Source: Candidatus Latescibacterota bacterium
GTDB lineage: Bacteria; Latescibacterota; UBA2968; UBA8231
Direction: 5' to 3'
Assembly: GCA_965221775.1 (NCBI GenBank)
Contig: CBDCSU010000006.1
Location: forward strand, 2,272,001 to 2,336,000
Length of the DNA: 64,000 nt
Shown here piece by piece: positions 1 through 64,000 of the stretch. A model generated the notes under the pieces. It did not search any database and was not told the origin of the DNA. It was given only the letters and a program-made list of their open reading frames with translations. The translations under genes were made by a program, and so were the position numbers. Every line of letters begins with the position of its first letter. Within the stretch, counting starts at the first letter, position 1.

Positions 1-636
1 CAGGTACTGGGCGACGGTCCAGTGGAACTCGAACTGGCGGACCTCGCCCGAACCTTCCTGGCGCAGGTCCTCGGCGACGTCGTACTCGTGGGGACCGTTG
101 TCATGGTAGCTGCACATGACCTCCAGCCGGTCCTCCCGGTCCTTCCAGATCCGCCGGAAGGGATGGTACTCGGTGATGAGGAAGAGGCCGCCGGGCCGCA
201 GGATGCGGATCGCCTCGCGGTAGAAGCATCTCAGGTCCGAGACCCAGACGCCGACGTGGTCCGCCGTGTATGCGAGATCGAAGCGCCCGCTCTCCAGGCC
301 ATGGAGATCGGTGACATCCGCCTCCACGAAGGCGACCTCCAGGCCCAGCTCGGCGGCGCGGTCCCGGGCGACGGCCAGTTGGCCGGAAGAGATGTCCACC
401 GAGGTCACACGGGCGCCCATTCCGGCGAAGGCGAAGACGGCGAGGTTGTCGCCGCTGCCGAGGACGCAGACCTCCTGGTTCTCCAGGTCTCCGAGCAGGT
501 CGAGTTCCTGCTCCAGAAAGACCTTCTCCGGCTGCCGGGGAGCGGTCCGCCAGAGGTCGCGCCGGTCCATCCTGGCCGCGTACTCGGGAGCTGCCAGGTT
601 CCAGCGGTCCCTGTTGGCGCGGTGATATCGATTCAA
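1..636 (-). CDS. Class I SAM-dependent methyltransferase (3' end runs off the window)
   Basis: Not in ORF track because it has no stop in the window. Manual translation from TTG at 636: MNRYHRANRDRWN...VCVLGSGDNLAVFAFAGMGARVTSVDIS...VEADVTDL...FDLAY...ILRPGGLFLITEYHP, containing SAM motif I and LRPGG. Confidence 0.85.
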   Translation of the reverse strand, partial: MNRYHRANRDRWNLAAPEYAARMDRRDLWRTAPRQPEKVFLEQELDLLGDLENQEVCVLGSGDNLAVFAFAGMGARVTSVDISSGQLAVARDRAAELGLEVAFVEADVTDLHGLESGRFDLAYTADHVGVWVSDLRCFYREAIRILRPGGLFLITEYHPFRRIWKDREDRLEVMCSYHDNGPHEYDVAEDLRQEGSGEVRQFEFHWTVAQYL

Positions 637-686
637 AGGGGACTCGAACAGCGGGGGCTCGGCGCCGTCACGGCCCGGCGGGATCT

Positions 687-3473
687 CTACCGGGAAAAGG
701 ACAGGCGCACGTACATGTAGCGGCCGAGGAAGTCGTAGGTGTTGGAGTCGGAGGTGCCGAGGAAGCCGTTGAAGATCACCGCGGGGGGCTCATCGAGCAG
801 GTTGTTGATGCCGACGGTCAGCACCGTTTGCCCGAGGTTCGTGTTCAGCTTGCAGGAGCCGCGCAGATTGAAGGTGCTGTTGGCCTCGACCTCGCGGCTG
901 ACCGGCTCGTCCACTTCGTCGCGGTAGAAGCCCTTGCAGTCGTCGTCCTCGCACTCCAGGAAGCCGCCCGTGTAGCGCCAGGCAAGGCCCACGGAGTACC
1001 CCGCCCTGGCCAGGGTCACGGAGGCGTTGTGCCGCCAGTCCGGGAACACCCCGAGGTCGTAGTAGCCCTTGCCCTGGACCAGTTCAGGACCATCGGGCGT
1101 GGGCAGGGTCGTGTCGTAGTTGAACAGGAGGTTGCTCTCCAGCTGCGTCGAGATGATGCCGAAGGGCAGGTCGGTCACGTGGCTGACGCCGAAATCGATG
1201 CCGCTGGTCTCGGTCTCGCCGATGTTGGTGGCGGTGGCCAGAACCCGACGGATCAGATGGTTGTCGTCGCGGATCACCTGGTCGCAGTGGGAGGGCGAGT
1301 CCTGGGAATAGCAGTTGCTCAGGATGAGGCCGGCCCCGAGGGCGCCGATCTCGTCCTCGATGGTGGCGGTGTAGTAGTCGGCGGTCAGGTCGAGGCCGTC
1401 CACGAACCCGGGCTGATAGACGATGCCCGCTGTGAGCATGTGGGCCTTTTCGGGATCGAGCTCGGTCGAGCCTCCCAACTTGGCCGCCAGCTGGGCCCTC
1501 GAGTCCTCGAAGTCGGCGGGGACGCCGTGGGCGGCGCAGTTGCGCTTCTGAAGATCGGTCAGCTCCCGGGCGTTGCCGGCTTCGTCCACCGTGCTGCAGG
1601 GATCGCTCACCAGGGGGAAGGAATCGGTGGAGCCGAGGAACATCTCGCCGATGCTGGGAGCGCGGAAAGCGTTCGACATGGTGGCCCGGAGGGCGATCCC
1701 GCCCGGGAGCTGGATATGGGAGCCGCCCTCATAGGTGAAGCCCGTGCCGAAGGTGTCGTAGTCGAAGGCGCGTGCGGCGGCGGTGAGATCGAGGCTCACC
1801 GGCTCTGCCTTGTAGACCGGCACCCGGGTCTCGATGTACGCGTCCCTGACCTCGTACGAGCCGTCGGTGGGCGCCTGCTTGCTGCCCGTCGTGTTCCCCG
1901 ACGCGGTCAGGGGATCGGGGATGTAGGCTCCCGCCTCCCGGCGCCAGGAGGCGCCGGCGGCCGCGGCCAGGGGGCCGGCGGGCAGGCGGGTCACGTCGCC
2001 GGTCAGGTTGTACTGCAGGATCTGCTGCCGCGAGTACCCCCTGGCTATGCCGGTGTACTGGATGTACTGGAGCATCTCCCGGGTGATGGTGCCGGCGCCG
2101 TGGAGGATGTCCAGCGGCACGCAATCGTCGGTGCAGTCCTCGTCCGGACCGAGGGCCCTGGCCAGGTTGCTGCGGATGAAACGGCCCTCGTTGACGTTGG
2201 TGCCCTCCGTGCGTCCGTAGGAGAAGGAGAGGTCTCCCTCGTAGCCCATGAGCTTGTGGCCAAAGCCCAGGACCAGGCGGTAGGTATCGATGTCCTGGAG
2301 GTAGTTGCGGTTGCTGGCCTCGACGAAGCGCCGGCGCACGTCGATGAAGTCGCGGCCGAACTCGTTGTAGCGGTTGGCGGCCGACACCGATATGTCCTCG
2401 AAGTGGATGAACAGGGGCGTGGGGGCCAGCTTCTGGTCCGACTGGCGGTTGGTGTAGAGCATCTCGAAGTAGGCCGTCATGCCGCGGCCCACGCTCCGAG
2501 AGCCGCCGAGGAAGGAGCTGTAGCGGGTCTGCGGAGTGTAGAGGTAGTTTTCGGGCTGGTAGTTGTAGAGATCGCCGCTGCCGTCGGAGGAGATCCCTTG
2601 CGGGTTGAAGGGGCGCCAGCCGGTCTCCGGATCGAGGTGGTAGGCCCCGGCGTCGTCGGTGGCCGCCACGAGGGCCTGCCAGGCTTCGTTGCCCACCTCG
2701 TCGAGGCGGTCGATGATGTGGCCTTCCGGCGTGGCCGAGCTGCCGTTCTTGTTGTACGTGCCGTCGTTGAGGCTCCAGTTGTAGGCCTTGTCGGTCTCGC
2801 TGAAGCTGCGGCGGCCGGTCCACACCGGCTCGCGGTTGTGGTAGCTCGCCGAGAACAGGATGTGGCCCTTGTCGCTCTGCACGCCGTAGCTCACGGAGAC
2901 GTCCCGGGCCTCCCCGTCGCCGGCGCCGGAGATCCCCTCGTAGAGATCGACCTCGAGCCCCTCCAAGGCGGAGCGGGTGATGATGTTCACCACGCCGCCC
3001 ACGGCGTCCGACCCGTACACCGCCGAGGCCCCGTCCTTGAGGACTTCGACGCGGTCGATGACGGAGGCGGGGATGGAGTTCAGGTCGACGGAGCCGTTGG
3101 CCCCGGTCCCTCCGGCCACGAAGCGCCGGCCGTTGAGCAGCACCAAGGTGCGCTGGGTGCCCAGGCCTCGCAGGCTGATGCGGGTGGAGCCGTCGCCGCC
3201 GTTGTTGGCCTGCGTGTTGATGGCGTTGGACTGCACGGTGAGGGTCTGCAGCACGTCACCGATGGAAGCCAGGCCACGGGCCCGGATCTCCTCCGTGGAC
3301 ATGACCACCATCGGCGCCGGTGACAGGCTCTCCTCGCTCTTGATGCGCGAGCCCGTCACCGTGACCTCCTCGAGCTGGTAGATCTTCCGCTCTTCGGCTT
3401 CCTCCTGGGCGAGGGCCCCCACGGACAGGACGCCGCCGGCGAGTGCTGCAAGGACTGCATGCCTGGTGCCCAT
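687..3473 (-). CDS. TonB-dependent receptor
   Basis: Signal peptide from ATG 3473 (MGTRHAVLAALAGG...ALAQ), TonB box EEVTVTGSR, plug motifs LRGLG and RVEVLKDGASAVYGSDAVGGVVNIIT, C-terminal GINNLLD...GRYMYVRLSF. Confidence 0.95.
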   Translation of the reverse strand: MGTRHAVLAALAGGVLSVGALAQEEAEERKIYQLEEVTVTGSRIKSEESLSPAPMVVMSTEEIRARGLASIGDVLQTLTVQSNAINTQANNGGDGSTRISLRGLGTQRTLVLLNGRRFVAGGTGANGSVDLNSIPASVIDRVEVLKDGASAVYGSDAVGGVVNIITRSALEGLEVDLYEGISGAGDGEARDVSVSYGVQSDKGHILFSASYHNREPVWTGRRSFSETDKAYNWSLNDGTYNKNGSSATPEGHIIDRLDEVGNEAWQALVAATDDAGAYHLDPETGWRPFNPQGISSDGSGDLYNYQPENYLYTPQTRYSSFLGGSRSVGRGMTAYFEMLYTNRQSDQKLAPTPLFIHFEDISVSAANRYNEFGRDFIDVRRRFVEASNRNYLQDIDTYRLVLGFGHKLMGYEGDLSFSYGRTEGTNVNEGRFIRSNLARALGPDEDCTDDCVPLDILHGAGTITREMLQYIQYTGIARGYSRQQILQYNLTGDVTRLPAGPLAAAAGASWRREAGAYIPDPLTASGNTTGSKQAPTDGSYEVRDAYIETRVPVYKAEPVSLDLTAAARAFDYDTFGTGFTYEGGSHIQLPGGIALRATMSNAFRAPSIGEMFLGSTDSFPLVSDPCSTVDEAGNARELTDLQKRNCAAHGVPADFEDSRAQLAAKLGGSTELDPEKAHMLTAGIVYQPGFVDGLDLTADYYTATIEDEIGALGAGLILSNCYSQDSPSHCDQVIRDDNHLIRRVLATATNIGETETSGIDFGVSHVTDLPFGIISTQLESNLLFNYDTTLPTPDGPELVQGKGYYDLGVFPDWRHNASVTLARAGYSVGLAWRYTGGFLECEDDDCKGFYRDEVDEPVSREVEANSTFNLRGSCKLNTNLGQTVLTVGINNLLDEPPAVIFNGFLGTSDSNTYDFLGRYMYVRLSFSR

Positions 3474-3596
3474 GGTCCGTCCCTTCCCTGGGGCCGCGGT
3501 ATCTCGGCGCGCGCGGACGAGCCACATAGAGTGCAAACCCCGACCGACGGTCAAGATCCGTGCGACGGCCGAAATGAGTGGGGTCCGGCCCTTCCC

Positions 3597-4265
3597 TCAG
3601 CCCTGCCGCCTCCTCATTTCCGCCACCGTGAAGTCGGGGGAGCTGTAGAAGGCGTGGATGCCGGCCTCCATGTCGCGGACCTCGGCGGCGACCTTGGCGA
3701 CCTGCTCCGCGTCCTTCACCGGAATGCGCACGCAACCATCGAGATCGGCCAACAGCAGGTCACCGGCCTGGATCCGCAGCTGTCCGGCGGTGACCGAGCC
3801 CCCGCAGCGTACCAGGTGGAAGACGCCGTGGCCGGGGACCGCGCCCCAGGCCCACACGGGAAGTCCGAAGCGCCGGATCCCGGGCAGGTCGCGGGCGGTG
3901 CCGTCGACGATGGCGCCGGTCACGCCCAGCCGCTTGTGGAGGGCGGCCATGCCGTCGCCGATGCAGGCTCCCCGGCCCGGCCGCGAGTCCACGTCCTGAA
4001 TGACCGCGACCATCGGTCCGTCGAAAGCCTCCAGGCCCTCGTAGTAGTCGGTCCAGGGGATCTGCGGCGAGTCGGGATCGTTGGTCGTGACCTCGGCGGT
4101 GACGGCGTAGCCCACCGCCGGACCCAGGTCCGGGAGCAGGCAGCGGATGGTGTGGTCGGTGTACTCCTCGTTCGGCAGGCCGGTGATCTCTGCAAGGGCG
4201 TTGAAGAGGGTGGGGGAGTCGAACCGGCTCAGGGCCTCGACGACTGCGGGGTCGGTGCGGGTCAT
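3597..4265 (-). CDS. RraA / HMG-aldolase family protein
   Basis: C-terminal part of ORF 3597..4724 starting at ATG 4265; motifs GYAVTA, ACIGDGMA, GAIVDGTARD, IQAGDLLLADLDGCV. Confidence 0.85.
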   Translation of the reverse strand: MTRTDPAVVEALSRFDSPTLFNALAEITGLPNEEYTDHTIRCLLPDLGPAVGYAVTAEVTTNDPDSPQIPWTDYYEGLEAFDGPMVAVIQDVDSRPGRGACIGDGMAALHKRLGVTGAIVDGTARDLPGIRRFGLPVWAWGAVPGHGVFHLVRCGGSVTAGQLRIQAGDLLLADLDGCVRIPVKDAEQVAKVAAEVRDMEAGIHAFYSSPDFTVAEMRRRQG

Positions 4266-4288
4266 GGCATCTCTCTCGCCGTTGGGAT

Positions 4289-4813
4289 TCACAGCACCAG
4301 CTCGACCAGGCTCAGGCTCTTCCTGTCGAGCTCGCGGAGGTCGGGAATCTCGAAACGATTGCCGTCCACGTCGACCAGCAGCAAGCGGTGCTCTCCCATC
4401 CACTGGGCGCTCTCGGCGGCGTTCTGGACGACGAACTCGCGCCGGCCGCGGTTGGTCTCCACGTCCCAGTAGGAGGTGCCGAACTCGTTGCGCATGGACA
4501 GCACCCGCTGCACCGCGGAGGTCAGGTAGCGCCGGTCGAGCTCCGCCTCGACGATGGCGCGCATCTCCCCGTCGAGCTCCTTGAGGTCGGGGATCATGCA
4601 GACCTCCTCGTCCTTCTCGTCGAGGAGGGAGATGTAGCGGGCCGGATGGGACAGGGGCGCCGCGCGCACGACCTTGACGCGGGTGTAGGACCGGTCGCCG
4701 TCGATGGTGAGCCGCAGCATCCACGGCGGCTCGCGGAAGAGCCGCACCCGGGAGATGTCGACCTCCTCCGGGTGGGTCACCGTGATCGGCGCCGGCTGGT
4801 GCCCGGCCGTCAT
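4289..4813 (-). CDS. DUF1854 family protein
   Basis: ATG 4813 overlaps the ABC stop (ATGA); motifs VVRAAPLSHP..YISLLD, ELDRRY, YWDVETNRGRREF, LLLVDVDGNRFEIPD. Confidence 0.85.
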   Translation of the reverse strand: MTAGHQPAPITVTHPEEVDISRVRLFREPPWMLRLTIDGDRSYTRVKVVRAAPLSHPARYISLLDEKDEEVCMIPDLKELDGEMRAIVEAELDRRYLTSAVQRVLSMRNEFGTSYWDVETNRGRREFVVQNAAESAQWMGEHRLLLVDVDGNRFEIPDLRELDRKSLSLVELVL

Positions 4814-7083
4814 CCGCTCACGGCCATGACGGCCGTGGTCTCCTGCTGGGTCTTGACGAGCTTGTAGAAGAAGCCCTCGCGCCGCATCAGCTCCTCGTGG
4901 GTTCCGGTCTCGACGATGCGGCCGCCGTCGAGGACGACCAGCCGGTCGGCGGACCTCAGCGTCGACAGCCGGTGGGCGATGGCGAAGGTGGTCCGTCCTT
5001 CCACCAGCCTCGCGATCGCCTCCTGGATCTTCTTCTCCGTGGGCGTGTCCAGGGAGGAGGTCGCCTCGTCGAGGATCAGGATCTTCGGGTCGTGCAGGAT
5101 CGCCCGGGCGATGGCGATGCGCTGCCGCTCGCCCCCGGAGAGCCGGCTGCCCTGCTCGCCGACCACCATGTCGTAGCCGTCGGGCAGCTTGATGATGAAC
5201 TCGTGAGCGTTGGCCGCCCTCGCCGCGCGCAGGACCTCGTCGAAGGAGGCGCCGGGCTTGCCGTAGGCGATGTTCTCGGCCACCGTGCCGTTGAACAGGA
5301 ACGACTGCTGCGCCACCAGTCCGATCTGGGAGCGCAGGTCCTCGAGCCGCAGGCGGCGGATGTCGACGCCGTCGATCTCCAGCCGGCCGCGGGTGACGTC
5401 GTAGAACCGGCACAGGAGGTGGATCAAGGTCGACTTGCCGGCCCCGGACTTGCCCACGAGGCCGATCATCTCGCCGGGCTCGACCTCGAGATCCGCCTCG
5501 CGCAGGACCGGCTTGCCGGGATCGTAGCCGAAGAAGGCGCCGCGGAAGCGCACGCGGCCTTCGAGGCCCGGCCTCGGCAGGGCCCGCGGATCGTCGAAGG
5601 GCTCGGAGCGGGCGTCGATGACCTCGAAGATCCGCTCGGCGCCGGCATAGGCCCGCATCATGAACCCGTAGAAGTCGCCGAACCACTTCAGCGGCTGATA
5701 GAGCATCATGATGTACATGATGAAGGCCCAGAGCTCACCCGGTTTGAGTCCGCCCAGCACCACCTGCTGTCCGCCGAAGTACCAGACGAAGAACACGCCG
5801 GCGCTCATGAACAAGTTGGTAGTCATCCAGAACACCAGCCAGTGGCGCTCGGCGCTGACGCTCACGTCGCGCAGGTCGGTGTTGCGGCGCTCGAAGCGCT
5901 CGCCCTCGCGCTGCTCCTGGGCGAAGGCCTTGACCACGCGGATGCCGCGGATCGACTCGTTGAGGTGCGACGACAGGCGCGACCAGCGGGTGGAGAACCG
6001 CATCCAGTGCAGCTCCATGCGGTTCCAGATCAGCGTCGAGACGGCGAGGATCGCCGGGATCGGCAGCAGCACCCACAGGGTCAGCTCCCAGTTGGTGTAC
6101 AGCATGATGCCGAGGATCGTAACGACCAGCAGCCCGTTGCTGACCACGAAGGGGATGTCGAAGATCAGGTACTCCTCCACCAGGTCGGAGTCGTTCGACA
6201 TGCGCGAGATCAGGGCCCCCACCTTGCGCTTGTCGTAGAACCGCAAGGGCAGGAACTGCAGCGCCCGGTAGAGCTCGGCCCGCATCGCCTCGATGGCGCG
6301 GAAGCCGATCCAGTTGCCCACCCAGCGGCGGCCGACCCAGGCGCACCAGGCGAAGACGTTGATGGCCAGCAGGCCGAGGACGTACTCCACCAGCACGCCG
6401 TACTTCGCCCGCGGCTCCAGCTCCTCGCTGACGAGCACGTCGTCGATGACGACCATCGAGACCAGGGGAGGAAGCACATCGACGACGGTCTCGACGATCA
6501 GCAGCGCCAGCAGCAGGGCCGCGCGGCCCTTGTACGGCGCCATGTAGCGCAGCAGGCGCCCGAGGGTGCTCAGCTTGCTCACGCAGGCCGGGCAGACGCC
6601 GTCCTTCTCGGGCAGCACGCGGCCGCAGCGCTCGCAGCGGCTGCGCTCGACCTCGGTGGCCAGGTTCGGTGCCTCCCCCGCGGCCAGCTGGTTCAGACTC
6701 TCGGCGACCTCGGCGAACCTGGCGGCCAGGCTGTTGGAGTAGTACAGGTGCGCCGGCGCCCCCCGGCGGCGCTCGACCTCCATGCGTCCGCCGCCGACGA
6801 GGGCCTCCACCCGGGCGGCGCGCACCTCGGCGAGGGGGACCTCCTCGACCGCCGCAAGCTCGCCGCCGCTGCCGGAGGCCGGGAGCAGCAGCACCCTGCG
6901 GTCGGTGATCACCAGCCAGCCCTCGGCGTAGACGCCGTCCCCCGACATGTCCGTGGCCACCCGGACCCAGACCGGCTCGTCCGCCTCCGTCCGGCGGCGG
7001 ACCCGCTCCTCCACCGCCGCCGGCGCGGGCTCGCGGAAGGGCGACGGCCCGTCGGTGATCAGCTCTGTCGTGGTCGGCTTCAT
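4810..7083 (-). CDS. Exporter-fold ABC transporter (TMD+NBD) with N-terminal PH-like domain and Zn ribbon
   Basis: Walker A GKSGAGKST, signature LSGGERQR, Walker B ILILDEATS, AHRLST; N-terminal WLVITDRRV; CERC..CPAC. Confidence 0.95.
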   Translation of the reverse strand: MKPTTTELITDGPSPFREPAPAAVEERVRRRTEADEPVWVRVATDMSGDGVYAEGWLVITDRRVLLLPASGSGGELAAVEEVPLAEVRAARVEALVGGGRMEVERRRGAPAHLYYSNSLAARFAEVAESLNQLAAGEAPNLATEVERSRCERCGRVLPEKDGVCPACVSKLSTLGRLLRYMAPYKGRAALLLALLIVETVVDVLPPLVSMVVIDDVLVSEELEPRAKYGVLVEYVLGLLAINVFAWCAWVGRRWVGNWIGFRAIEAMRAELYRALQFLPLRFYDKRKVGALISRMSNDSDLVEEYLIFDIPFVVSNGLLVVTILGIMLYTNWELTLWVLLPIPAILAVSTLIWNRMELHWMRFSTRWSRLSSHLNESIRGIRVVKAFAQEQREGERFERRNTDLRDVSVSAERHWLVFWMTTNLFMSAGVFFVWYFGGQQVVLGGLKPGELWAFIMYIMMLYQPLKWFGDFYGFMMRAYAGAERIFEVIDARSEPFDDPRALPRPGLEGRVRFRGAFFGYDPGKPVLREADLEVEPGEMIGLVGKSGAGKSTLIHLLCRFYDVTRGRLEIDGVDIRRLRLEDLRSQIGLVAQQSFLFNGTVAENIAYGKPGASFDEVLRAARAANAHEFIIKLPDGYDMVVGEQGSRLSGGERQRIAIARAILHDPKILILDEATSSLDTPTEKKIQEAIARLVEGRTTFAIAHRLSTLRSADRLVVLDGGRIVETGTHEELMRREGFFYKLVKTQQETTAVMAVSG

Positions 7084-7087
7084 GGGC

Positions 7088-9343
7088 TCAATCGGCGACG
7101 GCGATGATCCTCGAGGCCTCCTGCTGCATCCGCACGAGGCCGTGGAAGACGCCGCGCCGCTCCATCAGCTCCTCGTGGCTGCCCACCTCGACGATCCGTC
7201 CCTCCTCCAGCACCACCAGGCGCTCCGCGTCCCTCAGGGTCGACAGCCTGTGGGCGATGGCGAAGGTGGTGCGGCCTCTCACCATGCGGTGCACGGCCTG
7301 CTGGATCTGCTTTTCCGTCTCCACGTCCACCGACGAGGTCGCCTCGTCGAGGATCAGGATCTTCGGGTCGTGGAGCATGGCCCGGGCGATGGCCACCCGC
7401 TGGCGCTCGCCGCCGGAGAGGCTGTTGCCCTGCTCTCCGACCTGGGTCTCGTAGCCGTCGGGCTTGGCGACGATGAAGTTGTGGGCGTTGGCCAGCCGGG
7501 CGGCGGAGACGATCTCCTCGAACTTCGCCCCCGGCTTTCCGTAGCCGATGTTCTCGGCGATGGTCCCGGAGAACAGCACCGGCTCCTGGGAGACGATGCC
7601 GATCTGGCGCCGCAGGTCGCGCAGGTTGATGCGGCGTATGTCGACGCCGTCGATCTCGATGGAGCCGTGATCGACATCGTAGAACCGGGCGATGAGGTTC
7701 ACCGTCGTCGTCTTGCCGACGCCGGAGCGCCCCACGAGTCCGATCATCTCCTCGGCGCCCACGTCGAGGTCGATGCCTTTGAGAACCGGCTTGCTCTTGT
7801 CGTAGCCGAAGGTCGCGTCGGCGAACCGGATCCGTCCCTGCATCCCGGGCATGCGCACGGCCCGGGCGTCGTCGTACGACTCGGGTACGGTGTCGATGAC
7901 CTCGAAGACGCGCTCGGCGCCGGCGAAGGCCCGCGTCATCCAGGAGTTGACCTGGCCGAACCACTCCAGGGGCTCGTAGATCTTCGCCATGCACCAGCTG
8001 ATGGCCAGCAGGGTGCCGATGGTCAGCTCGCCGGCGATCACATCCTGGCCGCCGAAGTACCAGATGATGATCGCGCCGAGGCCGGTGAGGAAGGAGATGG
8101 TGGCGAAGAACACGGTGCGGTTGACGCCCGTGCGCACGCTGATCCCGGTGATCTTGCGGTTCAGGCGCGCAAAGGCGCCGATCTCGCGGCCCTCCTGGGC
8201 GAAGGCCTTGACCACGCGGATGCCGGTGAGGGCCTCGGCGGTGCGATCGGTCAGGTTCGACCACATCTCGCCCCAGCGCGTGAAGAGCCGGCGCAGGCGC
8301 CTCCAGAACACGGCGCCCCAGACCAGGATGAAGGGCACCGGGACCAGGATGTAGAGAGTCAGCTCCCAGTTCAGCCAGAGCAGGACCCCCAGGATGACGA
8401 GGATGACCAGGGCGTTGATGACGAGGTAGGGGAGACCGTCGACGAGGAAGTCCTGGAGCCGGCCCGTGTCGCGGGTGACCCGCGACATGAGGGCCCCCAC
8501 CTTGCGCTTGTCGTAGAACTGCAGCGACAGCATCTCCAGCCGGCGGTAGAGCTCGCCGCGGATGTCGGCCGTGGCCCGGGCCCCGAGCCAGGCGGCGATC
8601 CACCCGTGGACCCACTCGGCGGCCCAGCTGACGAGGCGGATCCCCACCAGGGCCAGAACCAGAAAGCCCAGCAGCCGGAGGCGGGACTCCGGATCTGCCG
8701 GGCTGTCGTCGGCGGCCTCCACGGGCACCAGGACCTTGTCGAAGAAATGCTTGATCACCCACGGTGACGCCGCCTCGGCCCCGGTGGTGACCAGGGAGGC
8801 GACAGCCAGGGTCACGACCTTCCACGGGTACGGCGCCATGTAGCGCGAGATGCGCTTGAGGGTGGACCACTTGCGGATGCAGGCGGGACAGACGCCGTCG
8901 CGCTCCGGCAGCAGCCGGGAGCACTTCCCGCACCGGAGGCGCTCGAGGCGCGGGTTGATGAGGAAGGGCTCGCCGGCGCGCAGCTGCTCCAGCCCCCGGG
9001 CCACCTCGGAGAACTTCTCCCCCATGGACTGGGTGTAGGGGACGGCCACGGTGGGGGCCGAGCGGCGCTCGATCTCGAGCCGTCCACCGCCGACGAGGAG
9101 CTCCGTACGCACCCGGGTCACCTCGGCCAGGGGGATCGACAGGGCGCCGTTGGCCGAGGGCTCGTCGACGACGACGATGCGGCGGGAGGATGCGGCCAGC
9201 CAGCGGCAGCCGAAGGCCCTGCCTTCCGCCTCCATGTCGGCCTGGACCTGGATCAGGGCCTCCTCCCTTTCCAGGGCGGCCAGGATCCTGGCCTCAACCT
9301 CGGGAGAGACGGCCTCGATCAGTCGTGATTCCGGGCTCGTCAT
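7088..9343 (-). CDS. Exporter-fold ABC transporter (TMD+NBD) with N-terminal PH-like domain and Zn ribbon; paralog of the downstream gene
   Basis: GRSGVGKTT, LSGGERQR, ILILDEATS, AHRLST; CGKC..CPAC. Confidence 0.95.
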   Translation of the reverse strand: MTSPESRLIEAVSPEVEARILAALEREEALIQVQADMEAEGRAFGCRWLAASSRRIVVVDEPSANGALSIPLAEVTRVRTELLVGGGRLEIERRSAPTVAVPYTQSMGEKFSEVARGLEQLRAGEPFLINPRLERLRCGKCSRLLPERDGVCPACIRKWSTLKRISRYMAPYPWKVVTLAVASLVTTGAEAASPWVIKHFFDKVLVPVEAADDSPADPESRLRLLGFLVLALVGIRLVSWAAEWVHGWIAAWLGARATADIRGELYRRLEMLSLQFYDKRKVGALMSRVTRDTGRLQDFLVDGLPYLVINALVILVILGVLLWLNWELTLYILVPVPFILVWGAVFWRRLRRLFTRWGEMWSNLTDRTAEALTGIRVVKAFAQEGREIGAFARLNRKITGISVRTGVNRTVFFATISFLTGLGAIIIWYFGGQDVIAGELTIGTLLAISWCMAKIYEPLEWFGQVNSWMTRAFAGAERVFEVIDTVPESYDDARAVRMPGMQGRIRFADATFGYDKSKPVLKGIDLDVGAEEMIGLVGRSGVGKTTTVNLIARFYDVDHGSIEIDGVDIRRINLRDLRRQIGIVSQEPVLFSGTIAENIGYGKPGAKFEEIVSAARLANAHNFIVAKPDGYETQVGEQGNSLSGGERQRVAIARAMLHDPKILILDEATSSVDVETEKQIQQAVHRMVRGRTTFAIAHRLSTLRDAERLVVLEEGRIVEVGSHEELMERRGVFHGLVRMQQEASRIIAVAD

Positions 9344-9388
9344 GGCGCGAAAAGGTACGCACCGGGGGGGTGCGGCGAGTCGAGGAAA

Positions 9389-9430
9389 CAGCGCCCGCCG
9401 GCCCGGAGGCGTCCGGACCGGCGGGCGTTG
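9389..9430 (-). terminator. Long GC hairpin, probable terminator of the HTH gene
   Basis: cagcgcccgccggcccgga-ggcg-tccggaccggcgggcgttg inverted repeat, followed on the minus strand by only a short U run. Confidence 0.5.
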
Positions 9431-9503
9431 GTCGATGATGGTTGCGCGGCTGCCGGGGGCAGCCCTCTCTCCGGCTCTCCCGTCGGAGCCGGATCCGTGT
9501 CTC

Positions 9504-9686
9504 CTAGGCCCGGGACCGCGCCGCCCGGCGGGCGTTGCGCTGGCGGGCGAAGGGCGTCTCGATACCGTACTGGCGGCAGAGGCGGCCGAAGGTGCCCCCC
9601 GCGATGCCCAGGGCCTTGCTGGCCTCGGAGTTGCTGTTGTAGACCCGGGCTGCTCTTTCGATCCACTCTCTCGGGACCTTCTGCAT
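9504..9686 (-). CDS. Small stand-alone Fis-like helix-turn-helix protein (60 aa)
   Basis: Strong RBS (gaggaaggag) before ATG 9686; SEASKALGIAGGTFGRLCRQYGIE resembles a Fis/HTH_8 motif. Confidence 0.75.
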   Translation of the reverse strand: MQKVPREWIERAARVYNSNSEASKALGIAGGTFGRLCRQYGIETPFARQRNARRAARSRA

Positions 9687-9979
9687 CGGTCTCCTTCCTC
9701 TCGCGATGCATGCGAACGTCGCCGCGGTCTCGCCGTCGCGGGTGGTTCGCGAGTTCGGGCGGGACGACGCTGGCCTCCTGTTCCAGCAGCCGCGACCCCG
9801 CCGGGCGGGTGGATGCCGGCAGGCGGTGAGTGGGCCCGGTCCTGCGGACACCGCCCCCGAATCGGGAACCCCCGTCCGTCGACGGAGGCTCCGGCGCCGG
9901 CCCGCGTGCCGTACCGATCGCGGGTCCCGCGCTGCCTCGGAGTCCGGGGGGAGCGACCCCGGCGGACTCCGGGTGCAAC

Positions 9980-10025
9980 AAAAAAACCGGCTGCAGGTGT
10001 TCCCCTTGCGGGAGCCTGCAGCCGG
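9980..10025 (-). terminator. Intrinsic terminator / attenuator
   Basis: Perfect 11-bp stem ccggctgcagg (9987-9997) / cctgcagccgg (10015-10025) followed on the minus strand by U7. Confidence 0.85.
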
Positions 10026-10083
10026 CTGGCAGAAGCCGTTGGGATCCGATCCCCACGGCTGTCGTCGCTGTCGCTTCAGCGAT

Positions 10084-10338
10084 TCAACCTCCGGGATCTC
10101 CTCCCGCTGCAGGCCCCGTGCGGGGCTTGATGACCGCCCCGCCCATGGTGGAACCGGGGAGGGTCATCGGGGTGATCTCGTTCTCGTGGAGCCGGTGGAA
10201 CCCCATCCCCCCTTCGCCCGGGCCCGATACGCCCCGGCAGCCGCCGGAGGCGGAGGGGGCGGTCGTTCCGGCGAACGCCGCCTGCGGACCCGTAAACCCG
10301 AACGGGTGCAAGGGGGATTGTGGGATTCGGCTGATCAT
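10084..10338 (-). CDS. Putative Gly/Pro-rich leader or small protein (84 aa)
   Basis: ATG 10338 lies ~50 nt after the predicted TSS; aaggag upstream with long spacing; about four-fifths of codons end in G/C by hand count; stop abuts the hairpin series. Confidence 0.4.
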   Translation of the reverse strand: MISRIPQSPLHPFGFTGPQAAFAGTTAPSASGGCRGVSGPGEGGMGFHRLHENEITPMTLPGSTMGGAVIKPRTGPAAGGDPGG

Positions 10339-10394
10339 CCGGCTCTCGAAAGCTCCTTGAAGTCCATCTGATGAGGTCCTGTGCAACGCGAACG

Positions 10395-10424
10395 AACCTA
10401 TCCGGGGTTCCGGCACAATGTCAA
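10395..10424 (-). promoter_or_regulatory. sigma70-type promoter
   Basis: TTGACA (10424-10419), 18-nt spacer, TAGGTT (10400-10395). Confidence 0.7.
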
Positions 10425-10516
10425 GGGAAAAAGCGTCCCCCGCCCGGGTGGCGCGGTCCGTCGGGATCCAGCGGCGCAAAGTCCCCCCGGTCCGCCTCTC
10501 CCGCTTCGGGCCGCTT

Positions 10517-11878
10517 TCAACCGATGGCGGTCCTGAAGGCCTCGCCCCGGGCCGCATAGTCGGAGAACATGCCGAAGCTGGCGCAGCCCGGCGACAGCAG
10601 CACGACGCCGCCGGCCGGGGCCAGTTCGGCGGCCCGGCGGACCGCCGCCTCCATGGACGGGCAGTCGGCGGCCGCCGGCCCGCGGAATCCGGCCGCCGCG
10701 GCGGCCGAGGCGATGGCCGGACCCTCCTCTCCCAGGGTCACCAGCGCCGCCGCCGACCGGGCGATGGCGGCTCCCAGACCTGCGAAGGATCCGCCCTTGG
10801 AGGCTCCCCCGGCGATGAGCACCACCGGTCGGCCGGCATACGCCGCCAGGCCCGCCGCCGCCGCCTCCGGAGTCGTGGCCAGGGAGTCGTTGACGAACAG
10901 CACGCCGCCCCGCTCCGCCACCTCCTCGAGGCGGTGCGGGAGGGACTCGACGGCGCTCAGACCCTGGCCGACGGCCGCCGCGGAAGCGCCGCACAGGCGC
11001 GCCGCCCCGGCGGCGGCGCAGGCGTTGGCGAGGTTGTGGGTCCCCCGCAGACGGAGATCGCTCACCGCGGCCAGGCTCTCGACCCGGCCGTCCTCCCGCC
11101 AGCGGATCTCGCCCGCCTCGCTCCAGCAGCCATCGCCCTCCAGGGGCGGCGCGGCGCGGAACCCGAGGCTCCGCCCAGGGCTCCGGGCGGCGAGCTCGCC
11201 GGCGGTGGCGTCGCCGGCGCTGGAGACGACCCAGTCGCCGCGGCCCTGGCAGCGGCAGATCGCCGCCTTGGCCTCGACGTACTCCGCCCGGCTGGCGTGG
11301 TAGTCGAGATGGTCGAGGGTCACGGGCAGGATCACGGCCCCGTGGGGGCTTCGATCCAGATCCTGTAGCTGGAAGCTGGAGAGCTCCAGCACGACCACGT
11401 CCGCGGCGGACAGGTCGTCGAGGAAGCCGACGGGCGGTATTCCGATGTTGCCGCCCAGGTGCGGGGACAGACCGGGCTCGCGCCGCAGGATCGAGTCCAG
11501 GAGGGAAGCGGTCGTGCCCTTGCCCTTGGTCCCGGTGATGCCGATCACCGGCGCCGGGCAGCGTTCGAGGAAGAGCGCCGTCTGGCTGCTGACCTCCGTG
11601 CCGCGCCGGCGGGCCTGCTCCAGCTCCGGGCGCAGGGACGGGATGCCGGGGGAGCGGAAGATCAGGTCGAAGTCGTGGAGGCGGTCGAAGCACCCCGGGC
11701 CGAGGCGCCACTCCAGGACCGCCTCCTTCCAGGGGGCCCCATCGAGGCGGCGGGCCGGGTCGGCGTCGCAGACGGCAAAGCCGAGTCCACGGGAGGCCAG
11801 CCAGCGGCCCAGGGCCTGGTTCTCGACGCCGAGACCGAGGAGGGCCAGGCGGCGGTCCTGAAGAGCGTCGAGCTCCAA
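10517..11878 (-). CDS. murD: UDP-N-acetylmuramoyl-L-alanine--D-glutamate ligase
   Basis: FRSPGI, GITGTKGKGTT, GGNIG, LELSSFQL, DHLDYH, HNLANA, PHRLE, NDSLATTP, LLSPGCASFGMF. Confidence 0.9.
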   Translation of the reverse strand: MELDALQDRRLALLGLGVENQALGRWLASRGLGFAVCDADPARRLDGAPWKEAVLEWRLGPGCFDRLHDFDLIFRSPGIPSLRPELEQARRRGTEVSSQTALFLERCPAPVIGITGTKGKGTTASLLDSILRREPGLSPHLGGNIGIPPVGFLDDLSAADVVVLELSSFQLQDLDRSPHGAVILPVTLDHLDYHASRAEYVEAKAAICRCQGRGDWVVSSAGDATAGELAARSPGRSLGFRAAPPLEGDGCWSEAGEIRWREDGRVESLAAVSDLRLRGTHNLANACAAAGAARLCGASAAAVGQGLSAVESLPHRLEEVAERGGVLFVNDSLATTPEAAAAGLAAYAGRPVVLIAGGASKGGSFAGLGAAIARSAAALVTLGEEGPAIASAAAAAGFRGPAAADCPSMEAAVRRAAELAPAGGVVLLSPGCASFGMFSDYAARGEAFRTAIG

Positions 11879-11888
11879 AGGGCGGCCT

Positions 11889-12959
11889 TCAGAGGGCGGC
11901 GACGTATTCGAAGAGGGTCCGCTCCAGATTGTCGAAGACCGACCAGCGCACGACCTCGTAACCGTGGGAGTTCTCCCGCGGATAGCCGATGGTGGCGCAG
12001 CGGGGGGCGCCGCCGGCCTCGAGCACGCCGGTGGCGTCCGATGCGGCGGCCGAGTAGACGGCGTACTGAAGGCCGGTCCCGGCGCGGACGGCGGCGGCGT
12101 CCAGCTCGGCGATCAGGCCCTGGTGGAAGTGGACCCTGCTGTCGCGGGACCAGGCGGCGGGTCGGCCGTCGAGCTCGAGGGCGGTGCCCCGCGGCATGGG
12201 GGTGGAGTCGACGGCGATGAAGGTCTCCACCTCGTTGCGGCGCACCCAGCCCCTGGCGCCCAGGAGTCCCGTCTCCTCCTGAACGAGGAAGCAGAGATGC
12301 AGGCTCCGCCTCGGTGTGAGGCCGGCCTGGCGCAACCGCTGGCACAGCTTGAGCAGCGTCAGGCTGCCGCCCCGGTTGTCGAAGATCCAGGCCGAGACGA
12401 GGGGATCCTCCTCGGGGCCGAAGACGTTCGGACCGCGCACTCCGGCCGCCGGCACGGCACAGGTGCCCACCCTGACCCCCAGGTCGGCCAGCTGCCCGGG
12501 GGAGCGCCCGGTGATCAGGCGGGTGTGCGCCCAGGTGATTCCCTGGCGGCCCTGGGCGAACCCGGTCATCGGATCTTCGGGATCGCTGGTGTGGGTGGAG
12601 CCGAAGCTCAGGTGAGCGGGCACGTCCCCGCCGTCGGCGACGAGCACCACCGGCCCCTCGCCGAGCTTGAAGGGGTGGAGCCCGCCGGAGCGCTGCACGC
12701 GAAGGGTGCCGTCGGCCTCCACCGCGGTGACCACCATGCCGATCTCGTCGGTGTGACTGGCGATGGCCACCCCGGGCCCCGGCTCGCGGCCGGCGATCCG
12801 GACCCAGAGGTTGCCCTGGCCGTCCTGGCGGGGCTCGGCGCCGAGGGCGCTCAGCTCGCCGGCCAGGAAGGCGGCCATGCGCTCCTCGCGGCCGGAGGGG
12901 CAGGGGACCTGCAGCATCCGGGTGAGGAGGTCGAGGGAGTCGAGAGGTCCGGGTGACAT
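11889..12959 (-). CDS. M42/M20 family metallopeptidase
   Basis: From ATG 12959; PSGRE, SHTDEIG, FDNRGG, QEETG, AVD and ENSHGYE supply the metal ligands. Confidence 0.85.
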   Translation of the reverse strand: MSPGPLDSLDLLTRMLQVPCPSGREERMAAFLAGELSALGAEPRQDGQGNLWVRIAGREPGPGVAIASHTDEIGMVVTAVEADGTLRVQRSGGLHPFKLGEGPVVLVADGGDVPAHLSFGSTHTSDPEDPMTGFAQGRQGITWAHTRLITGRSPGQLADLGVRVGTCAVPAAGVRGPNVFGPEEDPLVSAWIFDNRGGSLTLLKLCQRLRQAGLTPRRSLHLCFLVQEETGLLGARGWVRRNEVETFIAVDSTPMPRGTALELDGRPAAWSRDSRVHFHQGLIAELDAAAVRAGTGLQYAVYSAAASDATGVLEAGGAPRCATIGYPRENSHGYEVVRWSVFDNLERTLFEYVAAL

Positions 12960-12995
12960 GGGGCGGAAGGTAGGGCGGGGCGAGTCCCCCGGCCA

Positions 12996-13024
12996 TTGAC
13001 GCTTCCGGCCGGGGGCCGCAATCT
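12996..13024 (+). promoter_or_regulatory. Putative sigma70 promoter of modABC
   Basis: TTGACG, 17-nt spacer, CAATCT. Confidence 0.45.
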
Positions 13025-13059
13025 CTGCCGGGCCCCGTGGACCCTTGCCTGGAGGCCCC

Positions 13060-13875
13060 GTGACCATCCGCCGCCGGTCGGCGCAGGCCCTGTGCCTGGC
13101 CGCCGTCCTCCTCCACCTGGCCGCCGCCGGTACCGGGGCGCGGGAGTCCGCCCCCGGGGGCCCGGCGGTGGGTCTCTTCGCCGCCGCCAGCCTGACCAGC
13201 GCGCTCACCGAGATCCTGCCGCGCCGGAGCTTCCCGCGGGTGCGGCTCTCCTTTGCCGGCTCCTCGTCCCTGGCGCGGCAGATCGATGCCGGCGCCCCCG
13301 CCGATCTCTACGTGTCGGCCAATCCGCGGTGGATGGACTACCTGGAGGAGAGGGGGCGCATCGACGCCGGGACGCGCTTCGACCTGCTCGCCAACCGCCT
13401 GGTGGTGGTCACGCCGGCGGGCAGCGGACTGGAGGTCGAGCCGCGGCCGGGGTTCGACCTGGCGGGCGCCTTCCGCGGGCGTCTGGCCCTGGGCGACCCC
13501 GACCACGTCCCGGCCGGGATCTACGCCCGCCAGGCGCTGCGGGCCCTGGGCTGGTGGCCGGCGCTGGAGCACCGTCTCGCCCCGGCCCCCGACGTGCGCG
13601 CCGCCCTGCTCTACGTCGAGCGCGGCGAGTGCGAGGCCGGCGTCGTGTACGCCACCGATGCCGCCGTCAGCCGGCGGGTGCGGGTGGCGGCGGAACTGGC
13701 GGACAGTCTGCACGCGCCGATCCGCTATCCCGCGGCGGTGGTCGCCGGCCGCGACTCCCCGGCCGTGCGGGAGCTTCTCAGGCGGCTGCGGTCGACCGGG
13801 GCGGCGGAGGTCTTCCGCCGGCACGGTTTCACCGTCCTCGCCGGCCCGGCGGGCCCTCCGCCTCCGGCGGAGTAG
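13060..13875 (+). CDS. modA: Molybdate ABC transporter substrate-binding protein
   Basis: GTG after ggagg; FAAASLT, FAGSSSLARQI..GAPADLYVSAN, DHVPAGIYA, VYATDA. Confidence 0.95.
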   Translation: MTIRRRSAQALCLAAVLLHLAAAGTGARESAPGGPAVGLFAAASLTSALTEILPRRSFPRVRLSFAGSSSLARQIDAGAPADLYVSANPRWMDYLEERGRIDAGTRFDLLANRLVVVTPAGSGLEVEPRPGFDLAGAFRGRLALGDPDHVPAGIYARQALRALGWWPALEHRLAPAPDVRAALLYVERGECEAGVVYATDAAVSRRVRVAAELADSLHAPIRYPAAVVAGRDSPAVRELLRRLRSTGAAEVFRRHGFTVLAGPAGPPPPAE

Positions 13876-13879
13876 CCCT

Positions 13880-14554
13880 TTGCTCACCCCCCTGGAGTGG
13901 GAGGTGCTGGGGCTGTCGCTGCGCGTGGCCCTGGCCTGCGTCCTCGTCAGCCTGCCCGCGGCGGTCGCCATGGGATGGCTGCTGGCGCGGCGCGACTTCC
14001 CCGGCAAGTTCGTCCTCGACGGACTGTGCCACCTGCCCCTGGTGCTGCCGCCCGTGGTCACCGGCTACCTGCTGCTGCGGCTGTTCGGCAAGCGGGGGCT
14101 CCTGGGGCCGCTGCTGGACGGCATCGGACTGTCCCTGGCCTTCGACTGGAAGGGGGCGGCCCTGGCCTCGGCGGTGGTCGCCTTTCCCCTGTCCCTGAGG
14201 GCGGTGCGGCTGGCCATCGAGGACGTGGACCCGCGCCTGGAGGCGATGGCGCGCACCCTCGGGGCGGGGCGGGTGCGGGCCTTCCTCACCGTCACCCTGC
14301 CGCTGGCCGCCTCCGGGCTCTGGGTGGGCGCCCTCCTCGCCTTCGCCCGCAGCCTCGGCGAGTTCGGGGCCACCATCACCTTCGTGGCCAACATCCCCGG
14401 CCAGACGCGCACGATCCCGCTGGCCATCTACACCAGCCTCAACCAGCCCGGCGGCGAGGACGCCGCCCTGCGCCTGGTGTGGATCTCGGTGGTCGTGTCG
14501 CTGGCGGCGCTGCTGGGCAGCGAGTGGGCGGCGCGCCGCAGGAAGCGCGGGTGA
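13880..14554 (+). CDS. modB: Molybdate ABC transporter permease
   Basis: HLPLVLPPVVTGY, FARSLGEFGAT, NIPGQTRTIPLAIY. Confidence 0.95.
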   Translation: MLTPLEWEVLGLSLRVALACVLVSLPAAVAMGWLLARRDFPGKFVLDGLCHLPLVLPPVVTGYLLLRLFGKRGLLGPLLDGIGLSLAFDWKGAALASAVVAFPLSLRAVRLAIEDVDPRLEAMARTLGAGRVRAFLTVTLPLAASGLWVGALLAFARSLGEFGATITFVANIPGQTRTIPLAIYTSLNQPGGEDAALRLVWISVVVSLAALLGSEWAARRRKRG

Positions 14555-14558
14555 GGCC

Positions 14559-15638
14559 GTGCTGACCCTGCGTCTGCGCCGCCGCCTGGCGGACTTCGAG
14601 TTCGACGTCGACGTCCGCTGCGGGGCTGCCGCCACCGCCGTCTTCGGGCCCTCCGGAAGCGGCAAGACCTCGCTCCTCAACATGGTCGCCGGTCTGCTGC
14701 GGCCGGAGGCCGGCCGCGTCGAGCTGGACGGCGAGGTCCTCTACGATGCCGAGACCGGCATCGACCTGCCCCCGGAGGCGCGGCGGCTGGGCTGCGTCTT
14801 CCAGCAGGACCTGCTCTTCCCGCACCTGAGCGTGGGGGACAACCTGCGCTTCGGCTACGACCTGCTGCCGGCGGCGCAGCGGCGCTTCGAGCCCGGGAGG
14901 ATCGCCGAGCTGCTCGAGATCGGGCCGCTCCTCGACCGGCGGCCGCGGAACCTGTCGGGCGGCGAGCGCCAGCGCGTCGCCCTGGGGCGGGCGCTGCTGG
15001 CCTCGCCCCGGCTGCTGCTGATGGACGAGCCCCTGGCCTCGCTGGACCAGGGACTCAAGAGCCGCATCATCCCCTACCTGCGGCACGTGCGCTCCGACCT
15101 CGGCATCCCCGTCCTCTACGTCAGCCACTCGGCGGCCGAGATCCTGGAGCTGACGAACCAGGTGATCGTCCTCGAACGGGGGCGCGTCGCCGCCCACGGC
15201 GACTTCTTCCGCATCGCCTCCGACCCGAGGGTGCTGCCTCTTGTCGACGAGTTCGGGTTCGAGAACGTGCTGCCCGTGGAGATCGTGGCCAGCGATGCGG
15301 ACAGCGGCGCCTGCCGGGCGCGGTGCGCCGACCAGGAGCTGCGCATCCCCTGGTGCGACCGGCCGGTGGGCACGCGGCTCTTCGTCGGACTGCGGGCCGA
15401 CGACGTCATCCTCACGCGGTCGCCGCCCGAGGGGCTGAGCGTGCGCAACGCCCTGTCCGGGAAGGTCACGGAGATCGCCGAGGTCGGCGCCGTGCGGCTG
15501 GTCCACGTCGACGTGGGCCGGCGCCTGGCGGTGAAGGTCACCCCCGAGGCCGTGGGAGAGCTGGGCCTGGCGCCCGGGCTGCGCGTGTTCTGCCTCATCA
15601 AGACCCACTCCCTGAGGCTGGGTCCCGAGCTGGATTGA
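14559..15638 (+). CDS. modC: Molybdate ABC transporter ATP-binding protein
   Basis: GPSGSGKTS, LFPHLSV, LSGGERQRVALGRAL, C-terminal TOBE region (SVRNAL). Confidence 0.95.
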   Translation: MLTLRLRRRLADFEFDVDVRCGAAATAVFGPSGSGKTSLLNMVAGLLRPEAGRVELDGEVLYDAETGIDLPPEARRLGCVFQQDLLFPHLSVGDNLRFGYDLLPAAQRRFEPGRIAELLEIGPLLDRRPRNLSGGERQRVALGRALLASPRLLLMDEPLASLDQGLKSRIIPYLRHVRSDLGIPVLYVSHSAAEILELTNQVIVLERGRVAAHGDFFRIASDPRVLPLVDEFGFENVLPVEIVASDADSGACRARCADQELRIPWCDRPVGTRLFVGLRADDVILTRSPPEGLSVRNALSGKVTEIAEVGAVRLVHVDVGRRLAVKVTPEAVGELGLAPGLRVFCLIKTHSLRLGPELD

Positions 15639-15654
15639 GGCCTGCCTGGAGTGA

Positions 15655-15683
15655 TTGCTCCCACCGGCGGAAACGGTTAGTGT
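15655..15683 (+). promoter_or_regulatory. Putative sigma70 promoter, possibly leaderless transcript
   Basis: TTGCTC, 17-nt spacer, TAGTGT, 8 nt before ATG 15692, which lacks an SD. Confidence 0.45.
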
Positions 15684-15691
15684 AGCCCGCC

Positions 15692-16060
15692 ATGGCCCTG
15701 ACCATTCTGCGCACCGTGCGCCCGAGCCCCACCTGGCAGGACACCCTCATCTCCGTGCGCCAGGGGCAGCGCGTCGTCTTCGACGTGGAGGAGACCTGGT
15801 CGCCCGACATGCGCGACCAGATCGTCTGGTGCGGCGCCGACGGCGTCTACAACCACACCGCCGGCGAGGGCTACCTGATGCCCGGGGCCAACGTGGGCGC
15901 CCTGATCGCCCGCATCGGCGACGGCCCGGTCTTCGCCGTGGGCAGCCGCTGCGACACCCTGGCCGACTGCGAGGGCACCCTGTTCCTCGCCATGAACGAC
16001 CACCCCGGCCACAACTGCCAGGCCGGCAAGGTGGCCGCTCAGGTCATCCTCTTCGATTAG
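15692..16060 (+). CDS. Small LecA/PA-IL-like beta-sandwich protein
   Basis: WQDT.I.V..GQ.V, GADG, PGANVGALIARIGDGPVFAVG, GTLFLAMND pattern; no signal peptide. Confidence 0.6.
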   Translation: MALTILRTVRPSPTWQDTLISVRQGQRVVFDVEETWSPDMRDQIVWCGADGVYNHTAGEGYLMPGANVGALIARIGDGPVFAVGSRCDTLADCEGTLFLAMNDHPGHNCQAGKVAAQVILFD

Positions 16061-17094
16061 TGGCGGCCGGCGCGCCGCTCACCGACGCGCAGTGGACGGC
16101 GGCGGTCCACGACCGTCTGCGAGAGGTCGCGCCCGGACTGGTCCCCGGCCGTCCGGCCGTGGCCGCCATCCACCGGATCGCCGAAGACGTCTGGCGCCTG
16201 GACCTGTCGGACGGCGGGCGGGTGGTGGCCAAGCACCAGCTCCAGGGGCTGCTGACCCGCGGTGAGCCCCACGACCTGGTGCGTCTCGAGGTCGATGTCC
16301 TGCGCCACCTGCGTGGCCGAGGCTGCCCGGTGCCCGCCGCCTTCGGCGCCGACCCCGAGGCCCAGATCATCCTCCTCGAGTACGCCGGCCCCCGCACCCT
16401 CGCCGAGGTGCTGCCCGCGGAGGGGGATCCGGCCGACCGGCGCCGGTGGCTGAGGCGGATCTGGCGCGGCATCGGGTGCATCGAGAGCGGCCTGTCGGGC
16501 CGCGAGTGGGAGGGCCGCGCCGCCCCCGGGGCTTCTCGTGAGGAACTGGAGTGCTCCTGGGCGCGGGCGGGGGAGGAGGCCGTCACCGTCCTGCGCGACT
16601 TGCTGGCGCCCGGCGGCGGTTCGCCGTCGCCGGCGGAAGGAATCCTGCGGCGGCTGCACCGGCGCCTGGCGCGGTTTCCGGCCCGCCTCGGGCCGACCGA
16701 CTACCAGCCGGGCAACATCGTCGTCGACGCCGGCGGAGGGCGCCTGACCTTCCTCGAGTTGTCCAAGATCGGCTGGGACTGGACCCCTCGAAGAGCCGTT
16801 CAGTATACTTCGATCGCCGACGCCGAAGGGCCGGCGGAGACGTGCCTGCTCGACGCCGACAGCCTCGCGGGCAGCGGCCTCGACGAGGGGTCGCGGTCCT
16901 GCCTCGACGGGCACCACCTGATCTACCACCTGCTGCTGGCCGGGCGCTGGCGCCGGGACGGCGCCGCCCTTCCCCCTCCCTTGGCGCGCAAGCTGATCGA
17001 GCCCCTCAGCGCGGACCCTCTCACCGCCGAGTTGCGCCGCCGGCTCGGCGCCAACCACATCCTCTCCTTCCAGGATCGACCCCGTGAGCGATAG
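16060..17094 (+). CDS. Aminoglycoside-phosphotransferase/kinase-like protein (atypical)
   Basis: GTG overlaps the upstream TAG; VVAK, E..VL..L...GCPVP, IILLEYAG, TDYQPGNIVV, FLELSKIG. Confidence 0.65.
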   Translation: MAAGAPLTDAQWTAAVHDRLREVAPGLVPGRPAVAAIHRIAEDVWRLDLSDGGRVVAKHQLQGLLTRGEPHDLVRLEVDVLRHLRGRGCPVPAAFGADPEAQIILLEYAGPRTLAEVLPAEGDPADRRRWLRRIWRGIGCIESGLSGREWEGRAAPGASREELECSWARAGEEAVTVLRDLLAPGGGSPSPAEGILRRLHRRLARFPARLGPTDYQPGNIVVDAGGGRLTFLELSKIGWDWTPRRAVQYTSIADAEGPAETCLLDADSLAGSGLDEGSRSCLDGHHLIYHLLLAGRWRRDGAALPPPLARKLIEPLSADPLTAELRRRLGANHILSFQDRPRER

Positions 17095-17356
17095 CCAATC
17101 CTTCGACTTCAAACCCCGGGCGCGGGGGCTGGTCATCGGCGACATCCCGTGGCTGGCGCGCATCACCGACAAGGCGCGGGCCACCGACCAGGGCCGCATC
17201 GGCGCCTACATCTACCCCTGCCCGGCGGACCAGCGTTTCCTGCAGAAGGTGCAGATGTCGGCCGAGGAGTTCACCCGGCTGGTGGCCGAGTGCGAGGACG
17301 ACGACGGCGTCATCGCCAGGATGAAGGCCCACCAGAAAGAGAAGGGACTGGATTGA
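17084..17356 (+). CDS. DUF5069-like small protein
   Basis: WLARITDKARA...GRIGAYIYPCPADQRFL pattern. Confidence 0.65.
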   Translation: MSDSQSFDFKPRARGLVIGDIPWLARITDKARATDQGRIGAYIYPCPADQRFLQKVQMSAEEFTRLVAECEDDDGVIARMKAHQKEKGLD

Positions 17357-18231
17357 GCGGCTCGGCCCCGCGCAGGCCGCGCCGCAAGGTGCGGGAGATG
17401 GAGGCCGTCGTCGCCGAGGTCCGGCAGGAGACCCACGACACGGCGAGCCTGTTCCTCGACATCGGCGACGAGCCGCGCGACTACGAGGCCGGGCAGTTCA
17501 TCACCATCGACCCCCACCAGTTCGGGTTCCTCCAGCAGACGATCGCCTACCTGGAGGAGATCAAGAGCGCCAGGGAGAAGCCGAGGGCCTACTCCATGGG
17601 CTCGGCCCCCCACGAGGAGCACCTCCTGATCACGATCAAGGAGGAGACCTACTGGCCGGGGGAGTCGAAGTACCCTCCCGTGCTGTCCCCGCCGCTGGCC
17701 CGGCAATGTCCCCCGGGCACCAGGCTGGAGATCCGCGGCTTCACCGGGCCGTACACCCTCTCGGCGGCCGCCGAGGGCACCCGCCGGATCCTCCATATCT
17801 GCGCCGGCTCCGGGATCGTCCCCAACTTCGCCCTCATCAAGCACTCCCTGCACGCCGGCGACGGTCTGCGCCACGTCCTGCTCTACAGCAGCAAGACGAA
17901 GGGAGACATCATCTACTACGACGACTTCGCCCGTCTCGCCGAGCGGCATCCCGAGCACCTCGAGATCCTCCACTGCATCACCCGGGAGGACCCGGCGGGC
18001 GTGGAGCCGCGGGCGCGGCGGGGGCGGATCGACCTCGAGCTGATCGAGAGCTGCATCGATCCGGAGGAGTCGATGGTCTACTGCTGCGGGCCCGGGGTGC
18101 TGCCCTGGGAGCGGAAGGAGGCCCGCGAACGCGGCGAGGAGCCGGAGCCGAAGTTCGTCGAGCACATGATGGCCATCCTGGCCGAGGTCGGGATCGACGA
18201 CAAGCGGATCAAGCGCGAGAGCTGGGGATAG
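17353..18231 (+). CDS. Ferredoxin-NADP reductase family FAD/NAD(P)-binding oxidoreductase
   Basis: TTG 17353; YEAGQFITI, RAYSMGS, GFTGPY, ICAGSGIVP, YCCGP; no 2Fe-2S domain. Confidence 0.85.
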   Translation: MSGSAPRRPRRKVREMEAVVAEVRQETHDTASLFLDIGDEPRDYEAGQFITIDPHQFGFLQQTIAYLEEIKSAREKPRAYSMGSAPHEEHLLITIKEETYWPGESKYPPVLSPPLARQCPPGTRLEIRGFTGPYTLSAAAEGTRRILHICAGSGIVPNFALIKHSLHAGDGLRHVLLYSSKTKGDIIYYDDFARLAERHPEHLEILHCITREDPAGVEPRARRGRIDLELIESCIDPEESMVYCCGPGVLPWERKEARERGEEPEPKFVEHMMAILAEVGIDDKRIKRESWG

Positions 18232-18293
18232 GGACTGGCGCGCAGGTTCGCGTACGACGGGCGCGCCGAGCCGGGGTGCATCGGCGAACGAAT

Positions 18294-19307
18294 TCACGCG
18301 AGACCACGCGAGCAGGCCCCAGGCGGTCCCGGGGCCTGGAACCGTTCGCCGGCGGGCCTCAGCTCCTCCGGCGGCCGGCAATAGAGGCTGATCCGCGAAA
18401 GCTCGACGGGGTGGCCGCAGCTGACCTGCATGGCGTGCAGGTGGTAGCCCATGTCTCCGGGCCGCGGCGGCTCCTGCCCGGCCGCCGGCGGTCGGGGCCG
18501 GCCTCCCGCGACGTAGAGCGGTTCCCCCACCAGCGGAAACCCCGCCGCCGCCAGATGAATGCGGATCTGGTGCGGCCGTCCGGTGGGGATCTCCACCTCC
18601 ACCAGAGTGGCGCCGTCGGCGGGGCGGCGCTCGACCACCCGGACGTGGGAGACGGCCGGCCGCCCGTCGGGGTTGGCGGCGAAGACCTGGCCGGGATGGG
18701 AATGGGCCACGGGTCCGATGGGTGTCTCCACCGAGAACCGGTCCTCCATGCCGAGGCCCTGCACGAGGGCGCGGTAGAGCTTGTGGACGCGGCGGTTCTC
18801 GAAGGCGGCCGCCAGTCCCCGGCGCGCCTCCGCCGAGCGCGCGAAGAGCACGATCCCCGAGGTGCCGCGGCCCAGCCGGTGGGCCGGCGCCGGATGTCCT
18901 CCCAGCCGTTCCCGAACCGCGTGCAGAAGGGTGTTCTCCAGGAACTCGGCCGCCGGCAGGACCTGCAGCCCCGGCGGCTTGGCCACGGCGAGCAGGTCGC
19001 CGTCGTCCCGGATCACGTCGAAGCTGCGGGGCGCGGGGGGCTCGGTCCAGGGGGGGCGGTGGTACTCCAGCCGCTGGCCGGAGCGCAGCCGCGCCTCGGG
19101 ACCGATCCGTCCATCAGGGCCGCGGATCCGGCCCTCCTCCAGCCGCCGGCGCCACTGCGCCTCGGAGGAGTGCGGGTAGCGGCGCACGTAGAAGTCGAGC
19201 GCTTTCCAGCCGGCCGCCTCCGCGTCCACGGCGTCCGGGTAGACCCATCCGCGGTTGCGGCGGCGGCTCCATCCCGGCCTGTCGGCGGTTGACTCCAGGG
19301 AGTTCAA
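18294..19307 (-). CDS. RluA family pseudouridine synthase
   Basis: AKPPGL, AHRLGRGTSG, TGRPHQIRIHLA, YHLHA. Confidence 0.9.
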   Translation of the reverse strand: MNSLESTADRPGWSRRRNRGWVYPDAVDAEAAGWKALDFYVRRYPHSSEAQWRRRLEEGRIRGPDGRIGPEARLRSGQRLEYHRPPWTEPPAPRSFDVIRDDGDLLAVAKPPGLQVLPAAEFLENTLLHAVRERLGGHPAPAHRLGRGTSGIVLFARSAEARRGLAAAFENRRVHKLYRALVQGLGMEDRFSVETPIGPVAHSHPGQVFAANPDGRPAVSHVRVVERRPADGATLVEVEIPTGRPHQIRIHLAAAGFPLVGEPLYVAGGRPRPPAAGQEPPRPGDMGYHLHAMQVSCGHPVELSRISLYCRPPEELRPAGERFQAPGPPGACSRGLA

Positions 19308-19308
19308 G

Positions 19309-19347
19309 AGTTAGTATTTATTGGTTATTTTGGAATAATTATTGATT
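19309..19347 (+). promoter_or_regulatory. Tandem ARG-box-like operator
   Basis: TTGGAATAATTATTGATT (19330-19347) has 2 mismatches to WNTGAATAAWWATNCANW; a weaker box (19309-19326) lies 3 bp upstream; both directly precede argC. Confidence 0.55.
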
Positions 19348-19360
19348 CGCGGAGCGCCCC

Positions 19361-20335
19361 GTGAGCCGCCCCACGATCTTCATCGACGGCCAGGAAGGTA
19401 CGACGGGCCTGCGCATCCGCGAGCTGCTGGCAGGACGCGCCGATCTCGACCTGCGCCTGATCCGCGACGAGGACCGCAAGGATCTGGGAGCGCGGCACCG
19501 CCTCCTGAACGAGGCCGACGTCGCCATCCTGTGCCTGCCGGACGCCGCCGCCGCCGAGGCCCTGGAGCTGCTGACTCCCGGCTCGGGCACCCGCGTCATC
19601 GACACCAGCACCGTCCGGCGCGTCGACCCCGGCTGGGTCTACGGCCTCCCGGAGCTGTCCCCGGGGCAGCGCCAGGCGATCCGCTCGGCGCCCCGGGTGG
19701 CCAACTGCGGATGCTACCCCGTGGGCTTCATCCTCGCGGTGCGTCCGCTGATCGAGGCCGGTCTCCTCGACGCCGCCACGCCCCTCACCGTCAACGCCGT
19801 CTCCGGCTACTCCGGCGGCGGCCGGCGCATGATCGAGGAGTACCGGGACCGCCCCGGCGCCGACGGCGAGGCGGGTTTCCCCATGTGCCTGTACGGCCTC
19901 GAGGGCGATCACAAGCACCTGGCGGAGATGCAGCGCTTCAGCCTCAGCGAGCACCCTCCCCTGTTCGTTCCCTCCGTGGACCACGCCTTCTGCGGCATGC
20001 TCACCAGCACCCCCGTTCCCGCCGCGGCCTGGCGCCGGACGGGTACGACGGCGGCCGAGGTCTTCGAGGTGTGGGCGGAACGCTATGCCGGGGAGCCCTT
20101 CGTCCAGCCCGTCGATCCCGCCGAGGCGCCGGACCATCTGCGCGGCGGCAGGTTTCTCGATCTCGGAGGCGCCAATCTCACGAACCGCCTCGACCTCTTC
20201 GTCTTCGGCCGTCCGGAAATCGGACTCGTGCTGGTGGGGAGGGAGGACAACCTCGGCAAGGGGGCCTCGGGCAACGCCGTGCAGTGTCTGAACCTGATGC
20301 TGGGCGTGGACGAGACCACCGGGCTGACGGCCTGA
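19361..20335 (+). CDS. argC: N-acetyl-gamma-glutamyl-phosphate reductase (type 2)
   Basis: IFIDGQEGTTGLRI, ANCGCYP, SGYSGGG, DNLGKGASGNAVQ. Confidence 0.95.
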   Translation: MSRPTIFIDGQEGTTGLRIRELLAGRADLDLRLIRDEDRKDLGARHRLLNEADVAILCLPDAAAAEALELLTPGSGTRVIDTSTVRRVDPGWVYGLPELSPGQRQAIRSAPRVANCGCYPVGFILAVRPLIEAGLLDAATPLTVNAVSGYSGGGRRMIEEYRDRPGADGEAGFPMCLYGLEGDHKHLAEMQRFSLSEHPPLFVPSVDHAFCGMLTSTPVPAAAWRRTGTTAAEVFEVWAERYAGEPFVQPVDPAEAPDHLRGGRFLDLGGANLTNRLDLFVFGRPEIGLVLVGREDNLGKGASGNAVQCLNLMLGVDETTGLTA

Positions 20336-20338
20336 CCC

Positions 20339-21100
20339 GTGGCCCTGTCTCTCACCGACAGCCACTGCCACCTCGATCAGTTCGACCCCCCGGAGTCCGC
20401 CCTCGAGGAAGCGGCGGAGGCCGGCGTCGATCGCCTCGTCGCCGTCGCCCAGGACGCGGCCTCCATGGAGGCCGTCCTCGACCTGGCCGGCCGCTTCCCC
20501 GGCCGCGTCATCCCGGGCCTGGGGGTCCATCCGGTGGAGGTGACCCGGCGCGGGCTGGCGGGGGTCGAGCCCGACCTGGAGCTGCTCGCAGCCCGCCTGG
20601 CGGAAGCCGCCGTCGTCGGCGAGACGGGTCTGGACCACAAGTGGGCGGTCACCCCCGATCAGCAGGCCGAGCAGACCCGGGCCCTGGAGCGCCACTTCGA
20701 GCTGGCCCACCGCCACCGCAAGCCGGTGAACCTGCATTCGCGGCGCTGTCCTCGGCAGGTGATGGAGGCCGCCGCCGCCTTCCACCGGGACACGGGTCTG
20801 AACGCCCAGCTGCACTGGTTCACCCACTCGAAGAAGCTCGTGCGCATCTGCAACGACGAAGGGCTCTTCATCTCGGTGGGACCCTCCGTGATCTCGGACC
20901 CGGCCGCCGCCGGGGTGGCCCGTGAGATCGACGACAACCTGATTCTGCTCGAGACCGACGCCCCGGTGCCGGTGGGAGGAGCGGCCGGTCACCCGCGCAG
21001 GGCGCGGGAGGTGGCCGAGGAACTTGCCCGCCTCAAGGGCGTCGACATCGAGGAACTCGCCGTCCGCCTGGAGCGCAACCGGGTCCGCTATCTCGGTTGA
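20339..21100 (+). CDS. TatD family hydrolase
   Basis: DSHCHL, GVHP, VGETGLD, HSR, LLETDAP. Confidence 0.9.
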   Translation: MALSLTDSHCHLDQFDPPESALEEAAEAGVDRLVAVAQDAASMEAVLDLAGRFPGRVIPGLGVHPVEVTRRGLAGVEPDLELLAARLAEAAVVGETGLDHKWAVTPDQQAEQTRALERHFELAHRHRKPVNLHSRRCPRQVMEAAAAFHRDTGLNAQLHWFTHSKKLVRICNDEGLFISVGPSVISDPAAAGVAREIDDNLILLETDAPVPVGGAAGHPRRAREVAEELARLKGVDIEELAVRLERNRVRYLG

Positions 21101-21124
21101 CATCGGCCTTCCGGGGAACCTCTC

Positions 21125-22498
21125 GTGAGACGAATCTGCACCATGGGCAGCGGCTACGTCGGCCTGGTGACGAGCGCCTGCCTAGCCGATCTCGGCAACG
21201 CCGTCGTCTGCGTCGACATCGACGACAGCCGGGTCGAGCGGCTGCGCGATGGCCACCTGCCGATCTACGAGCCGGGCCTCGAGGAGCTCGTGGGCCGCAA
21301 CCGGGAACGCGGAAGGCTCACTTTCTCCGCCGACGTCGCCTTTGCCGTCAAGTCGTCCGAGATCGTCTTCATCTGCGTCGGCACGCCCTCCCTGGCGACG
21401 GGGGAGGTGGACATGTCGTGCGTCCATGAGGCGGCGCGTTCCATCGGGCGCTACGCGGAGGACTACAAGATCGTCGTCAACAAGTCCACGGTCCCCGTGG
21501 GCACCGGCGGCGAGGTGGGGTCGATCATCGCCGCGGAGCGGCCGGAGGCCGACGTGGACGTCGTCTCCAACCCCGAGTTCCTGCGCGAGGGGTCGGCCAT
21601 CGACGACTTCCTGCATCCTGACCGGGTCGTCATCGGCGCATCCAGCCGGCGCGCCAGGGACGCCGTCATCGACCTCTACCGGCCCCTCTACGAGCGCGAC
21701 GTGCCCATGGTCCTCACCGACCTGCAGAGCGCGGAGATGATCAAGTACGCCTCCAACGCGATGCTGGCGGCGAAGATCTCCTTCATCAACGAGATCGCCC
21801 GCCTGTGCGAGGCCTGCGATGCGGACGTGACCGCCGTGGCCCGGGGCATGGGCCTCGACGACCGCATCGGTCCCCGCAATCTCGGCGCCGGCGCCGGCTA
21901 CGGAGGCAGCTGCTTCCCGAAGGACGTGCAGGGCCTGGCGGCGACGGCGCGCGAGAAGGGGGTGGACGCCCCGGTGCTGCAGGCCATCGACGGCAGCAAC
22001 GCCATGCAGCGCCGGCGCATGGTCGGCAAGCTGCGCGGTCTGCTGGGCGGCTTCGAGGGCCGCACGGTCTGCCTGCTGGGACTCTCCTTCAAGCCCGACA
22101 CCGACGACATCCGCGAGGCGCCGGCCCTCGAGATGGCCGAGACCTTGCTGCGCGAGGGCGCCGCGGTGCGGGCCTACGACCCGGCCGCCATGGACCGCGC
22201 CACGGCGATGCTCCCGGCCCTGGGCTGTTGCGGCGATCCCTACGGCGCCGCGGAGGGGGCCGATGCCCTGGTGCTGATGACGGAGTGGAACGAGTTCCGC
22301 AACCTCGACTGGCCGCGCATCCGGGCGGTTCTCGCGGCGCCGAGGCTGCTGGACTGCCGCAACCTCTACGACCCGCGGGAGATGGCCGGGCTCGGCTTCG
22401 AATACGTCAGCGTCGGCCGTCCGGATCCCGGTCCCGGCGAGGACGCGCCCGACGCGAGGGGGCGGGTCCAGCCGGGGCGCCTGGCCCCGGTGGGCTGA
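21125..22498 (+). CDS. ugd: UDP-glucose 6-dehydrogenase
   Basis: GSGYVGL, KSTVPVGT, SNPEFLREG, GYGGSCFPKD, FKPDTDDIRE. Confidence 0.95.
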   Translation: MRRICTMGSGYVGLVTSACLADLGNAVVCVDIDDSRVERLRDGHLPIYEPGLEELVGRNRERGRLTFSADVAFAVKSSEIVFICVGTPSLATGEVDMSCVHEAARSIGRYAEDYKIVVNKSTVPVGTGGEVGSIIAAERPEADVDVVSNPEFLREGSAIDDFLHPDRVVIGASSRRARDAVIDLYRPLYERDVPMVLTDLQSAEMIKYASNAMLAAKISFINEIARLCEACDADVTAVARGMGLDDRIGPRNLGAGAGYGGSCFPKDVQGLAATAREKGVDAPVLQAIDGSNAMQRRRMVGKLRGLLGGFEGRTVCLLGLSFKPDTDDIREAPALEMAETLLREGAAVRAYDPAAMDRATAMLPALGCCGDPYGAAEGADALVLMTEWNEFRNLDWPRIRAVLAAPRLLDCRNLYDPREMAGLGFEYVSVGRPDPGPGEDAPDARGRVQPGRLAPVG

Positions 22499-22500
22499 AG

Positions 22501-23514
22501 ATGGGCAGATCCCTGCTGATCACGGGCGGCTGCGGCTTCATCGGGGCCAACTTCGTGCGCCGCGTGCTGCGCGAGCACGCCGACTACGAGGTCGTCAACC
22601 TCGACAAGCTGACCTACGCCGGGAACCCGGCCAACCTGAGCGACATCGAGGCGGACCCGCGCTACCGGTTCGTCCACGGCGATATCTGCGACGCCGGCGT
22701 GGTGGACCCCTTGGTGGCGGAGGCCGACTGGGTCGTCAACTTCGCCGCCGAGAGTCACGTGGACCGCAGCATCCTGGGCAGCGCCGACTTCCTGAGCACC
22801 AACGTCCACGGAACCTACGTGCTCCTCGACGCGGCGCGCCGCCACGGCGTCGAGCGCTATCACCAGGTCAGCACCGACGAGGTCTATGGCAGTATCGACG
22901 AGGGCGCCTGGGACGAGGCCGAGCCCCTGGAGCCGCGGAACCCGTACTCGGCGACCAAGGCCAGCGCCGACCTGCTGGTCCGCGCCTTCAACGTCAGTCA
23001 CGGCGTGCCCACCCTGATCACCCGGGCTTCCAACACCATCGGCCCCTACCAGTATCCCGAGAAACGGGTGCCGCTCTTCATCACCAACGCCATGGACAAC
23101 CTGCCCCTGCCGGTCTACGGCAACGGGCTCCAGGTGCGCGATCATCTCTACGTGGACGATCACTGCGCGGCCATCGAACGGGTGCTCCATCACGGCGAGC
23201 CCGGACAGGTGTACAACGTGGGCGGGGAGAACGAGGCCACCGGCATCGAGGTGGCGCAGGCGATCCTCAGGCGGCTGGGCAAGTCGGAGGGGCTGTTGCA
23301 GTTCGTCGAGGACCGCGCCGGCCACGACCTGCGCTATGCCCTCGACTCGAGCCGGATCCGTCGCCTGGGATGGTCCCCGGCGGTCAGCGTCGAGGAGGCC
23401 ATGGACCGCACCGTGCAGTGGTACGTCGATCACGAGTCCTGGTGGCGGGAGATCCGCAACCGGGATGACTACAGGGCCTACTACCTGCGCCAGTACGGGG
23501 GGCGGCTCAATTGA
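22501..23514 (+). CDS. rfbB: dTDP-glucose 4,6-dehydratase
   Basis: ATG 22501; [47 protein letters not shown]. Confidence 0.95.
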
Positions 23515-23572
23515 CCACCGGCGCCGGTGGCGGCGGCCCGCATCCGGCCCGCACGGGCCGCGGGGGATCTTC

Positions 23573-24019
23573 ATGAGCGGCGACCTGCGGATCCGCGTGA
23601 TCGTCGACTCCGGCCACGGCCCGCCCCGGTACGAGACCCCCCACAGCGCCGGCATGGACCTGCGCGCCCACCTGCGGGAGGGGATCGACCTCGCCCCCGG
23701 AGAGCGGGTCCTGGTGCCGACCGGCCTGCGGCTGCAGATACCGCCCGGGTACGAGGGCCAGGTGCGCCCCCGCAGCGGCCTGGCGCTGAAGCGCGGCCTC
23801 ACCGTCCTCAACGCGCCGGGCACGATCGACGCGGACTACCGCGGGGAGGTGGGGGTGATCCTCGTCAACCTGTCGGCGGAGCCGCAGCGGATCGAGCCGG
23901 GAGAGCGGGTCGCCCAGCTGGTGATCGCGCCGGTGACGCGCGCCTCCTGGGAGGAGGTGGACGAGCTGGACGAGTCGGAACGGGGCGGCGGCGGCTTCGG
24001 GTCGACGGGCGGAGGTTAG
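23573..24019 (+). CDS. dut: dUTP diphosphatase
   Basis: [33 protein letters not shown]. Confidence 0.97.
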
Positions 24020-24031
24020 CCCCCGCGGGCA

Positions 24032-24841
24032 TTACCCGTAGAACTTCTCCACGAGCGCAGGTTCCTTGTCACCCACGGTGGCGGGATTCAGCGCCCCGGG
24101 CCCGAAGACGACGGGAAAAGTCATCCCCGTGTCGAGGGTTCGGGTGCCGGCCTCCATGTAGGTGACGCTGAAGGCGCGCCGCGGTTGGTCGGTGGGATTC
24201 GTCCCCGACCGGTGCAGCAGCAGATTGTGCAGCAGGACCGCCTCTCCCGCTTCGGCCTCGAGGTGCTCCACCTTGCCGGGGGGCGCGTAGCGGGCCTCCT
24301 CCTCGGCCGACAGGAAGTGCCGCTCGTTGATGACGCCGTGAAGGTGGCTCCCCGGGACGATCTCCATCGCCCCGTTGGCCGCTGTCGCCTCGTCGAGGGC
24401 CGTCCACACGGTGAGGATGGGATTGCGGTCGATCCCCCAGCCGGCCCCCACGTCCTGATGCCAGGGCAGGGTCTGCTCCCAGCGGGCCGGCTTGTTCATG
24501 AACATGGACCGGAAGACGGAGACGGCCTCGCCGATGTAGCGCCGGCAGATCCGCTGAAACAAGGGGTGCTGCATGTAGGCCAGGAACAGGGGATCCTGCT
24601 CCAGGTCGTCGATGCGCCGGTACGACAGGGTCGCCGCCTCGTTCCCCAGCGTCCTCCGCAGCTTCCCGGTACCGGCTTCGAAGAGCTGCATCCGCATGTT
24701 GGTATAGCGGATCCGCCCGAGCATGAGGTCGTCGATCCGGCGCTGCAGGCCGGCCAGCTCCTCCGGCGCCGCCACCTTGCCCAGGCGCAGGTACCCCCGG
24801 GCGAGGAAGCCTTCGTGGTGGGTGTCGTCGAAGACGTTCAC
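24032..24841 (-). CDS. Phytanoyl-CoA dioxygenase (PhyH) family Fe(II)/2OG dioxygenase
   Basis: GTG 24841; FMNKP, WHQD, WTALD, NGAMEIVPGSH, HRSGTN..PRRA. Confidence 0.9.
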   Translation of the reverse strand: MNVFDDTHHEGFLARGYLRLGKVAAPEELAGLQRRIDDLMLGRIRYTNMRMQLFEAGTGKLRRTLGNEAATLSYRRIDDLEQDPLFLAYMQHPLFQRICRRYIGEAVSVFRSMFMNKPARWEQTLPWHQDVGAGWGIDRNPILTVWTALDEATAANGAMEIVPGSHLHGVINERHFLSAEEEARYAPPGKVEHLEAEAGEAVLLHNLLLHRSGTNPTDQPRRAFSVTYMEAGTRTLDTGMTFPVVFGPGALNPATVGDKEPALVEKFYG

Positions 24842-24884
24842 CGGGAGGGGGATGCGGAAGCCGGCGCGGCGAGGGCGCGGCGGG

Positions 24885-25172
24885 TCATCGAGGCCGGTTG
24901 GATCCCCCGCTGATGGCCGGCAGGAAGTGGACCTCGCTCGATGCCCCCACCTGCCGGCGCATGCCCTCGGCCGACACCTCGCCATCGACGGAGACGGCGA
25001 TGTCGGGGCGGATCCGGTCCCTCTCCTCGTCGACGATGCGCTGGCGGAAGCCGGGGTACTGCGTCTCGAGGGATTCGATCACCTGGCGGACGGTCTCACC
25101 CGCCACCTCGACCTGCTGCCGCCCGCCCGTGAGCTTGTCACGCCAGGGCGTGGGCACCCATACGGTCGGCAC
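24885..25172 (-). CDS. MoaD/ThiS family sulfur carrier
   Basis: C-terminal part of ORF 24885..26432 from GTG 25172; ubiquitin-like, ends VHFLPAISGG-SNRPR. Confidence 0.85.
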   Translation of the reverse strand: MPTVWVPTPWRDKLTGGRQQVEVAGETVRQVIESLETQYPGFRQRIVDEERDRIRPDIAVSVDGEVSAEGMRRQVGASSEVHFLPAISGGSNRPR

Positions 25173-25180
25173 GGATCGGC

Positions 25181-27493
25181 TCAGTCGCCCGCCGCCATGG
25201 AGATGGCGCCGGATCCGAGCCCCGCGGTGATGCGGTCCGGACGCATGGGCAACTCGTTGAGGGACACCCCGGTGGCGCTCTTGATCGCCGCCGCCAACGC
25301 CGCCGGCGGGGGAGCGATGGAGGCCTCGCCGACGCCGCGCACCCCGTAGGGATGCCCGGGATTGGGGACCTCGACGATGATCGTCTCGATCATCGGCAGG
25401 TCGAGGGTTGTGGGAATGCGGTAGTCGAGGAAGGTGGAGTTGGCCATCCGGCCGTCCTCGGTGTAGAAGTACTCCTCGTTGAGCCCCCATCCGATCCCCT
25501 GCACGCTGCCGCCCTGCATCTGGCCTTCCACGTAGCTGGGGTGGATGGCCTTGCCGGCGTCCTGGATCACGGTGAAGCGCAGCACCGTCGTCTTGCCGGT
25601 CTCCGGGTCGACCTCGACATCGGCGATATTGGCCGCGAAGGAGCCGCCCACCCCCGATTCGGGGTCCACCGACCCGCTGCCGACGACGGGGCCGCCGGTG
25701 TCGTCGATCTTGCCGGCAAGCTCGCGGAAGTGCATCGACTGGCTGCCGTCGGTGGTACGGAAGGCGCCGTCGGAGAACTCCACTTGGGCGGGATCGACCT
25801 CCCAGACCTTGGCGGCGCGCTCGATCATCTGGTCCTTCACGTCCTGGGCGGCCTCGTAGGCGGCCCAGCCGGTGGCGTAGGTGACGCGGCTGCCGCCGGT
25901 GACGTCGGTGTAGCCGATGGCGCTGGTGTCGCCCACGCTCGGGTTGATGTCCTCCGCCTCGAGACCGAGGGCCTCGGCGAACTGCATGGCCACCGAGGTA
26001 CGCGTGCCCCCGATATCGGTCGATCCCTCGACGAGCTGCACCGTGCCGTCGTTGTTGACGCTGGCCGTGACCGCCGACTTCAGGCCGACGTTGAACCAGT
26101 AGCCGAGGGCGATGCCGCGGCCCCGGTTCGGCCCTTCGAGGGTGGAGCGGTAGTGCTCGGAGTCGCGCAGGACCTCCAGGCACTCCCTGGCCCCGATGCG
26201 GGGATAGACGATGCCGTCGGAACGCCGGGTGCCCTCGACGGCGACGTTGTCGAGGCGGAACTCGACGGGGTCCTTGCCGAGCTTCTCGGCGAGCTCGTCC
26301 ATGGCCTTCTCCACGGCGAAGGCCACGTGGGTGGAGCCCGGGGCGCGGTAGGCGAAGGAGCGCGGCTTGTTGACGACCACGTCGAAGCTGTCGACCACGG
26401 CGTTGGGGAAGTCGTAGCAGGAGAAGACGCACATGGCGGCGGCGAAGACCGGTGAGCCGGGGTAGGCGCCGGCCTCGAAGGCGATCCAGGCCTCCCCGGC
26501 GGTGAGCTTGCCCGAGGTGTCGGCGCCGATCTTCACGCGCACGCAGGATCCCGGTGTGGGCCCCGTGCCCTCGAAGCAGTCGGCGCGGGTCATGATGATC
26601 TTCACCGGCTGGCCGGTCTCGCGCGACAGCAGGGCGGCGGCGGGCTCGAGGTAGCTGGGGATCTTGCCGCCGAAGCCGCCGCCGATCTCCTGGGGCACGA
26701 CGCGGACCTTGCCGACGGGCAGGCCGAGAATGGCGGCGATCTGCTTCTGGGCGGTGAAGGCGCCCTGGGTGCTGGTCCAGACGGTGAGATGTCCGTCCGG
26801 GCTCCAGGTGGCGGTGCCGTTGTGGGGCTCGATGTAGCCCTGGTGCACCGTCGCCGTGTGAACCTCGGCCTCGGCGGTGACGGCGGCCTCCTCGAAGCCC
26901 CTGGCCAGGTCGCCGAGCTCGTGGCGCATGTGCGAGGCGATGTTGCTGCGGCGGCCCGTGTCCTCGCCGAACTGCTGGGTCGTCATGTCCTCGTGCAGCA
27001 TCGGCGCGTCGTCGCGCATGGCGTCGAGGACGTCCACCGCCGGCGGCAGCACCTCGTAGTCGACCTCGATCAGGGCCAGGGCTTCCTCGGCGGCGTGCAG
27101 GGTGGTGGCCGCCACGGCCGCCACGGCATGGCCGCGGTAGAGCGCCTTGTCGGTGGCGAGCACGTTGTCGCGCATGTGCTTGATGCGCGCCGGGCCCTCG
27201 CCGAGGTCGACGATCTCGTCGTCCGAGGCCGGAGCCGGCAGGTCGGCGCCGGTGACGACGGCGCGCACGCCGGGCACCTGCGCGGCGCGGCTGGTGTCGA
27301 TGGAACGGATGCGGGCGTGGGCGTGCGGAGAGCGGAGCACCTGCCCGTAGAGCAGTCCCGGAAGGCGCACGTCGCCGCCGTAGACGGCTCGGCCAGTGAC
27401 CTTGTCGGTGCCGTCGTGGCGGATCGGACGCGTGCCGATCACGTTGTACTGCCGGTCGCCGAAATCGCGGATCTTGCCGTTGCCGTCAGCCAT
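25181..27493 (-). CDS. Xanthine dehydrogenase family molybdopterin-binding subunit
   Basis: [43 protein letters not shown]. Confidence 0.95.
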
Positions 27494-27561
27494 GGGTCAT
27501 TCCCCCGATTGCCAGGTAGGCAGCAAGCGGCGCCGGATCCTCCCGGGGATCCAGCGCCGGT

Positions 27562-28032
27562 TCAGTCGCTCTGATCCGCCGCGTCGAGAACGGCGCGGAC
27601 GATCTTGTCGTAGCCGGTGCAGCGGCAGAGGTTGCCCGCCAGCCAGTGGCGCACATCGTGCTCGCTCGGATTCGGATTGACGTCGAGGAGGGCCTTGCTC
27701 GCCACCAGGAACCCCGGCGTGCAGATGCCGCACTGGAGGCTGGCGTGCTCCAGGAACTTCCGCTGCAGCGGATGCAGTCCCTCGGCGCTGGCCAGTCCCT
27801 CGACGGTGGTGACCTCGGACCCATCCACCTCGGCCGCCAGGACCAGGCAGGAATCGACGAGCACGCCGTCGACCATGACGCTGCAGGCGCCGCAGTTGCC
27901 GTCGTTGCACCCTTCCTTGGTGCCGGTGAAGCCGAGATCCTCGCGCAGGACCTCCAGCAGGCTCTGGCGGGCCTCGCAGAGGAACTCCTCGGACTCCCCG
28001 TTGATCGTGCAGGAGACGTGTATCTTGCTCAT
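27562..28032 (-). CDS. 2x[2Fe-2S] small subunit (CoxS/XdhC-like)
   Basis: ATG 28032; GCNDGNCGACSV, QCGICTPG, NLCRCTGY. Confidence 0.95.
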   Translation of the reverse strand: MSKIHVSCTINGESEEFLCEARQSLLEVLREDLGFTGTKEGCNDGNCGACSVMVDGVLVDSCLVLAAEVDGSEVTTVEGLASAEGLHPLQRKFLEHASLQCGICTPGFLVASKALLDVNPNPSEHDVRHWLAGNLCRCTGYDKIVRAVLDAADQSD

Positions 28033-28061
28033 GTCTTGTGTGGTCCTCTCGGTCGGTCGGG

Positions 28062-28985
28062 TTACAGCGAGTACGCGGGATGGCCGTTTTCCTGCACGGC
28101 GTTGGGAACGAACTGACCTCGGGCGCGCTTGACCGCCCCGACCAGGGCGCGCCGGGTCAGGACCCCCACCAGGTGGGTGCGGTACTCGGCGGGCCCGCGC
28201 ATGTCGGAGATCGGGCGGGCCACGGCCTTGGCCGCCTCGCCGGCGGCGGCGATCGACTCTTCGGTCACCGGCTGCCCCTCGAGGCTGGCGCCGGCGGCGT
28301 CGGCGGAGAGCGGCGTCGGAGCCACCGCGCCGAGGGCGATGCGCACCTTCCTGAAGGTCTGCCCCCGCCCCCGGCCGGCCAGCTCGACGTAGGCCCCGGC
28401 GCCGACGACGGCGATGTCCATCTCGTTGCGGGGGATGAAGCGGAGGTAGTGGGCGCCGGAGTTCTTGCGGTTGAGGGGAACCTGGATCCCCACGAGCAAC
28501 TCCCCGGGCTGCAGCACGCTCTGCCCCGGGGCGGTGCAGAAGTCCTTGACCAGGACCCGGCGGCGGCCGTCGGGCCCGGCGATCTCGGCGCGGGCGCCGT
28601 AGGCGATCAGCGCGGGGATCGTGTCGGCGCTCGGCGAGGCGTTGCACAGATTGCCGCCGAAGGTCGCCCGCCCCTGGATCTGGATGCCGCCGATGATCGC
28701 CGCCGCGTCGACGATGCCGGGGTAGCGCTCGGCGATCTCGGCGTCGCCGTAGATGCGGTGGCAGGGGACGGCGGCGCCGATCCTCAGGCCCGCGCGCGGG
28801 CTGAGGCGCAGCTCGTTGAGCTCGGGCACCTTCTTGACGTCGACGACACGCTCGGGCTGCAGGCGGCGAATCCGCATCTGCACGATGAGGTCGGTGCCTC
28901 CCGCCAGCGGCCGGGCGTTGTCGTGGGAGAGCAGTTTCACCGCCTCGCGCAGGGTCTCGGGGGCGGCGTATTCGAAGTCCTTCAA
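28062..28985 (-). CDS. FAD-binding medium subunit (CoxM/XdhB-like)
   Basis: LAGGTDL, ATFGGNLCNASPSAD, PISDMRG.AEYR. Confidence 0.95.
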   Translation of the reverse strand: MKDFEYAAPETLREAVKLLSHDNARPLAGGTDLIVQMRIRRLQPERVVDVKKVPELNELRLSPRAGLRIGAAVPCHRIYGDAEIAERYPGIVDAAAIIGGIQIQGRATFGGNLCNASPSADTIPALIAYGARAEIAGPDGRRRVLVKDFCTAPGQSVLQPGELLVGIQVPLNRKNSGAHYLRFIPRNEMDIAVVGAGAYVELAGRGRGQTFRKVRIALGAVAPTPLSADAAGASLEGQPVTEESIAAAGEAAKAVARPISDMRGPAEYRTHLVGVLTRRALVGAVKRARGQFVPNAVQENGHPAYSL

Positions 28986-29091
28986 GAGTCGGCTCCCTCG
29001 TCTCCCGGGTCGCCTGCGGCCCTCGGATCAAAGGGCCGGCACCGGCGACTCTCGGCTTGATGGCACTTATGGTATTGATGCAGGGGCGGGA

Positions 29092-29119
29092 AAGATACCC
29101 GGCCGGATGGGCCTGTCAA
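29092..29119 (-). promoter_or_regulatory. Putative sigma70 promoter of the molybdoenzyme operon
   Basis: TTGACA, 16-nt spacer, TATCTT. Confidence 0.55.
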
Positions 29120-29155
29120 CAAGACCGGAGGTCTCGCTGGGCAGTCGCTTCCGGC

Positions 29156-32100
29156 TCACATCGCGGCTGCCTTGGAGGCCTCTTCCGGGGGCCCGCGCAG
29201 GCGCGCCCAGCCTTCGAGGAGGAGGTCCAGAAGCTTCATGCCGGCGGGTACCCCGATCAGGATGATCACCGTCGCGAAGAGGATGCCGAAGGCGAGGCTG
29301 ACGGCCATGGGGATCAGGAACTGGGCCTGCAGGCTCCGCTCGAGGATCATGGGCAGCAGGGCGAAGAAGGTCGTGGCCGAGGTCAGCAGGATCGGCCGGA
29401 AGCGCTGGCGTCCGGCCTCGACGAGGGCCTCCTCCCGGGGGCGTCCGGCGGCGCGCAGCTGGTTGTAGAACGCCAGCAGGATCAGGGAGTCGTTGACGAC
29501 CACGCCGGAGAGGGCGACGACGCCGAAGAGGCTCAGCATGGCCAGGTCGAGGCCCATCAGCACGTGACCCCACACGGCCCCGATCATGCCGAAGGGGATG
29601 GCGCTCATGACGACCAGGGGCTGGGTGTAGGACCGGAAGGGAATCGCCAGCAGGGCGTAGATGGCGACCAGGGCGACGAGGAAGCCGCGGCCGAGACTGG
29701 CGAAGGACTCGGCCTGCTCTCGCTGCTCCCCCTCGTAGCTGTAGCGCAGTCCCGGGAACTCCCGGGCCAGGAGGGGCAGAAAGCGCTCCTGGAGATCCCG
29801 GTTGATCTCGTCCGCATTGGCCACGCCGGCGTCGACGCCGGCGGTGACGGTCACCACCCGCCGGCCGCCGCTGCGCTGGAGAGTGGAGTACCCGTAGTCG
29901 AGGCTCACGTCGGCGACATAGGGCAGGGGCACCTGGCCGCCGGACGGGGTCCGAACGCGCATGCCCTCGATGTCGGCCGGGTTGCGCCGCTCGGCCTCCG
30001 GATAGCGGACCACCACGCGGGCGTCGTCGCTTCCGCGCTGCAGGCGCAGGGCCTCGGCGCCGTAGAACCCGTGGCGCACCTGGGTCGCCAGGTCGGCCAT
30101 GGTCAGGCCGAGGACGCGGCCCCGGGGCTTGAGATCGAGGCGCATCTCGAGCTTCCCCTCCTGGAAACTGTCGCGGATCTCCTCGGTGCCCGGGTAGCCG
30201 CCGATCTCCTCCTTCAGCCGCTCCGCCCCCGCCGCGAGCAGGTCGAGATCCTCGGCGGAGAGCTGGATCTCGATGGCGTTGCCCACCGTGAACAGGCTCG
30301 ACCGGTAGACCACGGACTCGGGCCCGGGCAGGGGGCCGACGGCGGAGCGGATACGGGTGACGATCCCGGTGCTGGTCAGCCGACGCTCTTCGGCGGGCAG
30401 CAGCTCGATGGTGATCTCCGCCAGGTGGGCCTGGCCGCCCAGGCCGCCGACGGCGTCGAAGGCGGTGCGCCGGAGCATGGGCTGGTCGCCGATGATGCTG
30501 AAGAGGTTGCGGTAGATCGACGGCTCCTCCGGCTGGCGCGCGTCGATCTCGTCGCGCACTCCCATGGCCGCGGTCTCGATGCGCCGCACCACGTCCCGCG
30601 TCTGCCCGGCGGTGGAGCCCTGGGGCATCTCGACGGCGATGGTGACCCAGTCCGAGTCGATCTCCGGCATGAAGACGAACTTGATGTGGCCGCCGGCGAT
30701 GTATCCCGCGGTGGCCAGCAACAGGGAGAGGCCGGTGGCGATGGTGACGAAGGGACTGACGAGGGCCCGCCGCACGGCCGGGGTGTAGCCGCGCTCGATC
30801 ACCCACCGCAGGCCGGCGTTGACGCGTTCCGAGATGCGCCGGTGAAGCCGCACGGTCCCCGAGAGGGCCGATCCGAGGATGCGGGACGGGAGGCCGGGCG
30901 CCATGGAGAGGTGGGCGGGCAGGATGTAGAGGGCCTCCACCAGGGAGAGGAGGAGCACGGAGATGACGATGACCGGGATGACGACGATGAACTTGCCCAT
31001 GTTCCCCTCGACGAAGGCGAGGGGGAGGAAGGCGGCCACCGAGGTCAGGATGGTGAAGACCACCGGTTTGCCGACCTCCAGGGTGCCGTCCACGGCGGCC
31101 TGCACCCGTCCCTTCCCGAGTTCGCGGTGGGAGAAGATGTTCTCGCCCACCACGACGGCGTCGTCGACGACGATGCCGAGAGCGAGGATGAAGGCGAAGA
31201 GGGAGAGCATGTTGATCGACACGTCGAAGGGCTCGATGAGCAGGAAGCTGCCCAGGAAGGAGATGGGGATGCCCATCATCACCCAGAAGGCCAGGCGCAT
31301 GTCGAGGAACAGGCTCAGGCAGACGAAGACCAGGGCCAGTCCGAGTTGAGCGTTGCGCAGCAGCAGGTCCAGCCGGCTGCGCAGGAGCCGCGCGTCGTCG
31401 CGGACGTAGCTGATGTCGATGCCGGCCGGCAGGATTCCCCTCCGGTCCTCGACGTATTCCCTGACGTGCCTGGAGATCTCGAGGGCGCTCTCGTCGCCGG
31501 TGCGGTAGACGCCGACCACGGCCGCCGGCCGTCCCTGGAACCGGCAGATCAGGTCGCTGTCCTCGAAGCCGTCGACGACGCGCCCGATGTGGCCCACGGT
31601 CAGCGATGTTCCGTCGGGCCGAGTCTGCACGACGACGCCGTCGTACTCGCGTCCGTCGTAGAGCAGGCCCTTGGTGCGCACGAGCACCTCGCCCCGCTCT
31701 CCCTTCACGCTGCCGCCGGGCAGGTCGAGGCTGGTGCGCCGCACGGCTTCGGCCACGGCGCCGAGGGTGAGCCCGTGGCGCTGCAGGGCCGCCTCGGGGA
31801 CCTCGATGGCGATCTCGTCGGTGCGCACGCCCACCAGTTCCACCTGTGACACCTTGCCGGAGAGGCGCAGATCGTCGCGCACGCCCTCGGCGGCGGCCTT
31901 CAGGGCGCGCTCCGGCACTTCGCCGAAGAGGACGACGTCGATGACCCGGGTGCGCCGCACCAGCTCCTTGATGACCGGTTTCTCGGTCTCGGCGGGAAGA
32001 GTGTCGATGCGGTCGATGGTGCCGCGGACGTCGTCGACAACCCGCTCCATGTCGGCGCCCAGCTCGAGCTCGACGGTGACCGCCGCCATGCCCTCGGCGG

Positions 32101-32353
32101 CGGTGGAGTTGATCCGGCGGATTCCCTCCAGACCGGTGAGGCGCTCCTCGATGCGGCGCACGACGCCGGACTCGACGTCGGCGGGGCTGGCCCCCGGATA
32201 GGGGACCTGGACCTGGATGCGGTCGAGGTCGATCTCCGGAAAGGTCTCCTTCTTCATGCGCAGCACACCGAGGGCCCCGGTGAGCAGGACGAAGACCATG
32301 AGCAGATTGGCGGCCACGTGGTTGCGGGCCATCCACGCGACGGATCGCTTCAC
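29156..32353 (-). CDS. RND efflux permease (AcrB/AcrD/AcrF family)
   Basis: GTG 32353; NHVAANLLM, GIVVDDAVVVGEN, GVVVNDSL, RFRPILLTS, LIPMAVSLAFG. Confidence 0.95.
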   Translation of the reverse strand: MKRSVAWMARNHVAANLLMVFVLLTGALGVLRMKKETFPEIDLDRIQVQVPYPGASPADVESGVVRRIEERLTGLEGIRRINSTAAEGMAAVTVELELGADMERVVDDVRGTIDRIDTLPAETEKPVIKELVRRTRVIDVVLFGEVPERALKAAAEGVRDDLRLSGKVSQVELVGVRTDEIAIEVPEAALQRHGLTLGAVAEAVRRTSLDLPGGSVKGERGEVLVRTKGLLYDGREYDGVVVQTRPDGTSLTVGHIGRVVDGFEDSDLICRFQGRPAAVVGVYRTGDESALEISRHVREYVEDRRGILPAGIDISYVRDDARLLRSRLDLLLRNAQLGLALVFVCLSLFLDMRLAFWVMMGIPISFLGSFLLIEPFDVSINMLSLFAFILALGIVVDDAVVVGENIFSHRELGKGRVQAAVDGTLEVGKPVVFTILTSVAAFLPLAFVEGNMGKFIVVIPVIVISVLLLSLVEALYILPAHLSMAPGLPSRILGSALSGTVRLHRRISERVNAGLRWVIERGYTPAVRRALVSPFVTIATGLSLLLATAGYIAGGHIKFVFMPEIDSDWVTIAVEMPQGSTAGQTRDVVRRIETAAMGVRDEIDARQPEEPSIYRNLFSIIGDQPMLRRTAFDAVGGLGGQAHLAEITIELLPAEERRLTSTGIVTRIRSAVGPLPGPESVVYRSSLFTVGNAIEIQLSAEDLDLLAAGAERLKEEIGGYPGTEEIRDSFQEGKLEMRLDLKPRGRVLGLTMADLATQVRHGFYGAEALRLQRGSDDARVVVRYPEAERRNPADIEGMRVRTPSGGQVPLPYVADVSLDYGYSTLQRSGGRRVVTVTAGVDAGVANADEINRDLQERFLPLLAREFPGLRYSYEGEQREQAESFASLGRGFLVALVAIYALLAIPFRSYTQPLVVMSAIPFGMIGAVWGHVLMGLDLAMLSLFGVVALSGVVVNDSLILLAFYNQLRAAGRPREEALVEAGRQRFRPILLTSATTFFALLPMILERSLQAQFLIPMAVSLAFGILFATVIILIGVPAGMKLLDLLLEGWARLRGPPEEASKAAAM

Positions 32354-33564
32354 GGCGCCTCGGCCCGGTGGGCGGGGGCCACCGCCATGCCGTCGGTGAC
32401 ACCCCTCAGTTGAGACGTGATCACCCTCGCGCCGGGGGCGGCGTCGAAGCGCACGAGGGCCTCCTCGCGGCCGAGGTGGACCACTTCCACCGGTTGCCTC
32501 CGCAGGCGGCCGTCCTCGGCGAGCCAGACCCGTCCGCCGTCGTGCAGGGCCCGCCGCGGGATGGTGCGGACCGCCGTCAGCGGGCGCCCCTGGATCTCCA
32601 CCTCGACGAAGAGGCCCACCAGGAGCGGCGCCGTGGCGGAGTCCCGGGGGCCGTAGGGGTCGTCGACCTCGACGATGAGGTTGATCATGCGGCTGCGGGG
32701 GTCGACCTGCCCCTCGGTGCGGACCACCCGCCCCTTCCAGGTGTGGTCGCGCCCGGCGTGGCGCGCCCGCAGCAGTACCTGCCCGCGGCCGGCCTCTTGG
32801 GGCCGTTCCGGAGGGGGCGCGTCGGCGGCCAGCGGGCGCGGCGAGGCCGGCGGCGAGGGGACGTCGATCCACGCCAGCTCCTCGTCGGGCACCGGGACCG
32901 GGATCTCGGCCCGTTCGATGCCGTAGAGACGGGCCACCCCCCGCCCGGGAGAGACGTACTGACCCAGGTCCAGGTCGGTAGATCGGACGCGCCCGGCGAA
33001 GGGGGCCCGCAGGCGGGTCCGCTCCAGGCGCAGCCGGGCTTCCCGCAGGCGGGCCCTCGCCGCCTTCAGCGCAGCCTCGGCCAGCCTCACCTGGGGGATG
33101 TGCAGGGCCAGGTCGGACGGCTCGGGCCCGCCGCCGCCGCGCAGCCTCTCCCACTCGGCGGCGGCTACCTCGGCCTCGCCCCGGGCGATCTCGAGCTGGT
33201 AGAGGGCCCTGGCCACCTCGGCATCGGCCTGGTCCACGGCGAGCTCGAAGTCCTCCGGGTCGATGCGGGCCAGCTCCTGGCCGGCGGAGAAGAAGCCGCC
33301 GGTCTCCATCTGCTCGGAGACCCAGACGATGCGGCCGCCCACCTGGGGCACGAGGTCGATCTCCCGGTCGGGGCGGACCGTCCCCTGGCCGCGGACGACG
33401 ACGCGGGCGGTCTCCGGCGGAGCCTGGACCGTCTCGACCAGGGGAACCCAATGGACCGGTTCCTCCCGGGGGGGCGGGGTGCGCAGGCTCACCAGGAGCA
33501 GGTAAGCGGCCACGCCGGCGGCCAGGACCGCCACCGGCAGGAGGAATCCCATCGCCTTACTCAT
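32350..33564 (-). CDS. RND periplasmic adaptor subunit
   Basis: N-terminal TM, PQVGGRI, helical hairpin, RAPFAG. Confidence 0.9.
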   Translation of the reverse strand: MSKAMGFLLPVAVLAAGVAAYLLLVSLRTPPPREEPVHWVPLVETVQAPPETARVVVRGQGTVRPDREIDLVPQVGGRIVWVSEQMETGGFFSAGQELARIDPEDFELAVDQADAEVARALYQLEIARGEAEVAAAEWERLRGGGGPEPSDLALHIPQVRLAEAALKAARARLREARLRLERTRLRAPFAGRVRSTDLDLGQYVSPGRGVARLYGIERAEIPVPVPDEELAWIDVPSPPASPRPLAADAPPPERPQEAGRGQVLLRARHAGRDHTWKGRVVRTEGQVDPRSRMINLIVEVDDPYGPRDSATAPLLVGLFVEVEIQGRPLTAVRTIPRRALHDGGRVWLAEDGRLRRQPVEVVHLGREEALVRFDAAPGARVITSQLRGVTDGMAVAPAHRAEAP

Positions 33565-35035
33565 CGGTCGGGGACCCGATGGCGGGATGGGTGAAACCGC
33601 CGCCCAGGGCGACGTGCAGGTCGACGCGGGCGTCGACGCGGCGGCGCCGGGTGGTGAGCAGCTGGCTGTGCGCGTCCCAGGCCCGTCGCTGGGCGTCGAG
33701 GAGGGTGATGAGGCCCACCAGCCCCCGGCGGTAGCGGTCGTCGGCCAGGGACTCCGCCGCCGAGGCCTGGTCCGCCGTCTCGACCAAGGCCGCCTCCTGC
33801 TCGGCCAGGGCGGCCTCGGCTGCCAGGGCCCCCTCGACCTCGGCGAAGGCGCTCAGCACCAGGCCGGCGTAGGCGGCTGTCAGCGCCTCGCGGTCGGCTT
33901 CGGCCGCCGCCGCCCGCGCCCGCAGGCGGCCCCCCTGGAAGAGGGGCATGGTCAGGTTGGCCGCCAGGCTCCAGACCGAGAAGTCGCCGTCGAGCAGGTC
34001 GGCCAGCGCCTCGCTGGAGCGGCCGCCGCCGCCGGTGAGCCGGATGCCGGGCAGGAGCGCCCGGCGGGCCGACGTCAGGCGCTGATCGGCCGACGCCAGG
34101 CGGCGCTCGGCGGCGGCCAGGTCCGGGCGCCGGCGGACCAGGTCGGCGGGCAGTCCTGCCGGCACGCGGCCGGTCACCGCGGGAGGCGCCTCGGCGACGT
34201 CGAGCTCGGCCGCCGGGTAGCGCCCGAGGAGCACCTCGAGCCGGCGTGTGGCGGCGTCGAGCTGGAGCCTCCGCTGGGCCAGGGCGGCGCGGGCCCCGGC
34301 GGCCTCCGCACGCGCCAGGCGCAGGTCGAGGGAGGTCCGCAGGCCGAGGGCGTAGCGGTCTTCGATGCTCTCCCTCACCCGCTGCCGGTTGCCGGCTGCG
34401 GCCTCGGCCAGGCGGGCCTGGCTGCGAGCCTCGGCGGCAACCGCGTAGGCGCGCACGATCAGGGACTCCAGGGAGAGGCGGGCCCCGGCCAGGTCGAACC
34501 GGGTGGCCTGCGCCTCGGCGAGGGCCGCCGCCTGGTCGGCCCGCAGCCGCCCCCAGAGATCGGCCTCCCAGCTGGCGCTGAAGCCGGCGTCGAAGGTGTT
34601 CGCGGTCAACGGCGGAAGCTGGCCGGCCAAGGGGCCGAAGCCCGCGAAGTTGCGCCGCGAGCGGATGGCGGTGCCGTCGACACCGGTCAGGGGCCAGAGG
34701 TCTGCCCCGGCCATGCGCGCCTGGGCCACGGCGCGCTCCACGCGGGCGGAGGCGGCGGCCAGGTCCTGGTTGTGCGCCAGGCCCTCGGCGATGAGGGCGC
34801 CGAGGTTGGCGTCGTCGAGACCGCTCCACCACGGCGCGTGCAGGCTATCGGCCTCGGTGGGGCCGTGCCCGCCGGCGCTCCAGTCCGAGGGGGTGACGGC
34901 CACGGGGGGGTCGGGGTCGAAGGGCGGCGCCGAGGCGCAGGCGGCCGTCAGCCCCAGGGCCAGGGTGAGGGCTCCGCGGACCACGGTGGACCCCGCCCGC
35001 CGGAGTCCGGCGGCCGGAGGGGCCGGGTCAGTCAT
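33557..35035 (-). CDS. RND outer membrane lipoprotein (NodT/OprM family)
   Basis: Lipobox [34 protein letters not shown]. Confidence 0.93.
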
Positions 35036-35987
35036 TCGCGCTCTCCGCCGACGGGGCCGGTGAGGTCCGGCGGAACCATTTCACCGTGCGGCGGAGGCCC
35101 TCGTCCGGATCGACCCTCGGCTCCCATCCGAGCAGGTTGCGCGCCCTGGTGATGTCGGGCAGGCGGACCTTGGGGTCGTCCTCCGGGAGGGGCAGATGGA
35201 CCAGGCGGCTGCGGCTGCCCGTGAGGTCGATGATCTTCCTCGCCAGGCTCTCCATGGTCAGCTCGGCGGGGTTGCCGAGGTTGACGGGGGCCGTCACGTC
35301 CGACTCCATGAGGCGGCGGATTCCTTCCACGAGGTCGCTCACGTAGCCGATGCTGCGCGTCTGGCGGCCGTCGCCGTAGACGGTCAGGTCGTCACCGGCG
35401 AGGGCCTGGGTGATGAAGTTGGGAATGGCGCGGCCGTCGTCGTGGCGCATGCGGGGGCCGTAGGTGTTGAAGATCCGGGCGATGCGCGTGTCGACCCCGT
35501 GCGACCTGTTGTAGGCCATGGCCATCGATTCGGCGAAGCGCTTGGCCTCGTCGTAGACGCCGCGGATGCCGACGGGATTGACGTTGCCCCGGTAGTCCTC
35601 GCCCTGGGGGTGCACGAGGGGATCGCCGTAGACCTCGGAGGTGGAGGCGAGGAGGAAGCGGGCGCCCTTGGCGCGCGCGAGTCCCAGGGCCTTGTGGGTC
35701 CCGAGGGCGCCCACCTTGAGGATCTGGATCCCGAGCCGCTCGAAGTCTGCGGGGCTGGCGGGGCTGGCGAAGTGGAGGATGAAGTCGAGGGAACCGTCGA
35801 CGTGGAGGTACCCGGTCACGTCGTGGTGGATGAACTCGAAGTCGGGGTGGCTCCTGTGGGTCTCGAGGTTCTCGATGCGGCCGGTGAGCAGGTTGTCCAT
35901 GACGATCACCCGGTGGCCCTCCTGGAGGAACCGGTCGCACAGGTGGGATCCGATGAATCCCGCCCCCCCGGTGATCAGAATGCGCAC
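35028..35987 (-). CDS. UDP-glucuronate decarboxylase-like SDR (Uxs)
   Basis: GTG 35987 with SD ggagg; [51 protein letters not shown]. Confidence 0.92.
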
Positions 35988-36054
35988 GTTCGCTCTCCTC
36001 CGGCCCTGGACTCGGTAATAGAAGCTCCCTCTCTCACCGCGGCAACGCCGGAGA

Positions 36055-36083
36055 TTGACGGCCTTCCGCCCCCCCGATAGGTT
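36055..36083 (+). promoter_or_regulatory. sigma70 promoter of dnaE
   Basis: TTGACG, 17-nt spacer, TAGGTT. Confidence 0.6.
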
Positions 36084-36140
36084 GCCTTGGGCGTCCCCCC
36101 ACACGTCACACTGGCTGCCCGCACGGCGGCCCGGGAGCCA

Positions 36141-39100
36141 ATGGCCAGCGCCGAGTTCGTCCACCTCCACGGACACAGCGAGTACAGCCTCCTCGACGGC
36201 GGCTGCGCCATCGACGCCATGGCGGCCTCCGCCGCCGAGGCCGGCATGCCCGCCCTGGCCGTCACCGACCACGGCAACCTCTTCGGCGCCATCGCCCACC
36301 ACCGGGCCTGCAAAGACGCCGGCATCCGGCCGATCTTCGGGTGCGAGGTCTACGTGGCCATCGGCAACCGCCACGACCGCACCGGGGCCCGCGGCCTGGC
36401 CCACGGCTCCAACCACCTCATCCTGCTGGCCAAGGACGCCGCGGGCTGGCAGAACCTGATCCAGCTCGTCTCCAAGGGGTACACCGAGGGTTTCTACTAC
36501 AATCCGCGCGTCGACAAGCAGCTCCTGCGGCAGCACGGCGAGGGGCTTGTCTGCATGTCCGCATGCGTCTCCGGAGAGGTGCCCCACCTGATCCAGGAGG
36601 AGGGGGTGGACCAGGCCGAGGCCGCGGCGCGGGAGTACATGGAGATCTTCGGGGACGACTACTACCTGGAGATCCAGCGCCACGGCATCGAGGTCGAGGC
36701 CAAGGTCAACGACGGGCTCCTGCACCTGCACCGCAAGCTCGGGGTGCCGCTGGTGGCCACCAACGACTTTCACTTCCTGCGCGCAGACGACCACGCCGCC
36801 CACGACGCCCTGGTCTGCATCCAGACGGGGAAGAACCTGTCCGATTCCGAAAGGATGTGCTATCCCTCGGGACTCTACATGAAGAGCCCCGCGGAGATGC
36901 AGGAGCTCTTCGCGGACCTGCCCGGGGCGATCGAGAACACCCTCGCCATCGCCGAGAAGTGCCGGGTGGAGCTGGACTTCGGGCGGTCTCTCATGCCCGG
37001 CTTCCCCATTCCCTCCGAGTTCGCGTCCGCCGACGAGTACCTGCGCCGCCTCGCCCAGGAAGGCCTGGAGCGCCGCTACCCGAAGATCGTCCCCGAGGTC
37101 CAGCAGCGCCTCGACTACGAGTTGAAGGTGATCACCAAGGAGGGCTTCTCCGGCTACTTCCTGATCGTCCAGGACTTCGTGCACCACGCCCGCGAGAGCG
37201 GCGTCACCGTCGGTCCGGGCCGCGGGTCGGCGGCCGGCAGCCTGGTCTCGTACTGCCTGGAGATCACCGACACCGACCCGATCCGCCACGACCTGCTCTT
37301 CGAGCGCTTCCTCAACCCCGAGCGCGTCGAGCCGCCCGACATCGACATCGACTTCGCCGACACGGGCCGGGACAAGGTCGTGCGCTACGTGGTCGAGAAG
37401 TACGGCGAGGAGAACGTCTCCCAGGTGATCACCTTCGGAACGATGGGCGCCAAGGCGGTGGTCCGCGACGTGGGGCGGGTCCTGGGCCTGCCCTTCGGCG
37501 AGGTGGACCGCATCGCCAAGCTGATCCCGGGGGAGCTGAAGATCACCCTCGACAAGGCGATTCAGCAGGTGCCGGAGCTGCAGCAGATGGCGGAGACCCC
37601 CGGCGAGCAGGGACAGCTGATCGAGTACTCCCGCAAGCTGGAGGGCCTGGCGCGCCACGCCTCGGTGCACGCCTGCGCCGTCATCATCGCCCCCTCCCGC
37701 CTCACCGATTACGTGCCCCTCTACCGGGCGCCGAAGGACGGCACCGTCACTACCCAGTTCGACGGCGAAACGTGCAAGGACGTGGGCCTGCTGAAGATGG
37801 ACATCCTGGGGTTGAAGGAGCTGTCCCTGATGGACGAGGCCGTGCGCCTCATCCGGCAGCGCGAGCCCGGCTTCGACCTGAACGAAGTCCCCTGGGACGA
37901 TGGTCCCACCTTCGACCTCTTCAGCCGCGGCGAGACGGTGGGCGTCTTCCAGTTCGAGAGCCCGGGCATGCGCGATCACCTGCGCCAGCTCAAGCCGGAC
38001 AAGATCGAGGACGTGATCGCCATGAACGCCCTCTACCGGCCGGGTCCGATGGAGGAAATCCCGAGGTACATCGCATGCCGCCAGGGGACGGAGCCCGTCG
38101 AGTACGATCACCCCATCCTCGAGCCGATCCTGAAGGAGACATACGGCATCATCACCTACCAGGAGCAGGTGCAGCGCATCTGCTGCGACCTCTCGGGCTT
38201 CACTCTCGGCCAGGCGGACGTCATCCGCAGCGCCATGAGCAAGAAGCGGTACGACGTGATGGAGACGTACTGGCCGGAGTTCGTCGAGGGGGCGGTGGGA
38301 AACGGTGTCGACCGGAAGATTGCGGAAAATATCTGGAAGAAGATCGCGAAGTTCTCGGAGTACGGATTCAACAAATCCCACTCCGCACCCTACTCTGAGG
38401 TGGCCTACAGGAACGCCTACCTCAAGACCCACTACCCGAAGGAGTACTTGGCGGCGAGCCTGACCACGGACCGCAACAACACCGACCGGCTCACCGTTCT
38501 CCTCGACGAGTGCCGGCGCATGGAGGTCCCGGTGCTGCCGCCCGACGTCAACGAGAGCGCCGTCAACTTCGTGCCCACGGAGACCGGCATCCGCTTCGGC
38601 CTGGCGGCGGTCAAGAACGTCGGCGCCGCCGCCGCCGGCTCGATCGTCGCCGGACGCGAGGAGCACGGTGCTTCGAAGGACCTCTACGAGTTCTGCGAGC
38701 GCCTCGACCTGGGCGCCGTCAACCGGCGCGTGGTGGAGAGCCTGGTCGCCGCCGGCGCCTGCGACAGCCTCGGCGGGCACCGGGCACAGCTCCTCGAGGC
38801 CCTGGAGCGGGCCATGCGCAACGCCCAGTCGGTGCAGGACGAGCGCCGCCGCGGCCAGATCAGCCTCTTCGGCGGAGACTCGGCGCTGGAGATGGAGCAA
38901 CAGCCGGCGTTGCCGGACGTGCCCGAGTGGACCGAGACCGAGCGGCTTTCCAACGAGAAGGAGCTGCTCGGGTTCTACGTCTCCAGCCATCCCCTGAGCC
39001 GCTACGAGAAGGACCTGGCGTACTTCGCCACATCCCTGCTGGAGATCGACGGCCGTCAGGACGGGGATCCGGTGCGCGTCGGCGGTCTCGTCAGCCGCGT

Positions 39101-39602
39101 CAGCCCATCGAGCGACCGCCGAGGGAAGGCGATGGCCTTCGTCACCCTCGAGGACCTATCGGGCAAGGCGGAGGTCGTGTTCTTCTCCGATGCCTACGAC
39201 AGATGCCGGGACCTGGTCGTGCAGGACGCGGTGGTCCTCGTCGAGGGCCGCCTGAACCGCCGCAACGGTGTCATGACGGTGCAGGCCGAGGGGGCCGCGC
39301 CGATGGACCAGGGCCGGGAGCGGCTGACGCGTTCGGTGAACGTCGACCTCCCGTACGAGGCGGTGTCGGACCAGTTGCTGGCCGACCTGCGCCGACTGTG
39401 CGGCGAGCACCGGGGGACCTGCGATCTCGTCGTCCACCTGCGGGGCGCCCCTGCCGCCCCGGGAGGCCGCGAACCCGTGGTCCGCTCCCGCAGCCTCCGC
39501 GTGAACCCGACGGACGAGTTGTTGCATGCCATGGACAACCTCGCCGGGCTGGAGCGGGCGCGGATCACGGCCCTGCCGCCCCAGGCGGGGCAGCGTGCCT
39601 GA
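36141..39602 (+). CDS. dnaE: DNA polymerase III alpha subunit
   Basis: [49 protein letters not shown] fold; no intein. Confidence 0.98.
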
Positions 39603-39625
39603 GAGTGGGACTCCGGATCTTCCGC

Positions 39626-40135
39626 ATGGGGCTGGCGGCCCTGGCCCTGGCCCTCTGGGCCTGCACCGGGGGAGGTCCGGAGGGCGGGGCCGAGGCGGAA
39701 TCCGGCTTCGTGGGGGACGTGGGGGGCTTCGACCTGGCGGACTACGAGGGCCGGGTGGTGGTCCTCAATTTCTGGGCCACCTGGTGCGGGCCTTGCCGCA
39801 TCGAGATTCCCGCTCTCGTCCGGCTGCGGCAGGACTTCGGGGAGGTGGCCGTCGTCGGAATCTCCATCGACCGCGGACCGGTAGAGCAGATCGTGCCCGT
39901 CATCGAGAGGTTCGTCTCCCGCTTCGAGATCAACTACCCGATCTACCTGGATGCGGAGCAGAAGGTGGCCAGGGACTACGCCGGCTCGGCGCCGTTCCTG
40001 ATGTACGTGCCGACGACGGCGGTGATCGACCAGGAAGGCCGCCTGGTGAAGCTGTACCAAGGGGTTCCCGGCCGCGGCCTCGACCCCTACGAGGTGCTCG
40101 CCGCCGAGGTGGAGGCGCTGCTGGACGACGCCTGA
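39626..40135 (+). CDS. TlpA family thiol-disulfide oxidoreductase (probable lipoprotein)
   Basis: LWAC lipobox-like, NFWATWCGPCRIEIP, VPTT.VID. Confidence 0.9.
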   Translation: MGLAALALALWACTGGGPEGGAEAESGFVGDVGGFDLADYEGRVVVLNFWATWCGPCRIEIPALVRLRQDFGEVAVVGISIDRGPVEQIVPVIERFVSRFEINYPIYLDAEQKVARDYAGSAPFLMYVPTTAVIDQEGRLVKLYQGVPGRGLDPYEVLAAEVEALLDDA

Positions 40136-40168
40136 CCGTTCCGGAAGGCCGGGAGGCGCCGGGCGGGA

Positions 40169-40447
40169 TCAGCTCTTGTAGTCCTGGAGCTCTCGCTTGC
40201 CGTGACGCTTGACGAGGACCTTCCGGAAGGTCTCCAGGGTGGTGCCCTTGCGCAGCTGCTGAAGGGCGATCCCCTTCGACATGACCATCATGGTGCCGCG
40301 GCGGTAATCGGGGAAGCGGCAGAAGCTCGAGGAGACCTCGTCGCCGGAGACGCAGCAGGTGTCTTCCACCTCGAGCTCGCGCTGCGAGCCGGGGTCGAAT
40401 CCGAAGTCCGTCGAGTCGTCGTCGCGGCTGTTGGTGCTCTTGGCCAT
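40169..40447 (-). CDS. Hypothetical small protein (92 aa)
   Basis: Purine-rich RBS before ATG 40447; GC3-rich codons; fills the gap between tlpA and map. Confidence 0.7.
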   Translation of the reverse strand: MAKSTNSRDDDSTDFGFDPGSQRELEVEDTCCVSGDEVSSSFCRFPDYRRGTMMVMSKGIALQQLRKGTTLETFRKVLVKRHGKRELQDYKS

Positions 40448-40534
40448 CGGTCCGCCTCTTCTTCTGGTTTTTCCGGGGGCAGGCAAGCCGAATAAAGTAC
40501 GGCGCCCCCCAGGCTGCGCAACGGAGGGGTCAGC

Positions 40535-41296
40535 TCAGAAGGCCAGGTCGTCGAAGCGGGACAACACGTCGGGTCCGCCGTCGGTGATCGCCACGGTGTG
40601 CTCGAACTGGCTCGACAGGGAGCCGTCGGCGGTGACCGCCGTCCACTGGTCGTCGAGGACGCGGACCTCCGGCGCGCCCGCGTTGACCATGGGCTCCACC
40701 GTGAGGACGGTGCCCGGCTCGAGACGGCGGCCCTGGTTGGGCTCGCCGAAGTGCAGCAGCTGCGGCTCCTCGTGGAAGGCGCGGCCGATGCCGTGGCCGC
40801 AGTAGTCGCGGACCACCGAGTAGCCCCGTTCCTCCACGAGCCGCTGGATGCGGTGCCCCACGTCGCCCAGGCGGGCGCCGGCGATGCTGGCCTCCAGGCC
40901 CGCTTCCATCCCCTGGCGGGTCGTCTCCATCAGATCGCGGGCCTGGGGGCCGACCTCGCCCACGGCGAAGGAGACGTTCATGTCGCCGTGATACCCGTCT
41001 TTGCGCACGGCGATGTCCACGGAGAGGATGTCGCCGGCCTGCAGCCGGCGGCGCCCCGGGATCCCGTGGACGACCTCCTCGTTGACGGAGACGCAGATGC
41101 TGCTCGGGTAGCCGCGGTATCCCTTGGCGCTGGCCACGCCGCCCCGCTGGCGGATGTGGTCGTCGGCGATGCGGTCGAGGCGCGCCGTGGTGACCCCCGG
41201 GGCGATGGCGCCGCCCACGAGGGCCATGGCCTCGGCGGCGATGCGGCAGCTGGCCCGGATCCGCTCGATCTCGGCGGCTGACTTGAGGTGAATCAT
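40535..41296 (-). CDS. map: Methionine aminopeptidase type I
   Basis: SVNEEVVHGIP, DGYHGD, CGHGIG..FHEEP, EPMVN, QFEHT. Confidence 0.97.
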   Translation of the reverse strand: MIHLKSAAEIERIRASCRIAAEAMALVGGAIAPGVTTARLDRIADDHIRQRGGVASAKGYRGYPSSICVSVNEEVVHGIPGRRRLQAGDILSVDIAVRKDGYHGDMNVSFAVGEVGPQARDLMETTRQGMEAGLEASIAGARLGDVGHRIQRLVEERGYSVVRDYCGHGIGRAFHEEPQLLHFGEPNQGRRLEPGTVLTVEPMVNAGAPEVRVLDDQWTAVTADGSLSSQFEHTVAITDGGPDVLSRFDDLAF

Positions 41297-41364
41297 CCCT
41301 GGTCCCGGTTGGTAGCGTGTCGTGGTAAGCACGGCTACCATTCGCCACTGTCAAGGGTCATGGC

Positions 41365-42384
41365 ATGTCGACGCCCCTCGTCTCCTTCCTCCTGCCCACC
41401 TGCAACAGCGGCGCCACTCTCGCAGCGGCCCTCGACAGCCTCGAGGAGCAGACGGAGCGGGACCACGAAGTCGTCGTCGTCGACGACGGATCGACGGACG
41501 GCACGGCGGCCCTGCTCGAGTCTCGCGGCGACCCCCGCCTGCGGGTCCTGCGCATCGGCCACGCCGGCCTCCTGGCGGCCCTCAACCGGGGACTCGCCGA
41601 GTGCCGGGGCCGCTACGTGGCGCGCATGGACGCCGACGACCTGTGCCGGCCGGAACGCCTGGAACGGCAGCTCGAGATCGCCGAGGCCGACGGCGACGTG
41701 AGCGTCGTCGGCACGCAGGTGGAGGTGTTCTCCACGGACGGGGAGGTGGCGGAGGGGTTCCGCCTGTACGCGGAGTGGCAGAACTCCCTGGTCCGCCACG
41801 AGGAGATCTGCCGCGAGATCTTCATCGAGAGCCCCATCGCCCACCCGTCGGCGCTGCTGCGGCGCGAGGAGCTGGTTGCCCTCGGCGGGTACGAGGAGCG
41901 CGGCTGGGCGGAGGACTACGACCTGTGGCTGCGCTACCACGCCGCCGGCCGGCGGTTCGCCAAGGTGGCGGCGCCGCTGCTGCGCTGGCGCGAGCACCCC
42001 CGCCGCGCGACCCGCACCGACGGCCGCTACTCGGTGGAGAACTTCCTGCGCGCCAAGGCCCACTACCTCGCCCGGGGGCCGCTGCGGAATCGGGACGGAC
42101 TGGTGATCTGGGGCGCCGGGCGCACCGGGCGGCGGCTCTCCAAGCACCTGATCCGGGCGGGCCACGAGCCGGTCTGCTTCATCGACGTCGCTCCCGACAG
42201 AATCGGCAGAACCCTGCGCGGCGTTCCGATCCGGTCCGCCGGGGAGCTGATGGCGTGCTGGTCTTCGCAGCGGCGGCCGATCCTGCTGGCGGCGGTAGCC
42301 TCCCGGGGGGCGCGGGCCCTGATCCGGGACCAGCTGGCCGACATGGGTCTGAAGGAAGTGGAGGACTACCTGTGTGTAGCCTGA
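41365..42384 (+). CDS. GT2 glycosyltransferase with C-terminal Rossmann-like domain
   Basis: [25 protein letters not shown]; C-terminal [15 protein letters not shown]. Confidence 0.9.
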
Positions 42385-42905
42385 AGGACCGGATCGAGCT
42401 CTTCCGGGGAGACATCACCACCCTCGCCGTGGACGCCATCGTCAACGCCGCCAACGAGAGCCTCCTCGGCGGCGGCGGCGTCGATGGCGCCATCCACCGG
42501 GCCGCGGGGCCGGAGTTGCTCGCCGAGTGCCGCACTCTGGGCGGCTGTCCGACGGGCGAGGCCCGCATCACCGGCGGCTACCGTCTGGCGGCACGGCGGG
42601 TGATCCACACGGTGGGGCCCGTGTACAGCGGGTCCGCCCGGGACCCCGAGCTGCTGGCCGCCTGCTACCGCAACAGCCTGAACCTGGCGGCGGAGCACGG
42701 ACTCTCCAGCGTCGCCTTCCCGGCGATCAGCTGCGGGGTCTACCGGTACCCGGTGGCGGCGGCGTGCGCCGTGGCCATCGAGGCGGTGCGGGAGCACCTG
42801 GCGCGCCGCCACCTGCCGGAGCGCGTCCTCTTCGCCCTCTTCTCGGGGCGTCACTACGCCGTGTACGAAGCCGCCCTGGGGGCCGGGGTCGGGCCAGGGC
42901 GCTAG
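42372..42905 (+). CDS. Macrodomain O-acetyl-ADP-ribose deacetylase (YmdB-like)
   Basis: [41 protein letters not shown]. Confidence 0.93.
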
Positions 42906-43402
42906 AGGCCGAAGACCTCGCGCGTGACGGTGGGCAGGCGATGGAAGTCGCGCAGCTCGTAGCGGTTGCCCTCCGCGTCCTCGATGATGGCCCGGTTGCG
43001 GGACAGGACGCGGATGTGGGAGCGGATATTGCGGATCTCGATACGCCGGGGTCCGCTCGAGGTCTCCACGTCGGCGTGCACGACGCCGAAGTCCTCGGCA
43101 ATGCTGGTCACCGAGGTGATGACCGGCAGGAAGTAGGTCAGGGCGAGCTGGTCCTCCAGGGCGGTGCGGCTCTCCGCGTCGAGGCCGTCGAGGGTTTCGA
43201 GGAGGCCGATCTCCTCGCCGCCGGCGTCGAAGAGGCCGATGAAGCCGTCGGCCATCTCCAGGGGGAAGGCGCGGCGCACCGAGACGTCGTCGAAGCTCCT
43301 CCCTCCCGTCTCCACCGTCAGCAGGGCGCGGCCGTTGCGGCGGATGCGCAGGGCCGACGGATCGAGGACCGGGTCGTGCACGGGATCCGGCGTCGAGGTC
43401 AC
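42902..43402 (-). CDS. DUF1854 family protein
   Basis: [33 protein letters not shown]; GTGA overlap with the ABC stop. Confidence 0.85.
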
Positions 43403-45759
43403 AGGGCCCTCACCTTGGCCAGTTCGGTCTGCATGTCCACGAGCCGCCGGTAGACGCCCTCCTCGCGGGCGAGCAGGTCGGCGTGGGTGCCCTCCTCGAC
43501 GATGCGGCCCTTGTCGAGGACGAGGAGACGGTCGGCGTTCTTGAGGGTTGACAGGCGGTGGGCGATGGCAAAGGTGGTGCGATTGGCGATCAGTCGTTCC
43601 AAAGCCTCCTGGATCTCGTATTCGGTCTGGGTGTCCACCGAGCTGGTGGCCTCGTCGAGGATCAGGATCCGGGGGTTGCCGATGAGGGCGCGTGCGATGG
43701 AGATGCGCTGGCGCTCGCCGCCTGAGAGGCGGCCCCCCCGCTCGCCCACCTCGGTGTCGTAGCCGTCGGGGAAGCGCATGATGAAGCCGTGGGCGTTGGC
43801 GGCCCGGGCGGCGGCGATGATCTCGGAGCGGCTGGCGTCGGGGCGGCCGTAGGCGATGTTCTGGCCGATCGATCCCTGGAAGAGCAGCGGCTCCTGAAGG
43901 ACGACGCCGATCTGGGCGCGCAGCTTCTTCTGCTGAAGACCGACGATGGGCTTGTCGTCGACGAGGATCTCGCCGTCGGTAGCTTCGTACATCCGCGAGA
44001 TCAGGTTGACGAGGGTTGACTTGCCGGCGCCCGAGTGGCCCACGAGGCCGATCATTTCCCCGGGCTCGACGGTGCAGCTCACCCGGTCGAGGATGCGGCC
44101 CACGCCATCGTAGGTGAAGGAGACGTCCCGGAACTCGACGCGTCCATCGATCACCCCCGGATCCCGGGCGCCGGGCTCGTCCATGACCTCGGGCTCGGTG
44201 TCGAGGATCTCGAAGACGCGCTCCGATGACGTGGCCGCTCTCTCAAGCTCGTTGGAGAGCCGGCTCAACTGCTGAACCGGAGCGTAGAACCTCATCATGT
44301 AGCCGATGAAGATCTGGAGCTCGCCCATGGTCATGGATCCCTCGAGCACCCGGTTGCCGCCGAACCACCACAGGATGACCGCGCCCGTGGCGGTGATGAA
44401 GGCGATGCTGGGCTGGAACCAGGCCTGCATCTTCACCGAGGCCATGCGCGCGGCGAGGAGCTCGCTGTTGCGCCGGCCGAAGGCGCGCATCTCGCGTTCC
44501 TCCTGGGCGAAGGCCTTCACCACCTTGACCCCCGGGATGGTGTCGGCCAGCTGCCCGTTCAACTCGGCGACGCGGCGCCAGATCGAGTGGAAGACCCAGT
44601 GGATCCGTTTTCGGTAAACCTGCGTGACCAGGAGCATGACCGGCGTCGGCAACAGCACCAGCAGGGCGAGGGTCCAGTCCTTCAGGAGCAGGATGACGCC
44701 GATGCCGACGAGCGTCAGCAGGGCCACCAGCAGGTCCTGGAAGCCGGTGGTGATGAAGTCCCGCATGCGCTCCGTGTCATGGGTGACGCGGGTCATGATG
44801 CGGCCGGTGCTGTGACGGGAGTAGAAGGAGAGGGAGAGGGCCTGCAGGTAGTTGAAGATCTGGATCTGCAGGTCGTAGGTGACGCGCTGACCCAGCCACC
44901 CGAGGGTCCAGGTGCGCGCCCCGTTGAGGATCATGGCACCGAAGTGGGCGCCCAGCAGGCCGAGAACGACCGCGGCGAGCAAAGCGACGCTCTGGGGCGG
45001 AGCAGCCCAGGGCTCGCCGGTCGGGTAGATCTCGGGCGGCGGGCCCTGGGGATTCTCGGCGGGCGACATCCCGGCAGGAGGAATCGGAACTCCCTCGGCA
45101 GTCAACTGCCCGCGCTCGATGAGGACCGGGGTGATGACCTCGTCGATGAGGTATCCGTTCAACAGCGGCGGCAGCAGGCTCACGAGGGTCATGGAGGCGG
45201 TCAGGAGGAAGCCGAGAATGGCTGTCTTCCTGTATGGCCTCACATAGGAGAACAGCCGCCAGAGGGTTTCCCGCTTGCGGATGCAGTGAGGGCAGACCTT
45301 CGAGCCCGGGCGCAGTGCCCGGCCGCAGCTCTCGCAGTGCTCGACCCTGCGCGGCGGGATCGCCTCTTGCGTCTGCTCGTCCCCGGCGGCTTCCACCGGC
45401 TCCGCCATGGCCGCCTCCACGGCCTGGGGCACGGCGGAGAACTTGAAGTAGTTGCCCTGGGAGAAGCGCACCAGCTCGTGGGTGCCGTCGGGCATCTCCA
45501 GCATCAGGGAGCCGCTGCCCACGTAGCTGCGGGTCTGGATGCGGCGCACCTGGTCCAGGGGCCAGCTCCGCACCTCGGGGGAGCCGCCGTTGGAGTGCAC
45601 CACGAGAAGGCGCTCGTCGGTCAGGGCGAGCCAGTTCTCGCCGTAGCGCCCGTCCAGATCGAGGTCGGCCGCCAGCAGTGCGAGCAGCAACTCGCCGGGT
45701 TGGAGCTCGCGGCGGAGGTGGGGATCGAGGACCGGCGAGATCGGCTCGAGGAGGTCCAT
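43399..45759 (-). CDS. Exporter-fold ABC transporter with N-terminal PH-like domain and Zn ribbon (third paralog)
   Basis: WLALTDERL, CESC..CPHC, GHSGAGKST, LSGGERQR, ILDEATSS, AHRLST. Confidence 0.95.
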   Translation of the reverse strand: MDLLEPISPVLDPHLRRELQPGELLLALLAADLDLDGRYGENWLALTDERLLVVHSNGGSPEVRSWPLDQVRRIQTRSYVGSGSLMLEMPDGTHELVRFSQGNYFKFSAVPQAVEAAMAEPVEAAGDEQTQEAIPPRRVEHCESCGRALRPGSKVCPHCIRKRETLWRLFSYVRPYRKTAILGFLLTASMTLVSLLPPLLNGYLIDEVITPVLIERGQLTAEGVPIPPAGMSPAENPQGPPPEIYPTGEPWAAPPQSVALLAAVVLGLLGAHFGAMILNGARTWTLGWLGQRVTYDLQIQIFNYLQALSLSFYSRHSTGRIMTRVTHDTERMRDFITTGFQDLLVALLTLVGIGVILLLKDWTLALLVLLPTPVMLLVTQVYRKRIHWVFHSIWRRVAELNGQLADTIPGVKVVKAFAQEEREMRAFGRRNSELLAARMASVKMQAWFQPSIAFITATGAVILWWFGGNRVLEGSMTMGELQIFIGYMMRFYAPVQQLSRLSNELERAATSSERVFEILDTEPEVMDEPGARDPGVIDGRVEFRDVSFTYDGVGRILDRVSCTVEPGEMIGLVGHSGAGKSTLVNLISRMYEATDGEILVDDKPIVGLQQKKLRAQIGVVLQEPLLFQGSIGQNIAYGRPDASRSEIIAAARAANAHGFIMRFPDGYDTEVGERGGRLSGGERQRISIARALIGNPRILILDEATSSVDTQTEYEIQEALERLIANRTTFAIAHRLSTLKNADRLLVLDKGRIVEEGTHADLLAREEGVYRRLVDMQTELAKVRAL

Positions 45760-45890
45760 CGACTAGCTGATTCCGGGGCGGGTCGGGGCGGGCAAGGGAC
45801 GGCGGCGAGGGGCCGCAGCGGGGGGCATGGGTGGCCTGATTCTCGGCGGAGGCGGAGCATTCCGGGTTCCGCGGGCCCGCCTCGACTGAA

Positions 45891-45919
45891 CGTAACACAA
45901 AGTAAAGCAAGCAGTTACG
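45891..45919. promoter_or_regulatory. AT-rich palindromic site in a divergent promoter region
   Basis: CGTAAC-N17-GTTACG; includes AAGCAAGCAGTTA, one mismatch to the IHF consensus WATCAANNNNTTR. Confidence 0.4.
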
Positions 45920-45999
45920 AATGGCAACAGGATGTCCTCCCGATTGTCGCGCCGGCTCGCCCCTCCGTAGATTCACGCACTACAGGAGGATTCACCGAG

Positions 46000-47034
46000 A
46001 TGACCACCACCTACACGCCGGAGGAGTTGCGCGAACGCCTCGACCGGCTTCCTCGCCTGCGCCTTGCGGCCCTGCCCACCCCCCTCGACGAGTTGCCTCG
46101 GCTGTCCGAGGCGGTGGGCGGGCCCCGCATCTGGATGAAGCGCGAGGACCTCACGGGCCTGGCCTTCGGCGGCAACAAGATCCGCGAGTTCGAGTATTCC
46201 ATCGCCCAGGCGGTGGAGGCCGGCTGCGATGTGCTCGTCCACGCCGCCGCGGCCCAGTCGAACCAGTCGCGCCAGACGGCGGCGGTGGCGGCCCGTCTCG
46301 GCCTGAAGGCGGTGCAGGTGGGCCGCGCCGACGCCCACTCACAGCCTCAGGGCAATCTGCTCCTGTCCCACCTCTTCGGCGCCGAGGTCCACCTGCCGCC
46401 GGTGGCCGAGCAGGGCGCCGCCCTGGAGGCGACGATGGCGCGGCTGCGGGCCGAGGGGCACAGGCCCTTCAACACCAGTTCCGACGGCGGCCTCTACCGG
46501 GGCATCGCCTATGTCGACGGATTTCTCGAGTTGTGGGACCAGTTGCAGGAGCGCGGTCTGCACCCGGACGCCGTGTACGTCTGCTCCGGGGCGCACACGC
46601 ACACCGGGATGGTGGTGGCGGCGCGCGCCCTCGGCCTCTCCCTGCGCTTCGTCGGGATCAGCCCCAGTCCCCGCGATGACGGCGAGGCGGCGCGGGGCAT
46701 GGCCCGCCTCGCCGCCGAGCACTGCCGTATCCTCGATCTCGACGTCGAGGTCACGGCGCGGGACATCGAGAGCTGGTCCGACTTCGTCGGCCCGGGGTAC
46801 GGCGTGGTCACCGAGGGCAGCCGCGAGGCCCTGCGGCTGACGGCGCGCACCGAGGGGCTCGTTCTCGACCCCTGCTACACGGGCAAGACCATGGCCGGCC
46901 TCATCGCCCACGTCCGGGCCGGCTGGTGGACGCCGGATCAGACCGTCGTCTTCGTGCACACCGGGGGGACGCCGGCCCTCTTCGCCTACGCTGGCGAGCT
47001 GGGCCTGGAGCTGGACGGAAGAGGGGCGCGATGA
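46000..47034 (+). CDS. D-cysteine desulfhydrase / ACC deaminase family PLP enzyme
   Basis: SD aggagg; LPTPL, KREDLTGLAFGGNKIR, QSN, DPCYTGK, HTGG. Confidence 0.9.
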   Translation: MTTTYTPEELRERLDRLPRLRLAALPTPLDELPRLSEAVGGPRIWMKREDLTGLAFGGNKIREFEYSIAQAVEAGCDVLVHAAAAQSNQSRQTAAVAARLGLKAVQVGRADAHSQPQGNLLLSHLFGAEVHLPPVAEQGAALEATMARLRAEGHRPFNTSSDGGLYRGIAYVDGFLELWDQLQERGLHPDAVYVCSGAHTHTGMVVAARALGLSLRFVGISPSPRDDGEAARGMARLAAEHCRILDLDVEVTARDIESWSDFVGPGYGVVTEGSREALRLTARTEGLVLDPCYTGKTMAGLIAHVRAGWWTPDQTVVFVHTGGTPALFAYAGELGLELDGRGAR

Positions 47035-48512
47035 ACCAGACCGCGCCGCAGCCGCAACGTCTCGCCCGGCGCGCCGAGCTGGTGCGCCGCCTGGCGCGGC
47101 TCGTCGACGAGGGAGGGCTGATCCACCGCCCCGAGGACCTCGTGGCCTACGAGTGCGACGGCCTGTCCGCCTATCGACAGGCTCCGTTGGCGGTGGCCCT
47201 GCCGACCTCCGCCGGGCAGGTCTCCGGCCTGTTGCGCGCCTGCACCGAGCTCGACATCCCCGTCGTCCCCTGGGGTGCCGGCACCGGTCTCTCGGGCGGC
47301 GCCCTGCCCCTCGGCGACGGCGTCGTCCTGAGCACCGCCAGGATGAACCGCATCCTCGACATCGACGTGGAGGACCGCACCGTCACCGTCGAGCCTGGGG
47401 TTCCGAATCTCTCCGTCACCCACGCCGTGGCGCCCCACGGCTTCTACTACGCCCCCGACCCGTCGAGCCAGATCGCCTGCACCATCGGCGGCAACGTCGC
47501 CGAGAACGCCGGCGGCGTGCACTGCCTGAAGTACGGCACGACGACGAACAACCTCCTCGGCCTGCAGGTCGTGCTCTCCGACGGCGAGATCGTCGAGGTC
47601 GGCTCGGCCGCCATGGAGCGCTCCGGGTACGATGTCCTCGCCCTGCTCACCGGCTCCGAGGGGCTCCTCGGCGTGATCACGCGGGCGACCCTGCGCATCC
47701 TGCCGAAGCCGGAGTCGACGCGGGCCCTGATGGCCGTCTTCGACTCGGTGTCCGCCGCCGGCGCCGCCGTGGCCGCCATCATCGGGTCCGGCCTCGTCCC
47801 CGCCGGCATGGAGATCATGGACCGCCTGTCGATCGAGGCGGTGGAGGAGTTCCTCGGGTGCGGCTACCCCCTCGGCGTGGAGTCCCTGCTGCTGGTGGAG
47901 GTGGACGGCCCCGCCGCCGAGGTGGAGGAGCAGATCGACGCCGTGGAGCGGACCGTGCGCGCCGCCGGCTCCACCCAGGTGCGCCGCGCCGACTCGCCCG
48001 AGGAGCGGCAGCGGCTGTGGGCCGGCCGCAAGGCCGCCTTCCCGGCCATGGGGCGCATCAGCCCCGACTACTACTGCATGGACGGCACCATACCCCGCGG
48101 CCGGCTGCCCGAAGTGCTCGAGCGGATCGCCGTCCTGTCGAAGGCCTACGGTCTGCGCGTGGCCAACGTCTTCCACGCCGGCGACGGCAACCTGCATCCG
48201 CTGGTGCTCTACGACAGCAGCGCCGGCGAGCTGGAGCCGGCCGAGGAGCTCGGCGGCGAGATCCTGAAGCTGTGCGTCGAGGTGGGCGGGGTGCTCTCCG
48301 GTGAGCACGGCATCGGGGTGGAGAAGCGCGACCTCATGCCCTGCCAGCTGTCCGACGACGACCTCGACCTGCAGGAGGAGCTGAAGGCCGCCTTCGATCC
48401 GGCGGGTGTGCTCAACCCGGGCAAGGTCTACCCCAGCCTGCGCACTTGCGCCGAAGGCCGCATGCACGTGCCGGGGGGGCGACTGCCTTTTCCCGAGCTC
48501 GAGCGCTTCTGA
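47031..48512 (+). CDS. glcD: Glycolate oxidase FAD-linked subunit
   Basis: AYECDGL, GAGTGLSGGA, PDPSSQIACTIGGNVAENAGG, HAGDGNLHP, GEHGIG, LNPGK. Confidence 0.92.
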   Translation: MNQTAPQPQRLARRAELVRRLARLVDEGGLIHRPEDLVAYECDGLSAYRQAPLAVALPTSAGQVSGLLRACTELDIPVVPWGAGTGLSGGALPLGDGVVLSTARMNRILDIDVEDRTVTVEPGVPNLSVTHAVAPHGFYYAPDPSSQIACTIGGNVAENAGGVHCLKYGTTTNNLLGLQVVLSDGEIVEVGSAAMERSGYDVLALLTGSEGLLGVITRATLRILPKPESTRALMAVFDSVSAAGAAVAAIIGSGLVPAGMEIMDRLSIEAVEEFLGCGYPLGVESLLLVEVDGPAAEVEEQIDAVERTVRAAGSTQVRRADSPEERQRLWAGRKAAFPAMGRISPDYYCMDGTIPRGRLPEVLERIAVLSKAYGLRVANVFHAGDGNLHPLVLYDSSAGELEPAEELGGEILKLCVEVGGVLSGEHGIGVEKRDLMPCQLSDDDLDLQEELKAAFDPAGVLNPGKVYPSLRTCAEGRMHVPGGRLPFPELERF

Positions 48513-48542
48513 GGGACCGCGGGTCCCGCTGGTTCCCAGTCC

Positions 48543-49703
48543 GTGGCTTCCGCCCCATCTCCCGAGCAGGTCGTGACACCCTCCGACGCCTCCGAGGTGG
48601 AGGAACTGGTACGCGACGCGGCCGACTCCGGCCGCCGTCTCGAGCTGGGCGCCGGAGGCACGAAGGCCGGCCTCGGCCGGGCCCTGTCCGAAGAGGCCGC
48701 ACGGGTCGACCTGTCGCGGTTGACGGGTGTGGTCACCTACGAGCCGGAGGAGCTGATCCTGGTGGTGCGGCCGGGCACCCGGCTGCGGGAGGTGGAGGAG
48801 TTGCTCGCCGGGCGGGGCCAGCAGCTGGCCTTCGAGCCGCCGCACTGGGGGGAGGCGGCCACCGCGGGCGGCACGCTGAGCTGCGGCTGGGCGGGCCCGC
48901 GCCGGTTCCGGGCGGGATCGGTGCGGGACTTCGTCCTCGGCGTGGAACTCGTGGACGGCCGCGGCCGGCGGCTGAGGGCCGGTGGCCGGGTGGTGAAGAA
49001 CGTGACCGGCTACGACCTGTGGCGGGCCATGGTGGGCGCCTTCGGAACCTTGGGGGTGCTCACCGAAGTGTGCCTCAAGCTCTGGCCGCGGCCGGCTGCG
49101 GAGCGCTCGCTGCGAGTGGGGGGGCTGGCACCGCCCGCCGCCGCCGCGTGCCTGCTCGAGTGGTCGCGCCGACCCGAGGAGATCAGCGGCCTCGCCGTCG
49201 ACGCCGAGGGCCGCTTGCTCGCCCGCGTCGAGGGCTCGGAGCGGGGGGTGACGCGGCAGATCGAGCAGCTGGCCCCCGAGGCGCCCGGGGCGGTGGAGGT
49301 CCTGGCCGCCGCCGAATCGGCGCGGCTGTGGTCGGGTCTGCGGGAAGCGGAGCCCTACCGGGCGGCTCCCGGCGAGGCCCTGTGGCGCATCGCGGTGCCG
49401 CCCTCGAAGGCTCCGGCAGCGGTCTCGGCGATGGCCGCCTTCGGTCTGCGGCGCAGCGGTCTCGACTGGGGCGGAGGGCTGTTGTGGGCGGTCTTGCCGG
49501 CCGATGCCGACGCCGCCGGCGTGCACGAGGCCGTGGCCCGGCTGGAGGGCGCCGGTTCCCGTCTGGCCACCGGTCCCGGCGACGCCAACCCACGGGCCTT
49601 CACCCCCCTGAGCCCGGGTCTGGCCCGCATGAACGGAATGCTCAAGAGCACTCTCGATCCGCGGGGCCTGTTCAACCCCGGACGGATGTATTCCGGCCGC
49701 TAG
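48543..49703 (+). CDS. glcE: Glycolate oxidase FAD-binding subunit
   Basis: GGTK, YEPEEL, LAFEPP, GGRVVKNVTGYD, GTLG, DWGGG, FNPGRM. Confidence 0.9.
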   Translation: MASAPSPEQVVTPSDASEVEELVRDAADSGRRLELGAGGTKAGLGRALSEEAARVDLSRLTGVVTYEPEELILVVRPGTRLREVEELLAGRGQQLAFEPPHWGEAATAGGTLSCGWAGPRRFRAGSVRDFVLGVELVDGRGRRLRAGGRVVKNVTGYDLWRAMVGAFGTLGVLTEVCLKLWPRPAAERSLRVGGLAPPAAAACLLEWSRRPEEISGLAVDAEGRLLARVEGSERGVTRQIEQLAPEAPGAVEVLAAAESARLWSGLREAEPYRAAPGEALWRIAVPPSKAPAAVSAMAAFGLRRSGLDWGGGLLWAVLPADADAAGVHEAVARLEGAGSRLATGPGDANPRAFTPLSPGLARMNGMLKSTLDPRGLFNPGRMYSGR

Positions 49704-49745
49704 AAACCGGCGCCGGGCGACCGTCCTCGGCCCTCCGGAGGTCCG

Positions 49746-49774
49746 TTGACAGTGCATCCATGCTTCGTTAAGCT
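49746..49774 (+). promoter_or_regulatory. sigma70 promoter
   Basis: TTGACA, 17-nt spacer, TAAGCT. Confidence 0.7.
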
Positions 49775-49795
49775 ACATGTTTTCCCGAAGGTTAC

Positions 49796-50851
49796 GTGAA
49801 TCTCACCGATTGCCTCCCCTCCTCCCGCCGACCAACGCCGCCGCGTGAGCGCGACGCCCCCCCGATGACCTCCTCTGGTTCGCTGGGCCAGATGCTCGGG
49901 CCCATACAGAAGGAGATCGACCACTTCGAGCGGCGCCTGGACGAGATGCTCCAGGCCGATGTCGACATGGTCCACGAGGTGGCCCGTTACATGGCCGCTC
50001 TCAAGGGGAAGCGTCTGCGCCCCGCTCTCACCGTGCTGTGCACCCGCGCCACGGGGCGCTGGGACGACCGTGTCATCGACGCCGGCGTCGGGGTGGAGAT
50101 GATCCACGCTGCCACGGTGATCCACGACGATGTCGTGGACGGGGCCGGCATGCGGCGGGGCCAGGCGACGGTCAACAGCAAGTGGAACGACCATGTCGCC
50201 GTGCTCATGGGCGACTTCCTCCTCGCCCGGGCCCTCTGCCTGCTGGTCAGCCTGGGCGATCTCCAGGTCATGGCGGCGGTCTCCGGGGCCACCGAGCGGC
50301 TGAGCAAGGGCGAGATCTTCGAGTTCCAGATCGGGCTGCAGGCCGACACGAGCGAGGCCTCCTATTTCGCCATGGTGAGCGACAAGACCGCTTCGCTGAT
50401 ATCGGCCGCCTGCCGCATCGGACCCGTGCTGGCCGGGGCTCCACCGGAGGTGGTCGAGAGCCTGACGAAGTACGGCGAATCCCTGGGGCTGGCCTTCCAG
50501 ATCGCCGACGACATCCTCGACTTCACCGGTGACGAGTCGACCTTGGGCAAGCCGGTCGGCCGCGACCTGCGGGAGCGCAAGATCACCCTGCCCCTGATCA
50601 AGTCGCTGGCGGCGGCTCCCGAGGCAGAACGGTCCGAGATCGTCCGCGTGTTGTCGGCTCCGGAGCCCCGGGAGGAGGACTGGAACCGCGTCTCCGACTT
50701 CGTCGAACGGCGCGGCGGGGTGGCCGCGGCCAGCGCCGCGGCGCGGGAGTGCGCCGACCGCGCCCAGGCGTGCCTGGAGGTTCTCGAGCCCTCCGCGGAG
50801 CGCACGATCCTGGAGACCACGGTGCGTCTGGTGGTCGAGCGGGACAGCTGA
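49796..50851 (+). CDS. Polyprenyl diphosphate synthase (IspB-like); true start may be downstream
   Basis: GKRLRP, HDDVVD...RRG, GDFLL, KTA, AFQIADDILD. Confidence 0.92.
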   Translation: MNLTDCLPSSRRPTPPRERDAPPMTSSGSLGQMLGPIQKEIDHFERRLDEMLQADVDMVHEVARYMAALKGKRLRPALTVLCTRATGRWDDRVIDAGVGVEMIHAATVIHDDVVDGAGMRRGQATVNSKWNDHVAVLMGDFLLARALCLLVSLGDLQVMAAVSGATERLSKGEIFEFQIGLQADTSEASYFAMVSDKTASLISAACRIGPVLAGAPPEVVESLTKYGESLGLAFQIADDILDFTGDESTLGKPVGRDLRERKITLPLIKSLAAAPEAERSEIVRVLSAPEPREEDWNRVSDFVERRGGVAAASAAARECADRAQACLEVLEPSAERTILETTVRLVVERDS

Positions 50852-50858
50852 CGGGGCC

Positions 50859-51869
50859 TTGAAGGCCAGGGTCGTGGCGGGGCTCGCGGGGCTGGCGGCG
50901 TTCCTCTGGCTGCTGCCGAGGCCCGGCCCGGCCGTTCCCGTCGAGGGCTACCACGTGGCCATGGGCACGGTGGTGCGCGTGGCGCTGTTCGCCGACGAGG
51001 CCCGGGCGCGGCCGTTGTTCGCCCAGGCCTGGGGGCTGATCGACCGGCTCGACTCAGCGCTTACGCACTACGGCGGCTCGAGCGAGATCGCACGGCTGCA
51101 CGGCATCGCCCCGGGGCAGCCGGAGGCGCTGTCGGAGGAGTTGCACCAGGTCCTGGCGCCCGCGCTCGAGTTGGCGCGGCGGACCGACGGCGCCTTCGAT
51201 CCGGCCCTGGGGGCCCTGACGGCGCTCTGGGGGTTTCCCGAGGCGCGTCGCCCTCCGGCGCCGGCCTCGATCGACTCGGCCCTGGCCCTGGGCGGCTACG
51301 AGCAGGTGCGCCTGAGCCAGGGCCGGGTGATCTTCGAGCGGGCCGGCGTGCGGCTCGATCTGGGGGCCGCGGCCAAAGGACACGTCGTCGACCGCACCGT
51401 GGACCTGCTGCGGGCGGCGGGGGTGGCGGCAGGCGTCGTCGAGGCCGGCGGCGACCTGCGGTTCTGGGGGCGGAAGCCCGACGGACGACCCTGGCGCTTC
51501 GGCGTGCAGCACCCCCGCGACCCGGCGGATACCGTCGCCGTGGAGGATGTGGGGCTGCCGGCCCTGGCCACGTCGGGCGATTACGAGCTGGCCTTCGAGA
51601 GCGAGGGCCGCCGGTACCACCACCTGCTCGACCCGGCCACCGGGTATCCGGCCGGGAGGGCGGTCAGCGCCACCGCCTGGGCGGGCACCGCCCTCGAGGC
51701 CGATGCCCTGGCCACGGCGGCCTTCGTGGCCGGTCCGGGTCCGGCCCTGGAATGGGCGGCGGCCGACGACGGCCTCGAGGTGATGGTATACTACGAGGAC
51801 GGAGGCCATCTGCATCGCGTCCACTCGGACGGGTTGAAGGGCCGCATAAAGGCCGCCCCGGCGCCGTGA
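50859..51869 (+). CDS. apbE: FAD:protein FMN transferase
   Basis: AMGT, DLGAAAKG, AGGDL, ATSGDYE, YHHLLDP.TG, ADALATA. Confidence 0.92.
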   Translation: MKARVVAGLAGLAAFLWLLPRPGPAVPVEGYHVAMGTVVRVALFADEARARPLFAQAWGLIDRLDSALTHYGGSSEIARLHGIAPGQPEALSEELHQVLAPALELARRTDGAFDPALGALTALWGFPEARRPPAPASIDSALALGGYEQVRLSQGRVIFERAGVRLDLGAAAKGHVVDRTVDLLRAAGVAAGVVEAGGDLRFWGRKPDGRPWRFGVQHPRDPADTVAVEDVGLPALATSGDYELAFESEGRRYHHLLDPATGYPAGRAVSATAWAGTALEADALATAAFVAGPGPALEWAAADDGLEVMVYYEDGGHLHRVHSDGLKGRIKAAPAP

Positions 51870-51912
51870 ACCTTTTCCCGACCCGCCCGGCGGGTCACCG
51901 CAAGCGAAGCCG

Positions 51913-54567
<2,655 letters not shown>

Positions 54568-54598
54568 GGCCGGGCCCGCCGGCAGGGTCGCCCCGCCC

Positions 54599-55819
54599 AT
54601 GCGCAGCTTCGGAGTCTGTGCCATCCTCCTGTCCTTGGCGGCGGTGGCCCCGCCGCCGGCGGGGCGCACGGGGTACGAGTCCCTGTGGGGATTCGGCGTC
54701 CTCCTGCTGCTGGCGGTCACCGCCCAGGGCGTCCTCGCCCGGGCCGGCCTGCCGGCGCTGACGGCGTGGATCCTCGGCGCCTACCTGCTCGGCCCCTCGG
54801 CCCTCGACGCCCTCGACGCCTCCCGCGAGCCCCTGCTGTCGCTGGCCGGCACCGGGGCCGGCGTATGGGCCGGGCTCCTGGTGGGGCTGGGGGCGCACTG
54901 GCCGTCGGAGCGCCGCAGCCGGTGGCTGCCCCTGGTCGTGGCCGGGTCGACGCTGGTCACCTTCGCGGCCCTCACGGCGGTCTTCGGGCTGGCGGGACGG
55001 CTCCCCTGGCCGGTGGCCCTCGTGCTGGCGGCGATCGCCTCCTTCTGGGGTCCCATGGTGGCCGACTTCCAGCGCGGCCGGGAGACCCAGGTCATCGCCC
55101 TCCTGGGCTCCGCCATCGCCGTGCTGCTGCTCGCCGCGGTGCTGCTGATGGAGGCCGGGTCCCGCTGGGTGGCCCCCGAGGCGCGGGAGTGGCTCGGGTT
55201 GATGGTGCTCTCCAGTGCCGGGGGAGCCGCGGCGGCCCAGGCCCTGCGGTGGACGGGTATCCTGGAGCGGCGGGACAGCTCCGTTCTCGCCCTGGGGGGG
55301 TTCACCCTCCTCGGCGCCTGCTGGGCCTTCCACGCCGGCCTGCCGTCGCTTCCCATCGGTCTCGGGGCCGGGCTCCTCCTGGGCGCCCGCGAAGGCCCGG
55401 GCGGCGACCTCGAGCGGCGCCTGGCGCCGGCGCGGCCGATCTCCATCCTCCTCTTTGCCGCTCTCCTCGTGGTCTCGACGGATGCTCTCTCCCTGGTGCC
55501 GCCGCGAGCCTCCTGGCCCTATCAGATCCTGCTCGCCCAGTTGGGGGTCCTCCTGGTGGCGCGCGTCGTCGGGCCGGCCCTGTGGTACCCCCTGCCCTCG
55601 AGCGGCGAGTTCTCCCGCGGGTCCGGATGGCTGCTGCTGCCGAGGGGCATCATCGCCGGGGATCTGGTCCTCGGCGGCGGCGGCGCCTTCGCCGCGTTCC
55701 TGTCGCCGGAGCACGGCGACCTCCTGAGGCGGGTGGTGCTGGCCGATCTGCTCCTCTGCGGCGTCATCCTGGCGGCCCTCGCCGCCCTTGGGCAACGGCG
55801 CGGCTCCGGCGACAGCTAG
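54599..55819 (+). CDS. Polytopic membrane protein, weakly cation:proton antiporter-like
   Basis: Many hydrophobic segments; LPAL..WILGAYLLGPSAL and LLPRG recall CPA2 motifs. Confidence 0.55.
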   Translation: MRSFGVCAILLSLAAVAPPPAGRTGYESLWGFGVLLLLAVTAQGVLARAGLPALTAWILGAYLLGPSALDALDASREPLLSLAGTGAGVWAGLLVGLGAHWPSERRSRWLPLVVAGSTLVTFAALTAVFGLAGRLPWPVALVLAAIASFWGPMVADFQRGRETQVIALLGSAIAVLLLAAVLLMEAGSRWVAPEAREWLGLMVLSSAGGAAAAQALRWTGILERRDSSVLALGGFTLLGACWAFHAGLPSLPIGLGAGLLLGAREGPGGDLERRLAPARPISILLFAALLVVSTDALSLVPPRASWPYQILLAQLGVLLVARVVGPALWYPLPSSGEFSRGSGWLLLPRGIIAGDLVLGGGGAFAAFLSPEHGDLLRRVVLADLLLCGVILAALAALGQRRGSGDS

Positions 55820-55892
55820 CCTCCGGCGGGCGTTCTTGTGCCTGTACCACGCGCCCAGTACCTTCCCGCATCCGTCTCGTGCACAAGCCGTC

Positions 55893-56606
55893 ATGAACCC
55901 CATCGCGCGCAACTGGGAGGAGGTCCGGCGGCGTGTCGCCGAGGCCGCCGAGCGTTCGGGGCGGGGGCCGGACGAGGTGCAGGTGGTGGTGGTCACGAAG
56001 GGCCGCAGGGCCGGGGAGGTGGCCGCGGCTCTGGAGGCGGGCGTCACCGATATCGGTGAGAACCGCGTCCAGGAGGCCGGCCCCAAGAAGGAGGCCGTAG
56101 AGGCCCCGGGGCGCTGGCACCTGGTGGGCGGCCTGCAGCGCAACAAGGCGGGCCGGGCCGTCGAGATCTTCGACGTGGTGCAGTCCGTCGACAGCCTCCG
56201 GCTGGCCGAGGCGCTCTCGCGCCGCGCTGCCGCCGCGGGGCGCACCCTCGAGGTGCTGCTGCAGGTCAACACGGCGGGCGCCGAGCACCAGGGCGGCGTC
56301 GACCCCGGCAGTCTCCCCGCCCTGGCGGAGACGGCGGCCGTCCTCGAGGGCCTGCGGCTCCGGGGTCTGATGACGATCGCGGCCCATAGCGGCGAAGAGG
56401 AGCGGGTGCGCGCCTGCTTCCGGCGGCTGCGGGACCTCGGCCGCCGCCTGGCCGGGAGCATGCCGGCGGGTATGACCACCTTGTCCATGGGGATGAGCGG
56501 CGATTACGAGATGGCCATCGAGGAGGGCGCGACCATGATCCGCGTCGGCACCGCCGTCTTCGGCCCCAGGCCGGCGGCGCCGGCAGTCCCCGTCCGGGAA
56601 GGCTGA
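55893..56606 (+). CDS. yggS: PLP homeostasis protein
   Basis: VTK, GENRVQE, LQRNK, GLMTI, LSMGMSGDYE.AIEEGAT..RVGT. Confidence 0.95.
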   Translation: MNPIARNWEEVRRRVAEAAERSGRGPDEVQVVVVTKGRRAGEVAAALEAGVTDIGENRVQEAGPKKEAVEAPGRWHLVGGLQRNKAGRAVEIFDVVQSVDSLRLAEALSRRAAAAGRTLEVLLQVNTAGAEHQGGVDPGSLPALAETAAVLEGLRLRGLMTIAAHSGEEERVRACFRRLRDLGRRLAGSMPAGMTTLSMGMSGDYEMAIEEGATMIRVGTAVFGPRPAAPAVPVREG

Positions 56607-56612
56607 GTCGAC

Positions 56613-56914
56613 GTGTCCGATTCCGAGCTGTCCGTCTTCGACGGCTCCGGCTTCCTTTCCGGGGTGATCGACCTCATCGACGGCCTGCTGATGGTCTACC
56701 TGATCATCGTCGTGGCCCGGGTCGTCATCTCGTGGATCAACCCCGATCCCTACAACCGGCTCGTGCAGATCCTGTGCGGGCTGACCGATCCGGCTCTCGA
56801 CGGCCTGCGCCGCTACATCCCGCGGTTCATGTGGTCCTCCGGGCTGGACTTCACCCCCCTGGTCCTGATCCTGCTGATCCAGGTCGTGCAGCTGTTCCTG
56901 AGGAACCTGCGCCT

Positions 56915-56918
<4 letters not shown>
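56613..56918 (+). CDS. yggT: YggT family membrane protein
   Basis: ISWINPDPYN, LTDP, GLDFTP. Confidence 0.9.
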
Positions 56919-60094
<3,176 letters not shown>

Positions 60095-60108
60095 GGGAGG
60101 CGGGAGAG

Positions 60109-60486
60109 ATGAATCAGGAAGACCTGGCACACTTCAAGAAGCTGCTGCAGACCAAGCACGAACAGGCCAGTTCCGATCTCGAGGAGTTCGAGCGCGTCTC
60201 CCGGTCGGACGTGGCCCAGGAGTCGTCCGAGGAGAGATCCGCCTACTCGCTGCACATGGCCGACCGCGGCACCGACGCCATGGAGCGCGAGAAGAACCTG
60301 CTCTTCGCCCAGCGCGAGGGCAGCTACCTCGACTACGTTCAGGAGGCCCTGCAGCGGATCGAGGACGGGACCTTCGGCGTCTGCCGCGTATGCGGGGGCG
60401 AGATCGGGCGGGCCCGCCTGGAGGCGGTGCCGACGGCGACCCAGTGCATCCAGTGCAAGAGCGGGACCGACCAGAGGAGAGGGTGA
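60109..60486 (+). CDS. TraR/DksA family C4 zinc-finger regulator
   Basis: Coiled coil with HMADRGTD; ALQRIEDGTFGVCRVC..RLEAVP.A..CIQC. Confidence 0.92.
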   Translation: MNQEDLAHFKKLLQTKHEQASSDLEEFERVSRSDVAQESSEERSAYSLHMADRGTDAMEREKNLLFAQREGSYLDYVQEALQRIEDGTFGVCRVCGGEIGRARLEAVPTATQCIQCKSGTDQRRG

Positions 60487-61004
60487 GCCCCGCCGGGGGG
60501 CGCGGTGCCGCGGTCCTCTGGATCGTGCCCGCCGCCCTGCTCCTCGACCAGGCGACGAAGCAGATCGCCCTCCAAGCCCTGGCCCTGCAGTCCCCGGTCC
60601 CCGTCCTGGGGGACTTCCTTCGCCTCACCCTGATCCACAACCGCGGCGCCGCCTTCGGCCTCACCATCGGGGGGCCCCTCGTGCACACGGTGGTCGCCGT
60701 GGGCGCCCTGGGGCTGCTGATCTGGATGTACCGCGGTCTCCCGGCGCAGGCCCGGCTCCAGCGCGGCGCGCTGGCCCTGGTCCTCGGCGGCGCCCTCGGG
60801 AACATCGTCGACCGGGTGCGCCTCCACGAGGTCGTCGACTTCATCGACGTGGGGCTCTCCGAGGCCTGGCGGTGGCCGGTCTTCAACGTGGCCGACTCCT
60901 GCGTCACCATCGGCGTCCTGCTCCTGGTCGTCTCCTACTCGCGGCAGAAGAAGCCGGCGCCGGCCGGCGCGGTCACGGCCGACGACCCCGCCCCGGGGGG
61001 TTAG
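60483..61004 (+). CDS. lspA: Lipoprotein signal peptidase II
   Basis: DQATK, NRGAAFG, GGALGNIVDR, VVDFI, FNVAD. Confidence 0.96.
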   Translation: MSPAGGRGAAVLWIVPAALLLDQATKQIALQALALQSPVPVLGDFLRLTLIHNRGAAFGLTIGGPLVHTVVAVGALGLLIWMYRGLPAQARLQRGALALVLGGALGNIVDRVRLHEVVDFIDVGLSEAWRWPVFNVADSCVTIGVLLLVVSYSRQKKPAPAGAVTADDPAPGG

Positions 61005-61008
61005 TCCG

Positions 61009-62010
61009 GTGACCGGGTCGCCCGCCCCGGGGGGCGGCGTCCACGGCTTCCTGATCCAGGAGGAGGACGAGGGCGAGCGTCTCGACCGCTTCCTTCCCCG
61101 CGTTCTGGAGGACCTGTCCCGGAGCCGCGTGCAAGGTCTGGTCGCCGAGGGCGCGGTCCTTGTCAACGACGCCGCGAAGCGGTCCGGGTACCGCCTCCGC
61201 ATCGGGGATCGGGTCACGGTCCAGGTTCCGGACCCGGTGGAGTTGGTGGCTCGCCCCGAAGACCTGCCGCTTGCCGTGGTTCACGAGGACGAGGATCTGC
61301 TGGTGGTGGACAAGCCAGCCGGCATGGCCGTCCACCCGGCGCCCGGCAGTCCCTCGGGGACGCTGGTGAACGCCCTGCTCCACCACTGCCGCGACCTGTC
61401 CGGGATCAACGGCGTGCTGCGGCCGGGCATCGTCCACCGTCTGGACCGCGGCACCACGGGTCTGCTGATGGTGGCCAAGAACGACACCGCCCACCGCGGC
61501 CTGGCGGCGCAGCTGGAGGAGCGCAGCGTCGAGCGGTGCTACACCGCCCTCGTGTGGGGAAGCCCCGCCGAAGAGGGGGTGGTCGACGAGCCGCTGGACC
61601 GCAACCCCGCCGACCGCAAGCGCATGGCCGTGGTCGAGGGCGGCCGGCGGGCGGTGACCCGCTTCCGGCGGCTGCGGGCGCTTGGCTTTCTCAGCCTGCT
61701 GGAGCTGCGTCTGGAGACCGGCCGCACGCACCAGATCCGGGTGCACATGCAGCACCTGGGGCACCCGGTCTTCGGCGATCCCGTGTACGGCGGCCGCACG
61801 CGGGTGCGCGGCATCGAGCCCCGGCTCCGGGAGGCGGCGCGGCGACTGCTGGAGGGTCTCGACCGCCAGGCGCTGCACGCGGCCTCGCTGGGGTTCACGC
61901 ACCCTCGCTCGGGGGAGGCGCTGAGGTTCGAGAGCCCCCTGCCGGAGGACATGGAGCGGACCTTGCAGGGGGCCACGGAACCTCTCACCGGCGCAGCAGG
62001 CCCGGCATGA
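61009..62010 (+). CDS. rluD: RluD-type 23S rRNA pseudouridine synthase
   Basis: S4 domain (RLDRFL..SRSRVQ), KPAGMAVHP, GIVHRLDRGTTG, TGRTHQIRVH. Confidence 0.9.
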   Translation: MTGSPAPGGGVHGFLIQEEDEGERLDRFLPRVLEDLSRSRVQGLVAEGAVLVNDAAKRSGYRLRIGDRVTVQVPDPVELVARPEDLPLAVVHEDEDLLVVDKPAGMAVHPAPGSPSGTLVNALLHHCRDLSGINGVLRPGIVHRLDRGTTGLLMVAKNDTAHRGLAAQLEERSVERCYTALVWGSPAEEGVVDEPLDRNPADRKRMAVVEGGRRAVTRFRRLRALGFLSLLELRLETGRTHQIRVHMQHLGHPVFGDPVYGGRTRVRGIEPRLREAARRLLEGLDRQALHAASLGFTHPRSGEALRFESPLPEDMERTLQGATEPLTGAAGPA

Positions 62011-62017
62011 CCCCGTG

Positions 62018-62035
62018 CCTGCCCTCGGAGGCAGG
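62018..62035. terminator. Short hairpin between convergent genes
   Basis: cctgcc-ctcgga-ggcagg; no clear U tract. Confidence 0.3.
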
Positions 62036-62044
62036 TCCTCACTT

Positions 62045-63958
62045 CTACTCCATCAGGCCGTATTTCCTCAGCTTCCGGTACAGCGTCGTGCGGTTTATTT
62101 CCAGCACCTGGGCGGTCCTGGAGATGTTCCGGTCCGAGGCCTCGTAAGCCCGGACCAGGGCCTGCCGCTCGGCCTCCTGGAGGGAGAGAAAGGCTTGGAC
62201 CGGCTCTCCGGGAGCGGCCGGAGGTGGGGCTGCGGCCGCCAGCTGCGGGGGGAAGCTGGCGAGCTGCAGCCGGTCCGAGGTCTCGAGCAGGACGGCGCGC
62301 TCGATGGCGTTGCGGAGCTCGCGCACGTTGCCCGGCCAGTCGTGGGCGAGCAATCCCTGGAGGGCGGCGGGGGAGAACCCGCGCAGGCTCTTGTTGGCCC
62401 TCCCGGCGTGCTCCCGCAGGAAGTGGGCCGCCAGCATGGGGATGTCCTCGCGGTGGTCCCGCAGGGGGGGGAGGGAGAGGGGGAAGGCGGCCAAGCGGTA
62501 GTAGAGGTCGGCGCGGAAGGCGCCCTCGCCGGTGGCGGCCTCCAGATCCCTGTTGGTGGCGGCGATGACGCGGATGTCGATGGGGATGGGGTCGGCTCCG
62601 CCGATACGGCGGATCTCGCGCTCCTCCAGGACACGCAGAAGGTTGGCCTGCAGGGGGAGGGGCATGTCGCCGATCTCGTCGAGGAGGAGGGTTCCGCCCT
62701 GGGCCCGCTCGAACTGCCCGATGCGCCGCGCCGAGGCTCCCGTGAAGGCGCCGCGCTCGTGCCCGAAGAGCTCGCTCTCGATGAGGGTTTCGGGAATGGC
62801 GGCGCAGTTGACGGCCACGAAGGGTCCCGCCTCTCTCGGTCCGTTGAGGTGGATCAACCGGGCCACGAGCTCCTTGCCGGTGCCGCTCTCGCCTTCGATG
62901 AGGACCGTGATGTCGCTCTCGGCCGCCCGCTGCATCAGGGCATAGACCTCCTGCATGCCCTTGCTCTTGCCGACGATGCCGTCGAATCCGCAGGTCGTCT
63001 CGAGCTCGCTGCGCAGGCGCAGGACCTCGGCCTTCATCTGCTCGCTCTCCACCTCCTTGGAGACGTCGCGGTACACGGTGATGTGGCCCATGAGGTCCTG
63101 CTGTTGGTCACGGACGGGGGCCGTGGACCGGTGGAACAGACGCGGGTTGTCACCACCGGTGTCGGTGACCACTTCCGCCAGGTCGGCGGCGCCTTCGAGG
63201 AACAGGCTGCGTCCCGCTTCGGGCAGGACGGGCGGCCGCAGGCGGGCTTCGATGCGGGCTGCCAGATCTTCGGGTGACATCTGCCTCAACTCGTCCTCGG
63301 TGGCGTCGAGCAGCTCTTCGTACCCCTGGTTCGCCAGCCGCAGGCGTCCGTCGCCGCCGAACATGCCGATGGCGTCTCCCGTGGCGTCGAGGACGGCGCG
63401 GAGCCTGTCGTTGCTCGCTTCGAGTCTGCGGTTTCCGGCTTCCAGCTCCCGCTGGTGGCTCTCGAGCTCCTGCTCGATGTTCCACTTGCCCACGAGGGAC
63501 AGGGTGATCTGCTGGACCTCCTCCCGGGAGAAGGGTTTGCGGATGTAGAGCAGCTTGTGGACCCGTTCCATGCCGCCGAGGATCTCCGGCAGCGACTTGT
63601 CGGAATAGGCGGTCATGATGACGATCTCGATGTGCTTCTCGAATTCCCTGATGCGGCGGACGGTCTCGATGCCGTCGGCTCCGGGAGGCATCCGGATGTC
63701 GATGAAGGCCACGGCAAAGGGATGGCCCGAGTCCCGGGCTGTCTTGATCAACCGGCAGGCCTGGCCCCCGCTCTCGGCATGGGAGAGTTCGAACCGCGGC
63801 AGGACGGCTTTCCCGCTCTCCGGGACGAAGGCGCCGGCCAGGGCATCCGTCGCCCGCGCCGGTGTGCCGGGCGCGAGCATCTCCTCGAAGTCCTCGTGGA
63901 TCGCCTCCTGGTCATCCACGATCAGGACGCGGAGGTTCCAGGCATCATCCACTGTCAT
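62045..63958 (-). CDS. sigma54-dependent response regulator (REC-PAS-AAA+-HTH)
   Basis: LIVDD, FIDIRMP, KPF; [27 protein letters not shown]; C-terminal Fis-type HTH. Confidence 0.95.
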
Positions 63959-64000
63959 CTCGCCTGCCTTGGATCGAGTGAGAGTGAGAGATTCGGAGGG

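Follow-up and report, generated by a model that had tools for sequence, protein, structure and literature searches.

A candidate ribosome-mediated attenuator ahead of a small HTH gene in Candidatus Latescibacterota

In the classical amino-acid leaders trpL, hisL, pheL and thrL, the choice among alternative hairpins ahead of a U-tract terminator depends on where the ribosome stands on a leader ORF. These leaders span 14-30 codons, contain runs of the cognate regulatory codons and lie upstream of biosynthetic operons, and the last part of their ORF overlaps the antiterminator strand. Another group, the arrest-peptide monitoring substrates SecM, MifM and VemP, acts through the translational unmasking of a downstream Shine-Dalgarno sequence, not through terminators, and carries N-terminal export signals. 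The system most similar to the one described here is bmrB, the 53-codon leader of the bmrBCD operon of Bacillus subtilis, in which a terminator, an antiterminator and an anti-antiterminator all lie inside the coding region. In experiments on this system, efficient translation of this leader blocks the antiterminator, while slowed translation gives read-through into the genes of an ABC exporter (PMC4191407).

Here, we describe a compact unit of about 450 nt on the minus strand of a 64,000-nt stretch of DNA from Candidatus Latescibacterota (the window). We lean towards reading this unit as a ribosome-mediated transcription attenuator of the bmrB-bmrCD type and not as a riboswitch; our literature searches found no publication on it. 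The initial annotation had reported a promoter, an 84-codon ORF, hairpins at 10065-10082 and 10034-10060 and an 11-bp terminator with a U7 tract, and each of these elements was found where it had been placed. The promoter (10395-10424) consists of a -35 element TTGACA (10424-10419), an 18-nt spacer and a -10 element TAGGTT (10400-10395), from which transcription would start near 10388. The leader ORF (10084-10338; MISRIPQ...AVIKPRTGPAAGGDPGG*) begins with an ATG at 10338 and comprises 84 codons (84 aa) followed by a TGA stop codon (10086-10084). Unlike the HTH gene further downstream, its start lacks a good Shine-Dalgarno sequence, a point against the attenuator. It is currently called a hypothetical protein. 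A possible upstream ORF of 10 codons (MDFKELSRAG; 10335-10367) has a TGA that overlaps the leader ATG as ATGA, and short ORFs likewise end at or overlap the leader start in the relatives L006-L008, L010 and L014.

The last codons of the leader ORF hold two segments that resemble parts of the downstream terminators. Segment a (10103-10117), with its core GCCUGCAGC at 10114-10106 in the P-A-A codons, is a near copy of the 3' arm of terminator T2 and the putative 5' strand of an antiterminator, AT2. Segment b (10084-10098; GAUCCCGGAGGUUGA) covers the D-P-G-G codons and the stop codon, and is a near copy of the 3' arm of hairpin T1 and the putative 5' strand of a second antiterminator, AT1; it reads GAUCCC-GGA-GGUUGA including the stop codon and contains the Shine-Dalgarno-like motif GGAGGU. 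Hairpin H3 (10065-10082; UCGCUG-AAGCGA-CAGCGA) begins 1 nt past the stop codon and would form the tip of the AT1 hairpin. It is followed by T1 (10034-10060), which in the clade of the window contains a G.A mismatch and has no U-tract (CUUCUGCC), and by T2 (9980-10025), an 11-bp stem formed by CCGGCUGCAGG (10025-10015) and CCUGCAGCCGG (9997-9987) with an inner GCAA-capped stem and U7 at 9986-9980. A 293-nt spacer (9687-9979) that ends with the Shine-Dalgarno sequence AAGGAG then leads to a gene for a small HTH protein. The 411-nt transcript as a whole folds with a z-score of -4.88 relative to shuffled sequences.

The unit and the HTH gene are expressed according to metatranscriptome contigs, in which DNA carry-over is possible. 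The contigs, which originate from two runs of one study, cover positions 10099-10340 and a second region extending from 9453 or 9496 to 9973 or 10049. In run X15, a contig spans 9496-10049 and thus bridges T2; in run X16, a contig extends from the HTH gene to 9973. No contig reaches further upstream than 10366. The depth was about 18-30 over the ORF versus 4.6-10.6 over the HTH region; as each contig has a single depth value, this difference was not taken as a sign of attenuation. Contigs of this kind cannot show transcript ends, transcript levels or a single transcript. There were no contigs on murD, on the gene of an ABC exporter further downstream or in the gap 10050-10098, which proves nothing.

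To trace the unit among relatives, we went upstream from orthologues of the HTH gene, as the initial annotation had proposed, and searched with a covariance model. The unit recurs in these upstream regions, and the model located it in 28 of the 76 genomes of the order (29 places). Upon inspection, 25 places held true copies, distributed over about 10 genera, all with the promoter, the frame, the stop position, H3, T1 and T2; the others were two decayed copies (L084, L087) and two unrelated terminators, one of them adjoining a tRNA (L085, L086). Sequence comparison indicates that the unit is a conserved, single-copy element among relatives within Candidatus Latescibacterota, its hosts forming an uncultured bacterial family from sponge and marine habitats. 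One genome, G019, has a second, paralogous copy (L088) directly ahead of a paralogous ABC gene. Other searches recovered less: BLAST with a 491-nt region found the unit in only 10 of 41 relatives and, beyond the closest clade, matched just the 3' ~130 nt, an exact IUPAC pattern hit 10 of 76 genomes, and a second pattern run against all species genomes gave 7 records. An earlier alignment (A2) was dropped because 26 weak, mostly antisense partial hits were mixed in, and alignment A3 was used in its place.

Conservation is pronounced at the promoter. All 14 sequences of the first comparison set have CTTGACA in the -35 region, as do 4 of 5 further lineages, the exception being L082 with TTTGACATTGT in its place. 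In most sequences TTGT follows, and the promoter motif CTTGACAtTGT is nearly invariant among the relatives; the -10 element takes the shape TAnnTT. The initial annotation had assigned the RNA to no known family, which agrees with our search: a cmscan of positions 9300-10900 against Rfam release 15 at E <= 10 returned two chance hits, one to a miRNA and one to an IRES, neither of them within the element, and matched none of the Rfam leader families. ARAGORN detected no tRNA or tmRNA genes in the region.

The leader ORF differs from the promoter in what is preserved. Among relatives it measures 56-157 codons, and sequence conservation is confined to its final ~40 nt, but the frame stays open. 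When stop codons were counted in each frame from the start of transcription to the end of the ORF and summed over 14 sequences, the ORF frame had 12, all of them upstream of the leader ATG, compared to 61 and 78 in the other two frames; the frame is also open in the 5 further lineages. The position of the stop codon is fixed while its identity varies between TGA, TAA and TAG, and the indels in alignable pairs (3, 15 and 3 nt) are multiples of three. At the same time, dN/dS is 0.71-0.99, no better than in the off-frames, and substitution counts at the three codon positions are flat (5:5:5 and 29:26:30). Taken together, the open frame, the fixed stop in three forms, the indels in threes and the dN/dS values lead us to propose that the ORF would be selected for being translated, its amino-acid sequence being irrelevant except where the last ~12 codons serve as RNA strands.

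An open frame in all lineages is also what an ordinary gene would show, namely one for a small, fast-evolving and probably disordered protein with a functional tail, PAA[G/W]x[D/S][P/S]GG, which might be a tag recognized by the neighbouring ABC exporter or by the HTH protein. Tandem terminators would then simply close the gene, and the HTH and ABC genes would be expressed by leaky read-through or from a promoter of their own. We consider this explanation rather unlikely, although several observations fit it. With 56-157 aa, the product has a length more fitting for a protein than for a classical leader peptide; the ORF is far longer than the latter, which counts against an attenuator. The tail is conserved in amino acids with some synonymous variation (GCA/GCG, GGA/GGC, GGT/GGA), one 3-nt insertion is in frame, and GC3 is 0.80 versus 0.65 for GC1 and 0.66 for GC2, a weak coding-like signal as a real protein gene would give. 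The higher contig depth over the ORF than over the HTH region, a weak measure, and the regular proximity of an ABC exporter (a homologue or a piece of one in 23 of the 25 copies) point in the same direction.

However, the near-neutral dN/dS across the body of the ORF is not what this explanation would lead one to expect, and the product belongs to no recognizable family. Queries without the first Met matched no family in Pfam or NCBIfam, and a search of 5.8 billion proteins returned only three close, unnamed relatives with 87-95% identity. Neither a signal peptide nor a hydrophobic segment is present in the leader ORF sequences. In the tail, third codon positions are near-invariant across genera, for which selection on amino acids alone is insufficient, and at the nucleotide level the tail repeats the 3' arms of T1 and T2. 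Moreover, the drastic replacements within the conserved tail (G to K or I) fall exactly where the RNA is unpaired, and the replacements taken together (G to K or I, DP to SS) lie at positions that are unpaired in AT1 or that follow changes in T1 itself. The conserved tail is explained by RNA pairing at least as well as by a function of the peptide.

T1 and T2 hold up as genuine helices. Across the T1 and T2 helices, 94.7% of cells are paired and both sides have changed in 10 pairs (44 cells), values that were reached by none of 500 shuffles. Both helices covary strongly when considered separately: 96% of cells are paired in T1, with both sides changed in 5 of 10 pairs, and 93.5% in T2, with both sides changed in 5 of 12 pairs. 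The initial annotation had treated the second hairpin, T1, merely as a hairpin in the middle of the unit. Comparison with other lineages corrects this, as T1 is a full intrinsic terminator with U7-U9 in most of them, as is T2. The U-tract of T1 has been lost only in the clade of the window, and T2 is therefore the sole terminator there. H3 keeps its position among clades while its sequence differs clade by clade.

According to sequence comparison and folding predictions, segments a and b can compete with the terminators for the 5' arms of T2 and T1, respectively, in mutually exclusive pairings. For AT2, RNAduplex predicted pairing of segment a with the T2 5' arm in 18 of 18 sequences (-11 to -33 kcal/mol). 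Among 25 sequences, 84.7% of the AT2 cells are paired, versus 24-46% when the partner was slid, and covariation is modest (4 pairs, 9 cells changed on both sides). AT2 is also the minimum-energy fold of an RNA that ends at the T2 5' arm in 8 of 9 representatives and in 12 of 14 of a second set. Part of this complementarity follows from the palindrome CUGCAG, the AT2 core, because it is shared by segment a and both arms of T2 and thus occurs three times. For AT1, segment b and the T1 5' arm were best partners in 16 of 18 sequences (-12 to -20 kcal/mol, RNAduplex). Here, 87.7% of cells are paired versus 26-64% when slid; the pairing is conserved only, with no covariation beyond that of shuffles. 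Together with H3, AT1 is predicted to form one long hairpin, which is the minimum-energy fold of an RNA that ends at the T1 5' arm in 7 of 9 representatives; in the window it remains so even with the T1 3' arm present.

The initial annotation had already suggested attenuator logic, based on a 5-bp alternative stem between CGGCU and AGCCG. This stem does appear in the predicted fold of the nascent RNA, with the two labels swapped (CGGCU is at 10038-10034 and AGCCG at 10027-10023). As a conserved switch it was rejected, since it is found in clades A and B of one genus only. What holds of the suggestion is that conserved alternative pairings compete with the terminators; the competing strands are the last ~12 codons of the ORF instead of those named.

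Regarding the order of events, T1 is the more stable of the pair T1 and AT1 in 11 of 14 representatives, and AT1 would therefore need to act kinetically. T2 is part of the minimum-energy fold of the full-length RNA in 9 of 9 representatives (12 of 14 in the second set). When the footprint of a ribosome at the stop codon was masked in silico, T1 formed in 14 of 14 representatives. With a lead ribosome close behind RNA polymerase, the ribosome would reach the stop codon during the synthesis of T1 and mask segment b together with the foot of H3, having just swept over segment a. Folding of the terminators would follow, with release of a short, roughly 400-nt leader RNA. If translation were slow, stalled or absent, both segments would be free, segment b would pair with the T1 5' arm into one long antiterminator hairpin with H3 at its tip, segment a would pair with the T2 5' arm into a second antiterminator, and these would form first, so that the polymerase could pass T1 and T2 and go on to transcribe the HTH and ABC genes. 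The attenuator would thus govern read-through from a strong, conserved promoter into the gene of a small HTH regulator, with the ABC exporter behind it probably under the same control. Three points are inferences here: the role of the ribosome as sensor, the ribosome position that would give read-through, and the dependence of the HTH and ABC genes on such read-through. A ribosome parked exactly on the stop codon leaves segment a just outside its footprint, so that an active T2 is unexplained by the simple model.

The HTH gene (9504-9686, minus strand) is the first gene 3' of the unit and encodes 60 aa that match Pfam HTH_50 only weakly, with an E of 0.0019 that falls short of the curated cut-off; a sequence search of the PDB returned nothing below E 0.36. 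The protein is arginine-rich with a basic C-terminal tail, and its family is multi-copy and confined to this bacterial family. A homologue begins 26-294 nt past the unit in 22 of the 25 copies. The next gene (7088-9343, minus strand) encodes an ABC exporter of 751 aa with the Pfam domains ABC_membrane and ABC_tran, whose top NCBIfam match is CphA_assoc_ABC (618 bits, under the cut-off of 880). It has an extra N-terminal region of ~160 aa; the N-terminal 200 aa gave only zinc-ribbon hints in Pfam (E >= 0.11), and Pfam detected no peptidase domain in the protein.

Alongside the attenuator, a separate promoter for the HTH gene is possible. A consensus scanner found no promoter-like site for this gene in the region of the window or in those of L042 and L037. 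This carries little weight because the scanner also misses known elements of the unit. In the window it did not report the unit's promoter, because the -10 element agrees with TATAAT at just 3 of 6 positions, nor T2, whose 17-nt loop exceeds the limit of the scanner; in L042 it missed T1, which we attribute to the near-palindromic stem, and in L037 it found T1 alone. In 8 of the 25 copies, the spacer between the unit and the HTH gene is only 26-54 nt, leaving little room for a separate promoter.

The same downstream linkage bears on whether the RNA could act in trans. A small RNA of about 400-650 nt that acts in trans or has a dual function, with the 3' module of tail, H3, T1 and T2 as its functional part and the HTH gene as an incidental neighbour, would account for a strong promoter and a 3' end that are highly conserved around a variable body, and for the higher depth of contig cover over the short transcript. 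Small RNAs derived from attenuators are known, as for rnTrpL/peTrpL. Nevertheless, we regard such an RNA as very unlikely: it leaves the open frame and the position-fixed stop of three kinds unexplained, it has no Rfam family, and the HTH/ABC linkage holds in 22-23 of the 25 copies and appears again in the paralogous copy.

The initial annotation had envisaged an RNA switch controlling the HTH gene, with a loose likeness to c-di-GMP-I riboswitches (Rfam RF01051). A unit of promoter, ORF, hairpins and terminator does lie ahead of the HTH gene and is conserved across genera. The riboswitch likeness fell away, no riboswitch being matched by cmscan within 9300-10900 at E <= 10. More generally, a ligand such as a cyclic dinucleotide, or an RNA-binding protein, could choose between terminator and antiterminator, and the arginine-rich HTH protein itself might act at the repeated CUGCAG. 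Conserved alternative folds exist, the three occurrences of CUGCAG offer repeated sites, and the HTH protein has its basic tail. Yet such a switch would leave the open frame and fixed stop codon unexplained, and it has neither an Rfam match nor a conserved domain of aptamer size, as the leader shows no conserved sequence before the final ~40 nt of the ORF; we consider it highly improbable. Because the frame is open, the stop is fixed with three different codons and no aptamer-like region is conserved upstream, the evidence from sequence comparison points to a translating ribosome, rather than a ligand, as the probable input. A secreted peptide with a double-glycine leader deserves little weight, as the GG is the very C-terminus and there is no core peptide, peptidase domain or export signal.

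Returning to the ribosome-mediated attenuator, a more specific role is possible, and we put it forward tentatively: the unit may gauge how closely transcription and translation are coupled. The long ORF, free of sequence constraint, would be a runway along which the lag of the ribosome behind RNA polymerase builds up, and the two terminators in a row, each served by a separate antiterminator strand within the final codons of the ORF, would act as two checkpoints that give graded read-through. The conserved Shine-Dalgarno-like GGAGGU at the end of the ORF could hold a terminating ribosome on segment b. Slowed translation, caused for example by ribosome-targeting natural products in the sponge holobiont, would then turn on the HTH regulator and the ABC exporter.

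If the attenuator reading is true, the unit would represent a new family of cis-regulatory leader that is absent from Rfam, originating from a candidate phylum in which no member is both cultured and open to genetics. Ribosome-mediated attenuation would be extended to an ORF that is bound only to stay open, to two nested terminator/antiterminator pairs and to a cargo of regulator plus exporter. The comparative data also suggest that annotation as a leader is preferable to hypothetical protein for this ORF. Owing to its compactness, the unit could be used in a heterologous host as a candidate translation-rate sensor for testing.

Compared to the classical amino-acid leaders, the unit likewise has its predicted antiterminator strands overlapping the end of the leader ORF. 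It differs in that the ORF is 3-10 times longer, has no runs of regulatory codons and an unconserved body, and is followed by two terminators and a different cargo. With SecM, MifM and VemP it shares a long ORF whose body is poorly conserved but which ends in a conserved C-terminal motif, upstream of a membrane or export gene, whereas export signals are absent from its leader ORF. It differs from bmrB in its arrangement: the ORF has 56-157 codons, both terminators lie past the stop codon, each terminator has its antiterminator strand in the last ~12 codons, and the gene of a small HTH protein comes first downstream (PMC4191407). The unit, known from sequence, also belongs to another phylum and has no sequence similarity to bmrB (PMC4191407). 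Both have a leader ORF, putatively translated in the unit, ahead of an intrinsic terminator with a competing antiterminator, which for the unit is predicted; in both, slowed translation would favour read-through; both have an ABC exporter as the controlled cargo, and in both one upstream promoter would be shared by the leader and the downstream genes (PMC4191407).

On the minus strand, the unit opens with a promoter recognised by sequence reading (TTGACA at 10424-10419, an 18-nt spacer and TAGGTT at 10400-10395), followed by an 84-aa leader ORF that runs from ATG at 10338 to TGA at 10086-10084. Hairpin H3 (10082-10065) begins directly past the ORF stop and is followed by a second hairpin, T1 (10060-10034), and by terminator T2, likewise read from the sequence, with an 11-bp stem at 10025-9987 and U7 at 9986-9980. 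On the minus-strand reading every feature coordinate of the initial annotation was correct and its observation is confirmed; the 5-bp alternative stem that it described is also present, with its two labels swapped. The 411-nt transcript has a predicted fold of -215.4 kcal/mol (z = -4.88 relative to shuffles). ARAGORN gave no match in the region, and the proposed cmscan search assigned the element to no Rfam family (no match inside it at E <= 10), leaving the suggested loose resemblance to c-di-GMP-I riboswitches without support.

The upstream neighbour of the unit in the window is murD. The Shine-Dalgarno sequence ahead of the leader ATG is weak, and in the window and at loci L006-L008, L010 and L014 a short upstream ORF (10335-10367, minus strand; 7-18 codons across lineages) ends at the leader ATG or overlaps it (ATGA), which may provide translational coupling onto a start codon without a good Shine-Dalgarno sequence. 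The first gene past T2, on the same strand, encodes a 60-aa HTH protein (9686-9504) and has a good Shine-Dalgarno sequence (AAGGAG), reached 293 nt past T2; no solved structure matched the protein, nor did any Pfam family above cut-off. Downstream of it lies a gene for a 751-aa ABC exporter (9343-7088, minus strand), whose top NCBIfam match is 'cyanophycin metabolism-associated ABC transporter' (618 bits against a cut-off of 880) and which carries an extra N-terminal region of ~160 aa (8744-9343, minus strand) with a CxxC...CxxC zinc-ribbon-like motif. Between the HTH stop and ABC start codons, a GC-rich hairpin of 16 bp whose U-tract is poor (CTGTTTCC; 9392-9427, minus strand) may serve as a second point of control or as a processing site; RNA contig ends (9453, 9496) fall close to it.

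In BLAST searches, 10 of 41 related genomes matched; four of the nine matching relatives (L002-L005) align across nearly the whole query, and the rest over its last ~130-160 nt only. All matched loci keep the promoter (TTTTTCCTTGACAtTGT ... TAnnTT), a frame open for at least 100 codons to the same TGA, and T1 with a U8 tract, which the window's clade has lost. Upstream of the closest HTH orthologues in other genera the unit was found every time: a promoter (CTTGACATTGT), a reading frame open over 74-173 codons that closes with PAA[G/W]x[D/S][P/S]GG and a stop codon, an H3 whose sequence differs clade by clade, T1 and T2 both with U7-U9, and then the HTH gene behind its Shine-Dalgarno sequence. 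When all species genomes were scanned with a pattern, seven records were returned, titled Candidatus Latescibacterota (six) and uncultured Gemmatimonadaceae (one). A covariance model built from 18 copies and run on 76 genomes of the order (E <= 1e-3) matched 28 genomes at 29 places, which on inspection comprised 25 true copies, two decayed copies (L084, L087) and two unrelated terminators (L085, L086). Genomes with the unit have it once, apart from G019, where a second, paralogous copy (L088) is diverged, has T1 only and lies directly ahead of a paralogous ABC exporter gene; the other G019 copy (L079) is followed by an HTH gene, and the ~1.2 kb of locus examined beyond that gene contains no ABC gene. 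At L033 (genome G047) the whole of T2 is tandemly duplicated in two identical copies (reverse-complement coordinates ~1321-1438, about 60-175 nt past the leader stop codon), giving three terminators in a row. Outside the window's clade (L006-L010, L033-L043) the unit's upstream neighbour is a divergently transcribed gene, by its look presumably a PAPS reductase (CysH-like); murD, oriented as the unit, replaces it in the window's clade.

An HTH homologue begins 26-294 nt past the unit in 22 of the 25 copies, and an ABC homologue or a piece of one lies downstream in 23. The HTH gene is absent at L080, L083 and L088, and at the first two it appears to have been deleted or truncated. The family of the HTH protein is multi-copy: the genome of the window gave 11 matches (e.g., C4:39114-39287 and C5:1240266-1240430). 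Of the class's 132 genomes, 71 have members, every one in family f1 (70 of 75 within f1, 0 of 56 in other families). Decay of the locus is seen in several MAGs (L080, L082, L083, L084, L087): either the leader stops prematurely or the HTH gene is deleted, truncated or joined to the ABC gene's 3' end. Some lineages can therefore do without the system, provided that the decay is not an artefact of assembly.

The leader frame is open while its product appears unconstrained. Between the inferred transcription start and the stop codon, 14 sequences together contain 12 stops in the ORF frame, every one of which precedes the ATG, against 61 and 78 in the other frames; out of 2000 mononucleotide shuffles per sequence, between 8 and 382 had equally few in-frame stops. 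The frame is also open in five further lineages (56-141 codons), and the stop position is fixed, with TGA in most, TAA in G017 and G043 (both of genus g9) and TAG in one genome. Indels between alignable pairs measure 3, 15 and 3 nt. Meanwhile, dN/dS of the ORF is 0.71-0.99, with off-frames no higher, and substitutions are even across codon positions (5:5:5 and 29:26:30). The product matched no family in Pfam or NCBIfam, and a search of 5.8 billion proteins found just three relatives, unnamed and 87-95% identical. A GC3 of 0.80, compared with 0.90-0.95 in neighbouring genes and with the ORF's own GC1/GC2 of 0.65-0.66, is a weak coding-like signal. The simplest reading of these sequence patterns would be that translating the leader frame matters and that its product mostly does not.

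Conservation within the ORF is limited to the last ~12 codons, which hold two segments, a and b, that resemble the 3' arms of the terminators. Segment b (GAUCCC-GGA-GGUU(GA)) differs from the T1 3' arm (GAUCCC-UAC-GGUU(UU)) in the middle triplet alone, and the 3' part of segment a (GCCUGCAGCgGG) differs by one base from the T2 3' arm ((a)CCUGCAGCcGG). RNAduplex predicted segment b as the best partner of the T1 5' arm in 16 of 18 sequences (-12 to -20 kcal/mol; antiterminator AT1) and pairing of segment a with the T2 5' arm in all 18 (-11 to -33 kcal/mol; antiterminator AT2). The T1 and T2 helices are strongly supported: in a 25-sequence alignment (A3), itself fitted to the T1/T2 structure, 94.7% of cells are paired with both-side changes in 10 pairs and 44 cells, values matched by 0 of 500 shuffles, and a MAFFT alignment gave 94.4%, 9 pairs and 34 cells. 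For AT2, 84.7% of cells are paired compared with 24-46% with a slid partner, a complementarity that is partly automatic because its core, the palindrome CUGCAG, is found in both T2 arms too; both-side changes occur in 4 pairs and 9 cells, with shuffles reaching as high in 15 of 500 (pairs) and 0 of 500 (cells). For AT1, pairing is 87.7% (26-64% slid), with no covariation beyond shuffles in the 25-sequence alignment. The T1 positions free to covary with the T1 3' arm (A3 columns 81 and 82) are those unpaired in AT1, and a T1 position alternating between A and G faces a U of segment b. Where the tail has drastic replacements (genus g6, G to K or I), they fall in the unpaired triplet, and the change of DP to SS or SP coincides with a shorter T1 apex in those clades. 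This pattern qualitatively fits a three-way constraint, and we infer that the conserved tail serves as RNA no less than as peptide.

These comparisons also bear on a possible but rather unlikely alternative, namely that the ORF is a genuine gene for a small protein whose C-terminal tail is functional, followed by tandem terminators. It accounts for the open frame, but leaves the near-invariant third codon positions of the tail unexplained and offers no account of why the tail copies the terminators' 3' arms.

Nascent-RNA folds were predicted with 60 nt of upstream context (9 representatives) and without it (14). With context, RNA reaching the T1 5' arm formed a single long hairpin of b, H3 and the T1 5' arm in 7 of 9 (one more partially), RNA reaching the T2 5' arm formed AT2 in 8 of 9, and full-length RNA formed T2 in all 9. 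Without context, AT2 formed in 12 of 14, and T1 was thermodynamically ahead of AT1 in 11 of 14; the minimum-energy fold was AT1 in full for two copies, the window's (L065) and L063, and neither helix formed in L080. AT1 would therefore have to act kinetically in most lineages, nucleated by H3, as is usual for attenuators. When a ribosome footprint on the stop codon was masked (-15 to +12), T1 formed in 14 of 14.

The stretch is present in sponge and marine metagenomes, and two metatranscriptome runs from a single study gave Logan contigs that cover the leader (10099/10101-10340, depths 18.2 and 30.4) and the HTH side (9496-10049 and 9453-9973, depths 4.64 and 10.6). One contig of run X15 spans T2, reaching from the HTH gene to 10049, and a relative's contig extends to 10366, with none beyond the inferred start at ~10388; murD and the ABC gene had no Logan contig from the two runs. 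This fits transcription from the conserved promoter with some read-through, although ends, strand and level are unreadable from contigs and DNA carry-over is possible.

Taken together, the unit is probably a ribosome-mediated attenuator, which is the best-supported model; the initial reading as an RNA switch thus stands in part, with a ribosome instead of a riboswitch as its driver and unrelated to c-di-GMP. A ribosome close behind the polymerase and at the stop codon would occupy segment b and the foot of H3, allowing T1 (in the window, T2) to fold. With the ribosome lagging or absent, free a and b would take the terminators' 5' arms, and the polymerase would continue into the HTH gene and on, probably, into the ABC exporter gene. 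The ORF would be open yet unconstrained because the stretch need only be translated. With a ribosome exactly on the stop codon, segment a would lie just outside the footprint, so that the model leaves T2 enforcement unexplained. We guess that the signal sensed is the general translation rate. That the RNA acts in trans or has a dual function seems very improbable, and a switch dependent on a ligand or protein slightly more so.

Ribosome-dependent attenuators are a known kind of element, to which the present unit would add a new family. Its anatomy is unusual: the ORF is long and sequence-free, two terminators follow the stop, each with its antiterminator strand within the final codons, the cargo is an HTH gene plus an exporter gene, and the host belongs to Latescibacterota. 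At the level of titles and abstract openings, we found no literature on attenuators or leader peptides in Latescibacterota. According to PMC4191407, this ribosome-mediated logic has been demonstrated experimentally for bmrB-bmrCD of B. subtilis, where, as in the unit described here, the cargo includes an ABC exporter.
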